From Dehalococcoidia bacterium (GTDB taxonomy: Bacteria; Chloroflexota; Dehalococcoidia; DSTF01; RBG-16-68-14), in assembly GCA_040882355.1 (NCBI GenBank), contig JBBEBM010000072.1, positions 1-61,872 on the forward strand: DNA of 61,872 nt, written 5' to 3'. This document shows, piece after piece, positions 1-61,872 of this stretch (the stretch's first letter is position 1; the number at the start of each line of letters is the position of its first letter). Under the pieces are notes generated by a model. The model had not been told where the DNA came from. It saw nothing but the letters and a program-made list of their open reading frames with translations, and ran no database searches. The position numbers were made by a program, and so were the translations under genes.

Positions 1-253
1 GTCGCCATGGCAGCATCTGCACCAAGGCAGGTCTGCCGCCGCAGACGTGGCCGGCACAGCCGCCACGGAATGAGAAGCAGACCAACCCGTAATCGTCTTC
101 GTTTCCCGGCGGCGACAATGACCTACCTCCTCATTCACGTCGCCGTCGACAATCCGCGGCCGGACCCGGAGTAGGCGTCACCCTCTCGCCGCCACCTAAT
201 GTCCTGAATCGACAGGCGGTACCAGCGACAGGCGACCAGCAACCAGCCCCCGA

Positions 254-663
254 GCCACCGCCCCCTTCGCGTTATCCCGCCCCGGCCTTACCCTAACCAC
301 TACAACCCCGCGCGGGCACCTGTCCTGAGCTTGACGAAGGATGCCCCGTCCAGGGCCCTGCCCGCCAGACTTGCCCTCGAGCGCAGCGAAGGGCTCGAAT
401 CGAGAGGAGATCTGCCGTGACCGGCCACGAAAACACGTTTTTGCCGAGCCAACTGCCATCTTCCGGCAAGCCTGCCACCACCCGCGTGCCTGGCGTCTTG
501 CCCGCCGCGCGGTGCAGGCCGCGGGGATCAATCAAACGCCCCGTTCAGCTTCAGAGCCGGTCCGGAGCGAAGTCGAAGGGCCGGGGCACGCGGCGGCGGG
601 TAGCTTCGGCGGCCGTCCCTTGAGAAAGGCGGTTTTGCAAAACGGCCTGGTCAATCAAACGTC
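254..663 (+). repeat. ~400-bp dispersed element, copy A (inverted diverged copy at 55510-55867)
   Basis: Colinear blocks shared with the reverse complement of 55510-55867: GCCACCGCCCCC, TACCCTAACC, TGCCCTCGAGCG.AGCGAAGGG, GGGATCAATCAAAC, CGTTCAG, TTTTGC.AAACGG.CTGGTCAAT.AAACGTC. Confidence 0.8.
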
Positions 664-707
664 GCATCAGCATCGCCTGTGCGGAGTCACGCGGGAGAAA
701 GCCAGTC

Positions 708-737
708 ATCTGTGCCAATCTGTGTCAATCTGTGGCT
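708..737. repeat. 10-nt period ATCTGTG repeat x3 (same family as 59427-59502)
   Basis: ATCTGTGCCA ATCTGTGTCA ATCTGTGGCT read directly. Confidence 0.75.
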
Positions 738-772
738 AGAGTCGAGCGTTGGGGAGGAGGCTCCAGCCTCCA

Positions 773-799
773 GCGCCTGCCCTCGAGCGAAGCGAAGGG
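773..799. repeat. REP-like palindromic unit GCGCCTGCCCTCGAGCGAAGCGAAGGG
   Basis: Identical 27-mer at 61726-61752; core reverse-complemented at 55729-55750; variants at 321-341, 371-393, 561-581. Confidence 0.85.
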
Positions 800-882
800 T
801 CCAGCCTCCAACTCTCACGCGACGCCCTGGCTGCGGCTCCCTCACCCTGGTATCCTGGCCCGATCAGGGAAAGGAGCACTGA

Positions 883-2178
883 ATGCGGCTGGGCAACCCC
901 CTCTACACCATCTACAACCGGGTCCTGGAGCAGAACCTCCGGCGCGGCCCGCTCCCTCGCCACGTCGGCGTCATCCTGGACGGCAACCGACGTTTCGCCC
1001 GCAAGATGGGCTACGACGACGTCTCGGAGGGCCATCGCGCCGGCTTCCGCAAGATCGACGAGCTGCTCGAGTGGTGCCTGGAGATGGAGATCCCCGTCGT
1101 CACGCTCTGGCTCCTCTCCGACAACAACTTCCGCCGCACGCAGGCCGAAGTCTCCAACCTCCTCTCGATCATCGAGGCGAAGATCGTCCAGCTCACCTAC
1201 GCGCCCAGCACCTACACCCGCAAGTACCGCATCCGCGTGCTCGGCCGGCTCGACCACCTGCCCGCTTCAACCCGCGTCGCCATTCGCGAGGCCGAGGAGC
1301 GCACCCGCGACCACGACGGCCCGATGGTGAACCTCGCGGTCGATTACGGCGGCCGTGAGGAGATCGTCGACGCCATCCACCGGCTGATCCAGCATCGCAC
1401 CCGCGAGGGCGACGCGCTGCCGGCGATCGTCTCGGCCCTCACCGCCGACAACATCGGCAGCCACCTCTACACCGCCGACCTGCCCGACCCCGACCTGATC
1501 ATTCGCACCAGCGGCGAAGTGCGGCTCAGCGGCTTCTTGCTCTGGCAGAGCGCCCACAGCGAGTTCTACTTCTGCGACGCGAACTGGCCTGAGTTCCGCA
1601 AGGTCGACTTCCTGCGCGCGCTGCGCAGCTACCAGCAGCGCCAGCGTCGCTTCGGCGCCGACGGGCCGGACCCGCTCGCGGACGCTGCGTCGTTCGAAGG
1701 TCAGGAGACGGAGATGAGCGAGTGGGTGGGCGGCCTCCGCCTCCACTCCGCCACGCTGCGATTGCAGTCGACGACCTCGCCTGAGTTCATCGACATCACC
1801 GACCGCGTCGACACCGTCGTGCGCAACTCCGGCATCTGGACCGGGGAGGTGCACCTGTACACGCCGCACACCAGCGCCGGCCTCACGATCAACGAGAACG
1901 AGCCGCTTCTGATGGAAGACATGTCGCGCTTCCTCGAAAGGCTCGCCCCGGCCGGCGGTGACTACGGCCACAACGACTTCACCGTACGCACCGTCAACAT
2001 GAACGAAGACGAGAGCAAGGACGGGCACTCGCACTGCCAGCGGCTCGTCTTCAACACCTCGGAGTGCGTGCCGGTGCGCGAGGGCCGCGCCCAGCTCGGC
2101 CGCTGGCAGCGCGTCTTCCTCGTCGAGCTCGACAGCGCCCGCCCGCGCGAGGTGCTGGTGCAGGTCCTCGGCGAGTAA
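883..2178 (+). CDS. uppS: cis-prenyltransferase (UppS family) fused to a C-terminal YjbQ/UPF0047 domain
   Basis: HVGVILDGNRRFA, RTSGEVRLSGFLLWQ, RRFG; then FIDITD, PHTSAGLTINENE, DGHSH, LGRWQRVFLVELD; SD AAGGAG upstream. Confidence 0.9.
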   Translation: MRLGNPLYTIYNRVLEQNLRRGPLPRHVGVILDGNRRFARKMGYDDVSEGHRAGFRKIDELLEWCLEMEIPVVTLWLLSDNNFRRTQAEVSNLLSIIEAKIVQLTYAPSTYTRKYRIRVLGRLDHLPASTRVAIREAEERTRDHDGPMVNLAVDYGGREEIVDAIHRLIQHRTREGDALPAIVSALTADNIGSHLYTADLPDPDLIIRTSGEVRLSGFLLWQSAHSEFYFCDANWPEFRKVDFLRALRSYQQRQRRFGADGPDPLADAASFEGQETEMSEWVGGLRLHSATLRLQSTTSPEFIDITDRVDTVVRNSGIWTGEVHLYTPHTSAGLTINENEPLLMEDMSRFLERLAPAGGDYGHNDFTVRTVNMNEDESKDGHSHCQRLVFNTSECVPVREGRAQLGRWQRVFLVELDSARPREVLVQVLGE

Positions 2179-2183
2179 CCCGT

Positions 2184-3731
2184 CTAGCGGTCCGTCGAAG
2201 CGGCGCCGCCGCCCAGCGACGGGTTCTCTCGTGTGAGCGCCAGCTTCGTCGCCCCAAAGTAGGCCGGCCGGTAGCCGTAGACGTGGTACGTGCTAGTGGC
2301 AGCATCGCCGGTGAAGTAGATCGCCTTGCCGCTCTCCTTCAGCTCCTGGAAGGCGTCGTACTCCAGCAGCCAGAAGTACTGCACGTTGGCCGCGCGATCG
2401 GTCGCAACGCCCTTATCGGAGAGCTGGCTGATCGCCTCGATATCCTTCTCGAAGATCCCGATGTCGAGGTCGTCCTTGTGGCGCATCACCAGTTGCGGGT
2501 AGATGAACCCCGTGATCACGACGGCGGGCTGGCTGGGGTCGCGCCCCTTGTGCAGCGCCCAGATCTCGTCCGCGAAGGCCCGCTGGTTGTGCAGCGTGTC
2601 GACGTCCGAGAGCACCATGCCCCGCCCGATCCCCGCGCTGGTGAACGTCTTCGAGCCGACCTCGCCCTCGTCTTCGGGTGAGGTGATGTCGACGAAGCCG
2701 CTGAGCACGACTACGGCCAGCAGCGCCACCAGCACGGGCCGGCTCAGGTAGCGCGCCAGCAGGAAGTACGCGAAGGGGAAGATCGGTATCAGATACGCAA
2801 TCTCGTGCGGCAGCCGCGAGTACGTGGCAACGTAGATCACCGGCACCGCCACCCAGACAAGGACGTTCGCGTCACGCGCGAGGTCCTTCGGGAAGGCGCG
2901 CAGCCGGGGCAGCGAGACCACCACCGCAACGAGCACCGCGATCACGCCCACGATCCCGAGCGCGTCCTTCCCGAGCGCGCGGAAGAACTCGGCGACTGGC
3001 ACGGGCTGGTCGTAGAAGTTGAGGAAGTTGAGCCCATAGTCCATGAGCACCGGCACGAAGGCGAGCAGCGTCAGCGCCACGCTGGTCAGCGCGACAGGAC
3101 GGATCTCGTGCCGCCGGTCGGTGCGCCAGAGCAACAGCGCGAACGGGACCAGCATCGCGAGGGACGTGAGGCGGAAGCCGCCGGCCAGGCCGAGCAGTAT
3201 CCCGGCCAGCACCGGCGATCGGTTGAGCAGCGCCAGATACGCGCCCAGAATCAAGGTCAGCGCCCACATGTAGTCCATCGTCATCACGCTGTTGATCCAG
3301 AGCAGCGGCGTAAAGGCGAAGCCAAGCGTGAGCGCGCCGCGGTTCGGCAGGTCCAGCTTCTTCGCCAGCGCAGCGAACAGGTAGACGCCCGCGAGCGAGA
3401 TGAGCACCGTGCTCAGGTTCGTCGCCACCCAGCCGCCCTTGTAGAGCGCCGTCGTGACGAACTCGTGCAGCGGATACCCGGGGAGCCGCGACGGCAGGTA
3501 CTCGCCGTTCTCCCAGATGTAGTGCGCGGTCAGCCCGACCCGCCAGGCGTCCGGGTCGGTACCGTAACCCAGGTTGAGGAAGGGCGCTCGCGACGCGATG
3601 TAGGCGATGGCCATCGCGACGAACGCGATCGGCTGCGTGAAGTCGAGTTCGATCGCGGCGTTCAGCGCTCGGCCAAGACGGCTGGGCGTGCGGTTGGCCG
3701 GCGGAGCGAGCGCCTCCGTAGTGACTTCCAT
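2184..3731 (-). CDS. multi-pass membrane protein, probable GT-C (polyprenol-P-sugar dependent) glycosyltransferase
   Basis: About 10 hydrophobic segments; acidic loop after TM1 (GTDPDAW..SRLPGYPL), GGFR motif; start reset to MEVTT 2 nt after the upstream stop. Confidence 0.6.
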   Translation of the reverse strand: MEVTTEALAPPANRTPSRLGRALNAAIELDFTQPIAFVAMAIAYIASRAPFLNLGYGTDPDAWRVGLTAHYIWENGEYLPSRLPGYPLHEFVTTALYKGGWVATNLSTVLISLAGVYLFAALAKKLDLPNRGALTLGFAFTPLLWINSVMTMDYMWALTLILGAYLALLNRSPVLAGILLGLAGGFRLTSLAMLVPFALLLWRTDRRHEIRPVALTSVALTLLAFVPVLMDYGLNFLNFYDQPVPVAEFFRALGKDALGIVGVIAVLVAVVVSLPRLRAFPKDLARDANVLVWVAVPVIYVATYSRLPHEIAYLIPIFPFAYFLLARYLSRPVLVALLAVVVLSGFVDITSPEDEGEVGSKTFTSAGIGRGMVLSDVDTLHNQRAFADEIWALHKGRDPSQPAVVITGFIYPQLVMRHKDDLDIGIFEKDIEAISQLSDKGVATDRAANVQYFWLLEYDAFQELKESGKAIYFTGDAATSTYHVYGYRPAYFGATKLALTRENPSLGGGAASTDR

Positions 3732-3733
3732 AC

Positions 3734-4498
3734 TCAGCGAGGCAGGACCAGTCCGCTCGCCGGCGAAGGTCCCGCGGCCGCGCCCATCGACGAGCTCGCA
3801 CCACCGGTCGCCGTCGCGCTGCCAAGCACGCCGCCCTCGGCGACCTTCAGCGCCTGCTCGGCGAGCCCCGCTTCGTCGACCGCGCCCGCAATCGCCGCGC
3901 GATCCCCGAACACAATGAACGGCACCGCGCGCACGCCCAGCCGCTCGGCGAGGCGCGGAAACTCCCCGATCTCGACGGCCGACGCCTCGATGTGCGAGCT
4001 CGCCAGCGCGAGCCTGTAGGCCGCGCGCACGACGGCCGGGCAGTGCGGGCACGTGGGCGTGACGTAAACAGCGATCGAGACCTTGTCCTTCAGCCTCTTC
4101 AGGTGCTTCGTCGCCTCCGCATCGACCGTCACCTTCGCCTTCGAAGCCTCGAGCAGCGACTCGACGAAGTTCGGGAACTCGTTGCCGCCAGGGATGCCGA
4201 AGAAGCGCAGCGGCCGGTTCAACGGCCCGCGCACGACGATGCCCGGCACCTTGTCGACGCCCAGCTTCAGCGCCACCTCGCGTTCATCGGCCAGCTCGTG
4301 CACGGTGAGCGTGAGCTTCTCGCTCAGCGCGGCCAGTTCCTCCAGCATCTGGCGCGTGTCTTCGCAGTGGGCGCACTCCTCGCGGCCGGGCACGTAGAGC
4401 GATGAGGCGCGCTGGGTGAAGTAGTCGATCTTCACCTTGCTCTCGAGCTCGCGCTCGAAGCGCTGCCTGATGTAGTCCTGCTCTCGCAGCGGGATCAC
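3734..4498 (-). CDS. protein disulfide oxidoreductase (two thioredoxin folds; AhpF-NTD/PDO type)
   Basis: CAHC and TPTCPHC motifs, GIPGGNEF, VRAVP; GTG start overlaps upstream stop (GTGA). Confidence 0.85.
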   Translation of the reverse strand: MIPLREQDYIRQRFERELESKVKIDYFTQRASSLYVPGREECAHCEDTRQMLEELAALSEKLTLTVHELADEREVALKLGVDKVPGIVVRGPLNRPLRFFGIPGGNEFPNFVESLLEASKAKVTVDAEATKHLKRLKDKVSIAVYVTPTCPHCPAVVRAAYRLALASSHIEASAVEIGEFPRLAERLGVRAVPFIVFGDRAAIAGAVDEAGLAEQALKVAEGGVLGSATATGGASSSMGAAAGPSPASGLVLPR

Positions 4499-5127
4499 GA
4501 TGGCTTCTCCTCGGGGACCGCACCGTCGGGCGTCGCCGTCTGGAAGTGCCTCCACGCGGAGTAGACGCGCTGGAGAGCCGTCGCGCTCGCCATCACGGCG
4601 AGGATCCAGAGGGCGATCCGTACCTGGCCTATGATAAGACCCCCGCCCATTAGGAGCACCCTCTCGGCTCGCGTGAACAACCCCTCCCGCAGATCGAAGC
4701 CCTCCACCTGCGCCTTCGCGCGCACGTAGCTGACCATGATCGACCCGGCCAGCGCCACGAAGCAGAGGATCACCTCCTCCTGCTGGTTGCGCTCGCCGTA
4801 GTAGAAGACCAGCCCACCCAGCACCGCCGCCTCCGAAAGCCGGTCGAGCACCGAGTCGAAGATCGCGCCGAACGGGCTCGCCTGGCCGGTCGAGCGCGCC
4901 AGCGCGCCGTCGAGCAGGTCGAGCGCGCTGAAGACGAGGACGAGCGCGCCCGCCGCAAGGAACTCGCCTCGCGCCGCGAGGACGCCGGCGCCGACGTTGC
5001 CCAGGAACCCCAGCAGCGTCAAGTGGTTCGGCGAAACGCCGGCGCGCGCCAGCACCGAGACGATCGGCTCCGTGATGCGACGCGGCACCGAGTGCGGCAG
5101 CAGCGTGAACGACTTCGGTCGCGACAT
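4495..5127 (-). CDS. pgsA: CDP-alcohol phosphatidyltransferase, probable phosphatidylinositol(-phosphate) synthase
   Basis: SPNHLT, DLLDGALAR..G...D...DR signature, VSYVRAKA, RAER; ino1 in the same cluster. Confidence 0.85.
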   Translation of the reverse strand: MSRPKSFTLLPHSVPRRITEPIVSVLARAGVSPNHLTLLGFLGNVGAGVLAARGEFLAAGALVLVFSALDLLDGALARSTGQASPFGAIFDSVLDRLSEAAVLGGLVFYYGERNQQEEVILCFVALAGSIMVSYVRAKAQVEGFDLREGLFTRAERVLLMGGGLIIGQVRIALWILAVMASATALQRVYSAWRHFQTATPDGAVPEEKPS

Positions 5128-5133
5128 CCCGCG

Positions 5134-6279
5134 TTATGCCGAGCGCGCCTCGCCGCTCGGCCCGGCTAGCCGCTTCTCGTGCAGCAGCCGCTCGTAGTAG
5201 GAGAGCACCTGCTGCGAGACGCGCTCCCAGCTAAACTCCTGCGCGCGCAGGCTGGCCTTCTCGCTCATACGCTGACGCAGCTCCGCGTCGCCCAGCAGCT
5301 GGATCAAGGCCCGCGCCAGCCCCGCCTCGTCCGCGGGCAGCGAGAGCAGCCCTTCGACCCCGTGCGTGAGCACGCCCGCGTAGCCCTCGATGTTGCTCGC
5401 GACGATGGGCAGCCCTGCCGACATCGCCTCGAGCAACACGTAGCCCTGGCTCTCGAAGCCGGTCGCGGGCGCGCAGAAGACGTGCGCCGAGTGATGGAAG
5501 CGCGGCAGCTCGTCGAACGGGACGTAGCTGTGGAACACCACGTCGGTGAGGCGCCTTGAGCGCGCCTGCCGCTCGAAACGTCCGAAGCGCCCCGCGCCGA
5601 CGACGATCAGGCGCGCATCGGGCCGTTCCTTCTTCACCTGGACGAAGGCGTTGATCAGGTGCTCCAGCCCCTTGCGCTTCTCCGGTCGCCCGACGAAGAG
5701 GATGTTCAGCTTGCCGTCCTGGAACTGTGGCAGCGGCGCCACAGGCGCGGAGAAGTGCTCGACGTCGACACCGTTCGGGATGATGTTGTAGTAGCCGGGG
5801 AAGTACTCCTCGACGAAGTTGGCCGCCGCGGAGGAGACGGCGATCTTGCCATCGAGCCGCCGGAACCATCGTCGCAAATGGCGCTTGCCCCAGATGTAGA
5901 AGAACTGCGGCCTGTCGCGGCTGGCGTGGAACGTGCCGACGTTCACGGCTTCCGAGTAGCGCAGGAAGTGGATCGGCAGCACCGGCATGAACGGCTCGTG
6001 GACGTGGACAATGTCGAAGCGCTCGCGCGCCAGCAGCTCCCGCACCGCTGGCGCCAGCGTCAGCGAGAGCGAGATCCGCGCCACGGAGCCGCTTGCTGGC
6101 AGGCTCACCGGGCGTTTGCCGATGCGCACGACGTGCGGTTCCGTCACGTCGCGCGAGCACGGCGCGGCGATCAGCACCTCGTGCCCCCTGGCAACGAACT
6201 CCTCGCGCAGTTGGGTGCAGTGGCTGTTCACGCCACCGGCCACCGCCCAGTCATACGGCGAGACGAGCGCGATCTTCAA
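5134..6279 (-). CDS. pimA: GT4 glycosyltransferase, PimA-like phosphatidyl-myo-inositol alpha-mannosyltransferase
   Basis: VSPYDW..GGV, HVHEP, GTFH, IPNGVD, RKG, ES.G.VLLEAM; TTG start overlaps PHP gene stop. Confidence 0.8.
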   Translation of the reverse strand: MKIALVSPYDWAVAGGVNSHCTQLREEFVARGHEVLIAAPCSRDVTEPHVVRIGKRPVSLPASGSVARISLSLTLAPAVRELLARERFDIVHVHEPFMPVLPIHFLRYSEAVNVGTFHASRDRPQFFYIWGKRHLRRWFRRLDGKIAVSSAAANFVEEYFPGYYNIIPNGVDVEHFSAPVAPLPQFQDGKLNILFVGRPEKRKGLEHLINAFVQVKKERPDARLIVVGAGRFGRFERQARSRRLTDVVFHSYVPFDELPRFHHSAHVFCAPATGFESQGYVLLEAMSAGLPIVASNIEGYAGVLTHGVEGLLSLPADEAGLARALIQLLGDAELRQRMSEKASLRAQEFSWERVSQQVLSYYERLLHEKRLAGPSGEARSA

Positions 6280-7052
6280 GGCCGCGCCCGCCTGGAGAGC
6301 CACGCCCCCGGGATCTTCAGGAAGCTCAGGATCGTGGGGCCCCAGCCCATCTTGCGCGGCGTCGCCAGCATGCCCCGCCACTGCTGTCGCGCCACCTGAC
6401 CTACGCCCAGCTCCCGCCAGGTCGGGTAGGCGCCGTTAGCGGCCGCTGTCGAGCCCGCCAGGATCGCCCGCCGCAGCTCGTCCGCCGTGCTGCCGTCAAA
6501 CGTCGTGTAGCACGCGCCGACGGCCTTGAGAAAGTGGGCGTCGCTGCCGCCCACCTCGGTCAGGTGGTAGCGCTCGCGGTTCAGCCGGCGCGCCTTCTCA
6601 GCGCTCACACGCGCCGCGGGGCTGCCGCTTGTCGTGTCGATGGCGTCGAAGTAGACGCCGTCGCTGCCCTCGCGCAGGATGTGCTCGATCGTGCGCTGCC
6701 CTATGCTGCGGGTGAGCCAGCTCATGGGGTGGGGGATGACGCAGAGGCCGCCCTGCCGGTGGATCGCCTCCACCGTCGGCGCGAGCGGCTTCAGCGCAGG
6801 CACAGGTTCTTCGATGTACAGGGCAAGCAGATGGCCTTCGAGCGTGGTCACTTCTTCGCCTACAACCACCTCGAACCGGTAGCGGCCACGCGCCAGCGCC
6901 TCACGCGCCTGGAAGGCCGCGCGCAGGTCGTCGTGTTCCGTCACGGCGATGACCGCGAGGTCCGTGCGCTCCTCCACATAGGCGAGCAGCTCCGGAATCT
7001 CGGCCATGCCGTCGCCCAGGGCGGTGTGGACGTGTAGGTCAGCTTTGCCCAC
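6276..7052 (-). CDS. PHP-domain phosphoesterase
   Basis: DLHVHT..GDG, VTEHD, GEEVTT..GH, PHP, GGSDAH. Confidence 0.88.
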   Translation of the reverse strand: MGKADLHVHTALGDGMAEIPELLAYVEERTDLAVIAVTEHDDLRAAFQAREALARGRYRFEVVVGEEVTTLEGHLLALYIEEPVPALKPLAPTVEAIHRQGGLCVIPHPMSWLTRSIGQRTIEHILREGSDGVYFDAIDTTSGSPAARVSAEKARRLNRERYHLTEVGGSDAHFLKAVGACYTTFDGSTADELRRAILAGSTAAANGAYPTWRELGVGQVARQQWRGMLATPRKMGWGPTILSFLKIPGAWLSRRARP

Positions 7053-7064
7053 GTGGCTTCGGGG

Positions 7065-7964
7065 CTATTGTACCGCACCTGAGGGAGCGACCGGTTCGGG
7101 CTCCTTCCAGATCGGCTCCAGCACCGCCCACTGGCCCGGATCGGCCCGCAGGCGCGCTTCGAACATGACCAGGAGGCGCCTGGCGTTCGCGCGCACGTCT
7201 TCGTCAAACGTGCCCGTCCGCACCACCTCCATCGGCGGTCCGATCACCGCGCGGAAGCGATACCCCTCGATGCGCCAGGACCATGCCGGGAGGAGGTCGG
7301 CGCCAGTGCGCAGCGCCAGGTCGACGGCGCCCAGCGGAATGCGCGTCTCCGCGCCGCAGAACTGCATCGGCACGCCCGTGCCGCCGACGTCGCGATCGAG
7401 CAGGATCGCGACGATGCCGCCGCTCTTCAGGCGGCGCATCGCCTCCTTCACGGCGCCGAAGCTCACGGTGCGGTTCACGTGACCGTGCCGCGAGCGCAAC
7501 CAGTGAGTGAAGTCCGACAGCGCCTTTGGCTGGAGCGGCTCCGTGAGCGCGTAGACCGAGATGCCGACCGCCGCCAGCCCTTGCACCGTGATCTCCGGGC
7601 TGCCGAAGTGCGCGCTCACCACCACCGCGCCCCGCCCCGACGACTGCGCCTCGCGCAGGTACTCCAGTCCCTCCAGCTCCAGCTCTTCGTCGTAGAAGCG
7701 TTGCACGTTCACGTGCGGGACGTGGATCAGATCGGCGTAGTAACGAGTGGCGTTGCGGAAGACCTCACGCGCGGCCCGCCTCACCTCGCGATCGGACGCC
7801 TCCGGCCCCATCACTTGGCGCATGTTCGCGATCACGCCATCTCGAGTGCCGCGCCGGGAGAAGTAGGCGCCGTCGCCCACGAAGTGCGCGATGCCGTAGA
7901 GGACGCGGAGCGGCAGCCAGCCGAGCAGCACGTAGGCGAGACGGAGCACGTAGTACTTCCACAT
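7065..7964 (-). CDS. LpxL/PatA-family lysophospholipid acyltransferase
   Basis: SAHFGSPE, LLDRD, F.G...IP.GAV.LALRTGA, PGQW; start reset to MWKYY. Confidence 0.85.
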   Translation of the reverse strand: MWKYYVLRLAYVLLGWLPLRVLYGIAHFVGDGAYFSRRGTRDGVIANMRQVMGPEASDREVRRAAREVFRNATRYYADLIHVPHVNVQRFYDEELELEGLEYLREAQSSGRGAVVVSAHFGSPEITVQGLAAVGISVYALTEPLQPKALSDFTHWLRSRHGHVNRTVSFGAVKEAMRRLKSGGIVAILLDRDVGGTGVPMQFCGAETRIPLGAVDLALRTGADLLPAWSWRIEGYRFRAVIGPPMEVVRTGTFDEDVRANARRLLVMFEARLRADPGQWAVLEPIWKEPEPVAPSGAVQ

Positions 7965-7972
7965 GACTCGTC

Positions 7973-9136
7973 TTAGCCGAAGAGGCGCTTGGTCGCCAGG
8001 TCCGCGCCGGCTCTGAGCGCGCGCAGCTTCTCCCACACGACCTCTTCGGCGACCTGGCCGAGGCCGGCCGCCGTATCGAAGCCGCAGTCCGTGCCAGCCA
8101 GCACCCGCGTTGGGTCTCCGACAGCCTGCGCCACGCGCTCGATCCGGTCCGCGACGACCTCGGGGTGTCCGACGAAGTTGGTGAGGGTATCGATCACGCC
8201 CGCGACGAGGAGCATGCCGTCGGGCAGCGGAGCGCGTTCGAGGCAGCGCCATTCATGGGCGTGGCGCGGGTTGGCGAACGGGATCACCAGCGCGCCGACG
8301 TTCGCGTGGTAGAGCAGCGAGAGCACGTCATCCAGCGGGACGTCCAGATGGTGCGGACCTTCGTAGTTGCCCCAACAGACGTGCAACCGCACCTGCTCGC
8401 GAGGGATCCCCGCGATCGCCCGGTTCAACGCCTCCACGTTCGTCTCCACGAAGCTGCGGAACTCCGCGAGCGACCGGTCGGCGAACGAGATGTGGCGCTC
8501 CATCGCCAGATCGGGACAGTCGAGCTGCAGCACCAACCCCTGCGAGGCGATGTACTCGTACTCAGGCCGTAGCGCCTCGGCGACAGCGAAGACGTAGTCG
8601 TCGTACGTTGCGTAGTGCTCGTTCAGCATGCCCGCGGCGACGATACCGGGCGAGGCCGCGGTCATGAACGACTCGACGAAGCCCACCTCCTGCTCGCCCA
8701 GGACTCGCGCGTAGCGGGCGCACTCCTGCTCGATCGGCCCAAGGCCCGTGTGCCGCACTTCGCCCACGGCCTTCGGGGCCCGCAGGACGCTCACCATGGT
8801 GCGTGAGAACTCCGGCAGCTTGAGCCGCACGAAGCTCTGGAACGTCACGATGTCGCGGGGCATGGCGCGGTCACTCTCTCCGTCATAGCCGCTTAGCCTG
8901 TGCTGGACGTACGTGAAGAAGCTCTCGCGCCCCTGTTCGCCGTCGTTGCCGATGTCGATGCCCGCTTCGAGCTGGCGAAGGACGGCGCGCCGGCTGCCCT
9001 CGACAACTTCTCGCTCCAGGGTCGCCTCGTCGACCGGCTCGCGCTTGCTCAGCGCCACCATCATCTCCACGAGCGCCGGCGCGCGCGGCAGGCTGCCCGT
9101 GTGCGTGGTGAGGATCCGGCTCGCACTTCGCTCCAT
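7973..9136 (-). CDS. cobalamin-independent methionine synthase II family (MetE C-terminal-like) enzyme
   Basis: TTHTGSLPR, NDGE, LQLDCPD, HVCWGN, GTDCGF. Confidence 0.85.
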   Translation of the reverse strand: MERSASRILTTHTGSLPRAPALVEMMVALSKREPVDEATLEREVVEGSRRAVLRQLEAGIDIGNDGEQGRESFFTYVQHRLSGYDGESDRAMPRDIVTFQSFVRLKLPEFSRTMVSVLRAPKAVGEVRHTGLGPIEQECARYARVLGEQEVGFVESFMTAASPGIVAAGMLNEHYATYDDYVFAVAEALRPEYEYIASQGLVLQLDCPDLAMERHISFADRSLAEFRSFVETNVEALNRAIAGIPREQVRLHVCWGNYEGPHHLDVPLDDVLSLLYHANVGALVIPFANPRHAHEWRCLERAPLPDGMLLVAGVIDTLTNFVGHPEVVADRIERVAQAVGDPTRVLAGTDCGFDTAAGLGQVAEEVVWEKLRALRAGADLATKRLFG

Positions 9137-9147
9137 CGCGCGCGGTG

Positions 9148-10065
9148 TTAGCTCAGGTGTGCCACCGAAGCGGGCTCCGGCGTCTCTTTAGCAAGTCGCG
9201 ACTCGCGCCAGAGGGAGTGGAAGACGTACCACTGGTCCGCGTGCTTCCGAACGAGCGGCTCCAGCGCGTGCATGATCCGCTGCGTCAGCTCGCGCACGTC
9301 GCGCTCTTCGTCGCCGGTCGGTTCGTATCGGGCGGAACGAATGTCCACCACGGGCCGGATGATCGTGTCGCGCTGCGGGTCGCGCAGGACAATCGCTGGC
9401 ACCACCCAGGCGCCGGTCCGTAGCGCGAGCCGCGCCGGCGCCGACGACACTTCGGCCTGGCCGCCCATGAAATCGACAGTGATCCCCTGGCCGGCGGCCG
9501 GCACGTCGATGAGCATCGCCAGCATCTCGCCTCGCTTTAGCGCCCGGAAGACGCCGGGCCCCACGCGCTCTGCCGGAATCACCTTCATGCCCAGCTTCTC
9601 CCGCGAGCCGTGTATCAGATCGCGCATGCGCGGGTAGCTGAAGCTCTCGGCGATCGCGTTGATGGGGTAATCATACGTCGCGAGCACCGCCGCGCCCAAA
9701 TCCCAGACCCCGAAGTGCATCGTAACCATCAACACCCCCCGCCCGCTCTCAATCGTCTCATCCAGGTCCGTCCACTGAGCGAAGGCGACGCGCTGGCGCA
9801 CCTCCTCGCGCTTGACCTGGGGGAAATGGATGAAGTCGATGACGAACTTGCCGAAGTTGCGGAACGCCCGCCGCGCCACGATCTCCGCCTCTTGCGGGTC
9901 GTTCGTGTCCAGCGCCCAGGCGAGGTTCTCCTTCAGCGCCCGGCGCTGCTTCGTGAAGAAGTGATAGCAGACCGAAGCAACCGCGGCGGCAACGCGGTAG
10001 CCCAGCCACAACGGCAAAGGGCGGGTGAGGAAGATCGTCAGCCGGAACAGCCAGTAGACGACCAA
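9148..10065 (-). CDS. second LpxL/PatA-family acyltransferase
   Basis: TMHFGVWD, MLID, VDFMG, PARLALRTGA, DQWY. Confidence 0.85.
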   Translation of the reverse strand: MVVYWLFRLTIFLTRPLPLWLGYRVAAAVASVCYHFFTKQRRALKENLAWALDTNDPQEAEIVARRAFRNFGKFVIDFIHFPQVKREEVRQRVAFAQWTDLDETIESGRGVLMVTMHFGVWDLGAAVLATYDYPINAIAESFSYPRMRDLIHGSREKLGMKVIPAERVGPGVFRALKRGEMLAMLIDVPAAGQGITVDFMGGQAEVSSAPARLALRTGAWVVPAIVLRDPQRDTIIRPVVDIRSARYEPTGDEERDVRELTQRIMHALEPLVRKHADQWYVFHSLWRESRLAKETPEPASVAHLS

Positions 10066-10068
10066 CCG

Positions 10069-11391
10069 CTATGCCTCGGCGATGAACGCCTCCACCATCT
10101 CGCGCGCGTCGTCATCACGATGCTGAACGGGCGGCGACTTCATGAAGTACGCAGACGGCCCCTCCAGCGCGCCCGAGATGCCCCGGTCCAGCGCCACCTT
10201 GCAGCAGCGGATCGCGTCGATCACCACGCCCGCCGAGTTCGGGCTGTCCCACACCTCCATCTTCACCTCGACGTTCAGCGGCACGTTGCCGAAGGTTGTC
10301 CCCTCCAGCCGGATGTAGGCCCACTTCCGGTCCAGCAGCCACGGCACGTAGTCGCTGGGCCCGACATGAATGTCGCCCATCGGCATCTCATAGTCTAGCT
10401 GGGACGCCACGGCGTTCGTCTTCGAGATCTTCTTCGATTCCAAGCGCTCCCGCTCCAGCATATTGAGAAAGTCCGTGTTACCGCCAAAGTTGAGCTGGTA
10501 GGTGCGGTCCAAGAGCACCCCGCGGTCGCGGAAGAGCCTCGTCAGCATGCGATGGACGATCGTGGAGCCCACCTGCGACTTGATGTCGTCGCCCACGATA
10601 GGCAGGCCCAGCTCCTTGAACCGCCCCTGCCAGTAGCCCTCCCGGGCGATGAACACCGGGATGCAGTTGACGAAGGCGCAGCCCGCCGCCAGCACCTGCT
10701 CCACATACCACTTGGTCGCCGTCTCCGAGCCGACGGGCAGGTAGTTCACGACCACGTGGGTGTCCGTATCGCGCAGGATGTTCACAATGTCGTGCGTCGA
10801 CCCGGGCGCCTTGTGGATCACGCCCGAGAGGTACTTGCCGAGCCCATCGTGGGTCATGCCCCGCGAGACGCGCACGCCCAGCTTCGGGACCTCGGAGAAC
10901 TGGTAGGTGTTGTTGGGTGGCGCGAAGATCGCCTCTGACACGTCCTTGCCCACCTTGTTCGCGTCCACGTCGAAGGCGGCGACGACGTTGATGTCGCGCA
11001 CGTGATAGCCGCCGAGCTCGACGTGCATCAGGCCGGGAACGGACTCGTCCTTCCCCGCGTCCCGGTAGAAGTGGACGCCCTGCACCAGCGACGACGCGCA
11101 GTTCCCGACTCCGATGAGCGCCACGTTCACCGGCCCGCCGCCATTCGGCCCGGCGGCCCGCTGCGCCAGCGCGGTCCTTGTGCCGCCGTTCGTCGCGAAC
11201 AGCTCGGCTTCGGCGATGCCGAGCGTCTCGGCCACGCCCTTTTTGAAGCGCTTGCTCGGCGACTTGCCGCCTGACTTTACCTGGGAGAGGTACGTCTCGC
11301 TGAAGTTGTAGCCGCGCTGCCGCAACTGCTCCACCAGCCAGCGCTGCTTGTGTCCGCGCTCCGCCAGCACATCGAAGAGCTTTCCACTCAT
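10069..11391 (-). CDS. ino1: inositol-3-phosphate synthase with N-terminal XRE-like HTH
   Basis: [60 protein letters not shown]-terminal QRWL...[16 protein letters not shown]...VAETLG; SD GGAGGT before ATG 11391. Confidence 0.92.
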
Positions 11392-11415
11392 GTAACCCAC
11401 CTCCGGTCAAGTTTT

Positions 11416-11457
11416 CCTTACCAGACTCAGGGTAAGGCCGGGGGTCAGGGCCGTCAA
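11416..11457 (-). promoter_or_regulatory. sigma70-type promoter of ino1 with overlapping inverted repeat
   Basis: TTGACG(11457-11452)-N17-TACCCT(11434-11429); dyad CCTTACC-N8-GGTAAGG at 11416-11437. Confidence 0.6.
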
Positions 11458-11498
11458 GAGTAAATCTTTCTTTACCAACGCGCACCCTGCCGGGCGCC

Positions 11499-11530
11499 GA
11501 TGAGGGTGGCGCGCGTGCGCCACCCTCATC
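11499..11530. terminator. perfect 14-bp hairpin downstream of DUF5679 gene
   Basis: GATGAGGGTGGCGC-gcgt-GCGCCACCCTCATC; no canonical 3' U-tract on the minus strand. Confidence 0.5.
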
Positions 11531-11554
11531 GAAAAACGCGGAGTGTCGTGTCGG

Positions 11555-11695
11555 CTAGCCCTTGCCGATGCGGTACATCTGTGTGCCGCACACCGGGCAC
11601 TTGCCCCGCGTGGCCGGCTTGCCGTTCTTCATCGTCACCTGTTGCGCGTCCTGCATCTCCCGCTGGGTTCGGCACTTGAGACAATACGCCTGCAT
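11555..11695 (-). CDS. DUF5679-like small Zn-ribbon protein (46 aa, absent from ORF track)
   Basis: MQAYCLKCRTQREMQDAQQVTMKNGKPATRGKCPVCGTQMYRIGKG; two CxxC; SD GGAGGAG. Confidence 0.85.
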   Translation of the reverse strand: MQAYCLKCRTQREMQDAQQVTMKNGKPATRGKCPVCGTQMYRIGKG

Positions 11696-11847
11696 CTGGA
11701 AGTCTCCTCCCTTTCCGTGCTGCGCAGGAGAGCAAGCCCTCCTGCTTTGCTGAGCGACCCTCGTCGCGTCCTGCTCGACGTGCGTGCCCTGTGAGGGCTT
11801 GGTTGATATAGCCGCCTGCGGCGGCAGGCCAGATTCAGTTAGCTAGA

Positions 11848-11875
11848 ATCATAGCCCTTTTCAAGCCCGTGTCAA
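11848..11875 (-). promoter_or_regulatory. sigma70-type promoter for DUF5679 gene
   Basis: TTGACA-N16-TATGAT. Confidence 0.65.
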
Positions 11876-11907
11876 GGGAGGCTGGATACGAATTTACGCA
11901 CTACTTT

Positions 11908-12813
11908 CTACAGCGGAGCGAAGACTTTCTCCGGCTGCCACCGTTCGGCGCCGCGATAACGCAGGATCGCGAGGAACTCGCCGTCGCTTGAATAGGCCCG
12001 GCAGAGCGCTTCGGCATCAGGCTCGCCCCGCTCCATCCGCAGCGGTTCCAGGAGCACCAGCCGCCCGCAGCGCACATCTAGAACGTGCTCGCCTTCGAGC
12101 AGCGCCGCCTGCCACGACTCAAGGACACGGTCCGGCGGCAGCAGCAGCTCTCGCCATGTGTCCGCTCGCACCGCCGACTCGAACTCATCGAGATCTATCG
12201 TGTCCTCAAGCGTGAACGGCCCGCTGCGCAGGCGCGTCAGCGCCTCCAGGTGACCGCCGCAGGCCAGACGCTGGCCGAGGTCGTGGGCGATACTGCGCAC
12301 GTAAGCGCCCCGCCCGCATTCGATCTCGACCTCCACCAACGGCGGGTCGAAGCGCAGCAGCTCGATGCGGTACACGTTCACCGTTCGCTCCTCTCGAGGC
12401 GCCTCCTTGCCTTCCCGCGCGTAGCGATAGAGCGGCTTGCCGGCGTGCTTCAGCGCGCTGTACATCGGCGGGAGCTGGCGGATCGGGCCCACGAAGGCGA
12501 GCAGCGCCTCCTCCACATCGGCCTGCGTGACGCGGCCCGGGTCGGCCGTGGCGACGACAGCGCCCTCGCTGTCGTACGTGTCGGTCGTCACGCCCAGGCG
12601 AACGGTGCCGCGATACGCCTTCGGCGAGTCGACCAGGTACTCGACGATACGCGTGGCGCCGCCCAGGCACACCGGCAGCACGCCGTCCGCGATCGGGTCC
12701 AGCGTCCCGGCGTGGCCCACGCGCTTTACGCCGGTGAGCCGCCTCACAAGCGAGACGACTGCGAACGACGCCTTGCCCCGCGGCTTGTTGATGTTGAGGA
12801 TGCCCTGGGTCAC
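11908..12813 (-). CDS. truB: tRNA pseudouridine(55) synthase
   Basis: GHAGTLDP, PPMYSALK, GAYVRS. Confidence 0.96.
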   Translation of the reverse strand: MTQGILNINKPRGKASFAVVSLVRRLTGVKRVGHAGTLDPIADGVLPVCLGGATRIVEYLVDSPKAYRGTVRLGVTTDTYDSEGAVVATADPGRVTQADVEEALLAFVGPIRQLPPMYSALKHAGKPLYRYAREGKEAPREERTVNVYRIELLRFDPPLVEVEIECGRGAYVRSIAHDLGQRLACGGHLEALTRLRSGPFTLEDTIDLDEFESAVRADTWRELLLPPDRVLESWQAALLEGEHVLDVRCGRLVLLEPLRMERGEPDAEALCRAYSSDGEFLAILRYRGAERWQPEKVFAPL

Positions 12814-12822
12814 GGCTGAGGC

Positions 12823-13173
12823 TTAGCTGCGACCTTCGCGCGTCTGGTCCAGGAGCGAGAGGATGCGCGCGCCGCGCTCGATCGAGTCGTCGGCCAGGAA
12901 GGCCAGCTCCGGCGTTCTGCGAATGGTCAGCCGCTTGCGCAGCTCGCGCTCCAGGAAGTGCGCCGCCGCGTCCAGCGCCTTGAACGTGCCGGTCTTTTCT
13001 TCGTCTGTGCCGAGGACGCTCACGTAGACCTTCGCGTGGCGGAAGTCGGGAGAGATGTCCACCTCAGTAATCGTAACGAGCCCGCCGACGCGTGGGTCCT
13101 TCATCTCGCGGAGGAGCAGATCGCTGATCTCCTCACGGAGCAGGTCGTTCACGCGTTCCGTCCTGCGGCTCAT
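12823..13173 (-). CDS. rbfA: ribosome-binding factor A
   Basis: KDPR..LVTITEV..SPD...AKVYVS, RRTPEL.F..D.S. Confidence 0.95.
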   Translation of the reverse strand: MSRRTERVNDLLREEISDLLLREMKDPRVGGLVTITEVDISPDFRHAKVYVSVLGTDEEKTGTFKALDAAAHFLERELRKRLTIRRTPELAFLADDSIERGARILSLLDQTREGRS

Positions 13174-13227
13174 GGGAAGCACCTCCGACTGCGGATGGTC
13201 AGGTAGACGGCGTGGAGACCGAGCGCC

Positions 13228-15099
13228 CTACGCGCGAGCCGTGCTCAGCTCGCGCCGGTAAAACTCCAGGACGTCGCCCTCCTGGAAGTCGGTAAAGTCG
13301 TCAAGCGTGATGCCGCACTCGAAGCCGGTCTGCACCTCGCGGGCGTCCTCCTGGAAACGGCGGAGGGCCGCGATCTTCGTGTCAGCCAGCACCTGGTCGC
13401 CGCGTTGCACTCGGACCAGATCGCTCCGTGTGATCGTGCCGTCGCGGACGTAGGCGCCCCCGACCTGGTTGCGACGCCGGATCTGGAACACCTGGCGCAC
13501 CTCTGCGTGCGCGGTCACGACTTCCACGTAGACCGGCTCCAGCAGGCCCTGCAGCGCCTTATCCACGTCCTCTGTGATGTGATAGATCACGCTGTAGTGG
13601 CGCAGGTCAATGCCCTCTTGCTCGATCAAGCGCTGGGCGCCCGGCTCGACCGGCGTATTGAAGGCGATGATGATCCCCTTGGAAGCGACCGCGAGCATGG
13701 CGTCCGACTCCGTCACCGAGCCCGATGCACCGTGGATCACCTTCACCCGCACCTGCTCGTTGCTCAGCTTCTCCAGCGACTGCCGGATCGGCTCGATGCT
13801 GCCCTGCACGTCGGTCTTCAGGATCAGGTTGAGGTCCTTCACTTTGCCGGCGCTGATCTCGCCGAAGAGCGTATCGAGAGTCACGCGCGGCTGGTTGTGG
13901 AGGGCCGCCGCCTCGCGCTCGCGCAGGCGCAGGAGCACGATCTGGCGGGCGGTCTTGTCATCGGCGACCACATTCAGCGTGTCGCCGGCGCGAGCGACCT
14001 CCTGCAAACCCAGGACGGCCGCCGGCTCAGCCGGGCCGGCCTCCTTGATGCGCCGCCCATGCTCGTTGAACATCGCCTTGACGCGACCCCACGTCTCGGC
14101 CACGACCGCCACGTCGCCGACGTGAAGCGTGCCGGTCTGCACCAGCACCGTAGCCGTCGGCCCGCGCGAACGGTCCATCTCGGCCTCGATCACCACGCCT
14201 ACGGCCGGCCTGTTCGGGTTCGCCTTGAGCTCCAGCACCTCCGAGGCGACCAGGATGTTCTCCAGCAGCTCCGGGATGCCCTCGCCTGTCTTCGCCGACA
14301 CGCCGACGCAGATCACGTCGCCGCCGTACTCCTCGATGTTCAGGCTCTGCTCGGCAAGCTGTTGCTTGACGCGGTCGGGCTTGGCGCCCTCAAGGTCGAT
14401 CTTCGTTAGTGCAACGACGATCGGCACGCCCGCGGCTCGAGCGTGGTCGATCGCCTCCATCGTTTGAGGCATGATCCCGTCGTCCGCAGCGACCACCAGC
14501 ACCGCGACGTCCGTGACGCGCGCGCCTCGTGCGCGCATCGCTGTGAACGCCTCGTGGCCGGGCGTGTCGAGGAAGCTGATGCGCTGGCCGTTGACGTCGA
14601 CCTGATAGGCGCCGATGTGCTGAGTGATACCCCCCGCCTCGCCCGCGGTCACTTTCGTCTTGCGAATAGCGTCCAGGAGGCTCGTCTTGCCGTGATCGAC
14701 GTGGCCCAGCACCGTCACTACCGGCGGCCGGTGCGAGAGCACAGCGCCCTCTTCCTCTTCGATGCGCGTGCTCGGGCGTTCCGCCTCATCGGCGGCGACG
14801 GGCACGATCTCCTCGGTGCTCTCCTCCTGCGGCTCGTAGCCCAGGTCGTGCGCCACGATCGCCGCCGTCTCGAAGTCGATGCTCTGGTTGATCGTCGCCA
14901 TCACCCCGTTCTTCATCAACTCCTTGATCACCTCGACGGGGGAGATGCGCATGAGCTCGCCCAGCTCCTTCACGGTGAGAACGCGCGGGATCTGGATAGC
15001 CCGCGTGCCGTTCGTCTCCTGGACAACCGGTGGTGGCGGTGGCGCCTGGGCCGTCCGCCGCTTCGGCGGCCTGTTACGTTGTGGACGTCGCGTTGCCAT
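13228..15099 (-). CDS. infB: translation initiation factor IF-2
   Basis: [38 protein letters not shown]; start reset to MATRR. Confidence 0.97.
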
Positions 15100-15101
15100 A
15101 C

Positions 15102-15422
15102 CTATCCCGCGACAGGGGCCGGCGCAAGGCGCTCGGCGTGGCGCGTAAGCTCCTCTCGTACCCGCTGTGAAATCGTGACGCGTAGCGCGCGCCCCAGCCG
15201 GTCCTTTTGCAGCGCCGCCTCCCAGCACTCCTGGCGAGCGCAGATGTACGCGCCGCGACCGTTTCGCTTGCCCGTCTCATCCACCTCCACGGCGCCTTCA
15301 GGTGTGCGCACGACTCGTATGAATTCGCGCTTGGCGCTGGTCGCGCGGCAGCCGACGCAGGTGCGCTGTGGGACGTGCTTCGGCCGGGCTGGCGTCGCTG
15401 CGCTAGTGGATCGCGTAGTCAA
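15102..15422 (-). CDS. ylxR: YlxR/RnpM family RNA-binding protein
   Basis: [16 protein letters not shown]; lies between nusA and infB. Confidence 0.92.
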
Positions 15423-16848
15423 ACTCTTCGTCGTCCTCTTCTACCGCGACGCGCTTCGGCCGCTTCGCCTTCTTCGGCTTGGCCGCAGCCTTCGCCTCGT
15501 CTTCGTCCTCGGGCTTCGTCGCCTTGGCCCTCTTCGCCTGCTCACCAGCGGGCAGCACTTCCTCGGCGAAGCGGATCTGCGGCTTCGCCGGCTCCGCCTC
15601 GGCGGGCGTGGCGTCATCGGCGACAGGCGCAGGCTCGCGGTCCGCGATAATCTGCTCCTCGCTCACCTCTCCGAAGGAGAGCACCGCCTCCTCCTCAGGC
15701 GTCAGCGGCTTCGCTTCCAGCGCGGCGGACGTAGCCGCCTCTGCCTCGACGGGCGCCGGCGGCTCTTCGACGACCGGCGGCCGGATCGCCGCCTCTGGGT
15801 GCTCGGCGATGTACTCCTCGTACGCCGATTGGCTCTTGATATCGATGCGCCAGCCGGTCAGCTTGGCGGCGAGGCGGGCGTTCTGGCCTTCCTTGCCGAT
15901 GGCGAGCGAGAGCTGACGGTCGGGAACGACCACCTCAGCCGTATTCGTGGCCTGATCGATGCCGACTTCCATCACCTGCGCCGGACTGAGCGCGTGCGCG
16001 ACGAGTCGCGAGGCCTCCGGGTCCCAGAGCACCACGTCGATGCGCTCGCCGTTGAGCTCGTTCACGACGTTCTGGATGCGCAGGCCGCGCAGGCCGACGC
16101 AGGCGCCCACCGGGTCGACGCCATCCTGGTTCGACCAGACGGCGACCTTGCTCCGGAAGCCGCCCTCCCGAGCGATCGCCTTGATCTCCACGGTCCCCTT
16201 AAAGATCTCCGGCACCTCTAGCTCAAAGAGGCGCCGGATCAGGTTCTTGTGCGTGCGAGAGACCACCACCTGGGGGCCCTTCGCCGCCTTGTAAACCTCC
16301 AGGACGTAGAACTTATGGCGCTGGCCAGGTCGATAATGCTCGGCGCGTACCTGTTCGGCGGGCGGCAGCACCGCCTCGGCCTTGTCGAGCTCGACAATGA
16401 CGTTGCGACCTTCCATGCGCACGACCTCGCCCGAGACGATATCGCCCTCCTGGCCCGAGTACTTCTCGAAGACCACGTCGCGTTCCGCCTCGCGGAGCCG
16501 CTGCAGCACCACCTGCTTCGCCGTCTGCGCCGCGATCCGGCCTGAGGTCTGGGCGGCGACTTCGGTATCGATGTGCTCGCCCATCTGGATGCCCGGCTTC
16601 ATCCGCCGCGCCTCCTCCAGGACGAGCTCCGTGCGCGGGTCAGTGATCTCCTCGACCACTGTCTGCCGTTTGAAGACGTGCGTCGCGCCCGTGGTCGGAT
16701 CGATCTTCACCACGACGTTCGCCGTAGCGAGGTCATCCTTCTTGTAGGCGGAGGCGAGGGCGGTTTCGACCGCCTCGAAGACGACCTCCTTCGGGAGGTT
16801 CTTCTCCGCCGCCAGTTGCGTGATGGCGATCAGGAATTCATTCTTCAC
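15403..16848 (-). CDS. nusA: transcription termination factor NusA with acidic C-terminal extension
   Basis: [53 protein letters not shown] start after GGAGGT. Confidence 0.96.
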
Positions 16849-16890
16849 TTGTTCGTACCTCCAGCGAGGAACGCCCGGGGCCATCTGAAC

Positions 16891-16925
16891 AAAAAAGTGG
16901 GTCGCAACCCACTTCTTGAGAAGTG
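16891..16925 (-). terminator. leader terminator/attenuator of the nusA operon
   Basis: AAGTGGG-ttgcga-CCCACTT followed by a T run, overlapped by competing hairpin CACTTCT-ca-AGAAGTG; TGcTATAGT -10 at 16948-16940. Confidence 0.75.
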
Positions 16926-17069
16926 CTCCGGTCGGCCTCACTATAGCACGACGCCTTGAGGCCTCGCAAGGCGGCGTACTCGCCCGTAACATCCCGCGCG
17001 CCTGGGTGGATAGAACAGGCGAACCCGATGGACAGGAGCGTTTCTCCTGCCAGGGAACGGAGGTGCCAC

Positions 17070-17654
17070 ATGCCGCAGGACGAACCACAATCCGAACCAC
17101 CGATGTCGTCGAACCCGATGACCCGCCGCTTGCTCGCCGGCGCCCTCGCCGCGCTGCTGGTGGGCGTGCCGACCATCGGCGTGCTCGCCGCCAGCGACCC
17201 CGCCGGCGTCCGCTCCTCGGTCGGCGACATGGTACGCCCCAAACAGGACGACGACCACGATGACTTCGACGACCTCGGCATCGACCCCACGCCGGACGGC
17301 GACGGCTCCCTCTCGCCGCCCGCCGGGGTCGACCCGACAGCCACGATGACCACGAAGCCAACCGACGTCGTGACGGCGGAACCGCCTGCAACAGACGTGC
17401 CGGACGGCACTGCCACGCCGCCGCCGAACGACGACTCGCCTGACAGTCCGGATTCGGTCGACGGCGACGACTCGCCGGACAGCCCGGACTCCGCCGATGG
17501 CCCCGATTCGCCCGACGAGGACAACAGCGGGTCGGGTAACGCCGACGATGGGGATGACGACGATGACCACTCAGGCCCCGGCGACAACAGCGGCCCGGGC
17601 AACGACCACGACGACGGCGATGACGATGATCACGATGACGAGAACGCCGACTAA
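17070..17654 (+). CDS. exported Asp/Pro-rich low-complexity protein
   Basis: RRLL plus hydrophobic signal/anchor; DSPDSP, DDDHSGPG, DNSGPG repeats; SD GGAGGT. Confidence 0.7.
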   Translation: MPQDEPQSEPPMSSNPMTRRLLAGALAALLVGVPTIGVLAASDPAGVRSSVGDMVRPKQDDDHDDFDDLGIDPTPDGDGSLSPPAGVDPTATMTTKPTDVVTAEPPATDVPDGTATPPPNDDSPDSPDSVDGDDSPDSPDSADGPDSPDEDNSGSGNADDGDDDDDHSGPGDNSGPGNDHDDGDDDDHDDENAD

Positions 17655-17685
17655 GGGCCGGTAGCCGGCCATCGGAGAAGTCCGG

Positions 17686-18915
17686 GTGACCGCTCCACTC
17701 ACCCACGCGCCCGAGCTTGCGCCTCTCCCCACCGATGAGGCGCTGCCCGGGCTTCTCCATCTCCTCGACCCCGACTGGGTGTGGGAGCGTTACTGTGCGA
17801 CCTTCGGTGAACCCGACGAGGCGCCGGATCGCATTCGACCGCTCCAGCTCCTGTACCGGCAAGGCCGGCGCGCCCTGCTGGCCTACGCGGCCGAGCGTCG
17901 CTGGGACCAGTGGGTCGTCGAAGAGCAGTTCGCCATCGAGCTGCGCGCGAGGCACGGCGAGCGCGTCTTTCGCTATCCGGACGACCCGTACCTGCCGGGC
18001 CTTGCGCGCGCCGCCTCCGCTGCCGACGCCCAGACACTGCTGACGCAGCACGTCTCGCTACATCCGCAGCGCCTCAACGTCGAGCTGCTCCGATACCGGC
18101 CCGGCAACCGCGCAGTCCTGCGCCACATCGCGGGCTGGCGGCGCGGCGGGGCGCCGGAGCTCACGCTCTACGCGCGGGCGATGCCACCCAAGCGCATCGG
18201 CAGGCTCATTCGCGCGGCCGAGATCGTGCGGCACTCAGGATTCGCGCTGCCCGAGATAATCGGGTGCTGGGAGGAGGGCGGCGTCGCGTGGCTCACGAAC
18301 GCCCCCGGCGAGACCGTACGCTCGCTCATTCGCGCAGGCACGCCTCCGCGCCCAGGAGCCATCATCGAACCGCTGGCGCAACTCTGGGCAGTGCCGCTCT
18401 CGTCGGAATCGAATCGCGGTTTCGATTTGCCTGGTTCGTTTGAATGGACGGAGCGCCTCCTTTCGTGCGTGCTGCCCGAGGGCGACGCGCACGAGACGTT
18501 ACGCCTCGTCGCCGATCGCCTGCGACCGTTCGCGGGGAGCTGGCGTCCGACCGCCCTCGCCCACAACGACTTCTACGACGACCAACTCGTGTTAACGCCG
18601 GCAGGCACGTTAGCCCTCGTCGACTTCGAGGAGGCAGGGCCCGGCGATCCGCTGTTAGACGTGGGCAACCTGCTCGCGCATCTGCGCTGGATGAGCCGTT
18701 CTGGCGCAAATGCCGAGGCCTGCGCTGCGTACCACCAGCGCTTTCGAGCGGCCGCCCTCCAACGCTTCGGTTGGAGCGAGCACGACCTCGCCCTGCGCGA
18801 GGCCTTCGCGATCTTTCGCCTCTCGACGAACCCCTTCCGCCAGCTCCGCCGCGACTGGCCGCTGGCCGTCCAACAGGGCCTTGAGCTAGCGCTGGAGACG
18901 CTAGACGAAGCGTAA
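17686..18915 (+). CDS. aminoglycoside phosphotransferase/choline kinase-fold protein
   Basis: HNDFYDDQ, LVDFE..G.GDP..DVGN. Confidence 0.8.
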   Translation: MTAPLTHAPELAPLPTDEALPGLLHLLDPDWVWERYCATFGEPDEAPDRIRPLQLLYRQGRRALLAYAAERRWDQWVVEEQFAIELRARHGERVFRYPDDPYLPGLARAASAADAQTLLTQHVSLHPQRLNVELLRYRPGNRAVLRHIAGWRRGGAPELTLYARAMPPKRIGRLIRAAEIVRHSGFALPEIIGCWEEGGVAWLTNAPGETVRSLIRAGTPPRPGAIIEPLAQLWAVPLSSESNRGFDLPGSFEWTERLLSCVLPEGDAHETLRLVADRLRPFAGSWRPTALAHNDFYDDQLVLTPAGTLALVDFEEAGPGDPLLDVGNLLAHLRWMSRSGANAEACAAYHQRFRAAALQRFGWSEHDLALREAFAIFRLSTNPFRQLRRDWPLAVQQGLELALETLDEA

Positions 18916-18921
18916 AGCCAG

Positions 18922-19407
18922 CTAGAAAAGGCGCTTGCGGCGGCGTTCCGAGAACGGCTCGTAGCCGAGCGCCTGCCACACGTCGCGTCCCAGCTCGTTT
19001 GCGACGATGACGTTCAGCTCGATCTCGGACGCGCCCTGCTTGCGGAGCCACGCTTCAGCCGCGTCGACCAGCCGGGAGCCGATGCGCCGGCCGCGCAGGT
19101 CCGGCTTCAGGTAGACGTTGTCGATGTTGCCGAGCTTGCCCTCGAAAATCGTGTCGGTGGTCTCGGTCACGTGCCCGCTAAGGAAGCCCATTGCGCGACC
19201 ACCGGCGCGCACGAAGAGCAGCAGCCCGCTACCGGTACTGAGCACAGGCGCCATCTCGGCCTTTATGTGCTCCTCCCAGTCCGGTGAGAGCTTCTGGCCC
19301 GTTAGCGGTTCGTGGTAGTCGATCAGCTCCCGCAGCAAGCCGCGGAGCTCAGGCCAGGCCCGTTCGAGGTTGGCCTCTTCGGTGATTTCGACATCGTCGC
19401 CGGCCAC
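18922..19407 (-). CDS. GNAT acetyltransferase
   Basis: YLKPDLRGRRIG, LNV...N......W..LGY. Confidence 0.88.
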   Translation of the reverse strand: MAGDDVEITEEANLERAWPELRGLLRELIDYHEPLTGQKLSPDWEEHIKAEMAPVLSTGSGLLLFVRAGGRAMGFLSGHVTETTDTIFEGKLGNIDNVYLKPDLRGRRIGSRLVDAAEAWLRKQGASEIELNVIVANELGRDVWQALGYEPFSERRRKRLF

Positions 19408-19419
19408 CCTTCGCTCCGG

Positions 19420-20808
19420 CTAGTGACCCGGCGGCGCCTGCGAGAAGTCCGGCACGTCGACGTGCTTGCGCAGCGCCGCCATCACCTCCGTCTCGATCTC
19501 CTTCAGACCCGCCTCAGACTTCGACTCGAAGCGCAGCGTGAGGTTCGGCCCCGTGTTCGAGGCGCGGATCAGCGCCCAGCCGTCCGGCCACTCCGCGCGA
19601 ATGCCGTCGATCTCTAGCGCTTCGTGACGCTGGCGCAGCTCGCTCGCCACGTTATCCACAACCGACCACTTCCGGTCGTCCGCGCAGGGGACGCGCAGCT
19701 CCGCACTGGTGTACCAGCGGGACATGCCCTGCAGGTGCTCCGAAAGCGGCATCTCGGTTTCGGATAGGTATGAGAGCAGCTTGCACGCGGCGAAGAGCGC
19801 GTCGTCGGCGTAGAAGTTCTCCTGAAAGAAGATGTGTCCGCTCGCCTCGCCGGCCAGCGGCGCTTCCTCTTCCCGCATCTTCAGCTTGATGAAGCTGTGG
19901 CCCGTCTTCCAGATGATCGCCTCGCCGCCGTGCGCCCGGATGTCGTCCACCACCGGCTGCGACGTCTTCACGTCCATGATGATCTTCGCGCCGGGCTGCT
20001 TCGCGAGCAGCGCGCGCGCCAGCAGCATCAGGATGTAGTCCGCCTCGTGCCGCTCGCCGTGCTCGTCGATCACGCCGATGCGGTCGCCGTCGCCGTCGAA
20101 AGCGAGGCCCAGCTCCGCGCCCGTCTCCCTCACCTTCGCCTGCAGGTCGACGACGTTCTCCGGCATCTGCGGGTCGGGCAGGTGGTTCGGGAAGTTGCCG
20201 TCCAGCTCCGTGTACAGCTCGAACAGCTCGCAGCCCGCGTCGCGAAGGAACGGCGGCGCGTACAGCCCGGCGACACCGTTGCCCGTGTCGACGGCGATGC
20301 GGAACGGACGCGTCAGCCGCGCCGCCTGCTTCAACCGCCCGAAGTACTCCGGCTTCACCTCGCGCAGCTCGATGCGCCCGTCACCGGTGCGGAACTCGCC
20401 GGAGTCGATGATCGCCTTCACCTTGAGGATCTCGTCTCCCGCGACCGGCCGCGCGCCTTCGCCGACGAGCTTGAAGCCGTTCTCGTCCTTCGGGTTGTGG
20501 CTGCCGGTGACGTTGATCCCGCCGGGCAGCTTCCAGTTGCCGACCGCGAAGTAGAGCGCCGGCGACGTGCTCATGCCGATGTCGTAGACCGTGCAGCCCG
20601 CGGAGACGAGGCCGCGCATGAGCGCGCCCTTCAGCTCCTCGCCGGTGAGGCGGTTGTCCCGCCCAACTGCGATCTCGCTGCGGCCGCTGAGCTTCGCGAT
20701 GTAGGTGCCGAAGGCCTTGCCCAGCAGCTCCGCCACCTCGGTCGTGATCGCGGGGCCTACTTTGCCCCGAATGTCGTAGGCGCGAAAGATATCTGGATCG
20801 ATCGCCAT
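19420..20808 (-). CDS. phosphomannomutase/phosphoglucomutase
   Basis: IFRAYDIRG, TGSHNP, FDGDGDR, GEASGH, RASNT. Confidence 0.95.
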   Translation of the reverse strand: MAIDPDIFRAYDIRGKVGPAITTEVAELLGKAFGTYIAKLSGRSEIAVGRDNRLTGEELKGALMRGLVSAGCTVYDIGMSTSPALYFAVGNWKLPGGINVTGSHNPKDENGFKLVGEGARPVAGDEILKVKAIIDSGEFRTGDGRIELREVKPEYFGRLKQAARLTRPFRIAVDTGNGVAGLYAPPFLRDAGCELFELYTELDGNFPNHLPDPQMPENVVDLQAKVRETGAELGLAFDGDGDRIGVIDEHGERHEADYILMLLARALLAKQPGAKIIMDVKTSQPVVDDIRAHGGEAIIWKTGHSFIKLKMREEEAPLAGEASGHIFFQENFYADDALFAACKLLSYLSETEMPLSEHLQGMSRWYTSAELRVPCADDRKWSVVDNVASELRQRHEALEIDGIRAEWPDGWALIRASNTGPNLTLRFESKSEAGLKEIETEVMAALRKHVDVPDFSQAPPGH

Positions 20809-20856
20809 TGAATCTCCTTCCTTGGATGCTCCGTCGATTATACTACTAGCGCTCCG

Positions 20857-21768
20857 ATGGCAGAGAACGAACGCGTCGGCTTCATCGGGCTCGGCATCAT
20901 GGGCCGGCCCATGGCGCGCAACCTGCTCAAGGCAGGTTACCCCCTCGTCGTCTGGAACCGCAGCCGGCCCGGCATCGACGCGCTGGTCGGCGAGGGCGCT
21001 GAGGAGGCGGAGTCGCCCCGCGCCGTCGCCGAACGCGTCAGCGCCGTCATATCGATTCTCGGCGACTCGCCGGACACGGAACAGGTCGCGCTCGGCGAGC
21101 GCGGCATCGTCGCGGGCGCCCACGAAGGCCTCATCCACATCGACATGTCCACCATTTCGCCCGCAGTCACGCGCGCCATCGCCGCCCGCCACGCCGAGGC
21201 CGGCGTCGAGATGATCGACGCGCCGGTGAGCGGCGGAGAGCAGGGCGCCATCGACGGCACGCTCTCGATCATGGCCGGCGGCAAGCCGGACGTCTTCGAG
21301 CGCTGCCGTCCGCTCTTCGAGGCGATGGGCCGCACCATCGTCTACTGCGGCCCGACCGGGTCCGGGCAGGTCGTCAAGCTCTGCAACCAGGTCGTCGTCG
21401 CCCTGAACAACCTCGCGATGAGCGAGGCGCTCGTGCTCGCCGCCAAGGCCGGCGTCGAGCCGGCGACGATGGTCGAGGCAGTGAGGGCCGGCGCGGGCTC
21501 GTCGTGGGCGCTGCAGAACCTCGCGCCTCGCATCCTCGCCGGCGATTTCAAGCCCGGCTTCAAGGTCGCACACCAGCAGAAGGACCTGCGGCTGGCGCTG
21601 GAGCTGGCGCACCAGGGCTCGGCGCCGCTGCCCGGCACAGCGCTCGTCCACCAGCTCTTCGCAGCCCTCGAAGCGGAAGGTCTCGGCGAGGCCGGCACCC
21701 AGGCGCTGGTGAAGGCGCTGGAGAAGCTCGCGAACACATCTTTGCGCGGAAGTCCCGCGGAGGAGTAG
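20857..21768 (+). CDS. 2-hydroxy-3-oxopropionate reductase / beta-hydroxyacid dehydrogenase
   Basis: GFIGLGIMG, DMSTISP, DAPVSGG, KLCNQ, KDLRLA. Confidence 0.9.
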   Translation: MAENERVGFIGLGIMGRPMARNLLKAGYPLVVWNRSRPGIDALVGEGAEEAESPRAVAERVSAVISILGDSPDTEQVALGERGIVAGAHEGLIHIDMSTISPAVTRAIAARHAEAGVEMIDAPVSGGEQGAIDGTLSIMAGGKPDVFERCRPLFEAMGRTIVYCGPTGSGQVVKLCNQVVVALNNLAMSEALVLAAKAGVEPATMVEAVRAGAGSSWALQNLAPRILAGDFKPGFKVAHQQKDLRLALELAHQGSAPLPGTALVHQLFAALEAEGLGEAGTQALVKALEKLANTSLRGSPAEE

Positions 21769-21835
21769 GACTGTCGATCTCGCTCGATCTCATTCGTCGG
21801 CATGGTGAAACGTACACAGATCGAAGGAGGTCGAC

Positions 21836-22185
21836 ATGCCAGAGTTTGTGATGTTCATTGCTGAGGACAAGGAGCTGCGGGCGAAGCTGAGTGATGAAGC
21901 CTTCGCCACCAGCTTCAAGAAGTTGAGCGCCTGGTTCAAGAAGCACGCGCGGGCGGGCAGCATCGTGACGAGCGGCGGACCCAGGATCGAGCGTTCGAAC
22001 GCCAGGACCGTTCGCGTTGACAGCGGGACCGTCACCATCACCGACGGCCCGTTCGCCGAGACCAAGGAGCTGATCGGAGGTGACGCCCTGCTGGACGTCC
22101 CGACATGGATGTTGCGGTCGAACTCGCGAAGTCGTGGCCGGGCCTGCCTGTCGCGCTCGAGCTGCGTCCCGTGATTGCCGGCTGA
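21836..22185 (+). pseudogene. YciI/DGPF-family gene with an apparent 1-nt deletion near 22100
   Basis: TDGPFAETKELIGG in frame; family-like tail DMDVAVELAKSWPGLPVALELRPVIAG* lies in another frame from about 22102. Confidence 0.7.
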
Positions 22186-22220
22186 CCCCCGGGCCGCGCC
22201 CGCTGTGCTATCCTACGCTC

Positions 22221-22808
22221 GTGAGCGAGCACGCCCCGGTCGCCGAGCGCCAGCCGGTGACGCAGGAAGCAGCGACAGCGCCTGACGCGGAGCCGCCTCG
22301 ACCCCCCCTGACGCGCCGCCTCCGCCGCGACGCCGCCTTCTTCCTCATCGCCATCACCGTCATTGTGCTGGACCAGGTGACGAAGGCGATCGTGCGGCGA
22401 AACCTCGAGATCGGCGAGGCCTGGCCCGAACCCGACATGCTGTTCAACATCGTCTACGTCACCAACAGCGGGGCTGCATTCGGCATGCTCCAGGGGCAAA
22501 CGCTGTTCTTGGTCGTCACGTCCCTCGTGGGCGTGGCGGCAATCGTGCTGTACTACATCTTCCCGCCGCTTGAGCACGGCCTGCTGCGCGCCGCCCTCGG
22601 CCTGCAGCTCGGCGGCGCCGCCGGAAACCTGATCGACCGCGTTCGCCTCGGCGAAGTGACCGACTTCATCAACTTCAGCTTCTGGCCGGCCTTCAACGTC
22701 GCTGACGCCTCGATCAGCATCGGCGTCGTCACGATCCTCTGGTTCTTCATCACGATGGAGAGCGAACGACTACGCGATCCGCCCAACGCGGACGCCGCCC
22801 GTGACTGA
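22221..22808 (+). CDS. lspA: signal peptidase II
   Basis: LDQVTK, NSGAAFG, GNLIDR, VTDF, FNVAD. Confidence 0.95.
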   Translation: MSEHAPVAERQPVTQEAATAPDAEPPRPPLTRRLRRDAAFFLIAITVIVLDQVTKAIVRRNLEIGEAWPEPDMLFNIVYVTNSGAAFGMLQGQTLFLVVTSLVGVAAIVLYYIFPPLEHGLLRAALGLQLGGAAGNLIDRVRLGEVTDFINFSFWPAFNVADASISIGVVTILWFFITMESERLRDPPNADAARD

Positions 22809-23706
22809 CAGCCACGACATCGTCGCCGATCGCTCCGGCGAGCGCCTCGACGTGTTCGTCGCCCGCCGCCTGCCCGAGCTGACCCGCTCCCGCGTCCGCC
22901 GCCTGATCGACCTCCATCTCGTCACCGTCGACGGCCGTCCGCCCGCGAAGGCCGGCGTCGCGCTGGAGCGAGGCCAGCGCATCGTCGTCTCGCTTCCTGC
23001 GCCCGAACCGTCGACGCTCGAGCCCGAGTCGATCCCGCTCAGCGTCGTCTACGAGGACGACGACATGCTCGTTGTCGACAAGGCGCCGGGGCTCGCCGTG
23101 CACCCTTCACCGGGCCACGCCCGCCACACGCTCGTGAACGCCGTCCTCGCGCACTGCCCGGACCTGTCAGGCATCGGGGGCGAAGGCCGGCCGGGCATCG
23201 TCCACCGGCTCGACAAGGACACCTCGGGGCTCATCATCGTCGCCAAAAACGACGCCGCCCACCTCTCGCTCGCGCGCCAGCTCAAGGAGCGTCAGGTGGA
23301 GAAGACCTACCTCGCCCTCGTCGACGGCCGCGTCGAGCCGCCGGATGGTGAGATCGACGCCGCGATCGGACGTCACCCCGTCCACCGCAAGAAGATGGCC
23401 GTCGTCGAACGCGGGCGAGCGGCGCGAACGCGCTACCGCGTCCTGCGCGAGGTCGACGGCAGGTCGCTGCTGGAGGTGCGACCGGAGACCGGGCGCACCC
23501 ACCAGATCCGCGTCCACCTCGCCCACATCGGCCACCCCATCGCCGGCGACCCGCTCTACGGTCGCGCGCACCCGCTGCTCGAACGGCAGTTCCTGCACGC
23601 CCATCGCCTCGCCTTCCGCCACCCGCGCACGGGCGAGCGGATCGAGCTGTCGGCGCCGCTGCCGGACGACCTGGCCCGGGTCGTGAGCGCTGCGCCGACG
23701 CGCTGA
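22801..23706 (+). CDS. rluD: RluA/RluD-family pseudouridine synthase with S4 domain
   Basis: GERLD, RPGIVHRLDKDTSG, TGRTHQIRVH. Confidence 0.92.
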   Translation: MTDSHDIVADRSGERLDVFVARRLPELTRSRVRRLIDLHLVTVDGRPPAKAGVALERGQRIVVSLPAPEPSTLEPESIPLSVVYEDDDMLVVDKAPGLAVHPSPGHARHTLVNAVLAHCPDLSGIGGEGRPGIVHRLDKDTSGLIIVAKNDAAHLSLARQLKERQVEKTYLALVDGRVEPPDGEIDAAIGRHPVHRKKMAVVERGRAARTRYRVLREVDGRSLLEVRPETGRTHQIRVHLAHIGHPIAGDPLYGRAHPLLERQFLHAHRLAFRHPRTGERIELSAPLPDDLARVVSAAPTR

Positions 23707-23742
23707 TCCAGGGGCCGGATGTGACAGATCGGGGACTTTATC

Positions 23743-23772
23743 TTGACACTAGAGGCGTCCTGTTCCTAAGAT
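23743..23772 (+). promoter_or_regulatory. sigma70-type promoter upstream of rnc leader
   Basis: TTGACA-N18-TAAGAT. Confidence 0.65.
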
Positions 23773-24057
23773 AGCGCTGACCCGGCGGGCAACGTGACCC
23801 CGGCGCGGGCCGGGGCCTTCGACAAGGAGGGTGGCATCGCTGCGAGCGAGTGATAAGCGGGGGGAGTCAGGGTTTGGACGTTGCCAAGAACGCGGGGCGC
23901 CCGTCTCCGCTGCCCCGTCCCTGCCGCGTCGGTCGCACCAGCCGATGTCCTCCGCCTCAAAGCTCGGTCTCGGCTCCTCCAGGCTGCCGGCGCCAGGTGT
24001 GCAAGCACCGATCTCGACTCTTGGTGGTGCGTCCGCGCGACTGACGAGGTGGCCGGT

Positions 24058-24789
24058 TTGGCCAAACGGACTTCATTGGAGGACCGCATAGGCGTGCGAT
24101 TCCAGAACCCCGCCCTTCTGGAGCAAGCGCTTGTCCACAGCTCATACGTCAACGAGAACCCTCAACTTCGCCTGCAGTCAAACGAGCGGTTGGAGTTCTT
24201 GGGCGACGCCGTGCTGGGACTTGTCGTTGCCGACGAGCTCTTCGCCAGCTACGAGGACCTGGACGAGGGCAAGCTCACGGAGCTCCGCGCCCACCTCGTC
24301 AGGCGTGACACGCTGGCGAAGGCCGCGCGGCGCCTCCGCCTGGGCCACGACCTGCAGCTCGGCCGCGGCGAGGAGGGAGGGGGCGGGCGCCCCCGCCCGA
24401 CGAATCTCGCCCACGCCTACGAGGCCGTCGTCGGGGCCGTCTTCCTCGATAGCGGCCTTGACGAGGCCCGAGGCTTCGTCACCCGTTCGCTCCAGCAGGA
24501 GTTCGGGACCGCCGCCGACCGCGCCTTCCCCGGCGACCCAAAGTCGCGGCTGCAAGAAGTGAGTCAGGCCCGCTATCAGACCACACCCCAGTACCGCCTC
24601 GTCAAGGCAGAGGGCCCCGACCACGCCCGCCGTTTCACCATCGAGGTGCTGATCCAGGACGACGCGTGGGGCCGGGGGCGCGGCCGCAGCAAACAGGACG
24701 CGGAGAAAGAGGCGGCGCGCCACGCCCTGGAACGCATGGAAGCGGAATCGCACGACGATCAGGCAGGGACGGCCGGCACATGTACCTGA
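24058..24789 (+). CDS. rnc: ribonuclease III
   Basis: NERLEFLGDAVL, DPKSRLQE, GPDH, SKQDAE..AA; TTG start after GAGGT (GTG 24049 is an alternative). Confidence 0.95.
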   Translation: MAKRTSLEDRIGVRFQNPALLEQALVHSSYVNENPQLRLQSNERLEFLGDAVLGLVVADELFASYEDLDEGKLTELRAHLVRRDTLAKAARRLRLGHDLQLGRGEEGGGGRPRPTNLAHAYEAVVGAVFLDSGLDEARGFVTRSLQQEFGTAADRAFPGDPKSRLQEVSQARYQTTPQYRLVKAEGPDHARRFTIEVLIQDDAWGRGRGRSKQDAEKEAARHALERMEAESHDDQAGTAGTCT

Positions 24790-27700
24790 AGCGGCTAGAA
24801 CTGCGCGGCTTCAAGAGCTTCGCCTCGCCGATCACGTTTGAGTTCGGCTCGGGCGTTACGTGCGTCATCGGTCCCAACGGCTCCGGCAAGACCAACGTCG
24901 CCGAGGCGCTCCGCTGGGTGCTCGGCGAGCACGCCAGCCGCGTCATCCGCGCTCGCAAGACCGAAGACGTCATCTTCAGCGGCAGCGCCAAACGGCCTGC
25001 GGTCGGCATGGCCGAGGCCGCGATCACGCTCGACAACAGCGAAGCCTGGCTCCCGCTCGACTTCGCCGAAGTCGTCGTCAGTCGCCGCGCCTACCGCAGC
25101 GGCGAGAACGAGTACTTCATCAACCAGAGCCGCGTCCGCCTCAAGGACGTTGCCGACCTCTTCCTTAAGGCCCAGGTCGGCCAGAACAGCTACGCCTTCA
25201 TGGGCCAGGGCCTGGTCGAAGAGGTGCTCACGCTCCGGCCGGAAGACCGGCGAGGGCTGATCGAAGAAGCCGCCGACGTCAAGCTCCACCGCACCAAGCT
25301 GGACGAAGCGCACAACCGGCTTCAAGCGACGCGGGACAACCTCGAGCGCGTCGCGCTGCTCGTCGCCGAGATCGCACCCCGTCTGCGCCAGCTCGAACGC
25401 CAGGCCGACCGGGCCGGCGCCCACGCCCGCCTCAGCGCGGAGCTGTCGCAGGCGCTCCGCGCCTGGTACGGCGAGCAGTGGCAGGATGCGCAGGAGGCGC
25501 TGGCCGCCGCCCGCGCGGCCTGCGACCAGCGCCAGGAAGAGGCCGAGCGCGCCAAGCGCGACGTCGTCGCGGTCGACGAGGGCGCCGGCGCCCTTTCGAC
25601 TGCGATCGAGGACGGCCGGCGCGAGATCAGCGAGCGCCTGGAGGCGCACCGCGCGCTGGAGGACTACCGCCGCGACCTGCAGCGGCGCATCACGCTCGAC
25701 GAAGAACGCCTCGCCATGCTCACCAGCCGGCGCGAGGAGCTGACCGGCGAGATCGAGTCGCTCACGAGCGAGCGCGCAGATCTGAGCGCCCTCGTCGCCA
25801 CGCAACAGGAACGCGCGGAGTCGCTCGAAACGGACCTGACGGCGGCCCGCGAGCCCTCGTCCGTCGACGCTGAGGCGCGGGAGAGCGAGGCGCGGCTCCA
25901 GGCGCTGCAGCAGGCGCTGGCGGAGGCCGAGCGTCAGCTCAGGCTCGCACAGGCGCGGCTGAGCGAGCTGGACAGCCAGAGCGCGTCGCTGGAGCGCGAG
26001 CGTGAACGGCTTGGCGCCGAGATCGCCGCGTTCGCGGAAGCGCGGCGCGAGCCGCTCGCGCTGCTGAAGGGCTGGGCGCGCGAGTTTGCCCTGCGTCAGC
26101 ACCGGGCAAGGGAGCTCGGCCCGGCCGTCCAGGACACCACACGCCAGCTCGCCCAGACAGAAGCCCGGCTGCGCGCTGCCGAAGCCAATGTCTCGCGCCA
26201 CCAGGACGAGTTGCATCGCCTCAGCGTCGAGATCGACTCGGGCCAGGCCCGCCTCGACGCGATCGAGGACCGCGACATCGACCTGCCATCGCCGGACGCG
26301 GCGATCAAGGCGCTGCTGGCGCACGGCGGCCTCATGCCTGGTCAGGAGCCGCCGGCCGACAACCGCATCCACAACATGCTCGGCGTGCTGGGCCAGCTCC
26401 TGCGCGTGCCCGCCGGCCTGGAGCGCGCCATCGAAGCCGCCCTCGCCGACGCTCTCCACGCCGTCATCGTGGAGAGCCACGAGGACGCGCTTGCGGCCGT
26501 CGAGCTGCTCGTGAGCGAAGACCTCGGCCGCGCCACCGTCCTCTCGCTCAACGACGTCCGCGCCGCCCCGCCTGTGAACCTCATGGAGGAACGCGGCGTG
26601 CTGGGCGTCGCGTCGGAGCTCGTCAAGTGTGAGCACCGCTACCGGCCGCTCGTCGAGACGCTGCTTGGCCGCACAATCGTCGTGCAGAACCTGGGCACCG
26701 GCAAGGCGCTCCTACGCCGCGGCCTGGGCAGCGTCGTTACCGTCGATGGCATCATGCTCCGCCCCATGGGCGCGATGACCGCCGGCAGCGCGAAGGCCGT
26801 CCGCACCGCGCTGTCGCATCAGCGCGAGGCCGGCGAGCTGCCGGGCGAGCTGGAGCGGCTGCGCGCCGCCCACGGCGAGACCTCCGCCGCCCTGGAGCGC
26901 GAGAAGGCCATCCTCGCGGAGGCGCGCCAGTCGCGCGACAGGCTCGCTACGGACCTCTCCCGCTTGCGCTCCGACCTCGCGCAGGCCGACGACGCGCTGC
27001 GCCACCACCGTCCGCGCTTCACCCCGCTCGCCACGCACCTTTCGTCCTCCCGGGCCCGCCGTGGCGACGCCCGGACGGCGCTGGACGAGGCTCGGGCCGC
27101 GTTAGACAACGCCAGGCGTGAGGCAGAGCGCGCCCGAGCCGACCTCGTGGAGCACAGCGCAACCGTCGAGCGCCTGCGCGGCGAGATCGAGACGCACGTC
27201 GCCGCCCGCGAAGGCGTCCTGCGCGCCGCGTCGGAGCGAAGGGCAGGGCTCGCCGCGCTGGAGAGCGAACAGCGAGCCGTCGACCAGCACCTCGCCACGC
27301 AGAACGCCTCGCTCGCGCGCGCTCAGCAAGAGCTGACCCGTCGCGAGGAGCTATCGACCCGCCTCGACGAGGAGCTGCGCGCCGTGCGCGGCCGGCTGGA
27401 GGTGGCCCGGCGGGAGCTTGAGGAGAAAGCGCGCGAGGCCGACGTGGCCCGAGAGGAGCTGGAACCCGCGCGCCACGCGCTGGAGCAGATCGAGTCGCGA
27501 CAGCGCACGATCACCGACGAGCTCGCAGCCGCCCGCGCCAACGCCCTCACCTCGGAGCGGGCTCTCCTTGACGCCGACGCCAGCGTGCGGCTGCGCGAAG
27601 AGGAGCTGGCTGCGCTACGCGAGCGCCTCGAAGAAGAGGGCTTCCGCCCGTCGCCGGAAGGCGACGATCTCCTTCCGCCCGAAGAGAGCAGCAACGGCGA

Positions 27701-28445
27701 CCAGCCGCCCGCCTGGCTCACCACCGAGCGGCGCGGCCCGGAGAGCGGCCTGCCACCCGTGCTCGGCGGCGCCGGCGTCGATCCGGTCGCGCTCAAGGAG
27801 CACATCGGCGAGCTGCGCGCCGAGATCCGCTCGCTGGGCCCGGTGAACGAGCAGGCGCAGACCGACTACGAGGAGAACCGCGAACGACACGATTACCTCA
27901 GCACGCAGCTCACCGACCTGCGCGAGGCCGAGGCCTCGATCCAGGAAGCGATGGTGGAGCTGGAGCGGATCGTCAAGCAGCGCTTTTCGACGACGTTCGA
28001 GCAAGTGAACCTGGAGTTCCGCCGCTACTTCGAGACGTTCTTCGGCGGCGGCCAAGCGGAGCTGGTGCTCACCAGGACTGACGACGACAACGGCCTTCCG
28101 GGCGTCGACATCCTGGCCCAGCCGCCGCGCAAGCGGGTGCGGACGCTCAACATGCTTTCCGGCGGCGAGCGCTCGCTCACCGCGGTCGCGCTCCTCTTCG
28201 CGCTGCTGCACATCCACCCCTCGCCCATCTGTGTGCTGGACGAAGTCGACGCCGCCCTCGACGAAGCGAACGTGGGCCGGTTCACGGGCGCCCTTCGCGA
28301 GCTGGCCGAGCGCACGCAGTTCATCATCATCACCCACAACCGCCGCACGATTGAGATCGCCGACACCATCTACGGCGTCTCCATGGGAGAGGACAGCACA
28401 TCGTCCGTCCTCTCCCTCCGCCTCAGCGACGTCCCCGTCAACTAA
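24780..28445 (+). CDS. smc: chromosome segregation protein SMC
   Basis: GFKSFA, GPNGSGKTN, hinge GRAT, LSGGE, LDEVDAALDEAN, ITH. Confidence 0.96.
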   Translation: MYLKRLELRGFKSFASPITFEFGSGVTCVIGPNGSGKTNVAEALRWVLGEHASRVIRARKTEDVIFSGSAKRPAVGMAEAAITLDNSEAWLPLDFAEVVVSRRAYRSGENEYFINQSRVRLKDVADLFLKAQVGQNSYAFMGQGLVEEVLTLRPEDRRGLIEEAADVKLHRTKLDEAHNRLQATRDNLERVALLVAEIAPRLRQLERQADRAGAHARLSAELSQALRAWYGEQWQDAQEALAAARAACDQRQEEAERAKRDVVAVDEGAGALSTAIEDGRREISERLEAHRALEDYRRDLQRRITLDEERLAMLTSRREELTGEIESLTSERADLSALVATQQERAESLETDLTAAREPSSVDAEARESEARLQALQQALAEAERQLRLAQARLSELDSQSASLERERERLGAEIAAFAEARREPLALLKGWAREFALRQHRARELGPAVQDTTRQLAQTEARLRAAEANVSRHQDELHRLSVEIDSGQARLDAIEDRDIDLPSPDAAIKALLAHGGLMPGQEPPADNRIHNMLGVLGQLLRVPAGLERAIEAALADALHAVIVESHEDALAAVELLVSEDLGRATVLSLNDVRAAPPVNLMEERGVLGVASELVKCEHRYRPLVETLLGRTIVVQNLGTGKALLRRGLGSVVTVDGIMLRPMGAMTAGSAKAVRTALSHQREAGELPGELERLRAAHGETSAALEREKAILAEARQSRDRLATDLSRLRSDLAQADDALRHHRPRFTPLATHLSSSRARRGDARTALDEARAALDNARREAERARADLVEHSATVERLRGEIETHVAAREGVLRAASERRAGLAALESEQRAVDQHLATQNASLARAQQELTRREELSTRLDEELRAVRGRLEVARRELEEKAREADVAREELEPARHALEQIESRQRTITDELAAARANALTSERALLDADASVRLREEELAALRERLEEEGFRPSPEGDDLLPPEESSNGDQPPAWLTTERRGPESGLPPVLGGAGVDPVALKEHIGELRAEIRSLGPVNEQAQTDYEENRERHDYLSTQLTDLREAEASIQEAMVELERIVKQRFSTTFEQVNLEFRRYFETFFGGGQAELVLTRTDDDNGLPGVDILAQPPRKRVRTLNMLSGGERSLTAVALLFALLHIHPSPICVLDEVDAALDEANVGRFTGALRELAERTQFIIITHNRRTIEIADTIYGVSMGEDSTSSVLSLRLSDVPVN

Positions 28446-28451
28446 CGCGGC

Positions 28452-29732
28452 CTACGTCGGGTAGCACACCTCACCGAACCCGATCACCATCAGCAGCATG
28501 TCGCTCAGCGCAACGGCGCCGTCGCCGTCCAGGTCGTACCAGGCGTCGGGCCACGGCTCGTATGCCAGGCGTTCGTCGGTCAGGCCGAAGTGGGTCACTA
28601 CTGCCGCCATGTCGGCCGCTGTCACAGCGTAGTCGAGCGACCCGAACGGCGCGACATCAGGGCAGTAGCGGGTAACCATGCCGTAGACGCTGCTCACCCA
28701 CAGGTAACCCAGGTGGAAGCGCTGGTAGACTAGGCAGGTCAGCGCGGGCGCACACACCCCGGGGAACTGGCCGATCTGGTCCTGGAGCGCCAGCCCAATC
28801 GACGGCGAGCTGAGCCGCTGCGCGAAGTAGAACGCCGGCCGCACCCAGTACGCATCGCTCACCGCCCAGCGCCCCACCTGGAGACTGCTGTCCTGAAAGC
28901 CGGAGGAGTCCAGGTGCAGCCGAAACGTCTGCTCCGCCCCCCAGTGCCCCTGCGCCAGGGTCGGCACCTCATGGACCTGCAGCCGGCAGTACGATCCCGG
29001 AGCGCACCCCTGCTGCGTGCCCGTGATGTCCGCCGTCCGGCCAACCACCGCCCACGAAGGATAGAAGGCACCCAGATTGTAGTACCTGGTACGGATCGCC
29101 GCGCCCGGAAAGCTGAAGTTGCCCACCACCGAGTTCGTCGAGGTCCCTGCGTCTACCGAGTCGCTCGTCACCGACTGTCCATCGATCGACGCCGGCCGGC
29201 TCGGGTTGAACTGAAAGTGCAGGTGGGTGCCGCAGTTGTTCGGCGGCTCGCTCCCGCGCGTGTGGCCCGTCTTGCCCTGCACGCCGAGCGGATCGCCCTG
29301 GAGCACGCGGGCGTCCTGCGTCGCGCCTGTCGACGAGAGATGAGCGTAGGTGAGCGTCCGCTCGCCCTGCGATGTGTTCGTCCGCACCTGCACGTAGTTG
29401 CCGAAACCGCCGCCATCCTCCGCGTCGCACGTATTCGGATCGTACTGCGACGTGACGGCGGTAATCGTGCCCTCGGCCGAGGCGACCACGCTGTTGTCGC
29501 CGATGACGACGTCCCAGGCATTGCCGTGCCCGTTCTCGAACGGGTGCCGCGTCGTCGGGTGGCTCGCGCCGGGGCGATACGGCCACTTGAACTGGTAGCT
29601 CTCGTGCGAGGCCGCCGCGTCATCGGGGAGGGCGAGGAGCGCGATCGAAAGGGACACGATCACCAACGCTGCTCTTTCCACGGCTTTGCTGGGAGCGAGG
29701 CGTCTCATCGTCGAACCTGCGGCGCGCAGCAT
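28452..29732 (-). CDS. secreted M23 peptidase with C-terminal dockerin/EF-hand-like repeats
   Basis: Signal peptide ending AAA; HGNAWD, GFGNYV, YAHL, HLHF; DLDGDGAVALSD tail; start may be 29708. Confidence 0.8.
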   Translation of the reverse strand: MLRAAGSTMRRLAPSKAVERAALVIVSLSIALLALPDDAAASHESYQFKWPYRPGASHPTTRHPFENGHGNAWDVVIGDNSVVASAEGTITAVTSQYDPNTCDAEDGGGFGNYVQVRTNTSQGERTLTYAHLSSTGATQDARVLQGDPLGVQGKTGHTRGSEPPNNCGTHLHFQFNPSRPASIDGQSVTSDSVDAGTSTNSVVGNFSFPGAAIRTRYYNLGAFYPSWAVVGRTADITGTQQGCAPGSYCRLQVHEVPTLAQGHWGAEQTFRLHLDSSGFQDSSLQVGRWAVSDAYWVRPAFYFAQRLSSPSIGLALQDQIGQFPGVCAPALTCLVYQRFHLGYLWVSSVYGMVTRYCPDVAPFGSLDYAVTAADMAAVVTHFGLTDERLAYEPWPDAWYDLDGDGAVALSDMLLMVIGFGEVCYPT

Positions 29733-29735
29733 GGG

Positions 29736-30389
29736 TCAGCGGAAGTCGATCGACAGCTTTTCGATGATCGCCTGCGCGACCGCCGGCGTCTGCTCGACGC
29801 CAGTGAAGCTCACGTCGAAGCGAACGTAGCCTTCTGCCTCCGACCCATCGCCTGCCAGCGGCACGGCCCCGCGTAGGCTGCCGATCGACGTCGCGGGCGT
29901 CGTGTCGAGCGCGCCCCGGTTCAGGCACGCCGGCGTCGCGCGCCCGCTGATCGTCAGATCGAGCGCCTCGCTTGACGTCTGGTTCATCACCAGCACCTCT
30001 TGCGCACAGCTCTCTGCGCTCGGCGGGTAGTAGGCCGTGCCTGGCATCGCATCCCAACCGAGCGCCAGGCCGATCAGGCCCGCCGTCTGACCTGATGTCC
30101 GAGGGTTGTCGATGTTGACGGCGTCGTCGCCCGCCGTGGCGGTGTAGTCCGCCGGATAGCAGACCGAGAAGCGGTGTTGGGGGTCGTCGTAGGCCAGCCA
30201 GCCCGCCGGGCAATCGCTCCGCCCGCCGGACTGCGCCTGGGGCGCCGTTACCGTCCGCCAGGGCGTCGGCCGCGCTACGGACGAGGAGTCGCCGTTGCCG
30301 TCTGGAGAGCCGTCAGTCTGAACGCAGGCCGCTACGAGGGCCTGCGCGCATAGGGACAGCACCGCTAGCAGGAGGAGACTTCGCTTCAT
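29736..30389 (-). CDS. putative lipoprotein
   Basis: MKR, hydrophobic core, LVAAC lipobox; W..Y.D....FSV.YP motif. Confidence 0.7.
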   Translation of the reverse strand: MKRSLLLLAVLSLCAQALVAACVQTDGSPDGNGDSSSVARPTPWRTVTAPQAQSGGRSDCPAGWLAYDDPQHRFSVCYPADYTATAGDDAVNIDNPRTSGQTAGLIGLALGWDAMPGTAYYPPSAESCAQEVLVMNQTSSEALDLTISGRATPACLNRGALDTTPATSIGSLRGAVPLAGDGSEAEGYVRFDVSFTGVEQTPAVAQAIIEKLSIDFR

Positions 30390-30524
30390 GCCGGCTCCTA
30401 ACTGCCAGGCCCGCCCCGCCGTACCCTACCCTACTGAGTCTGGCGGGAGTTGTCAACTCGTTGCCCCCGCCACCCCTCCGCGCTACCATCGAAACGACAC
30501 TGAACGAAGCAAGGAGGCACCGCG

Positions 30525-31541
30525 CTGCTCCGATTCTTCCGCCGTTCCACCCAGGTCGAAGCGCCCGAGGACGAGGCCGAAGCGCCCGTCATCGAGGAGG
30601 CGCCCGCGCTCGACGCCGAGCTGCAGGAGCGCACCGACGAGGCGCTCGAGCGCACCCGCAAGGGCTGGTTCGGCCGCATCTCCGGCATCTTCGACCGCGG
30701 CCGCATCGATGAGGAGCTCTGGGAGGAGCTGGAGGAGGTGCTGATCGGCGCCGACGCCGGCGTCGCGACCACGCAGAAGATCCTCGACAGCGTCCGCGAG
30801 CAGGTCGAGAGCGAGCGGCTTAAGGAGCCGGAGGAGGTGCGCGCCGCCCTCAAGCGCACCCTCGTCGAGCTGCTCCAGTCGCCTGAGCCACGCGGCCGGC
30901 TGTGGGGCGCGAACGGCGCGCCGCCACCCAAGCCCGCCGTCATCCTCGTGCTCGGTGTAAACGGCACCGGCAAGACCACCACCATCGCCAAGCTCGCGCA
31001 CGCGTACGCCCGCGAAGGCGAGCGCGTCGTCATCGCCGCCGGCGATACGTTTCGCGCCGCCGCCATCGAGCAGCTTAAGGAGTGGGGCGAGCGCGTCGGC
31101 GCGGACGTCGTCGCGCACCAGCAGGGCGCGGACCCGGGCGCCGTCGTCTTCGACGCGCTGGCCGCAGCCGAGAGCCGCGGGGCCGACGCCGTGATCATAG
31201 ATACGGCCGGCCGCCTCCACACCAAGTTCAACCTGATGGAGGAGCTGCGCAAGCTCCGCCGCATCATCGAGCGCAAGGAGCCGGACGCGCCCCACGAGGT
31301 GCTCCTGGTCCTCGACGCGACAATCGGGCAGAACGCCCTCATCCAGGCCCAGGCCTTCGCCGAGGCGGCGGAGGTCACGTCGGTCTGTCTCACCAAGCTG
31401 GACGGGACGTCCAAAGGGGGCATCGTCTTCGCCATCTGCGACCAGCTCAAGATCCCGGTGCGCTTCGTCGGCACCGGCGAGCAGGCGGACGACCTGGCCC
31501 CCTTCTCCGCTGAGTCCTTCGTTGACGCCCTCCTCCGCTAG
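30525..31541 (+). CDS. ftsY: SRP receptor FtsY (predicted CTG start)
   Basis: GVNGTGKTTTIAKLA, DTFRAAAIEQL, DTAGRLH, TKLDGTSKGG; frame open back to AAGGAGG-N7-CTG giving MLRFFRR. Confidence 0.93.
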   Translation: MLRFFRRSTQVEAPEDEAEAPVIEEAPALDAELQERTDEALERTRKGWFGRISGIFDRGRIDEELWEELEEVLIGADAGVATTQKILDSVREQVESERLKEPEEVRAALKRTLVELLQSPEPRGRLWGANGAPPPKPAVILVLGVNGTGKTTTIAKLAHAYAREGERVVIAAGDTFRAAAIEQLKEWGERVGADVVAHQQGADPGAVVFDALAAAESRGADAVIIDTAGRLHTKFNLMEELRKLRRIIERKEPDAPHEVLLVLDATIGQNALIQAQAFAEAAEVTSVCLTKLDGTSKGGIVFAICDQLKIPVRFVGTGEQADDLAPFSAESFVDALLR

Positions 31542-31614
31542 CAACCGCCTGAAGCGGGAACGCCGTACTATGTTAGAGGAGCCGCGCTTCCAGCGTTAGG
31601 TTCTGGATCGTCAT

Positions 31615-34344
31615 ATGTCCGAGACCCTGGTCTGGTGGGTAATGATGCAGGTGGTGGGGCTTGCCGCCCTGCCGCTCTGCCTTGGCCTCTTTCGCCGGCT
31701 GCCGGACCGCGGCTACTCCCTCTCGAAGCCCTTCGCGCTGCTCGGCATCGGCTACACCCTCTGGATCCTCAACATCATGCGCATCATGCCGAACACGACG
31801 GGCGGCATCGTGCTCGTGCTTCTGCTCTTCGCCGTCGCGTCCGGCCTGCTCGTCTGGCGCCGGCAGGAAGAGCTGCTCAGCTTCGTCCGAAACCACCTCT
31901 GGCTCATCGCCGTGACGGAGATCGTGCTCTTCCTCGCTTTCATCACCGCGGCGTATCTCCGCTCCTACGTGGCCGACATCGGCGGTACCGAGAAGCCGAT
32001 GGACTTCATGTTCCTAAACACGGTCACCCGCGCCGACCACTTCCCGCCGGAGGACGCTTGGCTTTCGGGGTCGAGCGTCAGCTACTACTACTTCGGCTAC
32101 CTGCTCGTCTCGGTAATGACGCGTCTGGCCGGCCAGGCGACCAGCGTCGGCTTCAACCTCGGCCTCGCGATGATCGCGGCGTTTGCCGTCACCGGCGCGT
32201 TCGGCCTCGTCTACAACCTGGCTGCGCCCCGCGAACGGGCCCGGTCCGCAGGCGAGCCTGACGACGAGCCTCGTTCCGAGGCTGAAGGCGACTCGCCAGA
32301 CCCGAACGCTGTCGAAGGCGCGCCTCCTGCCACTGACGAAGGACGCCCGCTCTGGCGCCCGATGGCCTTCGGTGGCGTCGCGGGCATGCTGCTCGCCGTG
32401 ATGGGCAACCTGGGCGGCATCCTCGAGTGGATGGCGGCGCACGGCATCGGTTCGACTTCCTTTTGGCGTTGGGCCAACATCAGGGAGGAGGAGCCGCTCA
32501 CCGCCTACCAGAGCGCCCACTGGTACCCGGACCAGTTCTGGTTCTGGTGGCGCTCAACGCGCATCCTCGACCACGGCGTGGGCATCCACGAGTTCCCGTT
32601 CTTCAGCTTCATGCTGGGCGACCTACACCCGCACGTGATGTCGATACCGTTCGTGCTGCTCGCGCTGAGCGCCGCACTCGCCCTCCTCCGCTCCGACGAG
32701 CCGCTCGACATCGTGTTCTGGCTGGAGCGGCCCTTCTGGCTCGTCGCGTTCGCCGTGATGCTGGGCGCGCTGGCCTTCATGAACACTTGGGACATGCCGA
32801 CGATGGCCTTCGTCGTGGTGTTGATGGCCACGGTGCGCAACCGCCTCATCGCCGACCGCTGGTCGTGGGGCATCGCGCTCGACACGGGGCTGTTCGTGCT
32901 GCCGCTCTTCGCGCTGGCGATGCTCGCCTACGCGCCGTTCTTCGCCGGCGGCTTCACCAGTCAGGCTTCGGGCTTCACCGCGGAGTCCGGCGACGGCTCC
33001 GGCCTCTTCCACATGCTGCTCATCTGGGGCCCCTTCGCCGCGCTGGTGCTGCCGTACGCCGCCTGGCGTCTTGCTCGCGGCGGCACGCCGCTCACCGGCC
33101 AGGCCGTGATCGGGGCGCTCTGGCCCGCCGTCTTCATCATCATGCTCTGGGCGGTCTGGGACATCGTGGCGGGCGCGTTTGGCTGGTTGCCGCGTCTCGT
33201 CCAGCCGAACGACGCCGTCGACGACCTGCTGACGCGCGTCGGGCATCGCGGCCCTAGCTGGTTCAGCGCGCTCTTCCTCAGCGCTACCCTCACCCTCATC
33301 GTCCTCGCCTTCGGCCGCGAAATCGAAGCGACGAAGCGCGAGGGCGAACGCCGCTTGAGCCACGTCTTCGCGCTCGGCCTGGCGATGACCGCCTGCCTGC
33401 TCATCCTCGGCACCGAGTTCTTCTTCATCCAGGACACGTTCGGGAGCCGGATGAATACGATCTTCAAGCTCTACTACCAGTCGTGGCTCATGCTCAGCAT
33501 TGTCGGAGGCTTCGCGCTCTACGAGATGACGACCGGCTGGAGCTTGCCGCGCGTCCGGGCGTCCGGCTCGCCGGGATTTGCAGCGTCGCTCGGCCGCTGG
33601 TCGTGGGGTGAGGTCGCTGTCGTCGCCAGCAGCTTTGTCGCCGCGATCGTCGGCATCGCCCTCACCAACGACCTGCTCGGCGGTCTCGTCGGCGCGGTCA
33701 TGTTCGCCGGCATCGCGTTCGCGATCAGCGGCAGCGCCGTGCTCACTTGGCGCGCCACCGAGAGCCGCTCCGGCGCACTCTCCTGGCGCGGTGTCTGGGC
33801 GGGCGGCGCGGCGGTTGTTCTCATCGCGGCTTTCGTCTACCCTCTCATCGCGACGTATAACCGGACAGAAAACTTCAACGCTAGGCGCGCCATCGATGGC
33901 CTCGATAGCTTCAAACGGAACAGCCCTGACGAGCACGCCGCGATCCAGTGGCTCGACGGCCAGGAAGGTCAGCCCGTCATCGCAGAGGCGCTCAGCGACT
34001 CGTACCAGGACGGCGGCCGCGTCTCGGCATCGACGGGCCTTCCGACGATCCTTCAGTGGCCCGGCCACCAGCGCCAGTGGCGCGGCACCAGCGAACCCCA
34101 GACGGGCCGTCCCGAAGACCTGGAGCGACTGTACACCAGTACGAACGCTAGCGAAGTGAGCGCGATTATCCAGAAGTACGGCATCAAATTCGTGTTCGTG
34201 GGCAACGCAGAGCATGCGAAGTATGACCCCGTGGCGCTTGCGGAAATGGGCTCGATCTTCGATACCGCCTTCGAGCAAGGCAACGTCACGGTCTACCGCG
34301 TGAAGGCCGGTAGCCTGAGCGCAGCGGCCGGGGACGCGCAGTGA
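31615..34344 (+). CDS. DUF2298 / Chlor_Arch_YYY membrane protein
   Basis: GTEKPMDF, PPED.W.SG..SYYYFG, EFPFFSF..GDLHPH, NTWD, RMNTIFKLY, TGLPT...W.GH..QWR. Confidence 0.88.
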   Translation: MSETLVWWVMMQVVGLAALPLCLGLFRRLPDRGYSLSKPFALLGIGYTLWILNIMRIMPNTTGGIVLVLLLFAVASGLLVWRRQEELLSFVRNHLWLIAVTEIVLFLAFITAAYLRSYVADIGGTEKPMDFMFLNTVTRADHFPPEDAWLSGSSVSYYYFGYLLVSVMTRLAGQATSVGFNLGLAMIAAFAVTGAFGLVYNLAAPRERARSAGEPDDEPRSEAEGDSPDPNAVEGAPPATDEGRPLWRPMAFGGVAGMLLAVMGNLGGILEWMAAHGIGSTSFWRWANIREEEPLTAYQSAHWYPDQFWFWWRSTRILDHGVGIHEFPFFSFMLGDLHPHVMSIPFVLLALSAALALLRSDEPLDIVFWLERPFWLVAFAVMLGALAFMNTWDMPTMAFVVVLMATVRNRLIADRWSWGIALDTGLFVLPLFALAMLAYAPFFAGGFTSQASGFTAESGDGSGLFHMLLIWGPFAALVLPYAAWRLARGGTPLTGQAVIGALWPAVFIIMLWAVWDIVAGAFGWLPRLVQPNDAVDDLLTRVGHRGPSWFSALFLSATLTLIVLAFGREIEATKREGERRLSHVFALGLAMTACLLILGTEFFFIQDTFGSRMNTIFKLYYQSWLMLSIVGGFALYEMTTGWSLPRVRASGSPGFAASLGRWSWGEVAVVASSFVAAIVGIALTNDLLGGLVGAVMFAGIAFAISGSAVLTWRATESRSGALSWRGVWAGGAAVVLIAAFVYPLIATYNRTENFNARRAIDGLDSFKRNSPDEHAAIQWLDGQEGQPVIAEALSDSYQDGGRVSASTGLPTILQWPGHQRQWRGTSEPQTGRPEDLERLYTSTNASEVSAIIQKYGIKFVFVGNAEHAKYDPVALAEMGSIFDTAFEQGNVTVYRVKAGSLSAAAGDAQ

Positions 34345-37300
34345 CGACAACAGGCGAGCGGCTGCGCACCTACTGGGGCGAGCGCCAGTTCGAGAGCGAG
34401 CGGCTCACGACCCTCTTTGCGCGTTACTGGGAAGTCGGCCTCTACTTCGTCCTGGTCGGCGTCGCCCTCGGACTTCGCCTCTGGGACCTCGACGGCCGCG
34501 CTGTCCACCACGACGAGAGCATCCACAACTGGTATAGCTGGGAGCTCGCCGAGGGTCGAGGCTATGAGCACGACCCGGTCTATCACGGGCCTCTGAAGTA
34601 CATCCTCACCGCAGGCATCTTCACGGTGTTCGGCGCAAACGACACCACCGCCCGCCTACTCTACGCGATGGCTGGCACCGTCCTCGTTGCGCTGCCCTTC
34701 TTCTTTCGCGACTACCTCGGACGCCGGGGCGCGCTGATCGCATCGTTCCTGCTCGCGGTATCGCCCGTCGTGCTCTATGTGAGCCGCTTTTCTCGCGACG
34801 ACATCCTGGTGGTGACCTACGCAGTGGCGATGGCGATCATCATGTGGCGCTACCTGAAAGAGCAGAAGGAGAGCTACCTCTACGCCATTCCGGTGCTCAT
34901 GATGCTTGGCTTCGTCACGATGGAGGCCCACTTCATCACCGTCGCGATCTTTCTCGTCTACCTCGACTACCAGCTCACGAACGATCTCGTCGACCAGATG
35001 CGCGCTACGCGCTCGATGACGCCGCGCGATACCGCGATCGCATACACGCTACTGCTGCCGACCGCGTGGCTGATCGCCGCGCTCTGGCCCCTCATCGAAG
35101 GGCCGCGTAAGCGCTGGTCGTTCACTACCCTGCCGCCTAGCGGCCACTTGATCATCATCACAGGCACCTTCGCGCTGCCCCACTTCGCCGCCGCCATCCA
35201 GAAGGTGCCGGAGTTCGTCGGCAAGGTGCCCGGCATCGGCGACGCCCTCACGAATGGGCGCGACCTCCATGCCCTGCGCGACCGCGGCCACCGCAGTCCA
35301 GACGAAGACCGCCTGATGCAGTTCACGGTCATCCTGCTGCTCGTAGCGTCCGCGTACGTCGGCCTGCTGTGGAACGCGCGCGTCTGGGCGATCGGCGCCG
35401 TTCTCTTCTTCGTGCCGTATGTCCTGCTCTTCACCACCGGCTTCACGAACATGGGCGGCTTCTGGTCGGGCATCTGGGGCCAGCTCGACTACTGGCTGGC
35501 CCAGCAGTTTGAACGGCGCGGCGACCAGCCCGACTACTACTACCTCATGCACCTGCCGATCTACGAATTCCTGCCTCTCCTGATCGTCCTGGGCGGCACG
35601 CTTTTCTACGCCTTCAAAGGCAAGATCGAGCAGCAGCTCTTGTCGGCGGCCGCGCTGCTGTTAATCCTCGCTATCAGCCTCGGCGGGGACGATGTGCCGC
35701 TGATCGGCTCGTTCCACGTCCATCTCTGCTTCCTCATCGCCATCGCAACGGTCCTCCTCCTCCCGATCGAGGACCTGACGAAGTTCCTCCTCTTCTGGAC
35801 GCTCGCCATGCTCTTCGCCCTCACGGTCGCGGGCGAAAAGATGCCCTGGCTGATCATCCACGTCACCGTCCCGATGATCTTGCTCGCGGCGAAGATCATG
35901 GACGACCTCCTTTCGTCGATCGGCCAGCAAACCGCCGAGCCGGAGATCGTCCCGCCCAAGACCGGCCGCCGCAAGACCCCACCGCCCGCGCCGCCACCGC
36001 CGTCGGTCTGGGAACGCCTCTCGCCATTCGCGCCGTTCATCTACGGCTCGGCCCTGGCGATCGTCGCCACGATCTTCTTCATCCGCTTTGGGCCGAAGTC
36101 GCCATTCTCGCTGTTCCCCTGGTTCTTCTCCATCGCAGCGCTGGTCGTGGTCGTCTGGGCCGGTGCGCGTTTCTCCCCACGCCTGGCTGGCCAGGTCGCG
36201 GCCATCGCCTTCGTCGGCGCGCTGCTCATCTTCAGCCTCCGCGCAAGCGCCCTCGCGTCATACGACTACGGTCCCACGACCGGCGGTACGCCACACGAGC
36301 TGCTCATGTACGCGCAAGGCGCGCAGGACCTGGTCCCCATATACGACGAGATCAACCAGCTCGCGCGCGATTCCGGCAAGGGCCACCAATTGAAGGTCAT
36401 CCTTGACCGGAGCGGAGACACGAACGTTTGGCCCTGGCCCTGGTACCTGCGCGACTACGTCCAGGGCAGCGAGACCTTCGAGGGCGAGTTCACGCCCGAG
36501 CCCGGCACCGTCCTCCTTGCAAGCAGCGCGAACCGCGAAAAGGTCGAACCGTTCTCCGCGCAGGTCGACCACAGCGTAGACTACACCCACATGTGGTGGT
36601 TCGACCCGTACGGCTACCGGGGCCTGGAGGTAGGCCAGTTCCTGGGCGACTTCTTCAGCGGCCACTACTTCTCCATCTGGCCCCGCTACTTCATCGATCG
36701 CGACCTCGCAAACCAGACCGACACCGACGACCGCACCGCCTACTTCTTCGGTGAGTTCGAGCCGACGGAGATCGCTCCCGCGCCTCCGCTCGACAACGCA
36801 GACATCACTCTCATCGGAGGCGGCGCCGGCAGCGGCCGCGGGCAGTTCTCGCAACCAGGCGACGTCGCGGTCGATGATGAGGGCAACCTCTACGTCGTCG
36901 ACACGCTCAACCGGCGCATCCAGCGCATCGACGCGCAAGGAGAGGCGACCGTGCTGGGCGAAGCGGGCAGCGGGCCCAGCCAGTTCGGCGCCGTCGTGGA
37001 CCCGCAGCCTGCCGACGGGCCGTGGGGCGTCGGCATCGACCGCGACGGCAACATCTACGTCGCCGACACCTGGAACCACCGGATCCAGAAGTTCGGGCCG
37101 GACCTGACCTTCATTCGGGAGTGGGGGCAGCAGATCTCACCCGATCACTTCGAAACCAGCCAGCCCGACCCGCTGGAGCTCTTCGGACCGCGCGACGTCA
37201 CCATCGACAACGACGGCAACGTCCTCGTCGTCGATACCGGCGACAAGCGCATCGTCAAATACAACTCGGACGGGCAGTTCATCCAGGCGTACGGCCACGC

Positions 37301-37751
37301 CGGCAGCGGCCCGGGCGAGTTCAACGAGCCGAGCAGCGTCGCCGTCGGACTGAATGGCGACATCTACGTCGCCGACTACTGGAACCGGCGCATCCAGCAC
37401 TTCGATTCGCAGTTCGTCTTCCTGGATGAGATCGAGGTCTCCGCCTGGGGCAGCCAGGGCATCACCGACCGCGCCTACATCGCCGTCCTGGGCGACGGGA
37501 AGATCCTCGCCACCGATCCCGCCCATGCCCACGTCATCGTCATCGATCCCGCCGGCACGCCGAAGTCGTGGCGCCTCATTGAAGGCGCGTCCCGTCCGAT
37601 CGGGATCGCCGTGGACGCCGATGGCCAGGTCTACATCTCCGACTCGCTCAACTCGACGATCAGCCGCGTCCCTCTCGCCGCCCTGCTCGCGCCGACGCCG
37701 ACTCCAGCCGCGTCGCCAACGCCGACAACCACTCCGAGCGCGGCGCCCTAG
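34341..37751 (+). CDS. TIGR03663-type GT-C membrane protein with C-terminal NHL beta-propeller
   Basis: HHDESIH, DPVYHGP, SRFSRDD, EKMPW, WPWPWYLR; repeated YVADTWNHRIQKF-like units; GTGA coupling to upstream gene. Confidence 0.85.
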   Translation: MTTTGERLRTYWGERQFESERLTTLFARYWEVGLYFVLVGVALGLRLWDLDGRAVHHDESIHNWYSWELAEGRGYEHDPVYHGPLKYILTAGIFTVFGANDTTARLLYAMAGTVLVALPFFFRDYLGRRGALIASFLLAVSPVVLYVSRFSRDDILVVTYAVAMAIIMWRYLKEQKESYLYAIPVLMMLGFVTMEAHFITVAIFLVYLDYQLTNDLVDQMRATRSMTPRDTAIAYTLLLPTAWLIAALWPLIEGPRKRWSFTTLPPSGHLIIITGTFALPHFAAAIQKVPEFVGKVPGIGDALTNGRDLHALRDRGHRSPDEDRLMQFTVILLLVASAYVGLLWNARVWAIGAVLFFVPYVLLFTTGFTNMGGFWSGIWGQLDYWLAQQFERRGDQPDYYYLMHLPIYEFLPLLIVLGGTLFYAFKGKIEQQLLSAAALLLILAISLGGDDVPLIGSFHVHLCFLIAIATVLLLPIEDLTKFLLFWTLAMLFALTVAGEKMPWLIIHVTVPMILLAAKIMDDLLSSIGQQTAEPEIVPPKTGRRKTPPPAPPPPSVWERLSPFAPFIYGSALAIVATIFFIRFGPKSPFSLFPWFFSIAALVVVVWAGARFSPRLAGQVAAIAFVGALLIFSLRASALASYDYGPTTGGTPHELLMYAQGAQDLVPIYDEINQLARDSGKGHQLKVILDRSGDTNVWPWPWYLRDYVQGSETFEGEFTPEPGTVLLASSANREKVEPFSAQVDHSVDYTHMWWFDPYGYRGLEVGQFLGDFFSGHYFSIWPRYFIDRDLANQTDTDDRTAYFFGEFEPTEIAPAPPLDNADITLIGGGAGSGRGQFSQPGDVAVDDEGNLYVVDTLNRRIQRIDAQGEATVLGEAGSGPSQFGAVVDPQPADGPWGVGIDRDGNIYVADTWNHRIQKFGPDLTFIREWGQQISPDHFETSQPDPLELFGPRDVTIDNDGNVLVVDTGDKRIVKYNSDGQFIQAYGHAGSGPGEFNEPSSVAVGLNGDIYVADYWNRRIQHFDSQFVFLDEIEVSAWGSQGITDRAYIAVLGDGKILATDPAHAHVIVIDPAGTPKSWRLIEGASRPIGIAVDADGQVYISDSLNSTISRVPLAALLAPTPTPAASPTPTTTPSAAP

Positions 37752-37817
37752 CAGGGCGTTCGTTGCCGCTCCACGAACCCTCCGTTAGAATGAGGCAACG
37801 AACCCCATGAGCGGAGC

Positions 37818-38696
37818 GTGCGGCAGTTGAGGGTGCGAAAAGCGGTCGTCCTGGCCGCCGGCTACGGCACCCGCCTCCTTCCCGCCACCAAGGCGCAGCC
37901 CAAGGAGACGCTCCCGCTCGTCGACAAGCCGATCATCCAGTACACCGTCGAAGAGGCGGCAGCTTCCGGCCTCGATCAAGTGATCATCGTCACGGCCTTC
38001 AACAAGCGCGCCGTGGAGGACCACTTCGACCGCTCCATGGAGCTGGAACAGATCCTCCTCGCCAGGGGCGACCGCCAGCGCCTGGAGGAGATGCGCCACA
38101 TCAGCGAGCTTGCCGACATCGTCTACGTGCGCCAGAAGGAGCAGCGGGGCATCGGCGACGCCGTCCTCACCGTGCGCCGCGTCGTGGGGAACGAACCGTT
38201 CGTGCTTTTCTTCCCGGACGACGTCATCGTCGCCGACCCGCCGGCCACCCGCCAGCTCATCGATGTGTTCGAGGCGCACGGCGGCAGCGTCCTCGCCGTC
38301 GAAGAGGTGCCGCCCTCCGAAGTCGAGAGCTACGGCATCGTCGACGGCGAGCCCGTGAGCGAGGGCGTCTACCGGGTGAAGTCGCTGATCGAGAAGCCGA
38401 AGCCCGAAGAGGCGCCGTCTAACCTCGGCATCGTGGGCCGCTACGTGCTCACGCCGGAGGTCTTCGGCGTGCTGGACGAGACGCCACCCGGCAAGGCAGG
38501 CGAGATCCAGATCACGGACGGCCTCTCGCTGCTGCTTCGTCGTCAGCCCATGTTTGCCTACCGCTTCCAGGGCCGCCGCTACGATACAGGGCGGCCGCTC
38601 GGCCTGATCAAAGCATCGATCGAGCTGGCGCTCGCCCGGCCCGATGTCGGCCCGGAGCTGCGCAGCTACCTGCGCGAGCTCGACCTGGACGGCTGA
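37818..38696 (+). CDS. galU: UTP-glucose-1-phosphate uridylyltransferase
   Basis: AAGYGTRLLPATKAQPKE, VDKP, EKP, GEIQITD. Confidence 0.93.
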   Translation: MRQLRVRKAVVLAAGYGTRLLPATKAQPKETLPLVDKPIIQYTVEEAAASGLDQVIIVTAFNKRAVEDHFDRSMELEQILLARGDRQRLEEMRHISELADIVYVRQKEQRGIGDAVLTVRRVVGNEPFVLFFPDDVIVADPPATRQLIDVFEAHGGSVLAVEEVPPSEVESYGIVDGEPVSEGVYRVKSLIEKPKPEEAPSNLGIVGRYVLTPEVFGVLDETPPGKAGEIQITDGLSLLLRRQPMFAYRFQGRRYDTGRPLGLIKASIELALARPDVGPELRSYLRELDLDG

Positions 38697-38706
38697 GGCG
38701 ATTGCG

Positions 38707-40023
38707 ATGCGCGTCCTCTCGCTCGGTTTTCCCATGCCGGGCCCTCAGGTCGACAACTACAGCTTCGCCAGCGCCCCGGCCTTCTTCGACTACGATGCGA
38801 TCGTCGTCAGCCCCCAGGCGCTCTCGCAACTCATCGAAGAGGTCGTCGCCGGTACAGCCGAACACGCCACCCGGGCTCGGGAGCGAATCGTCAACGGCCC
38901 GACGGCACCCGACGCGGTCGGCCTCGCCGACGTCCTGCGCGACCGCCAGGAAGAGACCGCGCGACTCCTCGCTCGTGGCGGGCTTGCTGTCTGTTTCGGC
39001 TACCCGAACGTGGTCCACGCGAGCGTGGCCGGCTTCGCCGGCTGCGACCGGTACTTCTGGCTTCCGGCGCCGCCCGGCCTCGCCTACCGCGAGCCGTTCC
39101 TCCGCCGCGGCTGGGGCGCGGACCTTCTGCCCGTCGATCACGACCATCCCTTCGGCCCTTTCGTCGACAAGCTTCGCGGCAAGCTCGCCTACCACGCCTA
39201 CTTCGCGGACAACGCACCTGGCTTCGCGGGCGCGGGTCACGTCTTCGCCCGCAGCGTCGGCGGCGCCGCCGTCGGCATTGAGCTTGCCGTCTCGAACGGG
39301 CGCGCGATCTTCCTGACGCCTCCCGCCCGCGTTCCGACCGGCGACGCGCGTTATGTCTACTCCAACGCCCTTCAGGACGCCATCCGCCGCACGTTGCGGC
39401 TCGCGGCCGCTGCGAAGCCGCCCGCCTGGCTGCGCGACTACGAGCTGCCCGGTCTTGCCGAACGACGCGAAGCGGTCGAAGCCGCCCGCGCGCGCCTGGA
39501 CGAGGCGCAGGAGGCCGTCGCAGGCGGCGAGGCCGGGATAGATGACCTGGAACGGTACAGGCGGCTCCTCTGGCAGGAGGGCAAGTACGGGCTGGACCAG
39601 CCCGTACGCGACGCGCTCGCGCTCATCGGCTTCACCGTGGTCGCCAGGGACCTCGACACCCCTGCGGAGGTATGGACCGAACGCGACGATCAGCGGGTGC
39701 TGCTGGAAGTCGACGCCGCCGAAGGGGCGGTCGGCATGGACGGCCACCATCGACTGCGCCGTCGCCTGGAGGACGCGATCTCGAAAGGGAAGCCCAGGCG
39801 CGGCCTGCTGATCATCAACGGTTACCGCGCGCAGGCGCCATCGCAGCGCCCGCCGCAGTACGACGACGCCCTGCGCGTCGCCGCGGAGAGCATGCGCTAC
39901 TGCGTCGCCACCACCACGCAGCTCTTCCACGCCGGCCGCGCCGCCCTCACCGGCGACGACGCCACCGCCGCGGCCTTCCGCGAGCGGCTGCTCACCACGG
40001 AAGGAGTCATGGGAGAAGACTGA
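38707..40023 (+). CDS. conserved hypothetical protein with central coiled coil
   Basis: Long ORF with host-like codon usage directly after galU; coiled coil followed by an alpha/beta domain (LLEVD, GLLIINGYR). Confidence 0.7.
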   Translation: MRVLSLGFPMPGPQVDNYSFASAPAFFDYDAIVVSPQALSQLIEEVVAGTAEHATRARERIVNGPTAPDAVGLADVLRDRQEETARLLARGGLAVCFGYPNVVHASVAGFAGCDRYFWLPAPPGLAYREPFLRRGWGADLLPVDHDHPFGPFVDKLRGKLAYHAYFADNAPGFAGAGHVFARSVGGAAVGIELAVSNGRAIFLTPPARVPTGDARYVYSNALQDAIRRTLRLAAAAKPPAWLRDYELPGLAERREAVEAARARLDEAQEAVAGGEAGIDDLERYRRLLWQEGKYGLDQPVRDALALIGFTVVARDLDTPAEVWTERDDQRVLLEVDAAEGAVGMDGHHRLRRRLEDAISKGKPRRGLLIINGYRAQAPSQRPPQYDDALRVAAESMRYCVATTTQLFHAGRAALTGDDATAAAFRERLLTTEGVMGED

Positions 40024-40094
40024 ACGGAGCCCGGGACCGAGGACCCCTTCGGCGGACCCGGTTCTGGGTTCTGGCATCGGAAGGGAGTTCACAC

Positions 40095-40889
40095 ATGGGA
40101 ACCGACTGGGCCCTCATCCTCGGCGCATCGAGCGGCTTCGGCGAGGCGACCTCGCTGGAGCTCGCGCGCAGCGGCTACAACATCTTCGGCGTCCATCTCG
40201 ACCTCCGCGCGACGCTGCCCAACGCCCAGCGCATCCAGGACGAGATCGCGTCGCTCGGCCGCGAGGCGGTCTTCTTCAACGTCAACGCCGCGGACGCGGA
40301 GAAGCGTGCTTCCGTCGTCGAGGCCGTGCAGAAGCGCCTCCGACAGGAGGGCGACGGGGCCTTCGTGCGCGTCTTTCTCCATTCGCTCGCGTTCGGCACG
40401 CTGCTGCCCTACTTCGGCGAATCGCCGAAAAGCGCGATGAGCCAGAAGCAGATCGAGATGACGCTGGACGTGATGGCGAACAGCCTGGTCTACTGGGCAC
40501 AGGACCTCGTCGCCCGCAACCTGCTGCGCAAAGGGAGCCGCGTCTTCGCCATGACCAGCTCCGGCTCCACGCGCGTGGTCAAGTCATACGGCGCCGTCTC
40601 CGCGGCCAAGGCGGCGTTGGAGTCACACATCCGGCAGCTCGCCTTCGAGCTCGCCCCCCTCGGCATCGCGGCGAACTCGATCCGCGCCGGCGTCACCGAC
40701 ACGCCTGCGCTCCGGCGCATCCCGGGCGGCCCGGAGCTGCACGCGCAGGCCCAGGCCCGCAACCCCTCCGGCCGCTCGACAAAGACGGACGATATCGCGC
40801 GCGCCATCGCCGCCCTCACAGACGAACGCCTCGCCTGGATGACCGGCAACGTCATCGGCATCGACGGCGGGGAGGAGATCACGGCCTAG
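40095..40889 (+). CDS. SDR oxidoreductase, enoyl-ACP reductase (FabL-like)
   Basis: [16 protein letters not shown] (Yx6K), [17 protein letters not shown]. Confidence 0.82.
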
Positions 40890-40959
40890 CGGCGGTCCTC
40901 AGGAATGCTCCGGCTGCATCCTGACCGAACCGCCGCGCGTATGGTATGGTAGACAGCGC

Positions 40960-41817
40960 ATGATCCCGAAGCGCCAGTTCGGCTCCACCGGCCACGAAAG
41001 CTCGCGCGTCATCTTCGGCGCCGCGGCGCTGTGGGACGTCAGCGAAGAGGAAGCCAAGCGGACGCTTGAGTTAATCCTCGCGCGCGGCATCAACCACATC
41101 GATACCGCGGCCATGTACGGGCGCTCAGAGCGACGTCTCGGCGCGTCGATGCCCAGGTACCGCGACCGCTTCTTCCTCGCGACGAAGACCGGCGAGCGCA
41201 CCTACGAGAAGGCGCGCGATCAGATCCGCCACTCGCTCGAGCGCCTCCAGACCGACCACGTCGACCTGATCCAGCTCCACAACCTGGTCGATGAGGCAGA
41301 GTGGGAGACGGCGTTCGCGCCAGGCGGCGCGCTCGAAGCGGCCGTGGAGGCGCGGGAGCAGGGACTCGCGCGCTTTATCGGCGTCACCGGCCATGGCGTC
41401 ACCGTCGCTGCTATGCACCTCCGCAGTCTCGAGCGTTTCCCCTTCGACTCGGTCCTGCTCCCGTACAACTACACGATGATGCAGAACGCCCGGTACGCCG
41501 CGGATTTCGAGGCGCTCGCCAGGCTCTGCGCCGTGCGCGGGATCGCGATGCAGACGATCAAGGGCATCACGCTTGGGCCGTGGAACGAGAAGGAGCACAC
41601 GCACGGCACCTGGTATGAGCCGCTCGCCGACCAGGAGGACATCGATCGCGCCGTGCACTACGTGCTGGCTCGCGGCGAGGTCTTCCTCAACACCGCCTCC
41701 GATCTCACGCTCCTGCCTAAGATCCTCGACGCCGCCGACCGCTTCTCGCAAGCGCCATCCGACACAGACATGCGGACGCTTGCGGCCGATCGCAGCATGG
41801 CGCCCCTCTTCACGTAG
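40960..41817 (+). CDS. aldo/keto reductase
   Basis: [35 protein letters not shown]. Confidence 0.92.
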
Positions 41818-41849
41818 CATGCCCATCCCGCAGGCAAGGCGATTCGCGC

Positions 41850-43421
41850 GTGCCTTTCGCTAAGGGCGCTGAAGGAGACGACAAGACGCGGGCGGCGACC
41901 ATCCTCCGCAACCTGATTGGCTTCGTCTCCGGCGGGCGCCGCACAGCGCGCTTGCTCTTCGCGGCGACGATCTGCCTCGGCGCCGCGGCCGCGCTCTTCG
42001 GCTCTGCGCCACCGGTCGCCCTGAGCGAAGCCACGCTGCCCATCGGCTTCACCGATACTGAGGTCGTAGGCAGCGGCCTCTCGCGCCCCACCGCGATGGC
42101 GCTCGCGCCCGACGGGCGCATCTTCATCACGCAACAGGCCGGGGCGCTGCGAGTCGTCGAAAGCGGCCAGCTCCTGGCAGCGCCGTTCCTCACGCTCGCC
42201 GTCGAGGACAGCGGCGAGCGCGGCCTGCTCGGCGTCACCTTCGATCCTAACTTTCCGGCGGACCCGTACGTCTACCTCTACTACACCGTGGACTCGTCGC
42301 CGCCGCACAACCGGGTGAGCCGGTTCGAGGCGAACGGCAACCTTGTCGTGCCAGGCAGCGAGACGGTCGTCCTGGAGCTGAACGACCTGGGTGTTGCCTC
42401 GCACAACGGCGGCGCGCTCCACTTCGGCATCGACGGCAGGCTCTACATAGCGGTCGGCGAGAACGGGATGGCTGCCAGCGCTCAGAGCCTCGACAACTTG
42501 TTGGGCAAGGTCTTGCGCATCAATTCGGACGGCTCCATCCCGACCGACAACCCCTTCTACAACGCGGCGATCGGCCAGAACCGGGCGATCTGGGCGCTGG
42601 GCTTGCGCAACCCGTTCACCTTTGACGTCCAGCCGGGAACAGGCCGCATCTTCATCAACGACGTCGGCCAGGGCGCCTGGGAGGAGATCAACGATGGCAT
42701 CGCCGGGTCCAACTACGGCTGGCCCGAAACCGAGGGCGAGACCACCAATCCGGCCTACAGCAGCCCGCTCTTCGCTTACGGACACGGAGTCGGCAGCACG
42801 ACCGGCTGCGCGATCACCGGCGGCGCGTTCTACAACCCTCAGGTGGGCCAGTTCCCGGGCGACTTCACCGGTGACTACCTCTTCGCCGACTTCTGCAGCG
42901 GCTGGATCCGTCGCTACGACCCGGCCACGGACACCGCCGACGCCTTCGCGGGGGACATCTCAGCGCCGGTCGATTTGAAGGTCGCGCCCGATGGCGGCCT
43001 CTACTACCTGGGGCGCAACCCGGACGTGCTGCACCGGATCACCTACTCGACTCCTATCGACACGGACGGTGACGGGTGCCTGGACAGCGACGAAGTCGGC
43101 CCGGACCCGCAACTGGGCGGCCAACGCGATCCCCTGAGCGTCTGGGACTTCATGGACCAGTGGACAGGATCGCCCTTCACCCGCGACAGAATCATCAGCA
43201 TCGGCGACGTCGGCGCGGTCGTGAACCGCTTCGGCGCGAGCGGCAACCCGGGCGGCGACCCGCTCACGCCGCCCCCGGACATGACCGGCTACCACACCTC
43301 CGCCGACCGGAACGGGTCGATCCCCGGGCAGGACCCGTGGGACTTGCAACCGCCGGACGGCAACGTCTCCATCGGCGACATCGGCGCCGCCGTCGTCCAG
43401 TTCGGCCACAACTGCACGTGA
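41850..43421 (+). CDS. secreted PQQ-dependent glucose/sorbosone dehydrogenase with flexitail-like C-terminal domain
   Basis: GERGLLG, HNGGAL.FG.DG.LY, GLRNPF, WEEIN, NYGWP; tail DTDGDGC.D..E......GG.RDP...WDF...SIGDIG..V.QFGH.C; start uncertain. Confidence 0.85.
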   Translation: MPFAKGAEGDDKTRAATILRNLIGFVSGGRRTARLLFAATICLGAAAALFGSAPPVALSEATLPIGFTDTEVVGSGLSRPTAMALAPDGRIFITQQAGALRVVESGQLLAAPFLTLAVEDSGERGLLGVTFDPNFPADPYVYLYYTVDSSPPHNRVSRFEANGNLVVPGSETVVLELNDLGVASHNGGALHFGIDGRLYIAVGENGMAASAQSLDNLLGKVLRINSDGSIPTDNPFYNAAIGQNRAIWALGLRNPFTFDVQPGTGRIFINDVGQGAWEEINDGIAGSNYGWPETEGETTNPAYSSPLFAYGHGVGSTTGCAITGGAFYNPQVGQFPGDFTGDYLFADFCSGWIRRYDPATDTADAFAGDISAPVDLKVAPDGGLYYLGRNPDVLHRITYSTPIDTDGDGCLDSDEVGPDPQLGGQRDPLSVWDFMDQWTGSPFTRDRIISIGDVGAVVNRFGASGNPGGDPLTPPPDMTGYHTSADRNGSIPGQDPWDLQPPDGNVSIGDIGAAVVQFGHNCT

Positions 43422-43461
43422 GGCGGACGGCCTGCCGGGATGGCCTTCGACGCGGTGCCGG

Positions 43462-44067
43462 CTAGCGGGCCAGCGACAGCGCAGCGAGGTCCGGTTCGGG
43501 GCGAGGTCGGGGCGACTTGCCGGGCGCCGGGTAGCCCAGCGCGACGAGCGCTTGCGCATCGTGGCCAGCGGGCAGGTCCAGGGCATCGCGCACGGCGTCC
43601 GGGCAGAAGCTTGGCGCGGAGATCCAGAAGCTGCCGAGCCCTTCGTTCTGGGCGGCGACCATGATGTTCTCAAGCGCGCAGCCCATGCTCTGCAGGGCCA
43701 TCCCCCACTCCGCGCGCTGACGGCGCTCGTCGGGCCAGGTTCGCAGCCCTTCCGGCACCAGGCAACCCAGCACCAGCGCCGGCGCTTCGGCGATCTGGCG
43801 TCGCGAGCGCGCCAGCAGCGCCGCAATCCGCGGCGCCCCGACGCCGTCACCCTCCAGATCGCGGCGCCAGGCCGTACCCATGCCATCGGCCAGCCGCGAA
43901 CGCGATTCGTCGGTCTCCAGCACGACGAAACGCCAGGGCTGAGTGTGGTGCGGCGCGGGCGCCAGGCAGGCGGCGTAGAGGAGCTTATGGAGCAGGGGGC
44001 GGGCTATCGAGCGGCTGTCGAACTGTCTCAGCGAGCGGCGTCCCGTTATCGCGTCGTAAGCGTCCAT
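43462..44067 (-). CDS. nitroreductase, FbiB-C-terminal-like (probable dehydro-F420-0 reductase)
   Basis: RRSLRQF, APAPHHTQPWRFVV, GLGSFW; downstream of cofC. Confidence 0.75.
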   Translation of the reverse strand: MDAYDAITGRRSLRQFDSRSIARPLLHKLLYAACLAPAPHHTQPWRFVVLETDESRSRLADGMGTAWRRDLEGDGVGAPRIAALLARSRRQIAEAPALVLGCLVPEGLRTWPDERRQRAEWGMALQSMGCALENIMVAAQNEGLGSFWISAPSFCPDAVRDALDLPAGHDAQALVALGYPAPGKSPRPRPEPDLAALSLAR

Positions 44068-44124
44068 TCTCGTCCCTGGTGCATCCTTCCTCGCTCATGC
44101 TTGCTCGTCGATGCTCGCCCTATC

Positions 44125-44793
44125 CTATTCGTTTTCGACACTTCGCGCCAGAGTGTAAACACTTCGAATCAGCTCTGCCGTGCGCGCCCCGACGTTCACT
44201 CCTGCGAGCCCGGGCGCCGCCTCGACCAGCTTCTGGAGTCGCGTCAGGTCGTCCGGCGTGTCGACGTCGAAGCTCAGCGCGGCCAGGCTGAGCCGCGCCG
44301 AACGCAGGCCCGCTTCCTCCGCCGACGCCAGGTGCAGCCGGGCGCTGTCCGGGCCGTAGCGGAACGTGATCGCGCCCGGCGAGAGCGCCAGCGCGTTCGT
44401 GCCTCCGTCCTGCGACGGCACCACCGCCACTTGAGCGTCCGTCTCCGCTACCGACGCGATCGCGCCGCCCTCGACCAGCGGCAGGTCCGCCGCCAGCACG
44501 ACCAGCCGGTCCACCCGGCGTTGCGCCAGCGACGCAGCGGCCGACGTCAGCGACGCGTTCAGCCCGCCGGGCTCGGGCATCGGCAGCGCGCCCGCCTCGA
44601 ACGCCAGCGCGAGCGCGTCGTCGTCGCGGCTCACGACGGCGACCGCCTCGAGCGCCCCGCACGACAGCGCCGCGTCGAGCACGTCGCGGAAGAGCGCAAG
44701 CGCGAGGCTGCGCCGCTCGTCGGCGTCGAGCGCAGGCGCCAGCCGCGCCTTCGCCAGCGCGAACTCCTTCACGGGTATCAGCGCAACAACCAC
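44125..44793 (-). CDS. cofC: 2-phospho-L-lactate/PEP guanylyltransferase
   Basis: IPVK....AKARL, GLN, ADLP, GGTNAL, YG..S...H, DVDTPDDL. Confidence 0.93.
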   Translation of the reverse strand: MVVALIPVKEFALAKARLAPALDADERRSLALALFRDVLDAALSCGALEAVAVVSRDDDALALAFEAGALPMPEPGGLNASLTSAAASLAQRRVDRLVVLAADLPLVEGGAIASVAETDAQVAVVPSQDGGTNALALSPGAITFRYGPDSARLHLASAEEAGLRSARLSLAALSFDVDTPDDLTRLQKLVEAAPGLAGVNVGARTAELIRSVYTLARSVENE

Positions 44794-44797
44794 GTTA

Positions 44798-44849
44798 TGT
44801 CATCCTGAGCGCTTCGCTGGGGGCTCAGCGTAAACTCCACGAAGTATCT
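44798..44849. repeat. nested REP-like palindromes
   Basis: TGTCATCCTGAGCG...CGAAGTATCT interrupted by CTTCGCTGGGGCTCAGCGTAAACTCC; related reverse copies near 58368-58393 and 58443-58470. Confidence 0.6.
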
Positions 44850-45015
44850 GACAGCGCCCTGGAACCAGACCTGCCGAGCAGCCTGCTTTCGGCACCTTCG
44901 AGCATCGACCCCGCTACACCCAGGCTACCCGATCGCGCTCCACCCGGTGAAGCCGGCGCCCCTCGTGGGGCACCACATTCGCCCGGGAATCCACTTGCCG
45001 GAGGCGTGATGCAGC

Positions 45016-45102
45016 GCACCGTAGCTGCAGGGCTTCAGCCCTGCCCCACTTTGAATCGGCGGCACCCAACGAGGCAAACCTAAAGGTCTGCAGCTACGGT
45101 GC
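45016..45102. repeat. GTAG-type REP doublet (REPIN-like)
   Basis: Perfect 15-bp terminal inverted repeat GCACCGTAGCTGCAG/CTGCAGCTACGGTGC with an internal hairpin in each arm; related half at 48208-48230. Confidence 0.75.
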
Positions 45103-45169
45103 AACAGGCTGCGACCATCTTGCTCAAGACCACGCTTCGCCGGCAGGCGGATGCGCTCCGATGGCCAGG

Positions 45170-46111
45170 CTAAAGCCCGGCCTCCGGAGCTCGGGCCGCC
45201 GCCAGTGTCGCCTCCGCCAGCGCACGACGCGACGCCGGGTCACGCATGATCGTGTCGGTGACGACCGCGCGCACGCCCAACGACTCCACCTCGCTCGCAA
45301 GCGACGCGTCCTGCTCGTCGAGCACCAGCGCGTCGAGGAAGTCGGCGTACAGCCGCGCGACGCCGAGGGCGCTCGACTCGTAGCCCAGCGACGTCATCAT
45401 GCGGTCGGCGGGGCCCTTGAGCGCCCGCCCGCCGACGATCGGGCTGACGGCAACGACGGGCGCCTTCGTCTCGACGAGAGCCTCGCGCACGCCGGGCACC
45501 GCCAGCACCGGCCCGATGCTCACCAACGGGTTCGAAGGCGCAATCACCACCGTCTCCGCCTCCGCGATCGCCTCCAGCACGCCGGGCGCAGGCCGCGCGC
45601 TCTCGACGCCTTCGAAACGCAGCGCGCGCACCTCGTCTTGCTGGCGACGCCGCACGAAGTACTCCTGAAACGACAGCTCCCCGGCCTCCGTCGTCACGAC
45701 CGTGCGCACCGGCTGGTCGCTCACCGGCAGCAGCCGGCACGCGACGCCGAACGCGCGCGCGATCGACTCCGTCGCCTCGCTCAGCGAGCGCCCCTCGCGC
45801 AGGAGCTGCGTGCGCTGCACGTGCGTCGCGAGGTCGGCGTCGCCCAGGCGGAACCATGTCTCCTCGCCGAGTCGCGCCGCCTGCTCCAGGCAGGCGTACG
45901 TCTCGTCCGCCTGCCCCCAGCCCTGCTCCGGGTCGACCGCGTCGCTCAGCGTGTAGACGACGGTGTCGAGGTCGGGCGACACGTGCAGCCCGAGAAACGT
46001 CTCGTCGTCGCCCGTGTTCCCGATCACTGTGATCGACGCGGCCTCCACCACATCGACCAGCCCGCGCAGGAACTTCGCCGCTCCCACGCCACCGGCGATA
46101 ACGGTGATCAT
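45170..46111 (-). CDS. cofD: 2-phospho-L-lactate transferase
   Basis: GGVGAAKF, NTGDD, SPDLD, WFRLGD.D, FQEYFV, PSNP.VSI, KGPAD. Confidence 0.95.
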   Translation of the reverse strand: MITVIAGGVGAAKFLRGLVDVVEAASITVIGNTGDDETFLGLHVSPDLDTVVYTLSDAVDPEQGWGQADETYACLEQAARLGEETWFRLGDADLATHVQRTQLLREGRSLSEATESIARAFGVACRLLPVSDQPVRTVVTTEAGELSFQEYFVRRRQQDEVRALRFEGVESARPAPGVLEAIAEAETVVIAPSNPLVSIGPVLAVPGVREALVETKAPVVAVSPIVGGRALKGPADRMMTSLGYESSALGVARLYADFLDALVLDEQDASLASEVESLGVRAVVTDTIMRDPASRRALAEATLAAARAPEAGL

Positions 46112-47589
46112 GGCGCGGCCTGCAGCCGAGCAATCTCCTCCAGCGCCGCGCGGACCATGGCGGGTCCCTGCCCACCCGCGCCAGTCTCGTTGTAGATATC
46201 AGCGGCCTCGCCTAGGAGAGCACTCGCCTCGTCAAGCTTGTCTTGCCGAGCTGCCAGTAGGCCCAGGCTGGCTAGCTGGTGAGCCTCGCCGAGCCGATTA
46301 CCGACCTCGCGATCGCGGGCGAGCGCCTCCTGATAGTAAGTCGCCGCCTTGGTCGGCTCTCCGCGCTCAGCGTAGACGTTCCCCAAGTTATGGAGATCTT
46401 CAATCTCACCCAGTTTGTACCCGATTGCGCGGTCGATCTGGAGAGCCTGTTGATGGTGTTCCTCCGCCCGTAGAAGGTCGCCCTGTGCAAGGTACAGGTT
46501 TCCGAGATTGCCAAGAGCTATGCCCACGCCAATCTCGCTTCTAATCTCACGATTGGTCTGCAGCGCCTGCAAGTGGTGTTCTTCTGCTTCCTTCAGATTT
46601 CCCAGAGCCGCGTATACCAGGCCGAGATTTGCTAAGTCTTGTGCTTCAGCAAGACGATGGCCGATCCGCCGATCAATTGCCAGCGCCTCTTTGTTATACG
46701 CTAACGCCCGCTGTAGGTCGCCTTCCTCGAGGCAAACGTTGGCGAGGTTACCAAGAACCGTGGCTTGACCGAGCAAGTGAGAAGCCGCCCGAAATAAACC
46801 CAGTGCTTGTTCATTGCAGTCCTTGGCTCTCGGCAAGTCACCCTGATCCGAATAGACGAGGGCCAAATTCGCGAGCTGCCGGCCTTCTCCTAGCTGACCT
46901 CCAATTCGTCTATGGATGAGCAGTGCCTCTTGGTAGTATTCCTCTGCCAGAGCTAAGTCTCCTAGCGTCCGGTAGACAACACCGAGATTGCCCAGCGCAT
47001 GAGCCTCGCCTGCCAGGAATCTTATCGCGCGGCTGGCGTCAAGTGCCTGCCGATAGTGGGCTTCGGCCTCCTTCAGCTTGCTCAGGTTAAGGAAGCTGTT
47101 GCCCAGGAGAACGTGGAGCTGCACCTTCGCTTCGGGTGGGAGATCACGTCGGAAGGCCTCGTACAGGGCCTCGATAGCCTCCAGCTCCTTGTGCTGCCTC
47201 TGAAGCTCGAGCGCTTCACGCAGCCTCTCCTCTGTGTTCGGTCCGGCTGCCCTGGCGAGCTGCTCGGTGTCGATGTCAGCCGCGCCCTGCGGCGGCGCTG
47301 CGAGGGTTTTGGTCAGTTCTTGGAGCTGGTCTTCGACTGCTGCTACCCTCGCCACAAGCTGGGGATCGCCTTGATGGATGTGGATGTCACGACCAGCCGC
47401 CATCGCGCTCTCGCTCGCAATGGTTGCCTGCCCACCCGTGGTCACAGGCGCATTCACGTCGCCGGCGGTGGACACCGAGCCCGACGGTTGCTCGCCCCTA
47501 ACGCGCAGCTTTAGCCAGAGACCGACAACACCGCCAATCGTCGCGACGACCGCGGCAATCATACCGATGATGGCTCCCGCGGTCGCCAT
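46108..47589 (-). CDS. membrane-anchored tetratricopeptide repeat protein (AT-richer)
   Basis: N-terminal TM; ~40-aa repeats GEA..L.NLG.VY...G....A..Y..AL.I; ATGA overlap with cofD. Confidence 0.88.
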   Translation of the reverse strand: MATAGAIIGMIAAVVATIGGVVGLWLKLRVRGEQPSGSVSTAGDVNAPVTTGGQATIASESAMAAGRDIHIHQGDPQLVARVAAVEDQLQELTKTLAAPPQGAADIDTEQLARAAGPNTEERLREALELQRQHKELEAIEALYEAFRRDLPPEAKVQLHVLLGNSFLNLSKLKEAEAHYRQALDASRAIRFLAGEAHALGNLGVVYRTLGDLALAEEYYQEALLIHRRIGGQLGEGRQLANLALVYSDQGDLPRAKDCNEQALGLFRAASHLLGQATVLGNLANVCLEEGDLQRALAYNKEALAIDRRIGHRLAEAQDLANLGLVYAALGNLKEAEEHHLQALQTNREIRSEIGVGIALGNLGNLYLAQGDLLRAEEHHQQALQIDRAIGYKLGEIEDLHNLGNVYAERGEPTKAATYYQEALARDREVGNRLGEAHQLASLGLLAARQDKLDEASALLGEAADIYNETGAGGQGPAMVRAALEEIARLQAAP

Positions 47590-47619
47590 CGCCGCCTCGC
47601 TCCCCCGAGCGTCTTCCCC

Positions 47620-48165
47620 CTACCCCACGGCCTCCGCGTCCGCGTTGCGCACGCGCAGCGCCGGCGGCATGGGCGGGAGCTTGGGGCGGAAGAGCGCGCC
47701 CAGCGCGGCCTGGCCCGCGAGCACCATGAGCAGCCGCGCGATGAAGCCACGCCGCCCGCCGAAGGGCGCCAGCACGACCATCAGCATCAGCGCCCGCAGC
47801 GCGGTCTCGGCTCGAGACGGCTCGACCGGCACCCAGCGGGCGCCCTCGCCCGTGATCTCGATGAAGCCGATCGGCTGCACGGCGCCGCCGCCTCCGCCAC
47901 CACCACCGCCGCCCTCGCCGCTGCCGATCGCGGCTTCGCCGAGCGGCATCTCACCGTTGCCGTGCGACGCCGGCCCGCTGCCGCTGCCACCACCGCCGCC
48001 CGCGCCGAACCCGAACGACACCTTCGCGACCGGGATGACGGTGACGCCGTTCGCGCTCACCGGGTCGCCGTAGACCGTCTTCGCGGACAGGCCGTCCTGG
48101 ATGCTCCTCGCGACCGTCTGCACCGACTCCGTCACGTAGCTCAGCGTGCTGCCTCTCGTTTCCAT
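47620..48165 (-). CDS. GerW/YtfJ family protein
   Basis: VYGDPV...GVTVIPVAKVSFGFGAGGG, GGGGG..V.PIGFI. Confidence 0.88.
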   Translation of the reverse strand: METRGSTLSYVTESVQTVARSIQDGLSAKTVYGDPVSANGVTVIPVAKVSFGFGAGGGGGSGSGPASHGNGEMPLGEAAIGSGEGGGGGGGGGGAVQPIGFIEITGEGARWVPVEPSRAETALRALMLMVVLAPFGGRRGFIARLLMVLAGQAALGALFRPKLPPMPPALRVRNADAEAVG

Positions 48166-48251
48166 CGAATGCCTCCTTTCATCTCGTCCGGGAAAACGCT
48201 ACCCGTTCGAAGCTGCGGGTTTCAACCCGCAGACGTGTTTCCCATCTCAGC

Positions 48252-48449
48252 CTACGCGACGACGAGCCCGATCTCCTCAGCGCTCTCCAACCAGAGCTCG
48301 ATGGCCTCCGTGATGTTGCGGCGCGCCTCGGCCTTGTCCGCCCCGTACGAATGACAACCCTTGAGGAGGGGGCAAAAGACATGGAACCCGCCTTCATCCT
48401 CGGGCTCGAAGATCACCTCGAATTTGCCGACCTTGCCGCGCTGAATCAT
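48252..48449 (-). CDS. hicB: short HicB-family antitoxin, no adjacent hicA
   Basis: EGGFHVFCP.LKGCHSYG....EA..NI.EAIELW. Confidence 0.85.
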   Translation of the reverse strand: MIQRGKVGKFEVIFEPEDEGGFHVFCPLLKGCHSYGADKAEARRNITEAIELWLESAEEIGLVVA

Positions 48450-48491
48450 CGCACCGAAGAGTATACCAGCCCCACCAGGCAATGTTCGGCG

Positions 48492-50900
48492 TCACTCCGC
48501 CAGGTACGCCACCGTCACGCCCTCGCCGCCCTCCTCGCGCTTGCCGGTCTCGTACGAGCGGACGAGCGGGTGCTTCGCGAGCACGTCGCGCACCTGCCGT
48601 CGCAGTGTGCCGGTGCCCTTGCCATGCACGATGCGCACCCACGGCAGGCCCGCCCGGTACGCCTGATCGAGGTACTGGTCGACGCGCGGCAGCGCCTCGT
48701 CCACCGTCTGCCCGCGCACCTCGATCTCGAGCGGCGGCGCTTCCGCCGGCGACGCCGTGATTGTGCCCTGCGCTCCGTCGCCGCGCGCGCCGCGTCCTTC
48801 GGGCCGCTTGTGCGGCCGCTGCACGCGCTCCACCTGCTCCAGCCGCACCCGGCCCCGCAGCGGGCCGAGGTGCAGCTCGACTTCGCCACGTTCGTCGGGC
48901 GCGCCGACCGCCTCGCCGTAGCGATCGTAACCCTGGATCCAGACGAGGTCGCCCGCCTCGATCTCTGCCGGCGCGGGCCCGCCCGCCGGCAGCGCCACCT
49001 TCCTCGGCTTCGGCTTGGGCGGCGGACGCTTCTCGTCCATCACGGCGCGCCGGTCCAGCGCCCTCTGCAGCCGCTCGGCGGCGCGCTTGAGCCGGCCGCG
49101 CTCCGCCGCCTGCTCCGCCTGCGACAGCAGCTCGCGCACCGCAGTCGAGTCGCGTTCGAGGTCGGCGGTTGTGCGCTCCACCATCTGGTCGAGCCGCTCT
49201 TCGACGGCCGCCAGCTCCTCCTCCATCTTCGCGCGCGTCTCTTCCGCCTCGCCACGGGCGCGCTCCTCGGCCAGTCGCGCGACGACCGCCTCGTCCCGCT
49301 CGCGACGGATGTCCGTCAGCAGCGTCTCGACCTGCGCTTGGTCGGGCGAGATCGCCGCCCGCGCCGCCTCGATCAGATCGCGCGGCAGGCCGAGCCGCTC
49401 CGCGATGGCAAGCGCGTTGCTCCGGCCGGGCAGGCCGATCGTCAGGTGGTACGTCGGCATCAGCGTCTCCGCGTCGAACTCCACCGAGGCGTTCCGGATG
49501 CCGGGCGTCGTGTGCGCATACGCCTTCAGCTCGCCGTGGTGCGTCGTCGCAATCGTGATGCAGCCGATCTCGAGCAGTCGATCGAGGATCGCCCGCGCCA
49601 GCGCCGAGCCCTCCTCCGGGTCGGTACCCGCGGCGAGCTCGTCGAGCAGCACCAGGCTGTCACGCTTCGCCGACGCGAGGACGTTGATGATGTTCGTCAT
49701 GTGGCTGCTGAACGTCGAGAGCGACTGCTCGATGCTCTGCTCGTCGCCAATGTCCGCGTAGATCGCCGCGAACACCGGCATCTTCGACGCCGCGTCCGCG
49801 GGCACGGGCAGGCCGGCCTGCGCCATCAGCGCGAGCAGCCCTGCGTTCTTCAGCCCGACCGTCTTGCCGCCGGTGTTCGGCCCGGTGATCAGCAGCGCCG
49901 TGTACTCGTCGCCGACGGTCACCGTGACCGGCACGACGTCGTGCGACAGCAGCGGATGGCGCGCGTTCAGCAGGTGCAGCGTTCCCGGCGCCTCGACGAT
50001 CCAGCGCTGCTCGACGCCCGTGTGCGGCAGCTCGAACGCGTCCAGCTCATCGCCCAGGCGCGCCTTCGCGAGCGCGAGGTCCAGCTCCGCCAGCGCCTCG
50101 ACGGTATCGAGAATCGCCTCCGCCGACTCGCCAGCGAGGCCGCTCAGCTCGCGCAGCACGCGCTCGACCTCTCGCTCCTCCTCGAGCTGCAGCTCTCGCC
50201 ACGAGTTGCCCAGCTCGACGACCGACAGCGGCTCGATGAACAGCGTCGCGCCGCTCGCCGAGACGTCGTGGACGATGCCGCGCACTTGCCCGCGCTGGTC
50301 CGCCTTCACCGGGATGACGTAGCGGCCATCTCGCAGCGTCACGAGCGGCTCCTGGATCGCGTCGCGGTAGCGCGTCGAGTGGAGAATCTCCTGCAGGCGT
50401 TCGTTCAACCGGTCGTGCGCGACGCGCACGTTCCGTCGCAGCGATGCCAGCGCAGGGCTCGCCGCGTCCGTCACCTCGCCGCGGCCATCGATCGAGCGAT
50501 TGATCTCGCCGACCAGCTCTGGCAGCGGCTCGAGCTGCTCCGCCAGCTCGCCCAGCAGCGGCGCATCTTCGGGGAAGCGGCGGACGGTCGCACGCAGGTC
50601 ACCGGCGGCCATCAGCGTCCCGGCGATATCGAGCAAGTCGGTTGGCAGAAGTACGCCTCCTCGCGCCGCCTTGTCGACCTCCCCCCGCACGTCGCGGGCG
50701 CCGCCGAGGCCGATGCGCGGCTGCAGCTCCCGCAAGCGACGGGACTCGGCCGTGACGCGCTGTCGATGCACCACCTCGTCGCGCTCCGGCGACGGGCGCA
50801 GCGCGAGCGCCAGCTCACGCCCCGCCGAAAACGACGTGTGACGCGCCAGCTTCGCCAGCACCTTATCGAACTCAAGAACGCGCAGCGTGTGTTCGTCCAC
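48492..50900 (-). CDS. mutS2: MutS2 endonuclease / ribosome collision factor
   Basis: ITGPNTGGKT, DIGDEQSI.QSLSTFSSH, DELAAGTDP, TTH; Smr VHGKGTG.LR. Confidence 0.96.
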   Translation of the reverse strand: MDEHTLRVLEFDKVLAKLARHTSFSAGRELALALRPSPERDEVVHRQRVTAESRRLRELQPRIGLGGARDVRGEVDKAARGGVLLPTDLLDIAGTLMAAGDLRATVRRFPEDAPLLGELAEQLEPLPELVGEINRSIDGRGEVTDAASPALASLRRNVRVAHDRLNERLQEILHSTRYRDAIQEPLVTLRDGRYVIPVKADQRGQVRGIVHDVSASGATLFIEPLSVVELGNSWRELQLEEEREVERVLRELSGLAGESAEAILDTVEALAELDLALAKARLGDELDAFELPHTGVEQRWIVEAPGTLHLLNARHPLLSHDVVPVTVTVGDEYTALLITGPNTGGKTVGLKNAGLLALMAQAGLPVPADAASKMPVFAAIYADIGDEQSIEQSLSTFSSHMTNIINVLASAKRDSLVLLDELAAGTDPEEGSALARAILDRLLEIGCITIATTHHGELKAYAHTTPGIRNASVEFDAETLMPTYHLTIGLPGRSNALAIAERLGLPRDLIEAARAAISPDQAQVETLLTDIRRERDEAVVARLAEERARGEAEETRAKMEEELAAVEERLDQMVERTTADLERDSTAVRELLSQAEQAAERGRLKRAAERLQRALDRRAVMDEKRPPPKPKPRKVALPAGGPAPAEIEAGDLVWIQGYDRYGEAVGAPDERGEVELHLGPLRGRVRLEQVERVQRPHKRPEGRGARGDGAQGTITASPAEAPPLEIEVRGQTVDEALPRVDQYLDQAYRAGLPWVRIVHGKGTGTLRRQVRDVLAKHPLVRSYETGKREEGGEGVTVAYLAE

Positions 50901-51077
50901 GCGTCGATTGTAACAGAGGCTCGAGCGCGCGAAGTCGCCGTCTCCGCGGGTCAGCCTTCAGGCTGACGGCAAGACGCCGCTCGTTCTAGAACCGACGTGG
51001 CCGGCTCGGCTGGATCTCGTAGGTCAAGCATTCCACCTCATGGCTACCGCTGCCGCTTCATTGCCAAGCCAGGTTAC

Positions 51078-51280
51078 TTGACACCTTCCCCCACGTCCCG
51101 CTAGAGTCATGATCGATTCGCATGTCAGACGACACGGGCACCCAGTTCTGCGTTTGACGCAGCACCCCCTTCGCAGGAGTAGTGTGTCCGCCGTCTCGAC
51201 ATATATGTTCTAACTCGCCCTGAGTTAACAGCCACGACCGCGGGCACGACTCTTCAAGTCGGCCTGCGGTTCTTCTTTCT
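51078..51280 (+). promoter_or_regulatory. promoter and attenuator-like leader of ABC-F gene
   Basis: TTGACA-N18-TAGAGT; uORFs 51122-51157 and 51184-51213; stem GACCGCGGGC...GCCTGCGGTT followed by TCTTCTTTCT. Confidence 0.6.
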
Positions 51281-51337
51281 CCGGCGCCCGCCACAGGCCA
51301 GCGGACAGCGATCGCGGCGCCGGCAGGGAGCTACGAC

Positions 51338-53185
51338 ATGATCCTCGTATCGGTTAGCAACCTCTCCGTCTCGTTCGGCGCGTTCGACGTGCTGGATGGG
51401 GTGAGTTGTCAGGTGGAACACGGCGCGCGCGTCGGCCTCATCGGCCGCAACGGCGCCGGCAAGACCACGCTCTTGCGAGCCCTGGCTGGCACGCAGGATT
51501 CGACGCGCGGGCGCCGTCACACCGCGCGCGGCATGAACGTCGAGCTCGTCGAGCAGGTGCCGCCGCTGTCGAAGTCCGCGACCGTGTACGACCTCGCGCT
51601 CTCGTCTTGCGCCGAGCTTGTCGAGATGGAGCGCGAGCTCGAGCGGACGGCCGGCGACCTGGCGCGATCGTCGGACGATGACGCGGCTGCCCGCTACGAG
51701 GCCCTCCACCTGCGCTTCGAGGCGGCGGGCGGCTTTCGCTACCGCGTCCTGGTCGAAGAGGTGCTCACCGGCCTCGGCTTCATGCGGCCGTCCTGGGAGC
51801 GCCCCGTCGAGGCGCTCAGCGGCGGCGAACGCAGCCGGCTCGGCCTGGCCCGCGCGCTTGCCGCATCGCCGGACGTCCTGCTGATGGACGAGCCGACCAA
51901 CCACCTCGACCTCGACGGCCTCCGCTGGCTCGAGGGCTTCCTCGGCCGCTGGCGGGGCGCGTTCGTCGTCACCTCCCACGACCGCTACTTCCTCGACCAG
52001 GTCGCGACGCGCATCTGGCTGCTCGCCGATGGCCGTCTGCAAGCCTACCCGGGCAACTACAGCAAGTTCGAAGCGCTCCGTACCGACCAGGTGCGCCGCC
52101 AGCAGCTAGAGTACGAGGCTCAGCGTGAAGTCATCGAAAAGGAGGAGGCGTTCATCCGCCGTTACAAGGCCGGACAGCGCGCTCGCGAAGCGCGCGGCCG
52201 CCAGAAACGACTCGACCGCGTCGAGCGACTTGAAGCGCCACGGCACGAGCGCAACCTTCGCCTGCAGTTGGGCGCCTCGCGGAGCGGACACGTCGTCTTC
52301 TCGACCGAGGGTCTGTCGGCGGGTTACGCCGGCAAGCGTGTGGTGCGCGTCGACAAGCTGCAATTGGAGCGCGGCTCTCGCATCGCGCTGCTTGGGCCCA
52401 ATGGATCTGGCAAGAGCACCCTGCTGAAGACGATCGCCGGCGAGCTCACGCCGGTCGACGGCGAGTTTCGCTTGGGCGCCGCCGTTCGCGTCGCGCACTA
52501 CTGGCAGGAGGCGGAGGGACTGGACCCGCGACACACCGTGCTAGAGGAGGTGCTCGGGAGCCGGAACATGGACCTGCAGCCTGCGCGAGACCTGCTCGGC
52601 CGCTTCCTGTTCAGCGGCGACGACATCTACAAGCCGATCTCCGCCCTCAGCGGCGGCGAGCGCAGCCGTCTCGCGCTGCTCCGTTTGCTCCTCGCCGAGG
52701 CGAACCTCCTGCTCCTCGACGAGCCGACGAACCACCTCGACATCCCCGCGCGCGAATCGCTCGGCGACGCGCTCTCGACCTACAAGGGCACGCTGATCTT
52801 CGCCTCGCACGACCGCCGCCTCATCGGCGACCTCGCGACGAGCCTCTGGCTGATCGAGGACGGCACGCTACGGGCGTTCGACGGCACCCTGGCCGAGTAC
52901 GACCGTCTGCGCGCCACACCGGCGCCCGCGCCCGAAGCGCCTGGCCGCCCGCCGCCGCGCCCAGCGCCCGCGCCACGAACCGGCCCGACGCCGGAGGAGA
53001 CGTCAGGCGCCCTCGAGGCCGGCATTCACAGCAAGGAGGAGGCGCTCGCCGCCCTCGGCGACGAGATCAACGCGGCCAGCGAACGCGGTGACGTCGAAGC
53101 CGTGCGAGACCTCGGTGCCCGCTTTCGGGAAGCGCAGGCCGAGCTGGACCACCTGCTCGAGGAATGGGCGAGATCGGATCGATGA
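51338..53185 (+). CDS. ABC-F family ribosome-associated ATPase
   Basis: Two ABC domains (GRNGAGKT, GPNGSGKS, LSGGE, DEPTNHLD x2), SHDR, no TM segments, C-terminal coiled coil. Confidence 0.95.
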   Translation: MILVSVSNLSVSFGAFDVLDGVSCQVEHGARVGLIGRNGAGKTTLLRALAGTQDSTRGRRHTARGMNVELVEQVPPLSKSATVYDLALSSCAELVEMERELERTAGDLARSSDDDAAARYEALHLRFEAAGGFRYRVLVEEVLTGLGFMRPSWERPVEALSGGERSRLGLARALAASPDVLLMDEPTNHLDLDGLRWLEGFLGRWRGAFVVTSHDRYFLDQVATRIWLLADGRLQAYPGNYSKFEALRTDQVRRQQLEYEAQREVIEKEEAFIRRYKAGQRAREARGRQKRLDRVERLEAPRHERNLRLQLGASRSGHVVFSTEGLSAGYAGKRVVRVDKLQLERGSRIALLGPNGSGKSTLLKTIAGELTPVDGEFRLGAAVRVAHYWQEAEGLDPRHTVLEEVLGSRNMDLQPARDLLGRFLFSGDDIYKPISALSGGERSRLALLRLLLAEANLLLLDEPTNHLDIPARESLGDALSTYKGTLIFASHDRRLIGDLATSLWLIEDGTLRAFDGTLAEYDRLRATPAPAPEAPGRPPPRPAPAPRTGPTPEETSGALEAGIHSKEEALAALGDEINAASERGDVEAVRDLGARFREAQAELDHLLEEWARSDR

Positions 53186-53201
53186 GACCTGTCGTAGCCG
53201 G

Positions 53202-53426
53202 TTAGACCGCCGCCTGCACGAACTCGATCTCTGGTGGGGCGCCCTCTTGTGGCACCGGGTCGCCGGAAGCGCGGAGGCTCTCGATGCATCCCTCCAATGC
53301 CTCTTTCGCGTTGAAGAGTGCCTCCTGACGCGACCGCCCCCAGGTGTGACATCCGGGAAACGCGGGAACCGAGGCGAGCCAGTTGTCTTCCTCGTCTCGT
53401 GTCAGGATCACTGAATATCTCATCAC
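53202..53426 (-). CDS. hicB: HicB antitoxin
   Basis: W.A.VP..PGCHTWG....EAL.N.KEA. Confidence 0.9.
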   Translation of the reverse strand: MMRYSVILTRDEEDNWLASVPAFPGCHTWGRSRQEALFNAKEALEGCIESLRASGDPVPQEGAPPEIEFVQAAV

Positions 53427-53428
53427 AT

Positions 53429-53662
53429 TCAGGCTAACTCGTTGAAATGCCCCACGTCCACCTGTGCGTCCTTCAAGATGCTGGCCAACGTCCCGATAGG
53501 CAGAGTTTGATTGCCGTGGACAGGCACAGCGAGCGTGACTCCCGGGAATTCGCGGTGCCGCATGATGTGATGGCTGCCCCCAGTCCGATCGACGCTCCAG
53601 CCAAGCCGTTCCAAGACTCGGACTAGCTGACGCCCGCTGACTCGCTTTGGTCTCTCAGCCAT
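53429..53662 (-). CDS. hicA: HicA toxin
   Basis: LERLGW....GGSH, VPVHG...L..GTL.SILK.A. Confidence 0.92.
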   Translation of the reverse strand: MAERPKRVSGRQLVRVLERLGWSVDRTGGSHHIMRHREFPGVTLAVPVHGNQTLPIGTLASILKDAQVDVGHFNELA

Positions 53663-53686
53663 CCGGGGCTGATTCCTCGCCCGAAC

Positions 53687-54550
53687 TCACCCGCCCAGGA
53701 AGCCCACGATCTCCGCGTTCACGCGCTCCGGTGCCTCGCGGTGCATGAAGTGCCCGCAGCCCTCGACCTTCTTCAGCGTGTGGTCCGTGAAGAACTGGCC
53801 CAGGTTGTCGGTCCACTCGAAGCGCAAGATCGGGTCCATGTCGCTCCACAGGATCAGCGTCGGCGTCTTCACGATGGGGTCCGGCTGCGGCTGGCCAGCC
53901 GAGCGCAACGCCGCGCGATAGCAGTTGAAGCCGCCGCGCAGCGCACCCGGCTGCGAGTACGCCTCGACGAACTCCGCGACCTCCTCGTCCGGGAAGACGT
54001 CCGTGTCGTGCGACCAGTGGCGAAGGAAGTGCCCCAGGTACGTCTCGGTCGAGGCGCGCGTAGCGCCGACGACGTCCTCCGCCCACGGCTGCTGGTGGTG
54101 GATCATGTACCAGCTCTCGAAGATCTGCGGCATCTCAAACCAGCGGCCGCCGATGCCCGGGTACGGTGGGTTGAAGAGCACGAGCCGCTCCAGCATCTCC
54201 GGGTAGCTGCGCGCGAAGCGCTGCGTCCACATCGCTCCGAAGTCGTGCCCGACCATGCTCACCCGCTCGAACCCCAGCGCCCGAACGAGCGCCGCCAGGT
54301 CGTCGGCCATTACGCCGTCCGTGTAGCCCTGCTCCGGCGGCAGGTCCGGCTTGGCGGAGTACGCGAAGCCGCGCATGTCCGGCACGATCACGTCGAAGCG
54401 TTCCGCCAGCGGCATGATGTTCTTGTTCCACTCGAACCAGAAGCCCGGCCAGCCGTGCACCAGCACGACCGGCTTCCCCGCGCCATGCCGCACGTAGTGC
54501 AGCCGGACGCCGTTCACCTCAACGAACTGGTGGTTCCAGGCCTCAGTCAC
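53687..54550 (-). CDS. alpha/beta hydrolase (epoxide hydrolase/dehalogenase-like)
   Basis: HGWP, PDMRG, GHDFG (Asp nucleophile), GHF. Confidence 0.9.
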   Translation of the reverse strand: MTEAWNHQFVEVNGVRLHYVRHGAGKPVVLVHGWPGFWFEWNKNIMPLAERFDVIVPDMRGFAYSAKPDLPPEQGYTDGVMADDLAALVRALGFERVSMVGHDFGAMWTQRFARSYPEMLERLVLFNPPYPGIGGRWFEMPQIFESWYMIHHQQPWAEDVVGATRASTETYLGHFLRHWSHDTDVFPDEEVAEFVEAYSQPGALRGGFNCYRAALRSAGQPQPDPIVKTPTLILWSDMDPILRFEWTDNLGQFFTDHTLKKVEGCGHFMHREAPERVNAEIVGFLGG

Positions 54551-54553
54551 CGT

Positions 54554-55282
54554 CTACCTCCTTCGAACGCTCGCCTCCCGGGCGGCCTGACGCTCCCGCC
54601 TCGACCCGAGCACGTCGATCGCTGCAACCAGACAGCCGGCGCCGTCCGGCCGCTCGTACGACAGCACCCGCGGCTGGATACGATAGGCGCTCAGCGCGCC
54701 CATGAGCACCGCCGTCTGCGCGACGGCGTCCTCGGCGGCTGAGCGGCGGAACGTTGCGTCTACATTCGTAAGCCACTTCACGTCCCACTCGTCGATCGCC
54801 CGGCGGTACTGGCGATCGAACAGCCGCGCCAGCCGCGCGTCCGCCGTGCCAGCGAGCGTAGCCGTACAGACCAGCGCCGTCCGCCACTCGTCGCCGGCCA
54901 GCGCCCGGCCGAGGGCTCGCCCGAAGTCGAGATGTTCGCGCGGCGAAAGCGACGACACGCCAATCGACAAGGCGTCGGCGTCCCCGAGCGCGTCGACGAA
55001 CGGGGCGCCCAGAACCGATGACCGCGAGATCGCGAGATTGAAGGGGATCGCTTCCCGACCAACCTCGTCCTTGAGACGCGCCACGATCGCAGCCCAGCGC
55101 TCGGCGTCACCCGTCGCGACCTGGATCGCGCGCGGCAACACGGCGCCCTGCCGGGCGATCAGCACCGCGGCGTCCGGCTCGTACATCCGCAGCTCCGCCG
55201 CGACGCGATCGAGCGCCTCACGCGTGAGCGCGCCGTCATCGGGCAGCGCAGGCGGGCAGATACAGGCGTACACGACGGGCAT
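54554..55282 (-). CDS. degenerate LigB/MEMO-fold protein
   Basis: HLDFGRALG, LFD..Y, LMGAL, VLSYE.P.G.G patterns; usual metal-binding His residues not seen; start reset to MPVVY after TATACT. Confidence 0.55.
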   Translation of the reverse strand: MPVVYACICPPALPDDGALTREALDRVAAELRMYEPDAAVLIARQGAVLPRAIQVATGDAERWAAIVARLKDEVGREAIPFNLAISRSSVLGAPFVDALGDADALSIGVSSLSPREHLDFGRALGRALAGDEWRTALVCTATLAGTADARLARLFDRQYRRAIDEWDVKWLTNVDATFRRSAAEDAVAQTAVLMGALSAYRIQPRVLSYERPDGAGCLVAAIDVLGSRRERQAAREASVRRR

Positions 55283-55337
55283 CGCGCACCAGTATAGCCT
55301 GTCGCATCCAGCAGGGTCGGCCGGCCACGTGAGGCGT

Positions 55338-55347
55338 NNNNNNNNNN
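55338..55347. other. assembly gap (10 N)
   Basis: Run of n in the sequence; true length unknown. Confidence 1.
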
Positions 55348-55440
55348 GACGGCCGCGCGACCACCAACGCCGGCGCCATCGGCCCCACCGCCGCCTACCC
55401 CGACGGCGCCTGGGAGCGCGACTCGTACGAGGCGCCGTAG
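55348..55440 (+). CDS. possible 3' end of a gene truncated by the gap
   Basis: DGRATTNAGAIGPTAAYPDGAWERDSYEAP* with nearly all G/C third positions. Confidence 0.4.
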   Translation, partial: DGRATTNAGAIGPTAAYPDGAWERDSYEAP

Positions 55441-55479
55441 GGGCGCCCATCTGGGCGCCCTGGACGGCCGCGGCCGTCG
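55437..55479 (+). repeat. GTAG-type REP with double hairpin (inverted partner at 58506-58549)
   Basis: GTAGGGGCGCCCATCTGGGCGCCCTGGACGGCCGCGGCCGTCG vs reverse complement GTAGGGGCGCGCATCTGCGTGCCCTAGACGGCCGGAGGCCGTCG. Confidence 0.8.
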
Positions 55480-55509
55480 CAACCGGACGCACCGCCAGGA
55501 AACCGTTCA

Positions 55510-55867
55510 GACGTTTCATTGACCAGTCCGTTTGGCAAAATCGCTCTTGTCAGCGGACGGCCAGCGGACGGCCTCTGAAGCCAGGTGACGCCCCTGCGCC
55601 GGGCTGTGAATCTGAACGCGATGTTTGATTGATCCCGAGGCCGGTGACGCCCTGCGACAAGCAGGACGGCGGCTCGGCAGTATCGTCAGTCTCGGGCAAA
55701 CCACCTCGATCCTCCTCGGTCGCGCGAACCCTTCGCTTCGCTCGAGGGCAAGCCCAGCGCCAGAACACTGGACGGCCCGTGCCCCTTCGGCAAGCTCTGG
55801 ACAAGCTTCGCCGGATTGTCGAGGTTAGGGTAGGGCCGCGTCGGGAGAGCGCGGAGGGGGCGGTGGC
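55510..55867 (-). repeat. ~360-bp dispersed element, copy B
   Basis: Colinear with 254-663 in inverted orientation; internal 11-bp tandem duplication AGCGGACGGCC. Confidence 0.8.
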
Positions 55868-56061
55868 GTGGAGGGAGGGCGGAAGGAGGGCCGGCGCGCG
55901 TGTGGAGGCGGAAGGCGGGATCGCGAGTAGGAAGAGGCCGGCGAAGCTCAGAGAACCACGGCAATCGCCGGATTTGGCGCTTCAGACCCGAGGCTCATTC
56001 AGCTTCTTTGAGAGCTCATCGGAAGCCGATCTGTGGAACCCGACTCGTGAACCGTTGCACG

Positions 56062-56406
56062 TCATAGCGGCACGACCTCGCGCAAGCGGGCTACCATCTC
56101 TCGAAACTCGTAGGGCGTCAATTCCCCGACCTTCTCAATCACCCTGGTCCACTTGAGCGTCCAAAACCACGGGACTACCTGGGATGGGCCATTTAGCCCA
56201 GCATGCCTCAGGTCTTTGATGGCATACACTCCGAGGATTGGTTCGTGGAGAATGGCGCCGCTCGCTATCAGGACGAGCACTCCATGATCCTTGCCGATGT
56301 TGTAGGCGCGTTCACTGAGCACGACGGCGTAGCGTCTCTTTGACCGTTCTGGCGGATCAATGCGGGGAGCGTCAAGCCGGACTACATCGCCCGGGCTATA
56401 GGTCAT
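56062..56406 (-). CDS. PemK/MazF-family toxin
   Basis: PGDVV........SKRRYAVVLS...YN, AGL..PS, IEKVGEL. Confidence 0.82.
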   Translation of the reverse strand: MTYSPGDVVRLDAPRIDPPERSKRRYAVVLSERAYNIGKDHGVLVLIASGAILHEPILGVYAIKDLRHAGLNGPSQVVPWFWTLKWTRVIEKVGELTPYEFREMVARLREVVPL

Positions 56407-56689
56407 CGCCCCTGCCAAGCCCATGCTCGGCTTCCCAATCTTCCAAATCCTCCAGGGACGCTATCCACCAGTCATCATCATGCTCGATAGACGATGCGGA
56501 AATTGCGTCGCCCCCGGGCTTCGTACGCGTCACGATCACCAGCGGATGAAGGACAGCCGACTGGTCAATCCGTATCGTCATGAACGGCGTCACGTCGATT
56601 AGCTGAGTTGCGCTTGCCAAGCCGGCCGCTGTCATACCAACTCTGTTGATTCTCCGCCTATCGCTAGCGGTGCCTGCTTCCACATCCAT
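56396..56689 (-). CDS. small protein with acidic Trp-rich tail, putative antitoxin
   Basis: SD GGAG; overlaps toxin start by 11 nt; C-terminal HDDDWWIASLEDLEDWE. Confidence 0.6.
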   Translation of the reverse strand: MDVEAGTASDRRRINRVGMTAAGLASATQLIDVTPFMTIRIDQSAVLHPLVIVTRTKPGGDAISASSIEHDDDWWIASLEDLEDWEAEHGLGRGDDL

Positions 56690-56702
56690 TAGACAACTCC
56701 AT

Positions 56703-57731
56703 TCACAATGTGTCGCTGGGGAGCCAACCCTCGAATGACGCTCTCTCTTGGATCGCTACGGTCGGCACAGGGAGCCCTGGCTGTTGCACTTGTATTCTCT
56801 GAATGTTTTTCGTTGTTTGAAACACATGGGTCAGATCAGTCGTTTCGATTACCGCCCGAGGAAACGTTCCCACCGTTTGCTGCTCCGCACCCAGGAATCC
56901 GTCAGCGTTATAGGGCGTGCCAAGTTCCAGAAGCGCCGAATATTCGCTGAACAGGGCCTTTACCTTGGCCTCAATCTCTGGCGTGGACTCAATCACCTTT
57001 AGCTTGAGCGCATTCTGTGCTTCAGATCTGCCGATCAAGTAGTCGTGCGATCCTAGTTCGCGGGTCAGTCGTGAGACTATTCGGTCGCGCTCGTCCTTGT
57101 GTTCCTCGCCATCCATATGAAAGGCCAGCAAGCGATCTGCGAGGCTGACGATCTGTTCTCGGGATCGATAGACTGCGCCCAGCGCCAGTGGGTGGACCTG
57201 CGCAGAGAGCCGATCAAAAACGGTCAGAAGTGAGCGTTCCTCCTTTAGCGCAGCTTCCCTCCTGGCGAGATCGAGAAAGCCCACTACGTCCTCCACGCTG
57301 ATGGGAACGACCTGGGCTTGCCCCAGCTGGTTCGGTGTCTCTACTTTCGGGCCGAGAGCAGAATTCACGGAAGGATCAATAGGACTGAGTTGACCTAGCC
57401 GCGTCATGATGATTTCGTTAGCCGCCAGAGTGAACAGGGTTCCGGCACTTAGGGCTCGATGTGGAATCAAGACCCCTAATGCATCACAGTATTCGCGGAC
57501 AAGATTGGCCAATCCCCATGCTGCGAGCGTGTGCCCGCCAGCTGTGTAGAGGAGTACGTCTATCTTCGGCACCTCCCCGATTCTCTCTAGGTGCTCAAAG
57601 AAGATGGCGTGCGCGTCCGAGGCGATGATGGTCGGATGGTTTGGGCGGTCGCCCCAAACGGCAGCCAGGAGCCGCGACCCTCGCAGCGCCTCGATTTCTC
57701 GAATGAGATTGAGTCTATCTTCGCGTGGCAT
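56703..57731 (-). CDS. SDH_sah-family ClpP/crotonase-fold serine protease
   Basis: IDVLLYT.GG, ALSAGTL...AANEIIM, LSPIDP, SHDYLI...EA. Confidence 0.85.
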   Translation of the reverse strand: MPREDRLNLIREIEALRGSRLLAAVWGDRPNHPTIIASDAHAIFFEHLERIGEVPKIDVLLYTAGGHTLAAWGLANLVREYCDALGVLIPHRALSAGTLFTLAANEIIMTRLGQLSPIDPSVNSALGPKVETPNQLGQAQVVPISVEDVVGFLDLARREAALKEERSLLTVFDRLSAQVHPLALGAVYRSREQIVSLADRLLAFHMDGEEHKDERDRIVSRLTRELGSHDYLIGRSEAQNALKLKVIESTPEIEAKVKALFSEYSALLELGTPYNADGFLGAEQQTVGTFPRAVIETTDLTHVFQTTKNIQRIQVQQPGLPVPTVAIQERASFEGWLPSDTL

Positions 57732-57860
57732 AGGAGGCTATATTCTTATCGGATGGCCGCGGGCATGTCAAAATCGATCAGATCACTGATCCATTATAAC
57801 AGGGCGCAGCTGGGATCTGACAAGGGGAAAACACTGCTTCAGAGCTCCTGCTTGGTCTAT

Positions 57861-57979
57861 CTAGACCTCCGGCGGCTGGCGCGACTCCCCCGCCGGAGGC
57901 CGGCAGGTACCTCGCCAGGAGGAAGACGGCGCCGACGAGCGCGGCGATCGGTAGCCGGGCGAGCGCGGGCTGGACGGTG
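57861..57979 (-). pseudogene. diverged remnant of the 3' half of the adjacent 79-aa gene
   Basis: TVQPALARLPIAALVGAVFLLAR..ESRQPPEV* vs TVHPALALLPIVALVGAVFLLARWESRKPPEA*; 19-nt frameshifting insertion. Confidence 0.75.
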
Positions 57980-57980
57980 T

Positions 57981-58017
57981 CCCTCACCCCTGCCCCTCTC
58001 CCAAAGGGCGAGGGGAA
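57981..58017. repeat. CCCTCACCCC...CTCTCCCAAAGGGCGAGGGG palindromic repeat
   Basis: Hairpin CCCCTCTCCC-aaa-GGGCGAGGGG preceded by CCCTCACCCC; a widespread intergenic repeat type. Confidence 0.65.
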
Positions 58018-58026
58018 AGTCTCTCT

Positions 58027-58266
58027 TCACGCCTCCGGCGGCTTGCGCGACTCCCATCGCGCCAGCAGGAAGACGGCGCCCACGAGGGCGACGATCGGTA
58101 GCAGGGCGAGGGCCGGGTGCACTGTGAGGAGCCAGAACGACGCGCCAAGCACGCCCAGCAGGCCGAAGAGGGCGAGCAGCGGCCACATGATGACGGCGAA
58201 GGTGGCACGGGTGAGCACCCAGACGTCGCGGCAGCCGGGGCGGGCTTCGAGGGGCGGTTCGTACAT
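58027..58266 (-). CDS. small two-TM membrane protein (79 aa)
   Basis: MYEPP..RPGCRD followed by two hydrophobic helices; TGcTACCCT -10 just upstream. Confidence 0.75.
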   Translation of the reverse strand: MYEPPLEARPGCRDVWVLTRATFAVIMWPLLALFGLLGVLGASFWLLTVHPALALLPIVALVGAVFLLARWESRKPPEA

Positions 58267-58321
58267 GGTGGGCGTAGGGTAGCAGAGCGATGGGCGGAAG
58301 CGAGGGGGCGGGCACGTTGTT

Positions 58322-58361
58322 AGGGTGGTGTGGGTGTGAGGGTGGTGTGGGTGTGAGGGTG
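58322..58361. repeat. 17-bp tandem repeat AGGGTGGTGTGGGTGTG x2.3
   Basis: Read directly. Confidence 0.85.
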
Positions 58362-58505
58362 CTGCAAGATCCCTCGCTTCGCTCAGGATGACAGAGGGAG
58401 GGGCAGCACCTAACGTGGGCATCGCCCGAGGAGTAGGGCGGCGAGATGCGTCGCTGCGCTCGGCATGACACAAGGTGCGCCGGCCACAGGGGCTTCGTCG
58501 CGTGA

Positions 58506-58549
58506 CGACGGCCTCCGGCCGTCTAGGGCACGCAGATGCGCGCCCCTAC
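58506..58549 (-). repeat. GTAG-type REP, inverted partner of 55437-55479
   Basis: Sequence match with compensatory stem changes. Confidence 0.8.
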
Positions 58550-58678
58550 AATGGCCTCCGCACATGATGGGCCCAGAGGATGAAGGGATGGGTCGTCGCG
58601 AGAGTGGCGCTGGTGGCGTCCTAAAGGTCGCCGCTACCGATGCACGAGCGCAAGGACAAGACAGGCCAGAGACGCCGG

Positions 58679-59374
58679 TTACCCCTGGAACAGGTCCCTG
58701 AAGAGGGCGCCCGATGGCACGACGGGCAGGGCCTGGTGGTAGAGCTCCTCGTGGGTGGTGAACTTGGACAGCATCGCAAAGAACTCGCGGGAGTCTTGCT
58801 GGCTGCTGTGGCAGGCCAGCGCCGCCAGCTTCACGTCGAGGTAGTCGGTCACGTCAATGCGGTGGGTCGGCTCGCGCTCCGGCCCCACGATCTCCAACTG
58901 GTCGGCGAACGGGCCGTCGATGGCCACCCAGAGCACCCGCACGGGCCGCGGGCCGCCTGCGGCGGATTCCGCCGCGCGCATCGCCGCCTTGTGCCCGGCG
59001 ATGTGGTCGACGTGGCGGGTGAGGCCGGTCGGGCCGAACGTGATGATCGTGTCGGCGCCCGTCTCGACCAGCTTGCGGGACACGTGGCCGGCCACCTCGT
59101 CGAGCGGGACCTGGTCGAGCGCGCCGTCCATGTAGTCGAGCAGCTCGACGCTCGCCGCGCCGATCACGCGCGCCGAGGCCCGCGTCTCGTACTCGCGCAG
59201 CAGACCGAGCGCCTCGGGCGAGTCGACGCCGTCGGACATCGTGCCGATCTGGCCCTTCGTGAGCGTCAGCAGGTGGGACGCGACGCCCTGCTCGGCGTAG
59301 CGGGCAACGGTGCCGGCGCAGCCGAACGCCTCGTCGTCAGGGTGCGGCGCCACGATGAGGATGGCGGGCATCAC
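58679..59374 (-). CDS. PIG-L/LmbE family deacetylase
   Basis: PHPDDE, LT.G, HVDH, KLAALACHSSQ. Confidence 0.9.
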   Translation of the reverse strand: MMPAILIVAPHPDDEAFGCAGTVARYAEQGVASHLLTLTKGQIGTMSDGVDSPEALGLLREYETRASARVIGAASVELLDYMDGALDQVPLDEVAGHVSRKLVETGADTIITFGPTGLTRHVDHIAGHKAAMRAAESAAGGPRPVRVLWVAIDGPFADQLEIVGPEREPTHRIDVTDYLDVKLAALACHSSQQDSREFFAMLSKFTTHEELYHQALPVVPSGALFRDLFQG

Positions 59375-59426
59375 GAGGGCAGGATAGCAGAGGCGGGCGC
59401 CTTCAGGTCACCCGCATGGATTGAAT

Positions 59427-59502
59427 AGCCACAGATGCACACAAATGAAACACAGATTCATGCCGCCGCGACCGTCGCATCCATCTGTGTCAATTTGTGG
59501 CT
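59427..59502. repeat. CACAGAT/ATCTGTG inverted-repeat element
   Basis: AGCCACAGATGCACACAAATGAAACACAGAT ... ATCTGTGTCAATTTGTGGCT. Confidence 0.75.
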
Positions 59503-59508
59503 GACACG

Positions 59509-60531
59509 TCAGTCCGGATCAGGCAGCTCGGTGGGGCGCACGTTGAAGGTGAGCGACTCGGCCGAGCGCACGACGTGCACAACGAGCGGCTGGCCGACGG
59601 GGTGGCGGCCGAGCGCCTGCTGCAGGTCGTCCGGCGAGGCGATCGCGTCGTCGCCCACGCGGACGATCAGGTCGCCGGAACGGATGCCGGCGTTCGACGC
59701 CGCGGTGTCGGGCATGACTTCGGTCACCTGGACGGCGGTCGCGACGCCCTCCCGGAGCGCGACCTTGCGGTCGAGCGCCACCGGCTGCGCGGAGACGCCG
59801 AGGTAGGCGCGCCGCACGCGGCCGTCGCGCATGAGCTGCGAGGCGACCCAGAGGGCGGTGTTCGCCGGGATGGCGAAGCAGATGCCCTGCGAGCCGGCGA
59901 TGATCGCCGTGTTCACGCCGATCACGCGCCCCCGCGAGTCGACGAGCGGGCCGCCGGAGTTGCCCGGGTTGAGGGCGGCGTCGGTCTGGATGATGTTCTC
60001 GATCACGCGGCCCGTCTCGGTGCGCAGTGTGCGACCGAGCGCGCTGACGACACCAGCGGTGACCGTCGCCTGAAAGCCGAGCGGGTTGCCGATGGCGACG
60101 ACGAGCTGGCCCACGCGCAGCGCGGACGAGTCGCCGAGCTCCGCCGCGGGCAGGCCCGACTCGGGCACACGCACGACGGCGAGGTCGCTGTGGGGGTCGT
60201 CGCCGACGACGCGCGCCGCGAGCGTGCGGCCGTCCTGCAGGCGCACCTCGATGCGCTCGGCCTTGCGAACGACGTGGCTGTTTGTGAGGACGTAGCCATC
60301 CTGCGCGATGAGCACACCGCTGCCGGCGCCGCGCAGCTTGGGCAGGCCGCGCCGCTGGAGGCGGGCCGGCGCCTTGCGCGCCATGCCGACGCTGACGACG
60401 GCAGGCCCGACGCGCTCGACAGCGCCCGTCACGGCCTGCGAGTACGCATCGAAGGCTTCGGTGTCGACGGCGCGGACGTCCGCCGTGCCGTTCTGGTTGT
60501 CTACGGTCGCGAGGACCTGTTGGAGTCTCAT
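59509..60531 (-). CDS. HtrA/DegP-like serine protease with PDZ domain, no signal peptide
   Basis: TNSHVV, SDLAV, IQTDAALNPGNSGG; PDZ YLGV...PDTAA...GI..GD. Confidence 0.92.
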   Translation of the reverse strand: MRLQQVLATVDNQNGTADVRAVDTEAFDAYSQAVTGAVERVGPAVVSVGMARKAPARLQRRGLPKLRGAGSGVLIAQDGYVLTNSHVVRKAERIEVRLQDGRTLAARVVGDDPHSDLAVVRVPESGLPAAELGDSSALRVGQLVVAIGNPLGFQATVTAGVVSALGRTLRTETGRVIENIIQTDAALNPGNSGGPLVDSRGRVIGVNTAIIAGSQGICFAIPANTALWVASQLMRDGRVRRAYLGVSAQPVALDRKVALREGVATAVQVTEVMPDTAASNAGIRSGDLIVRVGDDAIASPDDLQQALGRHPVGQPLVVHVVRSAESLTFNVRPTELPDPD

Positions 60532-60581
60532 GGGCTGTCTTTCAGTTCACTCTGGCCGCCACCCGTTTCACTGCGGTCTGC

Positions 60582-60875
60582 TTACGCGGCCGCGGCCACC
60601 CGCTCGTCGCCCGGCTCCGCAACAGGCAGCGGCGAGACCGCGTTCTCGAAGTCGCTGCCGTAGACCTGGGCGTAGGCGCGGTCGACCAGCAGGTCGATGC
60701 CGTCGCGGCGGTGGGCCTTTTCCTGGCGGCGCTGCTCCCAGAGCGACTGCAGCTCGGCGTTGATCTCGTGGATTCGCCCGAGGACGGTCTTGTCGCCCCG
60801 GCGACCGTTGGAGGCCCGCGCGTAGAGCGTCGTGCGCTCGCTGGAGAGCTGGTTGATGCGGTCGATGGTCGTCAT
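60582..60875 (-). CDS. small helical protein (DUF2630-like)
   Basis: IDRINQL..E, RI.EI..EL..LW..RR; SD AAGGAG. Confidence 0.65.
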   Translation of the reverse strand: MTTIDRINQLSSERTTLYARASNGRRGDKTVLGRIHEINAELQSLWEQRRQEKAHRRDGIDLLVDRAYAQVYGSDFENAVSPLPVAEPGDERVAAAA

Positions 60876-60900
60876 TGTCCACTCCTTCCCATCCAACATC

Positions 60901-60966
60901 ACTTACAAACAGTAAGTTACCACAGGCGCTCACCCTTGTCAAGGGGCTAATAATACGTTAGTATTA
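60901..60966. promoter_or_regulatory. divergent promoters with two perfect dyads
   Basis: ACTTAC-aaaca-GTAAGT (60901-60917) over minus-strand TTGACA-N17-TAACTT; TAATAC-gtta-GTATTA (60951-60966) over plus-strand TTGTCA-N17-TAGTAT. Confidence 0.7.
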
Positions 60967-60973
60967 CAACGCA

Positions 60974-61321
60974 GTGTGTGACACGCCCTACGGCGACGAG
61001 ATGTGCCCCAAGTATGAGCGGGCCGCCCAGATCCTGGGCAAGCGCTGGACCGCCCTCATCGTTCGGACGCTGCTCACCCGCCCTCGCCGCTTCAACGAGA
61101 TGACCGTCATCGTCCAGGGCTTGAGCGACCGGCTGCTCTCGGAGCGGCTGAAGGAGCTCGAAGCGTGCCACATCGTCGAACGGCGAGTCTACCCCGAGAC
61201 GCCTGTGCGCATCGAGTACGTCCTGACGGAGAAGGGGCGCCACCTCCAGGACGTGGTCGAATCGATCCAGCGCTGGGCGGACCGCTGGGAGCCGATCGAG
61301 GCCGCCCGCACGCGGGCCTAG
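60974..61321 (+). CDS. HxlR-family winged-helix regulator
   Basis: CP......ILGKRWT.LI, RFNE, LS.RLKELE, P.R.EY.LTEKG. Confidence 0.92.
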   Translation: MCDTPYGDEMCPKYERAAQILGKRWTALIVRTLLTRPRRFNEMTVIVQGLSDRLLSERLKELEACHIVERRVYPETPVRIEYVLTEKGRHLQDVVESIQRWADRWEPIEAARTRA

Positions 61322-61340
61322 CCCGCTCCCCTAGCACAGC

Positions 61341-61517
61341 ATGGCCATCAACAAGGCCTGGCACGAGGCGCACCGCATGCCCAAGAACCCCTCGCTGGAG
61401 CAACGTATCGCCTGGCATCGCGAGCACGCGAAGCACTGCGCCTGCCGGCCGATCCCGGAGAAGCTGGCGGCGGAGATGACGCGGCGAGGGTCAGAGCAGG
61501 CCCGACAGGCGAGATAG
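61341..61517 (+). CDS. 58-aa His/Cys-rich small protein (absent from ORF track)
   Basis: MAINKAWHEAHRMPKNPSLEQRIAWHREHAKHCACRPIPEKL...; host-like codon usage. Confidence 0.7.
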   Translation: MAINKAWHEAHRMPKNPSLEQRIAWHREHAKHCACRPIPEKLAAEMTRRGSEQARQAR

Positions 61518-61528
61518 AGTTTGGAACC

Positions 61529-61872
61529 TCACCCGCACTTGGTGTAGCCGCAGGAGCGGCAGACGAGACAGCCCTCGGCGAAGACGACGACGCTGCCGCA
61601 GTCCGGGCACGCGAGGCCAGTGCTGACGTCGTCGGAGGAACCAGGAACCAGTACCCCGGAACCAGGCCTCGCGCCGCCGGCCCGCTTCGCTGATCCCTTC
61701 CCCTTCGCCCCGCGCCCCGTGACCCGCGCCTGCCCTCGAGCGAAGCGAAGGGACCCGCGACCCTCGTCTAGGAAGCGGCGTTCCAGCCAGCGGAAGATGT
61801 AGTCAACGAGGGAGCTGGCCTGGGGCAGGTCGGGGTTGTCGGTGAAGCCGGCGGGCTCGAAGTGGACGCCGC
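61529..61872 (-). CDS. nrdJ: 3' end of class II (B12) ribonucleotide reductase or TSCPD-domain protein (partial)
   Basis: FEPAGFT.NPD...ASSLVDYIFRWL; terminal CPDCG....EGC.VC.SCGYTKCG. Confidence 0.8.
   Translation of the reverse strand, partial: GVHFEPAGFTDNPDLPQASSLVDYIFRWLERRFLDEGRGSLRFARGQARVTGRGAKGKGSAKRAGGARPGSGVLVPGSSDDVSTGLACPDCGSVVVFAEGCLVCRSCGYTKCG

What the first reader, a model, noticed from the sequence alone, without database searches (positions are those of the whole stretch)
56062..57823. Candidate protease-gated toxin module: ClpP-fold SDH protease, acidic small protein, PemK/MazF
Seen: three tightly packed co-oriented genes (13-nt gap, 11-nt overlap) that are visibly more A/T-rich than the host, with their own TGtTATAAT promoter (57801-57793) and a GATCA-N6-TGATC dyad. 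The protease keeps the Ser (ALSAGT) and His (SHDY) motifs. The middle protein has no recognisable AbrB/RHH DNA-binding head but has an acidic Trp-rich tail like the toxin-binding tails of MazE-type antitoxins. Known: MazF-family RNases are released when host Clp/Lon degrade the antitoxin. Inference: this module carries a dedicated protease that cleaves the antitoxin on a trigger such as phage infection, giving a tripartite abortive-infection or stress system. I do not recognise it as a named system.
Basis: partly seen in the sequence, partly recalled or inferred. Interest (0 to 1): 0.78.

Follow-up and report, generated by a model that had tools for sequence, protein, structure and literature searches.

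The report
Protease-linked toxin-antitoxin module with swappable toxin
A small imported three-gene cassette pairs a ClpP-like protease and a tagged small protein with a MazF-type toxin, and the same protease-plus-tag pair sits in front of at least five other toxin families in bacteria and archaea, which points to an undescribed kind of toxin-antitoxin system that brings its own protease.

Summary
Three co-oriented minus-strand genes lie at 56062-57731: a 342-aa SDH/ClpP-fold protease, a 97-aa protein of no known family, and PemK/MazF. They form a 54-58% GC islet in 67-73% GC DNA, behind a unique TGTTATAAT box and dyad.

The gene order is conserved elsewhere. In 91 of 138 usable homologous loci from bacteria and archaea, the protease is followed directly by a small ORF. 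That ORF carries one N-terminal motif, T-x-G-L-x-S-A-x-Q-L-V-D-x-T.

The third gene changes: Doc 29, PemK 15, an unknown 103-aa family 9, ParE 3-4, PIN 1 and HicA 1. The C-terminal tail of the small protein changes with it (322 same-toxin against 5 cross-toxin tail matches). Ser95, Asp119 and His229 of the protease are invariant in 126 sequences.

My best reading is a tripartite toxin-antitoxin system. The middle protein would be a two-part linker, with a tag for the cognate protease and a toxin-specific neutralising tail.

That the protease degrades this protein is inferred, not shown. Toxin-less protease/tag pairs under purifying selection (22 of 81 loci) argue that the pair also works alone.

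PADLOC had no match and seven literature searches found no description. I call it a new variant of a known kind.

The parts
57793..57801 (-). extended -10 box TGTTATAAT upstream of the operon
   Evidence: Only TGNTATAAT in the window, expected 0.05. Not conserved in 15 relatives, though 3 of them have their own TGNTANNNT box.
57776..57791 (.). dyad GATCA-N6-TGATC just downstream of the -10 box
   Evidence: Unique in the window, expected 0.07. Not found upstream of 15 related modules. No DNA-binding domain was detected in the module, so its binder is unknown.
57742..57771 (-). second promoter-like site TTGACA-18-AAGAAT, ending 10 nt before the protease ATG
   Evidence: 10 of 12 matches, 1 site found against 0.7 expected, so it is weak on its own. 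It would give a nearly leaderless mRNA. No Shine-Dalgarno sequence precedes the ATG.
56703..57731 (-). gene 1: 342-aa SDH-type, ClpP-fold serine protease (S95, D119, H229)
   Evidence: PF01972 52.7 bits, above the cut-off. AF2 model pLDDT 93.7. Foldseek best matches are ClpP, probability 1.00, TM about 0.6 on the target. S95, D119 and H229 are invariant in 126 sequences. Single copy in the genome.
56396..56689 (-). gene 2: 97-aa linker/antitoxin-like protein of no known family
   Evidence: No Pfam, NCBIfam, PADLOC or PHROGs match. GGAG lies 7 nt before the ATG. Homologous ORFs follow the protease in 91 of 138 loci.
56588..56635 (-). N-terminal tag of gene 2 (residues 19-34, MTAAGLASATQLIDVT; G23, S26 and Q29 near-invariant)
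   Evidence: Alignment of 81 sequences. The motif HMM hits 2 of 5932 control ORFs of the same loci, and both are in fact the ORF next to the protease. The profile finds 177 representative clusters in 1.84 billion proteins.
56399..56548 (-). variable C-terminal tail of gene 2 (residues 48-97, acidic, three Trp)
   Evidence: Tails cluster by toxin family, 322 same-toxin against 5 cross-toxin BLAST hits. Close relatives with near-identical N-termini carry three different tail types.
56062..56406 (-). gene 3: PemK/MazF-family toxin (114 aa from the MTYSP start; an alternative ATG at 56424 gives 120 aa)
   Evidence: PF02452 29.3 bits, above the cut-off, over the whole profile. PHROG MazF-like growth inhibitor. 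A profile of 15 module PemKs hits B. subtilis EndoA/MazF structures at E 3.5e-28. Only PemK in the genome.

Best explanation
The three genes are one functional unit of a previously undescribed tripartite toxin-antitoxin family.

The parts:
- Gene 3 (PemK/MazF) is the growth-arresting RNase.
- Gene 2 is a two-part linker. Its variable acidic C-terminal tail binds and neutralises the toxin. Its conserved N-terminal tag (T-x-G-L-x-S-A-x-Q-L-V-D-x-T plus a following strand) is the recognition element for the cognate protease.
- Gene 1 is an ATP-independent ClpP-fold Ser-Asp-His protease.

Proposed mechanism: the protease takes the tagged, probably unfolded gene-2 protein as its dedicated substrate. 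It therefore sets that protein's lifetime without relying on host Lon or ClpXP. While the operon is expressed, fresh linker keeps both toxin and protease occupied.

Shown here:
- the conserved gene order
- the tag and its exclusive adjacency to this protease
- co-variation of tail and toxin
- repeated toxin swapping
- the invariant catalytic triad
- horizontal origin of the cassette

Inferred:
- protease-tag binding and cleavage
- tail-toxin binding
- the direction of control
- any trigger

I put about 0.85 on the three genes being one unit with gene 2 as the linker. I put about 0.5 on the protease degrading gene 2 to release the toxin.
For: (1) Conserved order. There are 147 homologous loci: 62 genome, 80 metagenome (the best 80 of 431 relatives) and 5 viral. 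Of these, 144 have a whole protease ORF and 138 have at least 250 nt downstream. In 89 of the 138, a motif-bearing small ORF starts -80 to +200 nt from the protease stop. Two more loci (L053, L113) qualify once my mis-set protease ends are corrected.

(2) Specificity. The motif HMM hits only those 2 of 5932 other ORFs of 160 aa or less in the same loci.

(3) Third gene in 88 motif loci:
- Fic/Doc 29
- PemK 15
- unknown 103-aa family 9
- ParE 3, plus 1 below cut-off
- HicA 1
- PIN 1
- contig end 7
- none or unknown 22

(4) Tail and toxin go together. Tail-tail BLAST hits were 322 between loci with the same toxin label and 5 between different labels. Median tail length is 49-75 aa with a toxin and 20 aa without.

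(5) Toxin swapping on the protease tree. The quick IQ-TREE of 72 rows needs 12 label changes (minimum possible 6; shuffled mean 39.6). The window's own clade (SH-aLRT 100) holds PemK 7, Doc 3 and ParE 2.

(6) Near-identical N-termini carry three tail types among the closest relatives of gene 2.

(7) S95, D119 and H229 are invariant in 126 proteases, on a ClpP fold.

(8) A protease only 37% identical, in a same-order genome, is again followed by a small ORF and a PIN gene.

(9) No DNA-binding domain was found in any of 56 gene-2 candidates. Control of the antitoxin is therefore more likely post-translational.

(10) Precedent for a neighbouring protease that cleaves an antitoxin: MaOC1 of Microcystis (PMC7935541, abstract read).
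Against: - No result shows that the protease binds or cuts gene 2, or that gene 2 neutralises PemK.
- Of the 81 motif loci with 330 nt or more downstream, 22 have no recognisable toxin. Their small ORFs stay open. dN/dS was 0.22-0.44 in the 4 of 8 pairs where dS could be computed, and 0.04-0.08 for the protease in 3 of 8. The pair therefore seems to work without a toxin to release.
- The window's PemK is divergent. It is 16-27% identical to the other 14 module PemKs. The residue after the conserved Arg is Tyr where 90% or more have Pro. It has no PDB hit as a single sequence and no homologue other than itself in the word-indexed search. Its activity is therefore not assured.
- The host has its own ClpP at 247.7 bits, so a private protease is not needed here for lack of one.
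- The dyad has no candidate binder in the module and is not conserved.
Confidence: 0.5

Rival explanations
1. The protease is itself the constant effector (toxin), and the N-terminal module of gene 2 is its pseudo-substrate inhibitor. Gene 2 would then be a double antitoxin holding both the protease and PemK. Host proteases, or a trigger that removes gene 2, would unleash both.
For: Toxin-less protease/small-ORF pairs are common (22 of 81 loci). They are kept under purifying selection at saturated synonymous divergence, as expected if the two genes are a complete toxin-antitoxin pair. More distant protease subfamilies also carry their own small downstream ORF families without toxins, in 7 and 4 loci. 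The catalytic triad is invariant.
Against: A ClpP-fold protease with no unfoldase partner has no shown way to damage folded cell proteins. Nothing tested here shows the protease to be toxic. This reading does not explain why a second toxin was recruited in 59 of 81 loci and swapped repeatedly. It also overlaps with the best explanation if the inhibitor is slowly consumed.
Confidence: 0.2
2. Gene 2 is a proteolytic adaptor of the type VI (SocAB-like) kind. Its tail binds the toxin and its tag docks on the protease, so that the toxin, not the antitoxin, is degraded. The protease would then be part of the neutralising arm.
For: The two-part build of gene 2 (constant protease-side tag, variable toxin-side tail) is what an adaptor would look like. 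SocA is described as such an adaptor for ClpXP in the Panacea paper (PMC8832971, passages read).
Against: No ATPase or unfoldase is encoded in the module. No upstream gene is conserved either: the largest cluster of upstream ORFs held 3 of 120 loci. MazF, Doc, ParE and PIN are compact folded proteins that an ATP-independent ClpP-fold protease should not unfold (general knowledge, not tested). Toxin-less pairs make no sense in this model.
Confidence: 0.1
3. The protease is a maturation factor. It trims or processes gene 2 into its active form, so it is needed for neutralisation, by analogy with the chaperone of toxin-antitoxin-chaperone systems.
For: Strict linkage of protease and tag and an invariant triad would also fit an obligatory processing step.
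Against: The tag can start at residue 4 of the small protein (for example L124 and L007), leaving no leader to remove. No conserved cleavage-type boundary is seen between tag and tail. A module whose antitoxin needs activation by a co-encoded enzyme has no obvious advantage.
Confidence: 0.08
4. The adjacency is incidental. An ordinary two-gene PemK module landed next to an unrelated housekeeping or prophage (prohead-type) ClpP-like protease.
For: NCBIfam and PHROGs give faint matches to head-maturation proteases: 21.4 bits against a cut-off of 120, and E 0.006. Five distant homologues lie on viral contigs.
Against: The order recurs in 91 of 138 loci across two domains, with a protease-specific tag. 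No capsid or other conserved neighbour is present. The best PHROG (phrog_11747, E 5.7e-36) has no known function. The whole 1.8-kb islet shares one composition.
Confidence: 0.03

Closest known systems
Toxin-antitoxin-chaperone (TAC) systems (SecB-like chaperone plus antitoxin with a chaperone-addiction extension). Recalled, and named as a tripartite type in PMC8832971.
   Same: Three genes. A portable extension on the antitoxin ties it to a dedicated proteostasis partner encoded in the operon. The extension is combined with antitoxins of several toxin families.
   Different: The partner here is a catalytically intact ClpP-fold protease, not a chaperone. The extension is N-terminal. No SecB-like gene is present. 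The expected effect of the partner on the antitoxin is the opposite: destruction rather than protection.
COG2856 (ImmA/IrrE-type Zn protease)-Xre-RelE/PIN three-component systems predicted by Makarova et al. 2009 (PMC2701414, passages read)
   Same: A protease gene genomically linked to an antitoxin-like protein and to swappable toxins. It was proposed to cleave the antitoxin or repressor.
   Different: That protease is a HEXXH metalloprotease and the partner an Xre HTH repressor. Here the protease has a Ser-Asp-His triad on a ClpP fold, and the partner has no detectable DNA-binding domain.
MaOC1 orthocaspase next to a ParE/ParD-like pair in Microcystis aeruginosa (PMC7935541, abstract and outline read)
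   Same: A protease gene sits directly beside a toxin-antitoxin pair. The protease cleaves the free antitoxin, and co-expression stops growth.
   Different: It is a cysteine protease of the caspase fold, described as a single case. No conserved protease-specific tag and no toxin swapping were reported in the abstract.
Panacea (DUF4065, PanA) hyperpromiscuous antitoxin domain (PMC8832971, passages read)
   Same: One constant antitoxin-side module is found with many unrelated toxin families, with frequent partner exchange inside clades.
   Different: In PanA the constant domain itself is the neutraliser, and no dedicated protease is linked. Here the constant part is a short tag tied to a protease and the variable tail is the presumed neutraliser.
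Canonical MazEF/PemIK type II modules
   Same: A PemK/MazF-fold toxin preceded by, and overlapping, a small acidic partner gene.
   Different: No AbrB, RHH or other DNA-binding head on the partner. A third, obligatorily linked protease gene. Antitoxin turnover is presumably not left to Lon or ClpXP.
NfeD/STOPP protease-stomatin operons (ClpP-fold protease with a dedicated neighbour substrate; recalled)
   Same: A ClpP-fold, ATP-independent serine protease is encoded next to its own specific substrate. The window protease has a weak NfeD1b_N match (20.5 bits, below the cut-off of 40).
   Different: There are no membrane segments, no stomatin gene, and a different catalytic arrangement. The resemblance is one of logic only.

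Membership tests
PemK/MazF toxin family (PF02452) | Significant match to the family profile over its whole length | tested here: met
   29.3 bits against a gathering score of 23.1, profile positions 2-108 of 109. 28.6 bits in the whole-genome scan. PHROG MazF-like, E 1.9e-8.
PemK/MazF toxin family (PF02452) | Catalytic Arg in the beta1-beta2 loop and Thr/Ser after strand 3 (residue roles recalled from MazF/EndoA literature) | tested here: inconclusive
   R25 is invariant in 15 module PemKs including the window's. The next residue is Tyr in the window, where Pro is present in 90% or more. The window has Ser (LIAS) at the position of the TT/ST motif. Activity cannot be read from this.
PemK/MazF toxin family (PF02452) | Sequence-specific endoribonuclease activity, toxicity on expression | not testable with these tools
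   Needs expression and cleavage assays.
SDH-type ClpP-like serine proteinase (PF01972 / NF047768) | Match to the family profile above the curated threshold | tested here: inconclusive
   Pfam: 52.7 bits against 31.3, but only residues 53-124 against profile positions 90-161 of 286. NCBIfam equivalog: 63.6 bits against a cut-off of 250, not met. It is a divergent subfamily, not an equivalog.
SDH-type ClpP-like serine proteinase (PF01972 / NF047768) | ClpP fold | tested here: met
   AF2 model pLDDT 93.7, pTM 0.90. Foldseek top hits are all ClpP: E 7e-5, probability 1.00, TM 0.56-0.67 on the target. An extra three-stranded C-terminal sheet (residues 285-338) is not in ClpP.
SDH-type ClpP-like serine proteinase (PF01972 / NF047768) | Ser, Asp, His catalytic residues in that order (family description recalled) | tested here: met
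   S95, D119 and H229 are invariant in 126 sequences. Their closeness in space was not measured.
Type II toxin-antitoxin system | Small partner gene immediately upstream of, and translationally coupled to, the toxin gene | tested here: met
   11-nt overlap in the window. In related loci gene 3 starts -70 to +21 nt from the gene-2 stop in most cases.
Type II toxin-antitoxin system | Protein antitoxin binds and neutralises the toxin | not tested
   Supported only indirectly by tail/toxin co-variation.
Type II toxin-antitoxin system | Antitoxin carries a DNA-binding domain and autoregulates (usual, not universal) | tested here: not met
   No Pfam domain in the window protein. None of 56 gene-2 candidates has a DNA-binding domain.
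Toxin-antitoxin-chaperone (TAC) | SecB-like chaperone as third gene | tested here: not met
   The third partner is a ClpP-fold protease. No SecB match was reported.
COG2856-Xre three-component systems | HEXXH Zn-metalloprotease and Xre HTH partner | tested here: not met
   Pfam finds neither. The protease is a serine enzyme.
Known anti-phage defence systems (PADLOC-DB 2.0) | Match of any of the three proteins to a system model | tested here: not met
   0 families for all three proteins at E up to 1.

The most novel reading that the evidence does not exclude
The protease and its N-terminal tag form a self-contained, host-independent proteolytic timer. The protease is a stable effector that slowly consumes its own co-encoded inhibitor or substrate. 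The two-gene form would already be a complete addiction or defence module, of a type in which the toxin degrades its antitoxin. Any toxin can be plugged in by fusing a neutralising tail to the tag. That would explain the cross-domain spread and the six or more toxin families. The tag would also be a natural portable degron with a matching private protease.
Probability: 0.3. Interest if true: 0.9.

Novelty: new variant of a known kind. Interest (0 to 1): 0.8.

Why it matters
How antitoxins are removed is the least settled part of toxin-antitoxin biology. The usual answer is host Lon or Clp, and that answer is disputed. A family that carries its own protease and a recognisable tag makes the question directly testable with three small genes.

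The family shows modular evolution: one constant protease-tag pair with at least five known toxin families plus one unknown family. It occurs in both bacteria and archaea. About half of the 31 motif-bearing genome loci are archaeal by record title.

If the tag proves to be a sufficient degron for its protease, the pair would be a compact orthogonal protein-degradation tool.

The 103-aa third-gene family may be a new toxin.

Tried and rejected
- Predicted complex of the protease (126-row alignment) with residues 1-62 of the middle protein (81-row alignment). No answer: score 0.10 and 0.00 against a mark of 0.32, and controls were not run. This says nothing for or against binding.
- Protein atlas look-up of the middle protein: no usable hit.
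- The window PemK alone against PDB sequences: 0 hits at E up to 10. A 15-row profile was needed.
- Protease profile against PDB sequences: nothing below E 0.05.
- Rfam on 55300-58700: no match at E up to 0.1.
- Expression: no RNA holder was listed. Four DNA runs of one sediment study hold the stretch, one of which may be the source.
- Laying their contigs showed identical sequence and one 3263-nt contig bridging 55356-58618. The only joints had sides of 20-38 letters, so no trustworthy empty-site form was seen.
- The 34-nt inverted repeat 55437-55470 / 58516-58549 was considered as the ends of a mobile cassette. I rejected this because the core occurs 20 times in the genome and so is REP-like.
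- A conserved operator was sought upstream of 15 related modules. None was found.
- A conserved fourth gene upstream was sought. None was found: the largest cluster held 3 of 120 loci.
- Protease-gene 2 fusions were sought among long homologues. P0043, P0044 and P0062 are only long N-terminal calls. P0086 has its N-terminus replaced by a transposase-type zinc ribbon.
- An empty site was sought in relatives. The flanks are conserved but not syntenic in 30 relatives, so no insertion point could be defined.
- The careful tree did not finish in 300 s, so the quick tree was used.
- Earlier findings of this scan: nothing by words or by sequence.
- The idea that archaea need the module because they lack ClpP was dropped. 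The control panel shows CLP_protease matches in two archaeal control genomes.
Full report
**1. What is in the window**

Three genes lie head to tail on the minus strand between 56062 and 57731:
- a 342-aa protein, 56703-57731
- a 97-aa protein, 56396-56689, starting 13 nt after the first stop, with GGAG 7 nt before its ATG
- a 114-120-aa protein, 56062-56406 or 56062-56424, overlapping the second gene by 11 nt if the MTYSP start is used

GC content is 0.54-0.58 across these genes and 0.67-0.73 on both sides.

TGTTATAAT (57801-57793) and the dyad GATCA-N6-TGATC (57776-57791) are each unique in the 61.9-kb window. Their expected counts are 0.05 and 0.07. A second promoter-like site, TTGACA-18-AAGAAT, ends 10 nt before the first ATG.

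Family matches:
- Gene 1 matches SDH_protease at 52.7 bits, above the cut-off.
- Gene 3 matches PemK_toxin at 29.3 bits, above the cut-off and over the whole profile.
- Gene 2 matches nothing in Pfam, NCBIfam, PADLOC or PHROGs.
- None of the three proteins matches a PADLOC defence model.

**2. The cassette is foreign and sporadic**

The window is a whole contig of a 3.33-Mb, 94%-complete genome. The protease and the PemK are each single-copy in it.

With the protease as query at E 1e-10 or better, I found no homologue in 0 of 15 genomes of the same family. I found distant ones (37-38% identity) in 2 of 45 other genomes of the same order. In an even sample of the phylum, 10 of 400 other genomes had a match at E 1e-40 or better, and only 3 of those were 51% identical or more.

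The DNA of the cassette is not matched in 30 relatives. The flanking genes are matched but are not syntenic.

The cassette lies among REP-like repeats. In four DNA runs of one sediment study it is present with identical sequence, and one contig bridges both junctions. One of those runs may be the source of the assembly.

**3. The order is conserved but the toxin is not**

The protease has 983 relatives at E 0.001 or better among the 8000 candidates scored. I fetched 147 loci: 62 from species-representative genomes, the best 80 of 431 metagenome relatives, and 5 from viral contigs.

A whole protease ORF was found in 144 loci, and 138 have at least 250 nt downstream.

The small ORFs that follow the protease share an N-terminal motif with consensus TTSGLTSASQLVDTTSSVVFSVDNTTSA. 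G23, S26 and Q29 of the window protein are invariant or nearly so in 81 sequences.

An HMM of the motif finds such an ORF starting -80 to +200 nt from the protease stop in 89 of 138 loci. Two more (L053, L113) qualify once my mis-set protease ends are corrected. Among 5932 other ORFs of 160 aa or less in the same loci, the HMM hits only those two. Several of the remaining loci show degenerate versions by eye. More distant protease subfamilies carry other small-ORF families, in 7 and 4 loci.

The third gene in the 88 motif loci tallied:

| Third gene | Loci |
|---|---|
| Fic/Doc | 29 |
| PemK | 15 |
| unknown 102-107-aa family | 9 |
| ParE | 3, plus 1 below cut-off |
| HicA | 1 |
| PIN | 1 |
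| contig ends too soon | 7 |
| no recognisable toxin | 22 |

Outside this set:
- L026 has PIN and L016 has Doc.
- L045 has a PemK domain in a 215-aa ORF just after its protease.
- A 37%-identical protease in a same-order genome is followed by a small ORF and a PIN gene.

Some loci are near-duplicates (for example L022/L023, L066/L067, L070/L071), so the counts are of loci, not of independent events.

**4. The middle protein is built of two parts**

After the tag, the sequence depends on the toxin. Doc-linked proteins end in a helix-like ...N..IL.ELAKY. One PemK group ends in IWDN..DD(I/V)FD. ParE-linked and 103-aa-family-linked proteins have their own tails.

BLAST of tails alone gave 322 hits between loci with the same toxin label and 5 between different labels. 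All 5 were between PemK-linked and 103-aa-family-linked tails, groups that are interleaved in one protease clade. Median tail length is 49-75 aa with a toxin and 20 aa without.

The closest relatives of the window's middle protein are 57-64% identical to it. Their first 55 residues are nearly the same, but they carry three tail types. One of these is the window's own ...LEDLEDWEAEHG... type, in 2 of 7 relatives.

On a quick maximum-likelihood tree of 72 distinct proteases, the toxin labels need 12 changes. The minimum possible is 6 and the shuffled mean is 39.6, with 0 of 200 shuffles as low. The window's own clade (SH-aLRT 100) contains PemK 7, Doc 3 and ParE 2. Before building the tree I dropped unlabelled contig-end loci, identical sequences, and ORFs outside 300-400 aa.

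The toxin and its matching tail are therefore exchanged often, while protease and tag stay together.

**5. The protease**

The AF2 model is confident (pLDDT 93.7, pTM 0.90). Its best structural matches are all ClpP subunits (Foldseek probability 1.00, target-normalised TM 0.56-0.67). An added C-terminal three-stranded sheet is not in ClpP.

By sequence, no solved structure matches significantly. S95, D119 and H229 are invariant in 126 sequences. No ATPase gene or any other conserved neighbour accompanies the protease.

**6. The toxin in the window**

A profile of 15 module PemKs matches B. subtilis EndoA/MazF structures at E 3.5e-28.

The window's copy is an outlier. It is 16-27% identical to the other 14, even though its protease is 75% identical to that of L065. 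The conserved Arg is kept, but the following Pro is replaced by Tyr. It has no hit as a single sequence in the PDB or in the word-indexed protein search apart from itself.

It looks intact, but I cannot vouch for its activity.

**7. How it most likely works**

The data show a constant protease/tag pair joined to a variable tail/toxin pair through one small protein.

My preferred reading is this. The tail neutralises the toxin. The tag makes the small protein the private substrate of the protease. The protease therefore sets the antitoxin's lifetime independently of host proteases. When synthesis of the linker stops, or the protease is stimulated, PemK is released.

Points that fit this reading:
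- the invariant triad
- the absence of a DNA-binding domain in gene 2
- the lack of any unfoldase, since an unfolded small protein is a feasible substrate and a folded toxin is not
- spread across both domains of life
- the MaOC1 precedent

The main difficulty is the toxin-less pairs, 22 of the 81 loci with room downstream. These form clades. Their small ORFs stay open with dN/dS of 0.22-0.44, computable in 4 of 8 pairs, while synonymous sites are saturated. The pair therefore has a function of its own.

A version that accommodates this is that the small protein is a consumable inhibitor or substrate of a protease that is itself harmful when unoccupied. I give this as the novel case. Its stricter form, in which the protease does not degrade the small protein, is rival 1.

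The adaptor and maturation models are less likely, for the reasons given under the rivals. Nothing here speaks to a trigger.

Defence genes lie within 4 kb in roughly 9 of 30 genome loci: restriction-modification, BREX BrxA, SspH, Cas1, PD-T4-6, MzaA and NsnB/AriA-like. This count has no background control and is only a hint that the module lives in variable or defence islands, as many toxin-antitoxin modules do.

**8. Comparison with what is known, and novelty**

Tripartite toxin-antitoxin systems are known:
- TAC systems, with a chaperone
- paaR-paaA-parE
- the COG2856-Xre-toxin systems predicted in PMC2701414

One protease next to a toxin-antitoxin pair has been shown to cleave the antitoxin (MaOC1). 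Promiscuous antitoxin modules are also known (Panacea).

I found no description of an SDH/ClpP-fold protease linked to toxin-antitoxin genes or of the tag:
- Searches for PF01972, SDH_sah and 'serine dehydrogenase proteinase' returned 6 papers, none relevant by title and abstract start.
- Combinations of SDH, ClpP-like, S49, DUF114, tripartite, dedicated protease, three-gene, antitoxin and Doc returned nothing pertinent.
- The only 'ClpP-like serine protease' passage I checked concerns an unrelated outer-membrane operon.

These searches cover only the open library, and supplementary tables were not opened.

I therefore rate the finding as a new variant of a known kind, namely tripartite toxin-antitoxin systems. 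The new features are a private ClpP-fold protease and a portable protease tag.

Noticed in passing
L005:5332-5643, L007:1953-2264, L008:4542-4853, L012:5353-5676 and 7 more (alignment A6): An unknown 102-107-aa family occupies the toxin position in 9 motif loci, plus L004 and L019. It always follows linkers with long tails of 75-83 aa. It has no Pfam match. Its AF2 model (pLDDT 86) has a ferredoxin-like beta-alpha-beta-beta-alpha-beta fold, closest to CutA1/PII-like proteins and a phage SAM lyase (TM about 0.6). It may be a new toxin.
   Followed up: partly
window 55437-55470 and 58516-58549: A 34-nt inverted repeat (88% complementary) brackets the cassette. Its 24-nt core occurs 20 times in the genome (0 for the reversed control), so it is a REP-like palindromic element and not the ends of this cassette.
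   Followed up: yes
window 57866-57979 versus 58032-58126: The 3' end of the 148-aa ORF 58027-58473 (no Pfam match) is duplicated at 85-96% identity just upstream of the module promoter. A short multi-copy repeat lies between the two copies. This may be a scar of rearrangement at the insertion site.
   Followed up: partly
window about 57981-58020 and 58364-58404: Short stretches of about 35-40 nt match at 85-95% in many contigs of many related genomes, so they belong to a family-wide dispersed repeat.
   Followed up: no
window about 55338-55355: A masked or N stretch interrupts ORF 54554-55519 (XXXX in the translations). Public contigs break at 55337 and 55356.
   Followed up: no
L048, L049, L051, L052, L055-L057; L040-L043: More distant protease subfamilies (29-44% identity) are each followed by their own small-ORF family with a different conserved N-terminal pattern and no recognised toxin. 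Protease and small protein seem to co-vary.
   Followed up: partly
L022 and L023: An archaeal MAG (Methanobacteriota) and a Spirochaetota MAG carry identical linker and Doc genes. This is either very recent transfer or a binning artefact.
   Followed up: no
protein P0086: A 426-aa relative has the first 60 or so residues of the protease replaced by a transposase-type zinc-ribbon region (PF12760). It is probably a module disrupted by an insertion sequence.
   Followed up: no
L005, L007, L010, L011, L020, L028, L029, L033, L039 (flanks): Strong PADLOC matches lie within 4 kb of the module: type I, II and IIG restriction-modification, MzaA, PD-T4-6 kinase, BrxA, SspH, Cas1/HerA and NsnB/AriA-like ATPase. 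TnpB/Cas12f-like genes lie in L015 and L037. No background control was done.
   Followed up: partly
window 59509-60531, 58679-59374, 53687-54550: Ordinary host genes flank the variable stretch: an HtrA-type trypsin-PDZ protease, a PIG-L/LmbE-type deacetylase and an alpha/beta hydrolase.
   Followed up: yes
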